A stretch of 31,753 nt of DNA, taken from Deferribacterales bacterium. Lineage in GTDB: Bacteria > Chrysiogenota > Deferribacteres > Deferribacterales > Geovibrionaceae. Each line of letters starts with the position of its first letter. Position 1 is the first letter of the stretch. Shown here one piece after another: positions 1 through 31,753 of the stretch. Below the pieces are notes generated by a model. The model was not told the DNA's origin. It saw only the letters and a list, made by a program, of their open reading frames with translations, and ran no database searches. The DNA lies in contig JBFWJG010000031.1 in the NCBI GenBank assembly GCA_050253335.1, forward strand, positions 1 through 31,753. Direction: 5' to 3'. The translations under genes were made by a program, and so were the position numbers.

Positions 1-100
1 ACATTTTTCGGGTCACTATATATGATGATTTTAACCTTATGTGATTTACGTGTATTGTGTTTTCGAGAAAAATCAATATGATTATTCCCGAAGGCGGGCT

Positions 101-1471
101 ATGAAAAGCTTTAGGTTGATTGCGGATATCTCCGAAAAACCGCTTTTTCTGCTTGACGGTGAGGGAACTGTTCTGGGTTTCAACAGAAAGGCTTCCGAGC
201 TGTATTCATTGTGTGCGGAAAACGCGGGCGAAGTAAAGATTTGTTCACTCTGCCGTAATTCAGACAGACAGTGTTCTTTTTCTAATCTTTTCTCCGGCGG
301 ATACAGACAGAAAATAACTCACGGAGCTGTGCACAGCCTTGCGGAGAACAACTCCGTGAGGGTGATTCTCGAACTGCACCCTTTTGTTCAGGAGGAAGAG
401 GACGGCGATGTGAAAATCATCTGCACCGTCCGTCCTGCCGAAGATGAGCCTGACCGCAGGGATGAGGGCAAGCTTCCCTTCCTTTTCAACAGCCTTTCCT
501 CAATGGTTTATGTTATCGATCCCGATGATTTCTCACTGCTTTATATGAACGGCCACGCACTGAATGTACTTAATGTGAAAGGAAACTGGCGGGGTGAGAA
601 ATGCTGGAAAATAATTCACGGTTTTGATGAAAAATGCAGACACTGCTCCCTGACCGCAGGCGCACCGGCGGACGGAACAGCCGAGGAGATTTTCAACAGC
701 CGCAGCAGAAGATGGTATCTGGAAACCGGACGTCAGATTTCATGGGATAACGGCAGAGATGTAAGGCTTGTTATTTCCCACGACATAGATGAAAGAAAAA
801 AGCTGGAACTGCTCCGTGAGGATGTGGAGCGGATAATGCGGCATGACCTCAAAACCCCGCTCAATTCCATTTGCCTTCTGGGGCAGACCCTTGAATTCTC
901 CGCGGAATCCGAGGACAGCCGTTTTCTGGCCTCCAAAATCATAGAGGCATGTTTTCAGCTTAATGCGATGATAAACCTCTCGCAGATTCTTTACCGTCTG
1001 GAGAAGGGTGACTACAGGGTCGTTAAGAAGAAGGTTCTTCTAAACGATCTGCTCGGGCGGATCTGCTCTCATCTGGAAGGGCTCGCCGCGTCATATCAGG
1101 TGCACATGGAGCAGAGTTTTCCCGCTGAGTGTGCGGGCGGTTTCTTCGTGAGCGCTGATGATCTTCTTCTTTACTCCTGCCTGTCCAACCTTGTGAAAAA
1201 CGCTGTTGAGGCTTCCCCTGAGGGCGGAACCGTGCTGATCGAATGCGGAACGGCTGACGGACTGGACACTATAGCGGTAACCAACAGAGGAGATGTGCCG
1301 TATGATATCGTCGGCAGTTTTTTTGACAAGTATGTTACGAAAGGAAAGGCTGGGGGGACAGGGCTGGGCACTTATTCCGCGAAGCTTCTGGCGGAGGCGC
1401 ACGGCGGCAGTATATCACTGGAAACGGGCAGAGGATTTACATGTGTCAGGGTCAGTCTGCCTCAGAGCTGA
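101..1471 (+). CDS. PAS-domain sensor histidine kinase
   Basis: H-box RHDLKTPL, N-box NLVKNAVEA, G-box GTGLG; PAS-like N-terminal regions including CWKIIHGFDEKCRHC. ATG at 101 preferred over GTG at 41. Confidence 0.9.
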   Translation: MKSFRLIADISEKPLFLLDGEGTVLGFNRKASELYSLCAENAGEVKICSLCRNSDRQCSFSNLFSGGYRQKITHGAVHSLAENNSVRVILELHPFVQEEEDGDVKIICTVRPAEDEPDRRDEGKLPFLFNSLSSMVYVIDPDDFSLLYMNGHALNVLNVKGNWRGEKCWKIIHGFDEKCRHCSLTAGAPADGTAEEIFNSRSRRWYLETGRQISWDNGRDVRLVISHDIDERKKLELLREDVERIMRHDLKTPLNSICLLGQTLEFSAESEDSRFLASKIIEACFQLNAMINLSQILYRLEKGDYRVVKKKVLLNDLLGRICSHLEGLAASYQVHMEQSFPAECAGGFFVSADDLLLYSCLSNLVKNAVEASPEGGTVLIECGTADGLDTIAVTNRGDVPYDIVGSFFDKYVTKGKAGGTGLGTYSAKLLAEAHGGSISLETGRGFTCVRVSLPQS

Positions 1472-2040
1472 ACCTTGTTCTGTATGAACCATATCAGCCC
1501 GAAGAGAAGCCCCGGGGTTTTCGGTTTTGACTCATCAAGCATAAAAGAATGTATTTCGTTGAACGGCAGCCTGATTACCTCAAGCTTTTCCGTGCCGACA
1601 CCGCCGCCTGAGCCTGTCCTTTGTGAATCATCAATTTCGGCATAATAAAGCGTCTGTCTGCTTCCGGCGAAGCTTACTGCTGTGAAGAAGGATGTGACTC
1701 TCTCTATATCCTCCGTCCGCACAGAATAGCCGGTCTCCTCCAGAATCTCCTCCCGCATTGTCTCTTCGGGGGAAATGGCTTTATCCGTAATTCCCGCGCA
1801 CAGTTCATAGGTTATGCCTGTTTTCTCCCGCAGGAAGACCGGAGGCCTGAACTGGCGGACAAGAATAAGCTCCCGCCTCTTCATATCGGCAAGAACAGCA
1901 GCCACGCTGTCGTGCACTTTTATGAAGTCCCAGTTTTTGGGGGTGCCTTTCTGTGTGTAGCTCATCCTGTGGAGGCTGATGTAGGCGGATTCTGTGCAGT
2001 CGGTTATTGTGATTCCTTCCGGAAAAAGATCTTCCTTCAA
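1462..2040 (-). CDS. Nudix hydrolase (nucleoside-diphosphate-sugar pyrophosphatase, NudK/NudF-like)
   Basis: Nudix box AGITD...REEILEETGY and the LVRQFRPP motif. Confidence 0.88.
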   Translation of the reverse strand: MKEDLFPEGITITDCTESAYISLHRMSYTQKGTPKNWDFIKVHDSVAAVLADMKRRELILVRQFRPPVFLREKTGITYELCAGITDKAISPEETMREEILEETGYSVRTEDIERVTSFFTAVSFAGSRQTLYYAEIDDSQRTGSGGGVGTEKLEVIRLPFNEIHSFMLDESKPKTPGLLFGLIWFIQNKVQL

Positions 2041-2062
2041 GGGCTGATTCTCCTTCTGTTCT

Positions 2063-2422
2063 TCAGGTGAACGCCGCTTCGAGACTTTTCATAAGCTCTT
2101 TGGTGTCTATGGGCTTGTAGAGTATGGTCACACCTGCGTCGCTGAGCTGTTTTGCTTCATCTCTGTAGGCAGTGGTGACAATTATGGGGGTGGCGGTGTT
2201 CTGCTCCCTGATTTTTCTTATCAGCTCGAAACCGCTCATAACCGGCATCGAAAGGTCAGTGACAACCGCATCAACCTTGTTCTCCTGAAAAAGTGAGAAT
2301 GCGTCCCTGCCGTTGCTGGCAATAAGCGTGTCCGGGTATTTCTTGCTGATGAACTTGCCCAGAATCTTCTGTATAATTATGTCGTCTTCGGCGTAAAGAA
2401 TTGTCTTATTATCCATCTGCAA
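2063..2422 (-). CDS. Single-domain response regulator (receiver)
   Basis: AEDD, TDLSMP, TTA and KP receiver motifs; overlaps the upstream kinase gene. Confidence 0.92.
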   Translation of the reverse strand: MQMDNKTILYAEDDIIIQKILGKFISKKYPDTLIASNGRDAFSLFQENKVDAVVTDLSMPVMSGFELIRKIREQNTATPIIVTTAYRDEAKQLSDAGVTILYKPIDTKELMKSLEAAFT

Positions 2423-4634
2423 TATCCTGACTCAATGTAATCTCCACTTCAGCTCCGCCCTCTTCGCTGTTGCGGATGCTTATGCTGCCTCCCATATGCT
2501 TTTCTATAAGAAGCTTGGTAACATACAGGCCTATGCCCGTTCCTCTGCCCTGAGGTTTGGTAGTATAATACGGATCGAAAACTTTTGACAATGTTTCGTT
2601 TGCAATTCCCGTTCCGTTATCTTTTACCCTGAGGCGGATGATACCATTATAGCAGGATAATTCTATGGTGATCATTCCTTTTAAACTTTTATCGGCCAGA
2701 CATTTTTCCTCAACAGCGTATATGGCGTTGCTGACAACGTTCATCAGCGCCTGACGGAACTCGCCCACATAGCCGAAGGCGGATATGTAGGCCGCGCTGC
2801 AGACGGGCATACTGTAGTCATTCATGCAGTTACGCTTCTCCCCGTCACAGTCGCAGGTGAAGGAAAGCCCGATATTTTTTGAGGCTATCTGCGCGCTGAT
2901 CATCCGCAGGAGATAAGCCGTCTCCTCCGCCACGTTGAACCTTCCCTGATTCTCCGCCGGAAGGAAGAATGAGCGGAAGTTGTCTATGGTGTCCGACATC
3001 TGGGCAATAAGCTGCATGGATACTGATTCAAACTCGCTTAAATCGCTTTCTGTCAGATCCTTGTCTCTGATTCTCTCCGCCGTGTCCTGAATGTAGATGC
3101 CCAGAGCGTTCAGGGGCTGGCGCCACTGGTGGGCTATGGCGTTTATCATCTGGCCCATGTCGGAAAACTTTTTCTGGAGTTCCAGATGTTTTTCCGTTTT
3201 CTGCCTTTTTTCTATCTCTTCCTCAACCTTCGCCGCAAGGTGGCGGTTCATGTCCTCAAGCTCCGCATAGGCTTTCTGAAGGTTGATCTTCAGGGCGTTT
3301 TCCTCGGTTACATCACGGCAGAAGACAATGTTCAGTCTGTGGGCGGTGAGTGAGGCTCCTTCCGCATGAACCTGAATGCGTCTTCCGTCCGCGGTTCTGA
3401 ATGTGTACATTCCGCTGAGTCTGCCTGTCTCGCCGAGAGCGGTTCTCACATTGTTCTGGGTTTCCGCTGTTTCGTAGTGAAAAAGGGAGATGAAGTTCAT
3501 CAGCATCATCTCCGAATCGGTGTATCCGGTGAGCTTTTCAGCGGCTCTGTTGGTTTCAAGCAGGTTAAGGTTTGAATCAGTCACAAAAACAGCCAGAGGC
3601 GCATTGACGATATAGCCCCTGCACTGAGCCTCTTTGCGCTCAAGCTCTTTTATTGTTCTGGCGTATTTCTTTTCAAGTCCGCCTATCATTTCCATGAAGC
3701 CTTTTCTTATTATGAAGAGGATAAGGATAACGATCAGCACTGTGGCAGCAGCGCTTTTATAAAGGTATGAGCGCACCCATTTTGTTTCCTCTGTCACATC
3801 AAGGGCGAAAACAAGCACTCCTGCGTTTTCACCGCTGAATTCTGTTATGGGTATGTCGCTTATGATAAAGTATGTTTTGTCCTCAATTCTGAGAATGTCG
3901 GGGAAACTGCCTTCCTTCACTTCCGCGTATATCTTTTTGAAAAGTTCCGGTGAGTTGCTGAAAATCTCATATCTGTTGAAGGATACCTTGTTTTCAAGCT
4001 TCAGTTTGTAGTGCTGTGAACTCTGCATGTTGATAAGAATGCTCGCCGCGTATGATGTGAGGCTTGAGAGCCTTCTGGATATGAAGCTGACATCAATCCC
4101 TGTCTCAAAAGTGCCTATAAGCTCCCCGTTTCTGTAAACAGGGGTCATAACCCTGAGGGGAAGCCCGTACCGACCTATTTCGAAACCTGCCTGCTCCTGT
4201 CCTGTCTCAAGGGTTTTTCTCAGCATGGGCCTCACGTCATAAAGAGCGTCATTAAACTGATCGGGCTGATGGGCTCTGTAGAAGGATGTGCCGTCCGTGA
4301 GCTGAAACTGCATGATTACATCGACATTTCCGAAGTCCCCTTTAAGCTGCCTGAAATAAGGGGCGAGAAGAGCCGCTGTTTTTTCCCTGTTTCGCTCATA
4401 GAAAGCTTCGGTTATCTCTTTGTTGGCGAGGATGTTTGAGTTGGTGTTGCTGAGCATATCGGTGAAGCGTGTGGGGAGTTCTTCCGCCAGACCGTGGAGG
4501 CGGGTCTTGTCTCTTTCCGTCATCAGATCAAAGGCATGCTGATTTCTCACGAGGGAAGACCCTATGAAATAGGCGCAGAGAACGAGGATCAAAAAAGTAA
4601 CGAACATGGATACTTTTTTTGAAACTGGCAGCAT
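2409..4634 (-). CDS. Membrane sensor histidine kinase (Cache-like periplasmic domain + PAS)
   Basis: Two hydrophobic segments, periplasmic Cache-like region, PAS, AIAHQWRQPLN H-box, DNGTG and GTGIGL G-boxes. Confidence 0.92.
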   Translation of the reverse strand: MLPVSKKVSMFVTFLILVLCAYFIGSSLVRNQHAFDLMTERDKTRLHGLAEELPTRFTDMLSNTNSNILANKEITEAFYERNREKTAALLAPYFRQLKGDFGNVDVIMQFQLTDGTSFYRAHQPDQFNDALYDVRPMLRKTLETGQEQAGFEIGRYGLPLRVMTPVYRNGELIGTFETGIDVSFISRRLSSLTSYAASILINMQSSQHYKLKLENKVSFNRYEIFSNSPELFKKIYAEVKEGSFPDILRIEDKTYFIISDIPITEFSGENAGVLVFALDVTEETKWVRSYLYKSAAATVLIVILILFIIRKGFMEMIGGLEKKYARTIKELERKEAQCRGYIVNAPLAVFVTDSNLNLLETNRAAEKLTGYTDSEMMLMNFISLFHYETAETQNNVRTALGETGRLSGMYTFRTADGRRIQVHAEGASLTAHRLNIVFCRDVTEENALKINLQKAYAELEDMNRHLAAKVEEEIEKRQKTEKHLELQKKFSDMGQMINAIAHQWRQPLNALGIYIQDTAERIRDKDLTESDLSEFESVSMQLIAQMSDTIDNFRSFFLPAENQGRFNVAEETAYLLRMISAQIASKNIGLSFTCDCDGEKRNCMNDYSMPVCSAAYISAFGYVGEFRQALMNVVSNAIYAVEEKCLADKSLKGMITIELSCYNGIIRLRVKDNGTGIANETLSKVFDPYYTTKPQGRGTGIGLYVTKLLIEKHMGGSISIRNSEEGGAEVEITLSQDIADG

Positions 4635-4735
4635 ACAGGCTCCGTTAAGTCAAAGTTAAGATAAACGTATTATAACCGATATTTCGATGATTTACATGAT
4701 AATATATCCGGGGGTAAAAGCGGACTGCTCCTCCT

Positions 4736-5995
4736 TTACCTGACAATGTCTTTCAGCTGCCTCCATTTCTTAACCGAAAGCCTCTTGTATCGGGGATCAT
4801 CATCGGTCATCCTTTTGTATTCCTCATCGTTTATGAAGCGGCCGTTTGTGACTTTAAAATCCTTGCCGTTGTGGAAGCTTTCGATCTCCAGCCCGTCTTT
4901 TTTAAGGTCGAAGATCCGCTCCTCTTCTGTTTCGCGCATGAGGCGTTTATTGTTTTTGTGGCAGCTTTCGCACATCACAGCCTCCCGCCGCACTGTGTGC
5001 GGGAAAAGCGCCTTGTAATTATTCGCCAGCATTTCGTTCTCTTTCCCCTTGGAACCCTCGCCGACAACATAGGTGAAGAAGGCGATGAATTGAGGCCGCA
5101 CGGGCGAGTATTTCCCCCGTGAGTTTACGCCGAGGGGAGGCGGGGTGTAGTCTTTGGTGTGGCTGCTTTTGGCGTATTCGTTATTGGGTGTTTTCACCCA
5201 GCGGAAGTAGTCGTCATACTCGGTGTTTTTAAAGCGGATCCAGAATGTGCCGTATTCCTGTGGCGCCCATGCGGAGTGGCAGGCGTAGCATTCCATCTTT
5301 TCCATATGCTCAGGAATTGAGTGCTCAATTGACGAACTTTTACTGACCTTGTGGCAGTCGGTGCAGGTTTTGGAGAAAGGCTTTCCTTCCGCCAGACTCT
5401 TCATGGAGTGGCATGCGGAGCACTGCATCCCTTTTTCATGGTGCACATCGGGGAGCATTTTTGCGTAGAGCTCGCCGTTGTGTTCAATGCCTCTGCCGTA
5501 GCGTTCGTGGTCGTCCCGCACACCGAGTCCAGTGTATTCGATTCCGGTGTAGTATCCGCTGTGGCATGTGGTGCATGCATCGGTTTTCGGTTTAACGGTC
5601 TCGTGGATGCTTTTGCCCTTGTGGCAGTCAGTGCAGGAGTTCACATGACAGGATGAGCAGTTCTTCGCGTAGAACGCGGGGTCTTTTTTGCCGTATGATT
5701 CATGGACAAATTTCTGCTCCGCCGTGCGTTTGTGCATGGGTGTTGTCAGCATCCCTTTGTAGTCCGAATGGCAGGTGAGACAGCCCTGCGCGCCCGTGCG
5801 GAACTCTGCCGCCTTTGCGTAGTGGGTGTCGTTTTTTATATGGCATGATGTGCACGAGGCATTCTTATGGGCGTCAGTAAGCTTAACCTTGTGGCAGTCC
5901 GTGCAGGTTTTGCCTTTGGTGTCTATCTGTCCGCCGTATGCCGCGCTAGTCAGCAAGAAGAGGCTTATGCACAGAATCGGAAAGAATTTTTTCAT
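4736..5995 (-). CDS. Decaheme cytochrome c, ExtN-like
   Basis: Signal peptide and 10 CXXCH motifs; directly downstream of and overlapping the ExtM-like gene. Confidence 0.85.
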   Translation of the reverse strand: MKKFFPILCISLFLLTSAAYGGQIDTKGKTCTDCHKVKLTDAHKNASCTSCHIKNDTHYAKAAEFRTGAQGCLTCHSDYKGMLTTPMHKRTAEQKFVHESYGKKDPAFYAKNCSSCHVNSCTDCHKGKSIHETVKPKTDACTTCHSGYYTGIEYTGLGVRDDHERYGRGIEHNGELYAKMLPDVHHEKGMQCSACHSMKSLAEGKPFSKTCTDCHKVSKSSSIEHSIPEHMEKMECYACHSAWAPQEYGTFWIRFKNTEYDDYFRWVKTPNNEYAKSSHTKDYTPPPLGVNSRGKYSPVRPQFIAFFTYVVGEGSKGKENEMLANNYKALFPHTVRREAVMCESCHKNNKRLMRETEEERIFDLKKDGLEIESFHNGKDFKVTNGRFINDEEYKRMTDDDPRYKRLSVKKWRQLKDIVR

Positions 5996-7802
5996 AGTCT
6001 ATCTTTTTCCCGTAGATTTTTTTATCGCCCTTGTCATGGCAGATGATACAGCGGTTGGCATCGAATATCCGGCTTATCTCCGCGGGGGTGAACACTCTGG
6101 AACGATCCCGCACCACATCAGAAGTAACGGAAACTTTACCGTTCTTCAGTGTATAGAGCGAATCCAGCGGCTTGTCACACTGGTCGCACATGTATGAGCT
6201 GTCTATATTCTTTTTGGTGATTGATACCAGCCCCTGCCCGAATCCGGCAAACATGAGGTCGGAATGGCACTTGCGGCAGGTTATGGCTTTTTTCCCTGTG
6301 TTATGTCCGTAGAAAGGGGCGAATTTGAACTTCTTTCCGCCCTTGTAGTTGAAAACGTGTTCTTTTATTATCACATTCTCTTTTTCGTCAAGCACGGTGA
6401 GGAAGGTCTGGCATCCGGGGGTGACGGGGGAGATTTTCCCGCGCTGGTTCAGCCCCATGGGGAAGGGGAAAAACGAGCGGAAGTCCTCCTTCTCGCTGAA
6501 GAGACCCTTGGTCTCCTCCATCTTCACCCAGTCCATCATGGTCTGGGATTTGTCGTAGGTGGTGTGGCAGCCGTAGCACTGGATTACGGTTTTGGAGTGA
6601 CAGGTGTAGCACTCCATGCGCTCATGCCCGTAGACTGCGTGGTCGGGGGTGTTGGTGACGGTTTTTATCTCAAGGCGCTTCCCTTCTCTCTTGGTGTAGA
6701 GGATGAATTTTCCGCCTTCCTTTTTTACGTTGGAGTACATGCGCCCCTTGGAGGTGAGCACCATCTCATCGCCGTAGTTCGCTTTTACTCTGTAATACTG
6801 CGACTCTCTCAGCGGAGAATCGCTTTCCTTGGTTATTTTCGCTGTTTTCGGCAGTGCTTCCGGTGTTCCGTGGCAGTCCTCGCAGGCGGTTTCAAGCTGT
6901 TCGAACATATTTTCATAAAGATAGCCGTCCCCCATCATGTCCCTTGAGGTGTGGCAGTCTATGCACTCCATGCCGAACTCCTTGTGAATGTCGGCCTGCA
7001 TGTGCTTTATGCTGCGTATGCCGTCCATGAGCTCAGGCCCGGGTATGCCGCCGTTTGTGGGAACTAGGGAGTTGTTGCCGTCGTACTCGCCTCTGTAGGA
7101 GAGGGCGATTCGCCCGCTTCGGTTATGGCAGGTGAGGCACACATCATCATTCGGCAGAGGGTTTATCACATGCTTTTCAGGGTAGGGCTTCTTTCCCAGA
7201 ATCGTTTTATCGCCCCCTGCGTAGGCTCCGTCAACGCTGTGGCTGAAATGGCAGGCGGCGCATCCTGAGGAGTGGTGGGCACGGTAGCCCACAAGCTTGT
7301 CAAACCCCACATGACAGCTTGAGCAGAACTTTCTGTACAGTTCGCCGGAAAGCTCCTCAAGCTCCGTCACTTTCGGCAGGGAGACCCTGTTCCCTTCCGC
7401 GTCAAAGCCTTCGGAACCGCCTGTGCTGTAGTGCTTTCCTTTGTAGTCGTCCCATGCCTGCTGGGCGTTTTTGATAATCCCAGTGTTGGTGTACATAAGG
7501 GTTGTGTTGACTCTGTCATGCTGATACTGGTGGCAGGTTCCGCACCCTTTGTCCCATACGGACGGATCGGACGGGTTCCGCCCTCCGAGCATGTCCTTAT
7601 GGGCAGCGTCTTTGTCCCTTGTGCCGGGGTTTCCCCCGTGGCATGAGGTACAGGCGAATTTATGGTTTTCGGAAGCATCTTCAATGCCTGCGTGACATTC
7701 GGCGGCAGTGCATGACTGCGCCTTTTCATCTGAGGCGGCAAAGGTGCCTGCGGAAAACATAAATACCGATAAGAAAAGGGTAAAAAATATCGCTCTAAAC
7801 AT
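5946..7802 (-). CDS. extM: Multiheme cytochrome c, ExtM-like (11 CXXCH + 1 CX4CH)
   Basis: Signal peptide, 11 CXXCH plus CTAAECH; synteny with rhodanese-porin-small protein as in the Geobacter ext cluster. Confidence 0.8.
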   Translation of the reverse strand: MFRAIFFTLFLSVFMFSAGTFAASDEKAQSCTAAECHAGIEDASENHKFACTSCHGGNPGTRDKDAAHKDMLGGRNPSDPSVWDKGCGTCHQYQHDRVNTTLMYTNTGIIKNAQQAWDDYKGKHYSTGGSEGFDAEGNRVSLPKVTELEELSGELYRKFCSSCHVGFDKLVGYRAHHSSGCAACHFSHSVDGAYAGGDKTILGKKPYPEKHVINPLPNDDVCLTCHNRSGRIALSYRGEYDGNNSLVPTNGGIPGPELMDGIRSIKHMQADIHKEFGMECIDCHTSRDMMGDGYLYENMFEQLETACEDCHGTPEALPKTAKITKESDSPLRESQYYRVKANYGDEMVLTSKGRMYSNVKKEGGKFILYTKREGKRLEIKTVTNTPDHAVYGHERMECYTCHSKTVIQCYGCHTTYDKSQTMMDWVKMEETKGLFSEKEDFRSFFPFPMGLNQRGKISPVTPGCQTFLTVLDEKENVIIKEHVFNYKGGKKFKFAPFYGHNTGKKAITCRKCHSDLMFAGFGQGLVSITKKNIDSSYMCDQCDKPLDSLYTLKNGKVSVTSDVVRDRSRVFTPAEISRIFDANRCIICHDKGDKKIYGKKIDYEKILSDSVHKPLLAD

Positions 7803-7844
7803 AAATCATCTTATACATTTCTTCTGCATTTTAAAAGATAAACG

Positions 7845-7880
7845 AAAAAAGGAAGGCAGGGCGGTCAACGCCGCCCCGCC
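7845..7880 (-). terminator. Intrinsic terminator between extJ and extM
   Basis: Minus strand GGCGGGGCGG-cgttga-CCGCCCTGCC-ttcc-TTTTTT. Confidence 0.65.
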
Positions 7881-7906
7881 AGGGTTTAACCTTAAAGAAC
7901 AGCCGG

Positions 7907-8125
7907 TTAGCAGCCCTGAAGCTGGAAACCGCCTTTGGGGGAACCGAGTGCTTCAACTTTTACATCGTCGCCTTTTTTGACATCGATGTCTTTGTCGAGT
8001 TTAATGGTGATTGTTGTTCCTTGTTTTTCAACAACTTTGCCTTTGGACTGTTTAACAGCCGCGAAAGCCGCTCCGGCTACAACAAGAGTAAGAGCAATTG
8101 CAATTACAGTAATTTTCTTTTTCAT
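7907..8125 (-). CDS. extJ: Small periplasmic protein, ExtJ-like
   Basis: Signal peptide (AFA), beta-rich small domain, C-terminal LQGC; located after the porin gene. Confidence 0.75.
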   Translation of the reverse strand: MKKKITVIAIALTLVVAGAAFAAVKQSKGKVVEKQGTTITIKLDKDIDVKKGDDVKVEALGSPKGGFQLQGC

Positions 8126-8143
8126 ATCAACTTCCTCCTCGGA

Positions 8144-9379
8144 TTAGAATCTTACCTGCAGGAACATTTCAAATGTGTCGAAGTCCTGCTTGTTGGTATC
8201 TGCTCCGACTTCTTTATCGAAATCGGTAATTGAATACTGGCCTACAATTTTGATGTCGTTGCCGGCGAGGTAGTAGTTAGCGCCGAAAGCGTAGAAATCA
8301 ACAGTGTTGTCAGTGTATCCGTTCAGTGTGGCATATTCGAAGCTGTCGTATCTGCCGAAGAACTGAAGTTTGCCGGGGCCGATGTTCATGGGGAGCATGT
8401 AGCCGGCTTTCACATAGTAGCCTTCTCTCTGGCCGTTTGCGCCGTTGAATGAGGAAGCGGCAACGTTGTCAGTGAGGGCTGAATCTGGGTCTGCGCCTTC
8501 ATCAAGATCATCGAGATCTATGTTGAGGTATGCGCCTGAGAGTGTGAAAGTACCTGCTGCTGAGGGCATTTCAGTGAAGAAATCCAGTGAGTAGGCGCTG
8601 TAGTCAACCGCGTCTGTCCTGTTTGTGACATCGCCGTAGGCTATGTCAGCTTCATACTGATATGCTCCGCCAACGGTGAGGATTTTTTTCTCGCCGAGGT
8701 ATGTGCCCTGATAGCCGTAGCCTTTTTCCTTGTCAAACATTGTGAAGTGCAGACGGCCGGTGTAGCGGAAGCCTGAATTGGGAACATAAGCTCCTTCATC
8801 GCCTTCTCCGCCGGATTCACGGCCTTCCATTACGTCAAGTCTGTACTGGATGTAGTCGTTGGCAAGGTTGCCCCATACAGCCACACCGTAGTCTCTGCTT
8901 GTTTTAAAGGGAGCAGAAACAAAGAGTGAGCGATCGAAGTTAAGGGGAGTGAAGCATCCTTCAAGGTTTTCCCTTGTGAGGTTGTGCTTGAACTTTCCGA
9001 GAGTGATGTTGAAAGCGTTGTTCTGAGCGTATCTTATCTGCGCGTCAAGAACATAGAACTTCTCGTCGTCTGTGAGCGAGTCTTTCACTCCGAGGGGGTT
9101 TACCGCTTTGTCATCAAGATATTCCGTCTGGAAGTAGAAGCTGAGCTTATCGTTGTAAGTGCCGATGAAGCCGATTCTGTTTCTTCTGAAGTTAAAGTCT
9201 GAAGTGTCGTCCTCGCCCTGCTCGCCTGAGCCGGTGTTTCTCATTGTGAGGCCGAACTGACCGTCATAGAAGAATTTAAGGTATTTGCCTTCCCCGAGAT
9301 CAATGGGTTTGAAGGCAAAAGCTGAACCTGCCATGAGCATAACAGCCATAAAAAATGTTAAAAACTTTATATTTCTCAT
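8144..9379 (-). CDS. extI: Outer-membrane porin, ExtI-like (OprO/OprP family)
   Basis: Signal peptide, FRRNR, GKFK and RDYG porin O/P-like motifs, C-terminal Phe (QVRF). Confidence 0.82.
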   Translation of the reverse strand: MRNIKFLTFFMAVMLMAGSAFAFKPIDLGEGKYLKFFYDGQFGLTMRNTGSGEQGEDDTSDFNFRRNRIGFIGTYNDKLSFYFQTEYLDDKAVNPLGVKDSLTDDEKFYVLDAQIRYAQNNAFNITLGKFKHNLTRENLEGCFTPLNFDRSLFVSAPFKTSRDYGVAVWGNLANDYIQYRLDVMEGRESGGEGDEGAYVPNSGFRYTGRLHFTMFDKEKGYGYQGTYLGEKKILTVGGAYQYEADIAYGDVTNRTDAVDYSAYSLDFFTEMPSAAGTFTLSGAYLNIDLDDLDEGADPDSALTDNVAASSFNGANGQREGYYVKAGYMLPMNIGPGKLQFFGRYDSFEYATLNGYTDNTVDFYAFGANYYLAGNDIKIVGQYSITDFDKEVGADTNKQDFDTFEMFLQVRF

Positions 9380-9402
9380 GTTTTATCTCCCTCTTGAATT
9401 AA

Positions 9403-10746
9403 TTAGCATCCGCTGCCTATGCCTTCTTCAAGGCCGCTGCCGCCGCCGTTTCCTGAAGGTTTGGTGTTGAAGTACTCAAGGTCTTCCTCGGCAATCTCAT
9501 TTCCTGTGCCAGTATAGGGGTGTTTAACTATTATGCGGGGATCTGTCGCATAGCTTCCTATAAGGTCTGAAAGACCTGCGGTGTTGGCAGGTATGCTGTA
9601 AAGAGTGGTGTTGTATTCGCCGAGAACAGCCTGGAATGCGATTTCTGCGGGGTCTGTGGTGTCGGCTGCGCCTGCTCTGTATGAGTACCACTGGTTTCTG
9701 GAACCGTCATAAAGAGCGACATCGATTCCGAGCACATCAGAGAACGCAACATAAAGCGCTGAAGCTGAAGAACCGCTCACGCAGTGAACAATGATCTTCT
9801 TGCCTGCAAAGATTGCCTCAACCTCGTCCCATGTGGAAACTGTCTGTGTCAGGCCGTCTGCTGCCCATGAGGCGTTCATGTTTGCGATGATTGTTGCTTT
9901 AAGCGTGTCGGCGTTGTTGTAGAGGCCTGCGGCGTTTGTCTGTCCTGCTCCGAGGAAGAAGGAGTTTTCAGTAGCCACGATTCTGCCGCTTGCTGCGGTT
10001 GCCTGAGAGAAAACAACAGCTTTGCCGCTTTTAACAGCGTCTATAACCTGTTTCATGGATGCCCTTTCAGACTGGTTCATTCTGGGAAGCGCTCTGACGC
10101 TGAATGTGCTGTCGTTGGGGTCGTATCCTGTGTATGTGGTGTCCACAAGTGTGGCGTCCTGTAATTTGAGGGAGGCTATGCCGCCGTCAAGAACCTTGAT
10201 TTTTGATTTATCGAATCCCCAGTAGATGAGCTCCCAGTAGAATCTCCATACGTCCCACTGTGAACCGCCGCTGCCAGCGAGAACAAGCACTGTGTCGTGG
10301 TTCATGCCGAGATCCTGAATAATAGCGTCAACCCTTTCTCCGGTGATGCTGTTGTTGGCTGTGGAGCCGTGCTGGATGAGTGTGGGATCAAGGGGGCCTT
10401 CAGCTCTGTTGTCGTTGCGGCTGAAGTTCTCGATAACCGCCTTGGAGACGGAACCGTAAATTCTGTCGCTTGCTGTTGTGAAGTCGGTCATTGTGTCGAA
10501 GATGATGACAGGGCAGCCTTCTTCGGTTTTGAAGCCGTTGTCGATCCACGCTGCGAGAGTCGCGTTGTCCACGAGACCGGACTCATTGGTGTAGTAGCCG
10601 TCCCACCAGGAATATACAGGGGGGTTGCTCTCATACGATGTGTCCACCGAGCCGCCGCTTCCGCAAGCCGCGGTGATGCTCAAAAGAGCTGTGAGTGTTG
10701 CGAGTTGAATGAAAGAATAAAATTTCCTTACACTGCAGAACTTCAT
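9403..10746 (-). CDS. extH: Rhodanese-like lipoprotein, ExtH-like
   Basis: Lipobox TAAC; tandem rhodanese signatures VLDGG and LYDGS; active loop HCVSGSSA; Gly-rich tail ending GC. Confidence 0.8.
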   Translation of the reverse strand: MKFCSVRKFYSFIQLATLTALLSITAACGSGGSVDTSYESNPPVYSWWDGYYTNESGLVDNATLAAWIDNGFKTEEGCPVIIFDTMTDFTTASDRIYGSVSKAVIENFSRNDNRAEGPLDPTLIQHGSTANNSITGERVDAIIQDLGMNHDTVLVLAGSGGSQWDVWRFYWELIYWGFDKSKIKVLDGGIASLKLQDATLVDTTYTGYDPNDSTFSVRALPRMNQSERASMKQVIDAVKSGKAVVFSQATAASGRIVATENSFFLGAGQTNAAGLYNNADTLKATIIANMNASWAADGLTQTVSTWDEVEAIFAGKKIIVHCVSGSSASALYVAFSDVLGIDVALYDGSRNQWYSYRAGAADTTDPAEIAFQAVLGEYNTTLYSIPANTAGLSDLIGSYATDPRIIVKHPYTGTGNEIAEEDLEYFNTKPSGNGGGSGLEEGIGSGC

Positions 10747-10918
10747 GATTTCCTCCGTTTATTTGCTTCTTTTACAGGAATTTCTGCCGAATAGAACTGT
10801 TGGTGACCTCCTATTGGTATTATCTATAACGGCAATTAAAAATTAAATATCGGTTTGCAGGCTGAGTTCTGTCCGTTTGTTAAATAAAAAGTGACAAAAC
10901 ATTCCTTTTTCTTGACTG

Positions 10919-10947
10919 ATTATCGGCATAGCGGGGCTAAATGTCAA
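10919..10947 (-). promoter_or_regulatory. Sigma70-type promoter of the ext operon
   Basis: Minus strand TTGACA-17 bp-GATAAT, about 170 nt upstream of the extH start. Confidence 0.6.
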
Positions 10948-11593
10948 TAAATTCTCACAGGTTCTTTTCGGTGTTAATGCAGATAATGCGAATATTTAGA
11001 TTTTAATATTATTAGTTAAGTATTTGGTATTTTAGTTTATTGTGATTGGGCTCGTTTGGGAGAAATGTAAAGATAGGGTAAAATTTTTAAGTTTTTTATG
11101 CGGGATTAAAATCTCTCGATAAAAATCAGTGATATTTTATTCAGTATTTCTTGTTATATTCTTTGTGATAAACACTATTTGCTAAGAGCTTAGTTTGCCG
11201 TCCGGATGTTGATCCGGCACTTCTGTTCTTTGGAAGAATTTGATTTTTAAGACTTTTTTAATGAACAGCCGTAAAGGTGACGGGAATCTAACCTATTGAG
11301 TGAGTGAGGTATTGTTCTTTTCCTATCTGTTAAGTAGTAATTAACCCGAGCGAGTTTCTGACGCTGTTTTGCCCTGTTCTGCATTTGTTCATATAAGTAA
11401 TTATAAAATAAACAATAAATTCATATATAAAAGCTAGGGATTATATTATTACGAATATCGATATATAAAATGTTTTTTGCAGGGAAAAGACCTGTTCAGT
11501 GTATTTTTTGCTGACGTGTGCAGTTTTTTTAAGATATGTTCTGGCGGCGGAGTGCCCGTGCATGATATATACTATTAGTCACCCGGAGGTTTT

Positions 11594-11980
11594 ATGGATA
11601 ATTATGTGCTTGTAAGACCGGAACACCTCAATCACTACGGATATCTTTTCGGCGGAATGATGCTGAAATGGATTGACGAAATAGCCTGGCTGGCAGCTTC
11701 GCTGGATTTCCCCGGGTACTCCCTTGTCACTGTCTCCATGGACAGGGTTATATTCAAGCACAGGGTGGAGAACGGCTCCATACTGAAATTCATTACCCTT
11801 CCCGAGAAAATAGGCCGCACCTCCGCCAGCTATAATGTCACTGTGGAGGCAGACGCGCCGGGCGCGAAAGAGGTGGTGGAGGTTTTTTCCACCAGCGTCA
11901 AGTTCGTTGCCATCGACACAAACGGCAGGCCCGTTCCGCTGCCGCGAAAAGCGGATCTCAGGAGCGGAAAACTGCCCTAA
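11594..11980 (+). CDS. Acyl-CoA thioesterase (hotdog fold)
   Basis: NHYGYLFGGMMLKWIDE motif; GGAGG RBS. Confidence 0.9.
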   Translation: MDNYVLVRPEHLNHYGYLFGGMMLKWIDEIAWLAASLDFPGYSLVTVSMDRVIFKHRVENGSILKFITLPEKIGRTSASYNVTVEADAPGAKEVVEVFSTSVKFVAIDTNGRPVPLPRKADLRSGKLP

Positions 11981-11991
11981 ACAAACAGGAA

Positions 11992-13434
11992 ATGCCGATG
12001 AAAGAAACTTCTAACGGATTAAGGGAAAAATTTACGCTGATTTTCGGTCTCGGCTATTTCGAGATAGAGCTTGTGCGCTTTCTGCGTGAGAGAAAAAAAC
12101 TCAAGGTTGTGGACATCCGCAGGGAGTATCAGGAATCGCTGAAGGATGCCCTCTCCGGTGTGGAGCTGATCAACGGCGATGCCAGCAGCATCGTTACGTG
12201 GAAAAAGATCAGCGTTAACGAAGTGATGAACATCATAATAACCATCAAGGATCCTGACGTGGTGTCTGAGTGTTGCCGCATTGCCCGTGAGGTGTATAAG
12301 CTTGATGTTCAGATAATTGTTCTCTCCTACGGCAACTACAGTGACTCAATTCTTGATAAATATAACGTAAACATAGTGCATCCGCTGAATGTGGGGATTG
12401 AGATCATCGCCTCCATGATAGAGAAGAATGTCGCATGGCCTGTGAATATAGGCAAGGGCGCAGGCGAGATAGTCGAGGTGCAGGTTCTGCGCTACTCACA
12501 CCTTGTGGGCGTTCGGCTGAAGCACCTCAGGCCGACCAACTGGAGCGTGGCTCTCATTTATTCCGGCGGAAAAATCCTTCTCCCCAATAAAGAAAGCAGG
12601 ATCAATATTGGCGACAGGCTGATAATCGTCGGCGATCCGCAGGTGGTTAAGAGCATTGTTGACACCCTTTCGAAGGGTGTGCCGAACTTCCCTCTGCGCT
12701 TCGGACAGACTCTTTCCGTTTATATCTCCGCAAACTATCCGGATATAGTTCAGGAAGCCGTGCTCATCCATTCAAACACCCTCTCAAAAAAGCTCACGCT
12801 CATTCCTCACCTCGGCAAGGGGATAAAGGGGCTCGCTGATGAGATAAAAAACCGAAGAATTGAGTTTGAGACCGGCGACTCAATCGCCAGCCTCAAAGAT
12901 CTCCGCAGTTATGATAAGGGCGTGCTTGTTGTCCCTAAGAGAAGGGTTTTCTGCTGCGATCTTTATTATAAAGGTTTTTTCAGGGAAGCTTCTTCTCCCG
13001 TTCTTTTCGCGAAAGGCAGCAGGGATTATGACCGGGTTCTGATCAGCCTTAACTCCGAGACACCATCCTTCGCACTGGAAACAGGCATAGAGCTGGCTGG
13101 ACTGCTGAAAAAACCCTATGAAATAATATATGTATGCGCGCCGGAAGCCCTCAGGGGGCAGAAAGAGACAGAGTATCTCAGCTTCAGAAAAAACATAGTG
13201 GCAGATTACGAGATATCGGAAGGAGTCAAGCTGGACTTCACCATAAAAGAGGGGAACCCCGTCTTTGAGACTCTGGGGCGGATCAAGGAGTTTGGCGGCG
13301 GAAACACGCTTCTTGTCCTGACCTTTGATCCCAAAGAGAAAATCGGGATATTCGCCGTAAATGTGCCGTATCTGCTTACCCGCAGTGCGGACTGCAGTGT
13401 TCTTGCTGTGCCTGTAGGGGAAAAGAATGCATAG
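11992..13434 (+). CDS. TrkA-N/TrkA-C (RCK) regulatory protein with USP-like C-terminus
   Basis: IFGLGYF Rossmann start, GDAS, TrkA-C GDRLIIVG, USP-like C-terminal ADCSVLAVP. Confidence 0.8.
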   Translation: MPMKETSNGLREKFTLIFGLGYFEIELVRFLRERKKLKVVDIRREYQESLKDALSGVELINGDASSIVTWKKISVNEVMNIIITIKDPDVVSECCRIAREVYKLDVQIIVLSYGNYSDSILDKYNVNIVHPLNVGIEIIASMIEKNVAWPVNIGKGAGEIVEVQVLRYSHLVGVRLKHLRPTNWSVALIYSGGKILLPNKESRINIGDRLIIVGDPQVVKSIVDTLSKGVPNFPLRFGQTLSVYISANYPDIVQEAVLIHSNTLSKKLTLIPHLGKGIKGLADEIKNRRIEFETGDSIASLKDLRSYDKGVLVVPKRRVFCCDLYYKGFFREASSPVLFAKGSRDYDRVLISLNSETPSFALETGIELAGLLKKPYEIIYVCAPEALRGQKETEYLSFRKNIVADYEISEGVKLDFTIKEGNPVFETLGRIKEFGGGNTLLVLTFDPKEKIGIFAVNVPYLLTRSADCSVLAVPVGEKNA

Positions 13435-14608
13435 CGGCGAGGCATTTCTTCTCCTTGCTTTCTGTCTCGGGGCTTACTTTGCTCCGTTTATCTCAAAGCG
13501 TCTCATGATACCTGTGGCTGTGGGGGAAATTCTTCTGGGCATAGGGCTGGGCTGGTTTTTCGCGGATGTCCACTACAGCAAGGAGATAATAAGCTTTCTC
13601 GCGGAGCTTGGCTTTCTGGTTCTTATGTATCTGGCCGGAATGGAGATAGATTTTGAAAATATCCGCACTCTTCCGAAAAAAGATCTTTTCAGCTACGGAG
13701 CCGTGGCTGTTCTCATAGTCGCCTTTTCTCTTATTGTTTCAGCCCTCATGGGCAACGAGCCTATCATGGCTGTGGCGTATATGACTGTCGCCATAGGGCT
13801 TCTTTTCCCTGTGCTTCAGGATACCGGACTGATCAGCACCAAGGAGGGGCAGGCGCTCCTCGTCATCGGGGGCATAGGGGAGGTCTTCAGCCTTCTCGGG
13901 CTTACCTTCGCAGTGCTTTACTACAGATACGGCGTTACCCTTGAGGCAGGAATACATGTCCTGAAAATCGGCGCTTTTATTTTCTTTGTTTATGCCGTCA
14001 CAAAGCTTCTGCGGCTTATGATATGGTGGTTCCCGAAGATAGCGGTGATTTTCACCACAACGGGCAATCTTTCGGAGATGGGTATCAGGGCGAACTTTGT
14101 GAACATGTTTGTTTTTGTTGCCGCCGCGGCTTTTATGAATATAGAGCCAATAGTCGGAGCCTTCATAGGCGGAATGCTTTTTTCCATGCTGTTTTTCGCG
14201 AAAGAGGACATAGTCGAGATATTCAGTGGCGTGGGGAACGGCTTTCTGATACCTGTTTTCTTCATCCATGTGGGTCTCGGTTTTGATCTGGACAATCTGA
14301 AAAATTTCTCTGTTGTTTCTCAGGGGTTTGCGATTGCGGCGATTCTGCTGAGCATAAGAGTTGTTTCCGTCATCCCTATGTTCTTTTCAGCACTGCCCAG
14401 AAAAATCATAATAGTAACCCCCTTTGCGCTGTCATTTCCGCTCACCCTGATGGTCACTGTTGCCACTCTGGGCAGGCAGTATGAGATGATGAGCGCGGAG
14501 ACATCCGCCTCGCTGATCATATGCGCCGTGGTTACGGCAGTTATTTATCCTGTTCTGAGCAAGGCTATAGTAAGGGCTGTCTACAGCAGGGAAAGCTTCG
14601 CTGATTAA
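13427..14608 (+). CDS. Cation:proton antiporter (CPA2 family)
   Basis: Many transmembrane segments; GEILLGI, AGMEID, GAFIGG and PVFFIHVG motifs. Confidence 0.9.
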   Translation: MHSGEAFLLLAFCLGAYFAPFISKRLMIPVAVGEILLGIGLGWFFADVHYSKEIISFLAELGFLVLMYLAGMEIDFENIRTLPKKDLFSYGAVAVLIVAFSLIVSALMGNEPIMAVAYMTVAIGLLFPVLQDTGLISTKEGQALLVIGGIGEVFSLLGLTFAVLYYRYGVTLEAGIHVLKIGAFIFFVYAVTKLLRLMIWWFPKIAVIFTTTGNLSEMGIRANFVNMFVFVAAAAFMNIEPIVGAFIGGMLFSMLFFAKEDIVEIFSGVGNGFLIPVFFIHVGLGFDLDNLKNFSVVSQGFAIAAILLSIRVVSVIPMFFSALPRKIIIVTPFALSFPLTLMVTVATLGRQYEMMSAETSASLIICAVVTAVIYPVLSKAIVRAVYSRESFAD

Positions 14609-14616
14609 ATGAAGAA

Positions 14617-14743
14617 GGGCTTTGTGAAAAGCCCCGCGGATTATTTAACGGCATCAGGTTCTTCGCTGCGCTCAGAATGACGCATCCCTGTGCCATTTTG
14701 AGAATCTTCAGCAAATCAGTTAAGGGGCTTTCTTCAAGCCCCT
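14617..14743. repeat. REP-like element flanked by two related GGGCTT..AAGCCC hairpins (probable terminators between convergent genes)
   Basis: Hairpins at 14617-14634 and 14723-14743; GGTTCTTCGCTGCGCTCAGAATGAC at 14657-14681 with a degenerate inverted partial copy at 14692-14707. Confidence 0.5.
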
Positions 14744-14750
14744 GTTAAGG

Positions 14751-15284
14751 TTAAGGTATTATGTAGGCAGGGTTGTCTGAAACCTTTCTCGCCCGGATGT
14801 AAAGATCATACTTCGCATCTGAACCCAGCTTCTCCATCCCTTCAATCTCCACCACAAGATAGTAGCTTCCGCTTGCGGCGAGGTCATGCACAGTGTCCGG
14901 CTGCGGGGTGATTTTTGTTCCGTCTATCTGGTATCTGCCGGAGCCGTTCGGTGTGAGTGTGAATTTTTCTGATGCGGAGCCGCTTCTTCCGTCAATCACA
15001 TATGAAACGGCATATTCCATTGTCTTCACTGTTGTCTGGGTTTCGATCTCCATCTCGCCGAGGAAGCTTGTCGCATTGTCCGCGTCTATGGTTCTGTTGT
15101 CGTAGGTTTCGGTATATTCCGTAATTTCGTATTTCCCTCTCAGGGTTTTGTTCTGCCCGAGGCTGATGGGGGTGAGGGTGTTGCCGCCCGATGTTCCGTT
15201 GTCGTCTTCTTCGTCTGTTCCCCAGCACGCACTCAGGGCGAAGATAAGAAGCATAAGAAGGGCAAACCGCTGAATTGTTTTCAT
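14751..15284 (-). CDS. Hypothetical lipoprotein
   Basis: Lipobox LSAC, acidic linker, beta-rich body; GGAGG RBS. Confidence 0.75.
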   Translation of the reverse strand: MKTIQRFALLMLLIFALSACWGTDEEDDNGTSGGNTLTPISLGQNKTLRGKYEITEYTETYDNRTIDADNATSFLGEMEIETQTTVKTMEYAVSYVIDGRSGSASEKFTLTPNGSGRYQIDGTKITPQPDTVHDLAASGSYYLVVEIEGMEKLGSDAKYDLYIRARKVSDNPAYIIP

Positions 15285-15383
15285 ACATTTTCCTCCGTGA
15301 AATAAAAAGAGATTAGCATAAATGAATATTCATGTCATCAGGGATAATAAACGGAGAAGAGGGGGCAGTCAGCCCCCTGTGTG

Positions 15384-15785
15384 TTATTTATTCTTGAGAA
15401 TGTCGCGTATTTCGGCGAGAAGCTGTTCTTCCTTGGACGGAGCAGGCGGAGCGGCGGGGGCTTCATCCTCCTTCTTTTTCAGGCTGTTCATCCCTTTGAT
15501 AAGCATGAACACGGCGAAAGCCATAATTATGAAATCAAGCACGGTCTGAATGAACTTGCCGTAATTAAGGGTAACGGCCGCAATGTCGCCGGAGGCTGCT
15601 TTCAGCGTAACTGCAAGATCGCTGAAATTCACATTGCCGAGAAGAAGCCCAAGGGGCGGCATAAGCACATCGGCGACAAGGCTCGAAACAATCTTTCCGA
15701 ACGCTCCGCCGATTATGATACCCACAGCCATGTCCGCAACATTTCCGCGCATGGCAAATTTTTTGAACTCCTGAATTATAGCCAT
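15384..15785 (-). CDS. mscL: Large-conductance mechanosensitive channel
   Basis: [17 protein letters not shown] and LLAEIRDIL motifs; start at MAIIQ with AAGGAG RBS. Confidence 0.97.
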
Positions 15786-15932
15786 AAATATCTCCTTACA
15801 ATGACAAATATCTTCTATTATATCACAGAAACGGAACATGGGTGTACGGACGTATAAAAGATGTTTATGGGGGATTAAAGTTTTTATTCTGGGGATAAGC
15901 TGAGATTATGGAGAAGTCTGACTTTAGATAAA

Positions 15933-15949
15933 AAAATGGTGCCAGGGAC
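15933..15949 (-). repeat. Distal att site (displaced tRNA-Phe 3' fragment with a 1-nt deletion)
   Basis: aaaatggtgccagggac versus aaaatggtgcccagggac at the tRNA end. Confidence 0.88.
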
Positions 15950-16245
15950 ACTCTGTTATTGTAGCCATATAATATTTATAGCAAAGGCTATTCGATTTAA
16001 GACTTTTAGCGTATACCGTCAAATATACCGCCAGAATGATTGGGCTGGGTAAGTAAGCTAAGGTAAGCTGACTATATTTACCACACTTTTTATAAACTTA
16101 GAATATTTTTCCCCGTGTCCGTCAGCCACGGAAGTAAGTATATTTGGCAAATAGAATAAAATCTCCTCATGACTGCGGGGTGTGGTCATTTTGAACAACA
16201 ACATCAAACCTTATCCGCCCCCCTTATTCACTGAAAAGGCACTCT

Positions 16246-18990
16246 TCATTGTCCTTTCATTTCCAAAAACCCTTTTTCAAAAGCCTCAGGAAAGACAAAT
16301 TTCTTCTCTGCTTTTTTACCATCGGAATTAAAAGAGATAGTAATTCTATTGCCATACAGTTCAGTAACCCTGCCATTGCCAAATTTGATGTGGGATACAT
16401 TTGTGCCAACTTTTACCTTCGCTATGTCAATCTTGATTGCTTGATTTTTATCTTTAGGCTCTTTTTCCTGCACTTGATTATTTACCGTACTATGTTTTTG
16501 ATAATCATCGTTGCTTATGACAGTATCAAAAAGTCCTACATTTTCATCTTTGTGTTTATTTATCCCTGTGTATGTCAAGCTTGCGTCTTCGTATCGTTTG
16601 AATTTATAAATTGCGTCATTCATCAATGCTGAGTTGAACACACCGAGGGAGATCAAAAGCTCAAAGTCCACAAGGTCAAGCCCAGTGACTTTTCTGAAAA
16701 GCTCAGGCTCCAACTGCCTTATAACATCTTTCAGGCAATATTCCCTGTAATCACTCAGATACATAAAGACGGGAATTCTCGTAGCAAATTTTATCAGCTT
16801 TTCCTGAATCTGCTTACGTTTGGACTTATATTCTTTTTCCTCCTCCGTCAGAGCCTGCTTTTCTTTTAGAGAAAGCTCTTTACCTTCTTTCTTAGTTTTT
16901 TTAACAGCTTCTGATTTATTGATAATAGTTTCAATATCCGCATTCAAGCTCCTGAATCCCTCAATTTTCATAAGAGCTTTCATAGCTTCATCATTTGCAA
17001 TCAGGCGTGACAGAGTGTCATTATCAACATTAACGAGCAGCGCACTTTCCCAACGTCTGGCAAGCAGAGTTGCTGACGTTCCTGACATTGCAATCTGGAG
17101 AATTTCTCCTGCGTCAACCTCTCTCATGCTGCTGCCATCATAGGCAAGTACAGGAAGAAAACTGATAAACTCCTCAACTTTTTTCTCTGGATTCCCCTCT
17201 TTGATGTTTAATCGGCAACTATAATCAGATATTTGCCTCAAAGCACGATCTAGGGCAAAATCAAAAACATAGCAAACATGCTTCAAAATTTCTTTTTTCC
17301 CATCTTCTGAATCAATCACCCACGGGCTTTGAACACGGAAAGCAGACTGAAAATATGTTTCAGGGCTGGAAAGATTACGAAGCATAAGAATACCGCTCCA
17401 CGGCTTAACAGTTACGCCTGTGGTGAGTTTGCCGCAGGAAAGTGTTATTGTTTTAGTTTTAAGCGGATCACCCATAGCACGGCGGACAGGCTCTAATGCG
17501 TTTACACCGATTCCTGCCCTAGCTCCCGCACTCACAATAACTTTATAATCATGATAAAAGGAGTTTTGCTTTTCATCTAAGAGATTCTTCATCGCATAAC
17601 ATGAAGCAACATCAGGCAAAAACCATAATGTATGCGTCAAAATACCAAGTAGTCTGGCATCAGAATATGGTAAAGGCGGCTTCTTTGCCCCCAGCTTAAG
17701 ATCGTCTACAGTGGTTGCTAAATATGAGCCACGTATAAGATCCAGCCACTTCTGAACATAGTCCTTGTATTTGAATATAGCCATCTCTTCTCTGCCCGTG
17801 GCGGAAAAGAATTCGTTAAGGTCAAATTCATTAAATTCGCCTTGCATAGCGATATTTCTGATACTGTCAGGCAATTTATAAGTCAACATAACCATCTGAG
17901 GCAAAGAAGCATACGGGTTATCGGGTTTCTCGCCCCAGTTCTGCTTTGCCTGCTGTTCATCGCTATATGTCCAGTTGTAGATCTGGTCTTCTATAAATTC
18001 ACCGGAGTTCAAGGCTCGAAAGGGTGTTCCCGAAAGAAATAGGTAATATGATGTGGTTATAGGCAGGAATGTTTCATTGTAAGCGTTGTCTGCTTCTTCC
18101 TTTTTATATTTTTCTATATCAAGAGCATAATAAGATTCATCATCCTCTTCAAACAGCTTCTTTACGCTGTCACGCCATGCGCCGAAGTGATATTCATCAA
18201 AAATCACCAAATCCCAGTTGGTGGTATGTACCCATTCATTTTTTACTTTTATTCCGCCGGAATCATTTCTGCCTAAATAATCCTGAAAAGAGCCAAAGCA
18301 AACGATAGGCTTAGAAATATCTGCGTCTTCATACCTCATTCCGTTATTAGGGCTTATGAACTGCCAGCCCTCAAAATCCATATGAGTAAGTAGGTCTTCC
18401 CGCCATGAGCTTTCAACTGCGGGCTTAAATGTCAAAACTAACACTTTAGTGAAGTTCATTCGGCGGGCAAGCTGATACGAGGCAAAGGTTTTGCCAAACC
18501 GCATTTTTGCATTCCAAAGGAATTTGGGAATACTTTGAGGATATTCTTTATTCATTTTTTCAAAGTAACTGATGGTTCTGTTTACCGCCTCTTCCTGCTC
18601 AGGACGCATTGGGAAGGAGCATGTACGGTTTTCTATGTTTGCTTCGTTGTTTTTAACCGCCAGATAAGCAGCCTGAACATCAGTAACACTGCAACGAAAC
18701 CACTCGCCCTCAATTCGGATAATGCCTTTTCTTACCAGCACACGGTGAATATCGTGATCAGTAAATGTGGAGCCGTCAGGACGAATGGCAGATTCTGAAA
18801 AAACTATTCTATATTGCTTTTCACCGGGCTTAATAGTTGCATCATACTGTTGTGCTACACGTTCGGAAGCATCTTTTTCAGTATAGCCGACTTTCATCAA
18901 ACCTTTACGGTCAGGGTGAAACTTATCCTCATAGGCGTAAATTGTCGGATTAGCTAAAGGACGAACCCGAAAAAAACGCTCTTCAGCCAT
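16246..18990 (-). CDS. GIY-YIG/T5orf172-like nuclease fused to SF2 helicase (restriction subunit-like)
   Basis: N-terminal IYAY..KVGYT..R..EWF; helicase motifs [24 protein letters not shown]-terminal [11 protein letters not shown]udor/SH3-like tail. Confidence 0.85.
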
Positions 18991-20488
18991 TATCAAGCTC
19001 CATCGGCTTTATCATAGATTCGATAAACTCAATTTCCTCTGCGGTTAATCTGTATTTTTCGTAAAGCTCTTTGTCTGTCCACGGTTTTGAAAAGTCCTGC
19101 ATAGGGACAAAAACAAAACAGCCTTTCGTGATATGCTGTGATACGGCAACTTGAGCTATCAAAAAACGAACAAACTTTGTACGTAAATAACTGATAAGAT
19201 TCTTTGCATCTGGCTCATCATCAAAAATACCTGCAACTAAGTAAGTTTCTGAACATATTGCTTTCGGTGGGAGTGTTTCAATGACAGACATTACCTTACG
19301 CATACCGTTTTTATCTGGTTGACCTGCATGATCAAACGAAATATAAGAAATGATAACTTTCCATTTATCAATCAAATCTACACCAGTAGTAATTAATGTT
19401 GAACTGTAGCGACCTAATCCTTTGTTATACCTCAGTTCAAGATCGCCATCTTGTATTGGTTCAACATTTGTAGCTAATCCAAAAGGTTTTCTACTTGATA
19501 CAACTGTAGACATTAATATCTCATTATAAGATAGAACTTTTTTTATTATGTCAGATGCCTCAGAATATCGAATAAAAGTCTCAAATTCATCTAAGTTACG
19601 TTTAGCATTGAACACTTTGCCTTTGACAATATTAGTAACTTCACATTCACCTTTATTATCTCTATCCCATAAAAAATAACATATTCCACCAGCTATATCT
19701 ACTCCGGGGAAGCAATCTTTAGAATCTGTATAATCAACAATCTTTCTGATACGTTTATCTTTAAGCATACTCAGCCTAAAATCATCTAGTCCTTTACCGC
19801 CAGCAAACCAACGGGATGGAACGATCATCATCAGATAACGTGGCATCAATTTCTTAGCTTGTTCAACAAAAAGATTATATATAGGTTTGGCACTTGCTTT
19901 GTTCCCCCCATCACTCAACTGATACGGCGGATTCCCGATTATAACATCAAACTTCATATTGAATATCTCCTCAGGATTGTTTGTATGTATGAATTCATAA
20001 GCATGTGTTTCTAACTCCTCTCCTCTGTCATATTCGCTTTGAGAAGCTCCGCAAAATTCACATTTTCCATTCTTCCATGAATGCGAAATACGATTAAAAC
20101 GTATATTCCCTTGTTCATTAATGAACTTTGAAACGGAATACTTTCTGTTTGGATATTTTGAACAATATAAACTACGGCGTGAAAGCAGAGCGGTGAGTTC
20201 GGTGATGGGGATACCAAACAATTGATTATGGTATATATAATCAAGCCTTTCCTGCAAGTCAGGGAAATCCTTCTCCAACCCTTTTATCAAACGTTTAGCA
20301 ATCTCTCGAAGAAAAACACCGGATTTGCAAGCAGGATCAAGAAAGGTTGCTTCCTTATCGCTCCATAAGCTTTCAGGCAGCATATCAAGCATGTTGTTAA
20401 CAAGCTCAGGCGGAGTGAAAACTTCATCGTTTGATAAATTTGCCAAGCAATTCAAAACATCAGGATTATAGCCGACTTCATTTATCAT
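18983..20488 (-). CDS. DNA amino-methyltransferase (Eco57I/TaqI-like) with target recognition domain
   Basis: Motif X DEVFTP, variant motif I DPACKSG, catalytic GNPPY, PSRW; variable C-terminal region. Confidence 0.88.
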
Positions 20489-21137
20489 ACTGCTGTACCT
20501 TTCTGTAATCAGTTAGGGGATATTCTTTTATTGGTTTGGGGATATATGTTTTAGTCTCCTCGTCATACTCCCAATCATTAAGGAACACTTCTATATTACC
20601 CTCATGCCCTTCCAACATCTGATTAAGATAAAAATCACGGCGTTGCATAAGCGAACCTGAAACAAGAGACCATTCAGAAAAAGTAATCGGTGAACCATCT
20701 AATGCTTTCAGCGTCAGAGCATCGCCACAGATGATATTATGCTTCAAGATATATTTAACAGCCTCTCTGCATTCATCACTTGCAGTTCCTTTGCAGACAG
20801 CAGTGTATTCAATATCAAAGATACTAAATAATCTCTCACAGCATTCTTCTATATTATCAGGCAGAAGATCGATACCGTATAAGCTTGTTACGGCAACAAC
20901 AGCAAATTTCTCATAATCTGACGCATTCTTGCCATAACGCTGCCTGACAACAGCCAGCTTTCGCCGCAGAATCTCAGCTAAAAAATTCCCATTACCGCAG
21001 GCAGGCTCTAAAAAACGGCTGTCAATACGCTCCGTCTCCTGCTTCACCAAATCAAGCATGGCATTTACCTCACGCTCCGAAGTAAACACCTCCCCATGAT
21101 CCGCCACCCGCTGCTTGGACTTAACCTGTTTTGTCAT
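20478..21137 (-). CDS. Short SAM-binding methyltransferase-like subunit lacking NPPY
   Basis: [17 protein letters not shown] and CGDAL motifs present; no (N/D/S)PP(Y/F) in 219 aa. Confidence 0.82.
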
Positions 21138-21254
21138 GAATAATGCACCAAATAAGTAAAATATTTACAAATAAGATACCAGTGTTGTGTTTTCTTGTCT
21201 AACGGTTTTGACTTCTCATAAAAATAACGATAGTTATTTTAAATATGGGAGTGA

Positions 21255-21476
21255 GCTTACTTAGTTGTAAACGGTAAATCTGCTATCGACTGGGTTGTTG
21301 AACGCCAATGCGTCAAAACCGATAAAGCCAGCGGCATAGTAAACGATGCGAACGACTGGGCAGTTGAAACCATGAACAACCCGAAATACCCCCTTGAACT
21401 GCTTCTGCGGGTTATAACCGTCAGTTTGGAGACAATGAAGATAGTCCGGTCTCTTCCCAAGCTTGTTATTGAATAA
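21255..21476 (+). pseudogene. C-terminal remnant of a Type ISP (LlaGI/LlaBIII-like) R-M enzyme
   Basis: Manual translation AYLVVNGKSAIDWVVERQCVKTDKASGIVNDANDWAVETMNNPKYPLELLLRVITVSLETMKIVRSLPKLVIE*, preceded by in-frame TGA; not in the ORF track. Confidence 0.8.
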
Positions 21477-21490
21477 AGATGAAATAACAC

Positions 21491-21537
21491 TTGAAAAGCG
21501 TGTGACAATTGCCATACTTTTCTGTATGAGCATACAG
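21491..21537 (+). promoter_or_regulatory. TA1 promoter and operator
   Basis: TTGAAA-16 bp-CATACT followed by the inverted repeat CTGTATG-ag-CATACAG (21522-21537). Confidence 0.55.
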
Positions 21538-21553
21538 CTAAGGAGTTTTTATC

Positions 21554-21787
21554 ATGGCGCAAATGCAGACAATAAGCACACGCTTTACAAGTGATACTAT
21601 AGCAAGGCTTGAGGAAATCGCAGGCAATCAGAACCGCTCACGCTCTGATATTATTCAGGAGGCGGTCGAAGGTTATCTGAACTCTCTTGCATGGCTTGAG
21701 GCTAAGGTGCAGAAAGCAGAAGCGGGCTCTTTCGTTTCTCACGATGAAGTAAGGGGAAGGCTCCGCAAGCTCGGTGTCAAGTGCTGA
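21554..21787 (+). CDS. Ribbon-helix-helix antitoxin (CopG/RelB-like)
   Basis: ISTRF...RSRSDIIQEAV RHH pattern; AAGGAG RBS; overlaps the toxin gene. Confidence 0.85.
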   Translation: MAQMQTISTRFTSDTIARLEEIAGNQNRSRSDIIQEAVEGYLNSLAWLEAKVQKAEAGSFVSHDEVRGRLRKLGVKC

Positions 21788-22062
21788 TCGAGTGGTCAGA
21801 ATATGCCTATGATGATTTAGCCGAAATATTCCGCTATTTCAGAGAGACCGAAAAAGAAGAACTCGGATACGAGATAGTAGGCGAACTTTTCACCTCAACT
21901 GAGATATTGGCTAAATTCCCTTTGTCCGGCAGGCTTGGCAGGGTGTCAGAAACAAGGGAACTGGTGAATCAGGTGTTCCCCTATGTTGTTGTTTACAGGA
22001 TAGTTTCTGTAGATACTATAAAAATTCTGGCAGTGGTGCATACTTCAAGATTATTTCCCTGA
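21781..22062 (+). CDS. RelE/ParE family toxin
   Basis: IEWSEYAYDDL...FPLSGR...RELV...YVVVYRI...ILAVVH pattern. Confidence 0.88.
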   Translation: MLIEWSEYAYDDLAEIFRYFRETEKEELGYEIVGELFTSTEILAKFPLSGRLGRVSETRELVNQVFPYVVVYRIVSVDTIKILAVVHTSRLFP

Positions 22063-22083
22063 ACCTTTCAAAGCAGAAATTAA

Positions 22084-22115
22084 TTGCTCACTTTCTCTGT
22101 AATACATATAATACA
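22084..22115 (+). promoter_or_regulatory. TA2 promoter and operator
   Basis: TTGCTC-17 bp-TATAAT, overlapped by tandem TGTAATACA/TATAATACA repeats. Confidence 0.6.
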
Positions 22116-22131
22116 AGCATGAGGTGAGAAC

Positions 22132-22350
22132 ATGCTTACTGTCAGATTGCCGGAAGAGATTGAAAACAGGCTTACAGCCCTTGCGGAGCAGACAGGCAGA
22201 CCGAAAAGCTATTATGTCCGTGAGGCTCTGGAGAACTATCTGGAAGACCTTGAAGATCTCTACACCGCCGAAACCGTTTACCGCAGGGTGCTTGAGGGCA
22301 AGGAAGAAATATCCGCTCTGGAAGAGGTTGAAAAGCGTCTTGGCTTATAA
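22132..22350 (+). CDS. relB: RelB-like RHH antitoxin
   Basis: LTVRLP...TGRPKSYYVREAL...LEDLEDLY pattern; GAGGTG RBS. Confidence 0.85.
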   Translation: MLTVRLPEEIENRLTALAEQTGRPKSYYVREALENYLEDLEDLYTAETVYRRVLEGKEEISALEEVEKRLGL

Positions 22351-22603
22351 AATCAGGCTTACCAAAACGGCGGAAAAGGAGCTTGCCAAACTGGATAAGC
22401 CGTCTGCTGTGAGAATCGTTAAATTTCTTTGTGAACGCCTTTCTGTTGCCGATAACCCGAAGAGCTTAGGCAAACAGCTTTCCGGATCATTGGGGCAGTT
22501 CTGGCGGTTCAGGGTAGGGGACTACCGAATTATCTGCGATATTCAGGATAATGAGCTTGTTATTCTTGCTCTCCGCATTGCTCACAGGAAGGAAGTTTAT
22601 TAG
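22340..22603 (+). CDS. relE: RelE/StbE family mRNA interferase toxin
   Basis: TTG start overlapping the antitoxin end; AEKELAKLD...NPKSLGKQLSG...WRFRVGDYRIIC...IAHRKEVY. Confidence 0.9.
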   Translation: MAYKIRLTKTAEKELAKLDKPSAVRIVKFLCERLSVADNPKSLGKQLSGSLGQFWRFRVGDYRIICDIQDNELVILALRIAHRKEVY

Positions 22604-23511
22604 TTGAGTGCTTTCAGCCTTTTGTTATTATGGTAGTTTTCACTTATAGCTTTTTGCAGTTCAGGGCTATTAATAATTTTTCTGTACCTTTCAGGATTTC
22701 TTGCCACAAGGTATTCTGCAATTTTTGAAAATCGTAATGCGTTTCTATCCGTCATTTTGTGATCATACTCAGGTCTGTAGGTATAGAGTTTATTTCCGCC
22801 TGTTATCATGCGTTTGATAATTTTGTCATATTTTGGATTGAAGCTGTAATTTTCTTTGAGAGTTACTATCAAAGAGCTGATATTTTCACGCAATTCAGAC
22901 AAGCTAAGATTATCTGTATTCCTCACATTGTAACGAGCAAGAAAATCTTTTTTAAACTCAATTTCAAACCTTTTCCAATCTTTAGGAATATCTGGAAGCA
23001 GTTTATTTGTTTTATTTTTCTGCTCAATGTATTTATCATAAATTCTGACTACAAATGACTTGGATTTAAAATAAACTGTTTCTATTGTTTTGTCTTTCTC
23101 TACTAACTCCGATCTTACCGTAGCTTTTGAGGGCTGCTTTCTGATAATGCCTTTTACGAGTTTAAAATTTTCATTTATCAAATCAACACAAACATCTACA
23201 CGATTGATACTAATTTCTAATATTGATTCAATCTTGACCATATTTTTGATGATCGATAAGCCGTATTTATTGCAAAGAACAGAATGAACTTGAATTATTG
23301 CCTGTTCATATTCTGAACCACTGACTTTTGTCACCTCAGTCCTAAAATATCCGCAATCCAATATTGTTTTATATCCTCTGGTTTCCTGTTCAAAACCTAA
23401 TTCACGCTTTTCACAGTAAGCGGCGCATGATTCGATAAAACCCCGCTCAACCAAGCAGCTTAAATGCAGCGTGTCTATTCTGTATCTGGAAATATTTTTC
23501 TTATTTCTCAT
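22600..23511 (-). CDS. Rolling-circle replication initiator / relaxase (Rep_trans, MOBT-like)
   Basis: IDTL, INRVDVCVD, ETVYF, VRIYDK and WKRFEIEFK motifs typical of Rep_trans proteins. Confidence 0.75.
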   Translation of the reverse strand: MRNKKNISRYRIDTLHLSCLVERGFIESCAAYCEKRELGFEQETRGYKTILDCGYFRTEVTKVSGSEYEQAIIQVHSVLCNKYGLSIIKNMVKIESILEISINRVDVCVDLINENFKLVKGIIRKQPSKATVRSELVEKDKTIETVYFKSKSFVVRIYDKYIEQKNKTNKLLPDIPKDWKRFEIEFKKDFLARYNVRNTDNLSLSELRENISSLIVTLKENYSFNPKYDKIIKRMITGGNKLYTYRPEYDHKMTDRNALRFSKIAEYLVARNPERYRKIINSPELQKAISENYHNNKRLKALN

Positions 23512-23673
23512 AACACATTGTCACTTAACAGCAATAAGGCTATTTTTGTTCATTCTATGAACCCATGTTATATAGGCATAGAACAGGATAGAGAGCGCAT
23601 TCAAAAAGATGTATTTTAATGGCTTTTTCAAATTACCCATGACAAACAGCCTTAGTCTGAATCTTCAATACGC

Positions 23674-23889
23674 TTAATCAGCCTGTGCAGACAGGTTAAG
23701 AGAATCAGAATACGGATTAAAGGGATTCAGCGGGCATTTTGTGATCGTGCATTTCTGAATGCCTTCAGGATAACCGCCTTCACATTCATAGCATTTGGCA
23801 ATTATCGCTTCGTTTCTGGTGAGGCGTTCACCGTTGAGGTGCTTATTAAGCAGGGCTTTTCCCCTGAAGCGTTTTCCTTCCACTTTCAT
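23674..23889 (-). CDS. Small Cys4 (putative Zn-binding) protein
   Basis: AIIAKCYEC-X10-C-X4-CPL; starts just after the alpA stop. Confidence 0.7.
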   Translation of the reverse strand: MKVEGKRFRGKALLNKHLNGERLTRNEAIIAKCYECEGGYPEGIQKCTITKCPLNPFNPYSDSLNLSAQAD

Positions 23890-23891
23890 GG

Positions 23892-24083
23892 CTACAGCCC
23901 CCTGCTTTCAGTAACTTTGGATTCAATCCACTGCATAACATCGGCTTCAAGCCATGCAACCGCACGCATACCAAGCTTGATCGGTTTGGGAAAATCGCCT
24001 TCTTTGATTTTTGAATAGATTGAGCTTCTTTTCAGCCCTGTGACTTTTTCGACTTCGTTTCTTCTAAGGAGTTTTTTAGTCAT
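23892..24083 (-). CDS. alpA: AlpA family excisionase/regulator
   Basis: LLRRNEV..TGLKRSSIY...FPKPIKLG.RAVAW motif. Confidence 0.92.
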   Translation of the reverse strand: MTKKLLRRNEVEKVTGLKRSSIYSKIKEGDFPKPIKLGMRAVAWLEADVMQWIESKVTESRGL

Positions 24084-24198
24084 TTTGAAACCTCACTGGT
24101 ATTTTTCAGTAAGGTAAAACAAGAGAGCTAAGTAATAAATGAGAGTCATTTTAGAAAAGTTTTGCAACACATAATATCTTGGTATATTTAAAAAATAT

Positions 24199-24957
24199 TT
24201 AATCTTTGGCTCTTAAGCCTTCAGGTATGACATATATATCTTTAAATTTACCATAAGCTGTTCTAAATGTATTTGGTGTAGCAATCTGACCGTTTTTCCT
24301 GAAAATATATTCAGCAATTTGGCAGCCAGAACGAACATTAGCGTTTGTTTTTTTGTGTGGAGATTTTTCACTATGATAAGGCGGAATACCGAATAACACT
24401 TTTAAAGCCCATACCATTAAGCCTCTTGCATAACCAACATACCCATTTCCTATCAAATTTTTGTGATTTTTTCTGATTTTTTCGGGTTCTTGCATTATTC
24501 CTGAGAAGCTTTCAAAAACTAGAGTAATTAAAGGTTCTGGTAATGAAGGTAAAAGCTTAGTGATGTCTCCCCCTTTTTTACGAATGAACTTTGCTAACGA
24601 AAGTTTAATAATTTCAAGTGCCAAAGAGTTTGTTTCGGCAAGTTTAATCATTTGTAATATTTCATTATTATAACCAGTACGTCTGAATCCGGCATTGTGT
24701 TTGCCTGAATATATTTCAAGTTTTCTTAAATATAAATCAGAGTTTTCTTCTAACGAACGAAGGGGGTACGCTTCAGTAATAACTTCATAAAGTGTTTGAA
24801 AATGTAGTTCTAATTCTTTTTCCGTAAACTTGGGAATATCTCCTCTTTCAACTCTGCTAGGTAAATGAATAAGGTCAATATTGCTATTGGCTAGCAAAAC
24901 CCAAAAGTTCTCTATTCTTCGCTGTTTATATTCTTCAGGTATATCTTTTTCCCCCAT
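24199..24957 (-). CDS. Hypothetical protein in the int-alpA slot
   Basis: 252-aa AT-rich ORF overlapping the integrase end, with GAGGTG RBS. Confidence 0.65.
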   Translation of the reverse strand: MGEKDIPEEYKQRRIENFWVLLANSNIDLIHLPSRVERGDIPKFTEKELELHFQTLYEVITEAYPLRSLEENSDLYLRKLEIYSGKHNAGFRRTGYNNEILQMIKLAETNSLALEIIKLSLAKFIRKKGGDITKLLPSLPEPLITLVFESFSGIMQEPEKIRKNHKNLIGNGYVGYARGLMVWALKVLFGIPPYHSEKSPHKKTNANVRSGCQIAEYIFRKNGQIATPNTFRTAYGKFKDIYVIPEGLRAKD

Positions 24958-26131
24958 TTTTCACCTCATCTAAAAAATCCGCCCACCATTGCATCATTTT
25001 TGTTCTTTCTTCCATATATTCGGCATGGTTATAAGCTGCTTTAACCTTATTGCTTTCAGAATGAGCAAGCTGTGTTTCAATATAAAGACTGTTGAATCCG
25101 TTTTCGTGCAGGAGAGTTGACGCAACGCCTCTGAAGCCATGAGCGGTCATTTCCTCTTTGGTAAAGCCCATGCGCCTTAATGCTGCGTTCAGTGTGTTAT
25201 CGCTCATCGGTCTGTCTTTTGAACGAAGGGAAGGGAAAACATATTTCCAGCGTCCTGTTAGGGGCATAATATCTTTAAAAATTTGTACAGCCTGCTTTGA
25301 CAATGGAATCATATGAGGTTTTTTCATTTTCATTTTACCAGCCGGAATTTTCCATACAGCGTTTTCAAGGTCAATCTCAGACCATTCAGCCTGTCTTAAC
25401 TCACCAGGTCTTAAAAATACATATGGAGCAAGTTTCAGAGCATATCTTGTGACAATTTCCCCCTCATAGTCTTCTATTGCCAGAAGCAAGCCTTTGAGTT
25501 TTGATGGTTCTGTTATGCAAGCCATATGTTTGTTGACTTTAGGGGTAAGAGCTTTGGTTAATCCGGAAGTAGGGTTGTTTTCACATCGGTTAGTCCGGAT
25601 ACCATATAAAAATATCTCTCCGCATATTCCATTGATTCTATGTGCAATGTCGATAGCTCCACGATGCTGAATCCGCTCAAGAAGTGTCAGAATATCTTTT
25701 GCAGTGATATTTTTAATCGGTTTGCTGCCTACATAGGGGAAAATATCTTTTTCAAGAAACCGCCATTTCTTTTCAGCGTGTTTTTCAGACCACTTGGGCT
25801 TAAACTTTTCATACCATTCACAGGCAACCGAATAAAAGTTGTTTGTGGAGTCCTCATATATTAATTGCTTTTTTGTTTTCTTAACTTCCATAGGATCAAT
25901 GTTATCGGATAAAAGCTTTCTGGCGTTGTCTCTCTTAATTCTTGCCTCTTTCAATGATGTTTCAGGATAAACACCGATTGCCAGTGTTTTACGTTTACCG
26001 CCGAATCTGTAATCCATACGGAAATATTTCCCTGAATTGCTTACTAAGAGATACATTCCTTTTTCATCTGTTATTTTGATTTGCTTTCCTGAGAATCTGG
26101 AATTTTTGATGACGGTATCTGTTAATGCCAT
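24935..26131 (-). CDS. P4-family tyrosine integrase
   Basis: Arm-binding N-terminus (GMYLLV, LAIGVYP); catalytic LRPGE, KMK, HGFR, LAH and AAYN. Confidence 0.95.
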   Translation of the reverse strand: MALTDTVIKNSRFSGKQIKITDEKGMYLLVSNSGKYFRMDYRFGGKRKTLAIGVYPETSLKEARIKRDNARKLLSDNIDPMEVKKTKKQLIYEDSTNNFYSVACEWYEKFKPKWSEKHAEKKWRFLEKDIFPYVGSKPIKNITAKDILTLLERIQHRGAIDIAHRINGICGEIFLYGIRTNRCENNPTSGLTKALTPKVNKHMACITEPSKLKGLLLAIEDYEGEIVTRYALKLAPYVFLRPGELRQAEWSEIDLENAVWKIPAGKMKMKKPHMIPLSKQAVQIFKDIMPLTGRWKYVFPSLRSKDRPMSDNTLNAALRRMGFTKEEMTAHGFRGVASTLLHENGFNSLYIETQLAHSESNKVKAAYNHAEYMEERTKMMQWWADFLDEVKNGGKRYT

Positions 26132-26306
26132 GACGGTATTTCCTGTCTCGCTTTTTATTTATACCGTCAAATGTAAGTGATTGATAATAAGTGGATTGAA
26201 TTATGATTGACGGTATGTGCCCATGACAAATTATAATATACCGTCGTTACTACCGTCAAGTTTATGTGGCTGCCTATGGATTTTTTTGGATTTTATTGGA
26301 CGGTAT
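26110..26306. repeat. Cluster of TACCGTC integrase arm-type sites
   Basis: 7 copies in both orientations (26110, 26131, 26161, 26208, 26238, 26251, 26299) plus 2 tandem copies near the distal att (16012-16035). Confidence 0.75.
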
Positions 26307-26325
26307 TTTGTCATAAACTATTGAA

Positions 26326-26358
26326 TAAAAAAGGCTTCGCAGATTTCTCTGGAAGCCT
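26326..26358 (-). terminator. Element-supplied terminator downstream of tRNA-Phe
   Basis: Minus strand AGGCTTCCAGA-gaaa-TCTGCGAAGCCT-TTTTT. Confidence 0.7.
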
Positions 26359-26371
26359 GTAGATTTCAAAA

Positions 26372-26447
26372 TGGTGCCCAGGGACGGAATCGAACCATCG
26401 ACACGTGGATTTTCAGTCCACTGCTCTACCGACTGAGCTACCTGGGC
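26372..26447 (-). tRNA. tRNA-Phe (GAA)
   Basis: GCCCAGGTAGCTCAGTCGGTAGAGCAGTGGACTGAAAATCCACGTGTCGATGGTTCGATTCCGTCCCTGGGCACCA: 76-nt cloverleaf with encoded CCA. Confidence 0.98.
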
Positions 26448-26462
26448 ATCTGTGGGAACGCT

Positions 26463-26491
26463 AAATTACTAAAGTGAGTATTCTTTGTCAA
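26463..26491 (-). promoter_or_regulatory. tRNA-Phe promoter
   Basis: Minus strand TTGACA-17 bp-TAATTT just upstream of the tRNA. Confidence 0.6.
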
Positions 26492-26617
26492 CAAAAAAAT
26501 AACGAAAAATTGATTAAGTCTGAAATAAGCCTCGGAACGCCCGCGCGGGGCAATATATGTTTGATCTGCCTTGCGGTTTTGGGCTATAAATGCTTATCGG
26601 AATTAACGGGGGACTGT

Positions 26618-28432
26618 ATGCCTTTTAAGCCTGTGAGTGCGCCTGAGAGCGTGGTCAAGAACGCGGACAAGCTTTTTAAGCCTGCTTCATACGATATTAG
26701 AGCCTATGTGGGCGAGCCGGGAAACTTCTTCGGGGAGAAGGCTGTCTTCACGCCGGATGCGGCAAGAACAGCGGGAATCCTCATGGGCGGGCTGAGCTTC
26801 ACTCTCCGCAGCGGTGAAAAAATCGCCCTTAACGAGGGCGATGCGTGCGTAATCGGCTATGACAACGGCCCCACGTCAAAAGCACTGGCGGAATCCTTTG
26901 CGGAGGGTCTGGCGGAAACAGGCGTGAATGTATATATCATAGGCGTTTCCGGCTCCGGTCAGGTTTATCAGAACCAGAACCAGCTCGGGGCGGATGCCCA
27001 TGTGCAGATAACCCGCTCCCATGTGGAAGTAACCACCAACGGCGCGAAATTCGGCATAGGAACGCAGGGGATACACACTTACCTGCTTAAACAGATGAAC
27101 GAGGCGCTGAAAACGAATGCTCCCGTCCGTTTCGGTTCCGCAAAAGGGAAAATCACTGATAAAACAGAAGAAGCATACGCCGTTTACTTTGACAAAATGG
27201 TGAGAACATATAAAGAGTACTTTGCGGATAAGGACACATCCAAAGTGGCTGTGAACCTTTTCGGCGGAACAGGCTGCAAATATGCCGATCTCTTCCGTGC
27301 GGTTTTCGGTGCGGATGTGCTGATTCTCGGCGCTGATCTGGATGTGAATTCGGGCGCGGCGCTGGCCGACCCCACCAGAAAAGAGATGATAGAAAGAGTT
27401 GACGGCTTCGCGGAAGCTCTCTCGGAAGGCTTCCGCATACATTCTTTTGATCTGGACGCGGACAGAGGCTCCGTCACCTCCGGTGCTGATGCCCTCAAAA
27501 CAGGCGCGTCCGGACATTATCTCGGTGATGCGCTTGCGTATATTCTGGCTGATTACAAGCTGAAGAAATGCGTTCCCGAACTGCTTGAAAAGCTTTCCGA
27601 AAAAGGTGTAACGGCGGAAAAGACTGAGAGGATAAAGGAAATCGCGGAAACAGTTTATATAGATGCCCGCTACACCAGCGGGGTGAAGAGCTATATGGAA
27701 TCCCTCGGCGGGAAAACTGTTTTCCACACAAAAGGGCACTCCCTCTGGAAAGAGACAATAACGGCGAATATGGCTGAGATGGCGGAGCTTGCCGGATACG
27801 ACAGCATATCATCGTTCGTTGCGGATACAGGCTACAGGGATTACCAGATAGAGGCTTCGCTCCATTTCTTCACAACAGATGTTGAGGACGGAATGCCCCG
27901 TGATGATGCTGTGGAAAATATATTTGTTCTGGAGCAGGTGTTTGCAGAATCGGGAATAACAAATCTGAATGACTATTTCGCTTCAATACCCTTTCGTTTT
28001 ATAACAAAAGAGATAAGAACAACCTCCGTGAGCAATGAGGCGAAGGAGCAGATAACAAACGAAATCGTCAGGGTGATCCGCGATGCCTTCGGCAGGCTTG
28101 ATGGTGTCGAAACCGTCGAGTTTGACGGTCAGATACGGGCGGACTGGGCGGAAGGGTTCATAATGTACGGCATGTCTAACACATCCCCCAAGCTCACCTT
28201 CATGGCGGAAGGAACAACGGAGGAGATAAGGAACAGCGCCCTGCGTTTTCTCCTCGGTCTCCACAACCACTTCAAGGCGCAGTTCGGCGATAATGAGCCC
28301 ATGGATCTGGCTGAGAACGACTTTTTCGTGAAAGAAGCGGGCTACGGTCTGCCCGAACCGGATAAAGTCAGGCTGAATGATCAGGAGGTCAGGGCATTCC
28401 TGAAAGGTTTCGGAATAGACAAAGTTTTATAA
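26618..28432 (+). CDS. Divergent alpha-D-phosphohexomutase (PMM/PGM superfamily)
   Basis: YDIR, IGYD, TRSH (phosphoserine loop), DLDADR (metal loop), EASLH and SNTSP; ATG at 26618 with GGGGA RBS. Confidence 0.8.
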   Translation: MPFKPVSAPESVVKNADKLFKPASYDIRAYVGEPGNFFGEKAVFTPDAARTAGILMGGLSFTLRSGEKIALNEGDACVIGYDNGPTSKALAESFAEGLAETGVNVYIIGVSGSGQVYQNQNQLGADAHVQITRSHVEVTTNGAKFGIGTQGIHTYLLKQMNEALKTNAPVRFGSAKGKITDKTEEAYAVYFDKMVRTYKEYFADKDTSKVAVNLFGGTGCKYADLFRAVFGADVLILGADLDVNSGAALADPTRKEMIERVDGFAEALSEGFRIHSFDLDADRGSVTSGADALKTGASGHYLGDALAYILADYKLKKCVPELLEKLSEKGVTAEKTERIKEIAETVYIDARYTSGVKSYMESLGGKTVFHTKGHSLWKETITANMAEMAELAGYDSISSFVADTGYRDYQIEASLHFFTTDVEDGMPRDDAVENIFVLEQVFAESGITNLNDYFASIPFRFITKEIRTTSVSNEAKEQITNEIVRVIRDAFGRLDGVETVEFDGQIRADWAEGFIMYGMSNTSPKLTFMAEGTTEEIRNSALRFLLGLHNHFKAQFGDNEPMDLAENDFFVKEAGYGLPEPDKVRLNDQEVRAFLKGFGIDKVL

Positions 28433-28453
28433 AATACAGAGCAAGGAATATAT

Positions 28454-29218
28454 ATGCTGGCGAAGAGAATTATCCCCTGTCTGGATGTTAAGGACGGCAG
28501 GGTCGTAAAGGGAACAAATTTTGTGAATCTGCGTGATGCGGGCGATCCTGTGGAAGTGGCGCAGATTTATGATGAACAGGGCGCGGATGAACTTACTTTC
28601 CTTGATATAACAGCCAGTTCCGATAACAGAAGCATCATTCTCGATGTGGTGGCAAAAACTGCGGAGCGTGTGTTTATGCCTGTTACCGTGGGCGGTGGTG
28701 TGCGTACTCTTGATGATATACGCAATCTGCTGAACTCCGGCGCGGACAAGGTTTCCATAAACTCGGCGGCGGTCGCCAGACCGGAGTTTGTCAGCGAGGC
28801 GGCACTGAGGTTCGGCTCGCAGTGCACAGTCGTAGCCATAGATGCGAAAATGAAGGCGGACGGCAGCGGCTGGGAGGTTTATACCCACGGCGGACGCAAA
28901 GCCACGGGGATTGATGTTGTTGAGTGGGCTGTGCTGATGGAAAAATACGGCAGCGGAGAAATTCTGCTCACAAGTATGGACAAGGACGGCGTTAAGGACG
29001 GGTTTGACCTGAAACTTACCCGTGCCGTGGCGGATGCCGTGTCGATACCCGTCATCGCCTCCGGCGGGGCGGGAAACCCTCAACATATGTACGAAGGGGT
29101 AACGCAGGGCGGCGCGGACGCTGTTCTGGCGGCAAGCATATTTCACTATAAGGAATACTCAATCGCAGAGGTGAAAGAGTACCTCGCGGAAAGAGGCGTT
29201 CCGGTAAGGATGGTATAA
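28454..29218 (+). CDS. hisF: Imidazole glycerol phosphate synthase cyclase subunit
   Basis: [12 protein letters not shown]...GADEL.FLDITAS...VIASGGAG. Confidence 0.98.
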
Positions 29219-29521
29219 ATGAACACTGAGATAATAGGCAAACTGGTAGAAACTGTCAGAGAAAGAAAACGCAACCCGCAGGACGACTCATACACCTGCA
29301 AGCTTCTGGAAGCGGGCGAAAATAAGCTTGTCAAAAAGCTGGGCGAGGAAAACGCCGAGTTCATCAGGGCTTTTCTGAAAGAGAGCGATGAATCCGTGGC
29401 GGGGGAAGCCGCAGACATAATTTATCATATGGTGGTTGCTTTGGAATACAGAGGCGTGGCGTTTGAGGCCGTTCTGGATGTTCTGGAGAACCGTTTCGGG
29501 AAATCCGGCATAAGGAAATGA
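29219..29521 (+). CDS. hisE: Phosphoribosyl-ATP pyrophosphatase
   Basis: SYT..L...KKLGEE...EAADIIYH. Confidence 0.93.
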   Translation: MNTEIIGKLVETVRERKRNPQDDSYTCKLLEAGENKLVKKLGEENAEFIRAFLKESDESVAGEAADIIYHMVVALEYRGVAFEAVLDVLENRFGKSGIRK

Positions 29522-30234
29522 TTTACACCCATATTTTTGATGAGGCAGCTCCGCTTCTGGAAAATGCAGAAATTCAGGACTATATTCTGGGGCTTGACTA
29601 TATAGCAGTCAAAACCGATGCGGGAAGCGGCATGGCATACACCTTCCGGGGTGAACTGCCCATGCGCAGAACCGCCAGAACCATGGAAGAGGATCTGCGC
29701 GGAAGAAACGCACTGGAAACGGCGGAGAAATATTACTTCTCGGAGAACAGCTTCGAGGCGGGAATCGGCCTTGCGGTTATCAACTCCGCACTCAATAACA
29801 GAACCTCCTCGGCAGAAGATTTTCTCCGTCCTGAAACATTCAGGGGGAAAAAGGTCGGCATGGTCGGCTGGTTCCGCCCTATGCTTGAGATGATGAAAGA
29901 GGCCGGAGCGGATCTTGAAATCTTTGAACTCAAGGACATAGAAGGAACGCATAAGCCGGAGGCCGCAGCGGAAATAATGCCTCAGTGCGATGTGGTGATG
30001 ATTACTGGGGTAACATTCATCAACAAAACCTTCCATACATATGTGCCTCATATCCGTAAAGAAGCGTTCAGGATCATTCTGGGACCGACCACTCCCATGT
30101 CGAAGCATCTTATTGACACCGGCTGGCATCTGGCGGGAACAAGGATACTGAGCTTTGAAAAGGCGGCGGACTGCATATCCCACGGCCTAGGTACGAGGAA
30201 CGTTAAGGGAGCAGTGGAGAAGATCTGGATCTGA
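29518..30234 (+). CDS. DUF364/Rossmann-like domain protein
   Basis: GLAVINSAL, VGMVG.F.P, ITGVTFINKT and LGPTTP motifs. Confidence 0.75.
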   Translation: MIYTHIFDEAAPLLENAEIQDYILGLDYIAVKTDAGSGMAYTFRGELPMRRTARTMEEDLRGRNALETAEKYYFSENSFEAGIGLAVINSALNNRTSSAEDFLRPETFRGKKVGMVGWFRPMLEMMKEAGADLEIFELKDIEGTHKPEAAAEIMPQCDVVMITGVTFINKTFHTYVPHIRKEAFRIILGPTTPMSKHLIDTGWHLAGTRILSFEKAADCISHGLGTRNVKGAVEKIWI

Positions 30235-30266
30235 CAATTAATTTACGTTTTCAATAAAAATAGATA

Positions 30267-30295
30267 TTGACATATGTGAATCACGGGAGCATTAT
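30267..30295 (+). promoter_or_regulatory. Promoter of the aroF leader
   Basis: TTGACA-17 bp-CATTAT; predicted start site at or near the leader ATG (30303). Confidence 0.6.
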
Positions 30296-30302
30296 AGTCA
30301 CC

Positions 30303-30380
30303 ATGAACAATGTAAAGGCATATTTTAACTACTTTTTTAGCGGCTTTTATTTTTACTTCTTCTTTGAAGAGGCTGCTTAG
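30303..30380 (+). CDS. Phe/Tyr-rich leader peptide (MNNVKAYFNYFFSGFYFYFFFEEAA)
   Basis: 25 codons with 8 Phe and 4 Tyr within residues 7-21, upstream of a terminator and of DAHP synthase. Confidence 0.85.
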   Translation: MNNVKAYFNYFFSGFYFYFFFEEAA

Positions 30381-30415
30381 GGTGTAGTTAAAATACAGGA
30401 AATGTATAAAATAAC

Positions 30416-30453
30416 AAGGCCGCGGGCAGCAGAAAGCCCCGCGGCCTTTTTTT
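30416..30453 (+). terminator. Attenuator terminator upstream of aroF
   Basis: AAGGCCGCGGG-loop-CCCGCGGCCTT followed by a T run. Confidence 0.88.
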
Positions 30454-30510
30454 ATGTCCGCATAAGGGGTCTTTTCTCTCACCGCCGCCGGAAATTTTCG
30501 GAGGAAAGTT

Positions 30511-31527
30511 ATGATAGTAGTAATGAGGATGGACGCGGAAGAACAGCACCTGAAAGACGTGGTGGCAAGAGCGGAGGAACTCGGTTTCAGCCCCCACGTC
30601 ATCTACGGAAAAGAGCGCAATGTAATAGGCATTGTGGGCACTAACGTCAAGAAAGACAGTGTCTGCGTAATATCCGAGATGCCCGGTGTCGACAACATAG
30701 TCCCCATCAGCAAACCCTACAAACTCGCCAGCAAAGAAGTCAAACCTGAAACATCAATCGTGGACGTATGCGGAGTAAAATTCGGCGGAGGGGAAATTCC
30801 CATAATCGCAGGCCCCTGCTCCGTGGAGTCAGAGGAGCAGATAGTCCGCTCCGCGCAGATGGTTAAGGCGGCAGGAGCCAAAATTCTCCGCGGCGGCGCA
30901 TTCAAACCGAGAACAAGCCCCTACGCTTTCCAGGGGCATGGTGAAGAGGGGCTTAAATACCTCGCCACCGCAAGGCAGGAGACAGGCCTTCCCGTATGCA
31001 CCGAGGTGGTAAACCCCAGAAACGTTGAGCTTGTTTACAAATACACCGATATGTTTCAGGTAGGCGCGCGCAATATACAGAACTTCGCCCTGCTTTCCAT
31101 GCTGGGGCAGACTGATAAGCCTGTTCTGCTTAAACGCGGCATGTCCACTACTATAGAAGAGTTCCTCATGGCCGCTGAGTACATCCTCAGTGAGGGGAAT
31201 CAGAGAGTCATCCTCTGCGAAAGGGGTATCAGAACGTTTGAGACAGCAACAAGAAACACGCTTGATATAAGCTGCGTTCCTGTTGTTAAGGATAAATCGC
31301 ACCTGCCGATAATCATCGACCCCAGCCACTCCGGCGGACACAGGCAGTACGTGTCTGCTTTGTCTAAATCAGCCATCGCAGTCGGAGCGGACGGCGTGAT
31401 AATAGAGGTTCACCCCGAGCCCGACAAGGCATGGAGCGATGCCGCCCAGACCATCAGCCCCGAACACTTCATCCAGCTTATGGGCGAAATGAGAGCTGTT
31501 GCCCTCGCCGTCGGCAGGTACATGTAA
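30511..31527 (+). CDS. aroF: DAHP synthase type I-beta with N-terminal ACT-like regulatory domain
   Basis: IAGPCSVES, KPRTS, QVGARN, LKRG, CERGIRTF and DPSH motifs; MIVVM N-terminal domain. Confidence 0.96.
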   Translation: MIVVMRMDAEEQHLKDVVARAEELGFSPHVIYGKERNVIGIVGTNVKKDSVCVISEMPGVDNIVPISKPYKLASKEVKPETSIVDVCGVKFGGGEIPIIAGPCSVESEEQIVRSAQMVKAAGAKILRGGAFKPRTSPYAFQGHGEEGLKYLATARQETGLPVCTEVVNPRNVELVYKYTDMFQVGARNIQNFALLSMLGQTDKPVLLKRGMSTTIEEFLMAAEYILSEGNQRVILCERGIRTFETATRNTLDISCVPVVKDKSHLPIIIDPSHSGGHRQYVSALSKSAIAVGADGVIIEVHPEPDKAWSDAAQTISPEHFIQLMGEMRAVALAVGRYM

Positions 31528-31700
31528 GCCTTATCCGCTTATAATATTGCCTCCACGCCCCCAGGGATGGGGGCGCGCCGTGCGAGCGAAGGCAGGTTCA
31601 CCCTGCCGCGAGCGTGTATAAAAAATTCCCATGGAAGGAGAATTTTTTTTTGTGAAGTCAGAGAGCTGTTGCCCTCGCCGTCGGCTGGTACATGTAAACC
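31491..31700 (+). repeat. 40-bp direct repeat of the aroF 3' end flanking a 130-bp hairpin-rich insert
   Basis: 31491-31530 versus 31661-31700, 38/40 identical; hairpins at 31556-31575, 31591-31607 and about 31620-31650. Confidence 0.85.
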
Positions 31701-31753
31701 CGGACCGCAAAAACTCTTTGCCTCCTGCTCTGTGTTGTCAATACATACCGCTT

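Follow-up and report, generated by a model that had tools for sequence, protein, structure and literature searches.

Three overlapping genes in the window (the whole 31,753-nt stretch of Deferribacterales DNA that was analysed), here called A, B and C, belong by sequence to the 'split methylase' restriction-modification systems of the DrdVI family, and their layout is not new. We consider it probable that gene B makes both full-length B and a nested product, B', and that B' pairs with A as a protective adenine methyltransferase. The three genes and the relevant elements of B are as follows.

20478-21137, minus strand: gene A, 219 aa, M1.DrdVI homolog
18983-20488, minus strand: gene B, 501 aa, M2.DrdVI homolog
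16246-18996, minus strand: gene C, 916 aa, DrdVI homolog
20318-20338, minus strand: variant motif I of B, DPACKSG, including K55
19985-20164, minus strand: Cys/His insertion in B (C109, H136, C143, C146, H168)
19967-19972, minus strand: Shine-Dalgarno-like GAGGAG (B codons E173-E174), 9 nt upstream of the internal ATG
18983-19957, minus strand: predicted nested product B' (324 aa), with the internal ATG at 19955-19957
19109-19633, minus strand: variable target-recognition region of B, about residues 286-460

The minus-strand trio is intact, and its open reading frames lie where the earlier note had placed them, with overlaps of 11 and 14 nt. All three proteins are full-length homologs of the pDrdVI proteins (44% identity for A, 49% for B and 56% for C), encoded in a single cluster with the same order and motif pattern. 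M1.DrdVI carries LEPACGSG and M2.DrdVI carries LDPCTKSG and NPPY; likewise, A has a GxG motif I without NPPY, and B has NPPY followed by a target-recognition domain (TRD). C shows the fusion of a GIY-YIG nuclease to a translocase that is a trait of the family (PMC4996451), and differs from DrdVI in having a Tudor-like tail. We agree with the earlier note that the genes form an ATP-dependent defence system with complementary methyltransferase halves. Its view of the trio as novel, which it made depend on there being no match to an already characterised system, fails, since the trio matches the catalogued DrdVI family.

The family is common (8000 or more A homologs after clustering at 90%; matches in 15/250 and 21/251 sampled genomes of two large groups), yet the published work found on it assigns only methylation motifs and reports no subunit make-up, internal start or single-gene dropouts. 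As gene pairs cloned in E. coli, M1-2.DrdVI and M1-M2.MaeIV gave m6A at GCAGCC and GCACY, and both systems are listed as Type IIG. The TRD in the window differs from that of DrdVI and therefore probably recognizes another site. Conservation of the small gene beside B, a check proposed in the earlier note, was confirmed: A is found beside B in 68 of the 69 B-anchored loci having at least 900 bp upstream, and B lies next to A in 78/78 loci. PADLOC and NCBIfam profile searches matched the trio to generic restriction-modification models only, and PDB sequence searches with its proteins returned no close solved relative. Cutibacterium acnes 'Type IIIB' was considered as the family and rejected; the accessible part of its description presents a Mod/Res system and shows no link.

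A strict Type IIG system has nuclease and methyltransferase in one chain and lacks an ATP motor; here they are encoded by separate genes and an SF2 motor is present. One PADLOC model that spans C and B, PDLC03626, nevertheless bears the IIG label. Type III systems have a beta-class Mod, with the catalytic motif before the SAM motif, whereas in B motif I precedes NPPY, the TRD is C-terminal and the fold matches are gamma-class. A separate HsdS, as in Type I, does not occur in the island that carries the trio, and the variable TRD lies inside B. The Type ISP enzymes LlaGI and LlaBIII share the order nuclease, SF2 motor, gamma methyltransferase and TRD with the fused relatives described below, and the B model resembles LlaGI (Z 19.4, rmsd 5.0, 374 aligned). 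However, Type ISP enzymes, according to the accessible part of their description, are single chains that combine an Mrr nuclease with an active methyltransferase, whereas the window system has three genes, an N-terminal T5orf172/MUG113 nuclease of the GIY-YIG type and the SAM half as a separate gene.

Judged from its motifs, A is the SAM-binding half of a gamma-class adenine methyltransferase, with motifs X, I, II and III and without NPPY or a TRD. Across 107 aligned homologs it keeps G15-E-V, E44-P-A-C-G-x-G50, Y87-G-x-D/E (acidic in 107/107) and G138, and an NPPY-like motif is found in none of them (0/107). The predicted model of A (pLDDT 87) aligns with a portion of the methyltransferase domain of MmeI (Z 10.5, rmsd 3.0, 139 aligned); no Foldseek hit for this model had an E value of 0.001 or less.

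B is predicted to form a complete gamma-methyltransferase fold (pLDDT 88; Eco57I PF07669 match at residues 88-260) that resembles CamA (Z 22.5, rmsd 5.5, 406 aligned) and consists of an altered SAM half (residues 1-177), a catalytic half and the TRD. Both K55 and G57 of motif I are invariant (107/107 homologs); active enzymes usually carry Gly where B has this Lys, and K[ST]G is retained in distant helicase fusions. The motif II position is without an acid in all 107 homologs (A 97, G 4, P 3, S 3). All motifs quoted in the earlier note, including those of B that looked degenerate to it, are present in the translations, and the 107 aligned homologs mark them as features of the family, not decay. 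Within the Cys/His insertion, C109 is found in 106/107 and H136, C143 and C146 in 107/107 homologs, and the insertion is possibly a Zn site. Its CxxC occurs in 174/174 separate B proteins versus 0/16 helicase fusions (9 of the 16 being cut views of fusions, recognised by their open frames); by this comparison, the insertion is specific to the three-gene form. In the TRD, identity to a copy from the same genus is 30%, compared with 86%, 68% and 95% in the flanking segments, and residues 311-405 have a family pairwise identity of 0.33. As the same TRD sits behind the altered SAM half, B likely reads its site without methylating it, and full-length B would then be a methylation-dead reader for the nuclease-motor C.

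The nested product is suggested by a conserved start codon. The codon directly before the catalytic strand of B (7 residues ahead of the G in GNPPY) is a start codon in 189 of the 190 distinct homologs whose N-half is intact (ATG 183, GTG 4, TTG 2; the remaining one is ATA). Viral-contig copies, which may overlap with these, have ATG in 53 and GTG in 2 cases (n=55). Whenever Leu or Val occupies this position among the 190 homologs, the codon is TTG or GTG (6/6), codons that make up 7-25% of those for that residue in the five genes measured. Shine-Dalgarno (SD) strength at the internal start averages -8.2 kcal/mol versus -4.1 kcal/mol for synonymous shuffles, and exceeds the shuffles in 94% of 107 homologs, counts that overstate independence because the sequences are kin. 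The excess over the synonymous null is -3.7 at B177-178 (mean 0.03, sd 0.52 over 482 positions) and, among these positions, peaks within B at B177-179; raw SD strength is not unique within B (-7.7 versus -7.4 at position 271). The E173 codon is GAG in 92/104, whereas the P172 codon has no clear bias (CCG 52/102) and local mRNA folding around the start gives no signal (62/107). The SD is weak or absent in some members (-0.9 in locus L191, -3.0 in L003, and -1.0 or weaker in 8/19 loci from the phylum of genome G069). M2.DrdVI also has an internal ATG, with an SD of -6.4. The start codon and the SD signal together predict the 324-aa B', which would extend from motif IV (GNPPY) onward and include the TRD; PADLOC model PDLC03375 (348 columns), which matches B178-496, may be a catalogued form of B'. 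Of the heterodimeric methyltransferase put forward in the earlier note, A stands as one half, while the likely partner is B' and not the 501-aa protein. We found no published description of the internal start; REBASE, patents, most subscription journals and bioRxiv supplements lay outside the search, and it may be known there.

Natural fusions and splits at the same boundary support the pairing of A with B'. Of 122 long A homologs, obtained in a search ranked by A similarity that favours long A parts, 76 have the A half fused to B immediately upstream of motif IV, 5 have the junction downstream of that motif and 12 are read-throughs of A plus whole B. On the tree, the A parts of fusions show 35 label changes, at least 11 of which are forced by strong branches. 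Most A::B' fusions are context-free single-contig proteins and could be dead deletion products. Stand-alone B' genes occur in L192, L337 and L338, together with an A-like gene and a helicase fused to the B N-half only, and in L186. A and B' are two genes in L186 and L318, and are present without C nearby in L186 and L316. Even in fused relatives, the A-like gene stays separate at almost every locus examined.

The read-throughs would also suit a reading that we regard as rather unlikely, namely that the methyltransferase consists of A and full-length B themselves, with A displacing or working beside the B N-half, a structural Met, and the SD-like stretch acting as an interdomain ribosome pause. 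Full-length B is the sole annotated product, and the cloned M1+M2 pairs hold the whole of B. However, Leu and Val members always use TTG or GTG, stand-alone B' genes are known, and 28 of the 76 A::B' fusions have a residue other than M, L or V at the Met position, suggesting that the Met is dispensable for structure. Complex prediction, too, supports A-B' pairing. A with B178-501 scored 0.88, compared with 0.00 for the best of 3 controls (the mark for this score is reached by 116/157 solved complexes and 2/215 mismatched pairs). The runs share at least 90% of contacts, with partner pLDDT of at least 84, and rebuild a single methyltransferase sheet in which B180-184 lies against A40-44. In the predicted full B fold, B strand 49-54 occupies the predicted place of A40-44, which argues against pairing of A with full-length B. 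The score may reflect likeness to intact methyltransferases, and the prediction that full-length B folds as a complete domain alone counts against A-B' pairing.

That complete, CamA-like predicted fold, as well as the N-half being the most conserved part of B (0.74 pairwise identity), would instead be expected if B could methylate on its own by means of an unusual SAM pocket, with A as a SAM-sensing regulator or a restriction assembly factor. A personal communication in PMC4335053 that split methyltransferases can be partly active with one subunit points the same way, the family meant being unclear. We hold this reading to be improbable, and hence the regulator option of the earlier note less likely, in view of the invariant motif I Lys, the missing motif II acid, the helicases of L192, L337 and L338 that carry the N-half and not the catalytic half, and the joint occurrence of A and B' away from C in L186 and L316.

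The domain matches of C indicate an N-terminal T5orf172/GIY-YIG nuclease (T5orf172, residues 19-111), an SF2 helicase-like motor (ResIII) and an optional Tudor-like tail. Its Walker A/B residues are invariant in 61/61 homologs, and its nuclease and motor residues are conserved, with intact motor motifs, which bears on the translocation-collision cleavage of Type ISP enzymes. Among relatives, Lla7005III and Lcr1196I are M plus R-M pairs on lactococcal plasmids with m6A at GGRAG or CTCCA, and Lla7005III (A with fused C-B) gives moderate protection against five phages (PMC12418389). They have an A homolog (37%) and a partner with C-like (31%) and B-like (29%) parts, and retain the internal ATG; unlike in the window, a single chain combines C and B, and it lacks the Cys/His insertion. 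The MmeI-like DnmA-YeeB-YeeC of Bacillus subtilis also clusters an m6A methyltransferase, an SF2 helicase and a T5orf172 nuclease, but its methyltransferase is whole and self-sufficient, helicase and nuclease are separate genes, and there is no half-methyltransferase. Although this cluster gave no phage protection (PMC9973331) and Bibersteinia is reported to have a DrdVI-like locus that has decayed, it is very improbable that the window system is a working methyltransferase in a mainly non- or weakly restricting relic, given the conserved residues of C, its presence alongside B in 64/67 loci, the protection by Lla7005III and a TRD that differs from the same-genus copy between near-identical flanks.

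In the favoured nested-start model, the SAM pocket (motifs X, I-III) would come from A, with B' contributing the TRD and the NPPY strand for catalysis, and the target of A-B' would be a short asymmetric site methylated on one strand, as is known for relatives. Full-length B, presumably no longer using SAM, would read the site without methylating it, and would bind the GIY-YIG nuclease-motor C and load it onto unmethylated DNA. C may then perform ATP-driven cleavage, by analogy to Type ISP enzymes. Since the TRD is common to B and B', a single coding sequence would set the specificity both for marking and for cutting. The model explains the retained half-enzyme gene and the degenerate look of B, and predicts that thousands of genomes encode a protein missing from their annotation. 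It further points to A and B' as a compact two-gene methyltransferase whose recognition domain could be swapped. We lean slightly towards a broader view, in which a very widespread family builds methyltransferase and restriction reader from one shared half-domain through a nested start, the cut points having moved (separate B', A::B', C::B, C::B N-half) while the logic was kept. If true, the shared half-domain would be an undescribed coupling of restriction and modification specificity. M.AquI and M.EcoHK31I likewise assemble one catalytic domain from two polypeptides, but are C5-cytosine enzymes split at another point, and the accessible part of their description (PMC3404938) mentions no half shared between an active and a dead partner.

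The trio resides in a mobile island with the following features.

15933-26447, no strand: mobile island with the trio, bounded by tRNA-Phe and a short copy of the tRNA-Phe 3' end
21554-22603: two RHH/ParE pairs
22600-23511: Rep_trans gene
24935-26131: integrase
26372-26447: tRNA-Phe

The copy of the tRNA-Phe end at 15933 is 11 nt long, and the similarity of genome G029 to the left flank ends at 15943; an empty tRNA site was not found in the relatives' stretches examined. The GC content of the island is 0.389, compared with 0.487 and 0.510 in the flanks.

The earlier note described three overlapping minus-strand reading frames in the window, and its account, including every motif it quoted, agrees with our translation. 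The genes and one predicted product are as follows.

20478-21137, minus strand: gene A, 219 aa
18983-20488, minus strand: gene B, 501 aa
18983-19957, minus strand: B', predicted nested 324-aa product of gene B, from M178, with the catalytic half and target-recognition domain (TRD)
16246-18996, minus strand: gene C, 916 aa

The locus itself is an ordinary member of a known family. The layout had been taken for a new kind, a claim that fell away: plasmid pDrdVI carries the same trio (44, 49 and 56% identity for A, B and C), which together with published data on the DrdVI 'split methylase' family makes the window trio a new member. All DrdVI features open to testing are present, and membership tests place the system outside type IIG in the strict sense and outside types III and I; it would work like Type ISP enzymes, yet falls outside that type too. 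M1-2.DrdVI, cloned in E. coli, produces m6A at GCAGCC and is listed as type IIG (PMC6430315). According to the sections consulted, DrdVI is a translocase fused to a GIY-YIG nuclease (PMC4996451), and Lla7005III protects moderately against five phages (PMC12418389); its phage-assay primers cover an A homolog and a C-B fusion on pLLUC7005B. The methylation-clone primers, as listed in the PMC12418389 supplement, take in no more than the A homolog and a hypothetical gene upstream (L256:1158-2714), leaving the NPPY gene outside the amplified span; this listing is probably a table slip. Two-chain methyltransferases are known among C5 enzymes (PMC3404938, in part), and PMC4335053 mentions, as a personal communication, methyltransferases split into two or three subunits; knowledge among specialists may therefore go beyond the printed record.

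That small gene A is conserved beside B is upheld by both surveys. In 80 A-anchored genome loci B came next in all 78 with enough flank and C was present in 64 of 65; of 92 B-anchored loci, 69 extend 900 bp or more upstream and 68 of these have A (the sole exception keeps an A remnant), while 67 extend 1500 bp or more downstream and 64 of these have C. A relic system is very improbable. Among 107 paired homologs, A keeps all SAM motifs and never has NPPY, while B always has K55 in motif I and lacks the motif II acid. In gamma-class methyltransferases the motif I glycine loop and the motif II ribose-binding acid serve SAM use. A is a paralog of the B N-terminal half (hhalign probability 97) and is modeled as half of a methyltransferase domain; B is modeled as a whole, CamA-like gamma-class enzyme. 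The last model speaks for B being sufficient alone with A as regulator, a reading that the altered motifs leave improbable.

B residues 286-460 share 30% identity with the same-genus copy against 68-95% in the flanking segments, the pattern expected of an exchanged recognition domain. In that genome (L194, compared with window 16241-21208) the trio sits elsewhere; C is 96.6% identical at the DNA level and the TRD segment is unalignable. The C tail (window 16246-16560, minus strand) weakly matches a PcrA/UvrD Tudor-like domain and is missing from homologs of roughly 830-870 aa. In three loci (L033, L044, L052) the gene immediately upstream of A is itself an A paralog, though a more distant one (208-210 aa, 36-42%). 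B-C gaps of 0.4-2 kb are frequent (e.g. L005, L014, L026, L068, L119), and locus L192 has a GmrSD gene inside the cluster; the operon seems to accept passenger genes.

We consider it most likely, and indeed probable, that gene B is translated twice. B' with A would form the protective m6A methyltransferase. Full-length B, whose glycine loop holds a Lys and which lacks the ribose-binding acid, probably cannot use SAM and would read the target site for the motor-nuclease C. All 107 homologs have M178 directly ahead of [10 protein letters not shown], and in the window its ATG codon follows GAGGAG after 9 nt. Over the 107 genes the mean Shine-Dalgarno (SD) pairing energy with the 16S tail is -8.2, versus -4.1 for synonymous shuffles. 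The largest excess over the null lies at B 177-179 (-3.7; mean 0.03, sd 0.52; 482 positions, every second sequence used). The E173 codon is GAG in 92 of 104 cases versus about 40% gene-wide, and 23-73% at other conserved Glu columns. Across all 190 loci examined, the codon at this position is ATG in 183, GTG in 4, TTG in 2 and ATA in 1; Leu or Val here is always TTG or GTG, codons that account for 7-25% of Leu or Val in the five genes whose usage was counted. The ATA homolog (L193:2846-6883) still has an A-like gene upstream. Many Bacteroidota initiate translation without an SD, and in the phylum of G069, a Saprospiraceae genome, the start codon is kept in 19 of 19 loci while the SD is absent in 8. 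Against the internal start, raw SD strength is equalled elsewhere in gene B, a few members have no SD there, and the compared sequences are related to one another; Pro172 codons and local mRNA folding gave no supporting signal. A second, weaker SD excess (about -2) lies at B positions 25-33 (window 20392-20440, minus strand, codons 22-33), where about 70% of homologs have a start codon at M33; a second internal start or a pause is possible.

That A works with whole B is the best-placed alternative and still unlikely; the complex model and the fusions speak for B'. The predicted complex of A with B178-501 scored 0.88 (best control 0.00). Of 157 solved complexes 116 attained the mark applied, as did 2 of 215 mismatched pairs. 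At least 90% of contacts recur between runs, partner pLDDT does not fall below 84, and B180-184 packs against A40-44, restoring the central sheet. The model shows a fit rather than binding in the cell, since two halves of a known fold can score well through resemblance. The earlier proposal of two complementary methyltransferase chains holds in part, the likely partner being nested B' and not the 501-aa protein.

Of 122 longer A homologs, 76 pass from the A half into B immediately ahead of motif IV and 5 do so after NPPY. Whole B is retained in 12, some other part of B in 8, and the remaining 21 are unrelated fusions. The old start position is other than M, L or V in 28 of the 76. On a tree of A parts (74 fused, 137 stand-alone; few columns, a quick method, protein-only rows included) the fused/stand-alone label changes 35 times, at least 11 of them forced by strong branches. 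In L192 an A-like gene is accompanied by a separate B' gene of 343 aa and by a helicase that has the B N-half at its end, an arrangement repeated in L337 and L338. L239 has an A-like::B' fusion upstream of a helicase, and in L186 A and B' are two overlapping genes, with no C match within 5 kb. We propose full-length B as the reader for C on the ground that, in fusions and splits alike, the altered N-half goes together with the helicase; this is the least tested step of the model. All 174 separate B proteins have the Cys/His insertion and none of 16 fusions does; the insertion may thus assist docking of B on C.

The literature searched held no description of a nested start in a DrdVI-type B gene, and the consulted parts of PMC9881135, PMC12707154 and bioRxiv 2023.12.13.571470 do not cover the family. 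The nested-start mechanism is well supported and directly testable, and by these searches new.

The trio lies on an island (GC 0.389 versus 0.487 and 0.510 in the flanks) bordered by tRNA-Phe and, at 15933, an 11-nt copy of the tRNA-Phe end; left-flank similarity to a same-genus genome stops at 15943. Other island genes are an integrase, a Rep_trans gene and two RHH/ParE pairs. A 252-aa gene (24199-24957, minus strand), with no match in Pfam, PADLOC or NCBIfam, overlaps the integrase end. In the gap that separates the restriction operon from the first toxin-antitoxin pair, a 27-nt inverted repeat (21485-21596, 81% complementary, 58 nt apart) is a possible operator or origin. Outside the island, a host cluster (4736-10746, minus strand) encodes multiheme cytochromes c, a porin and a rhodanese-domain protein, adjoined by sensor kinases.
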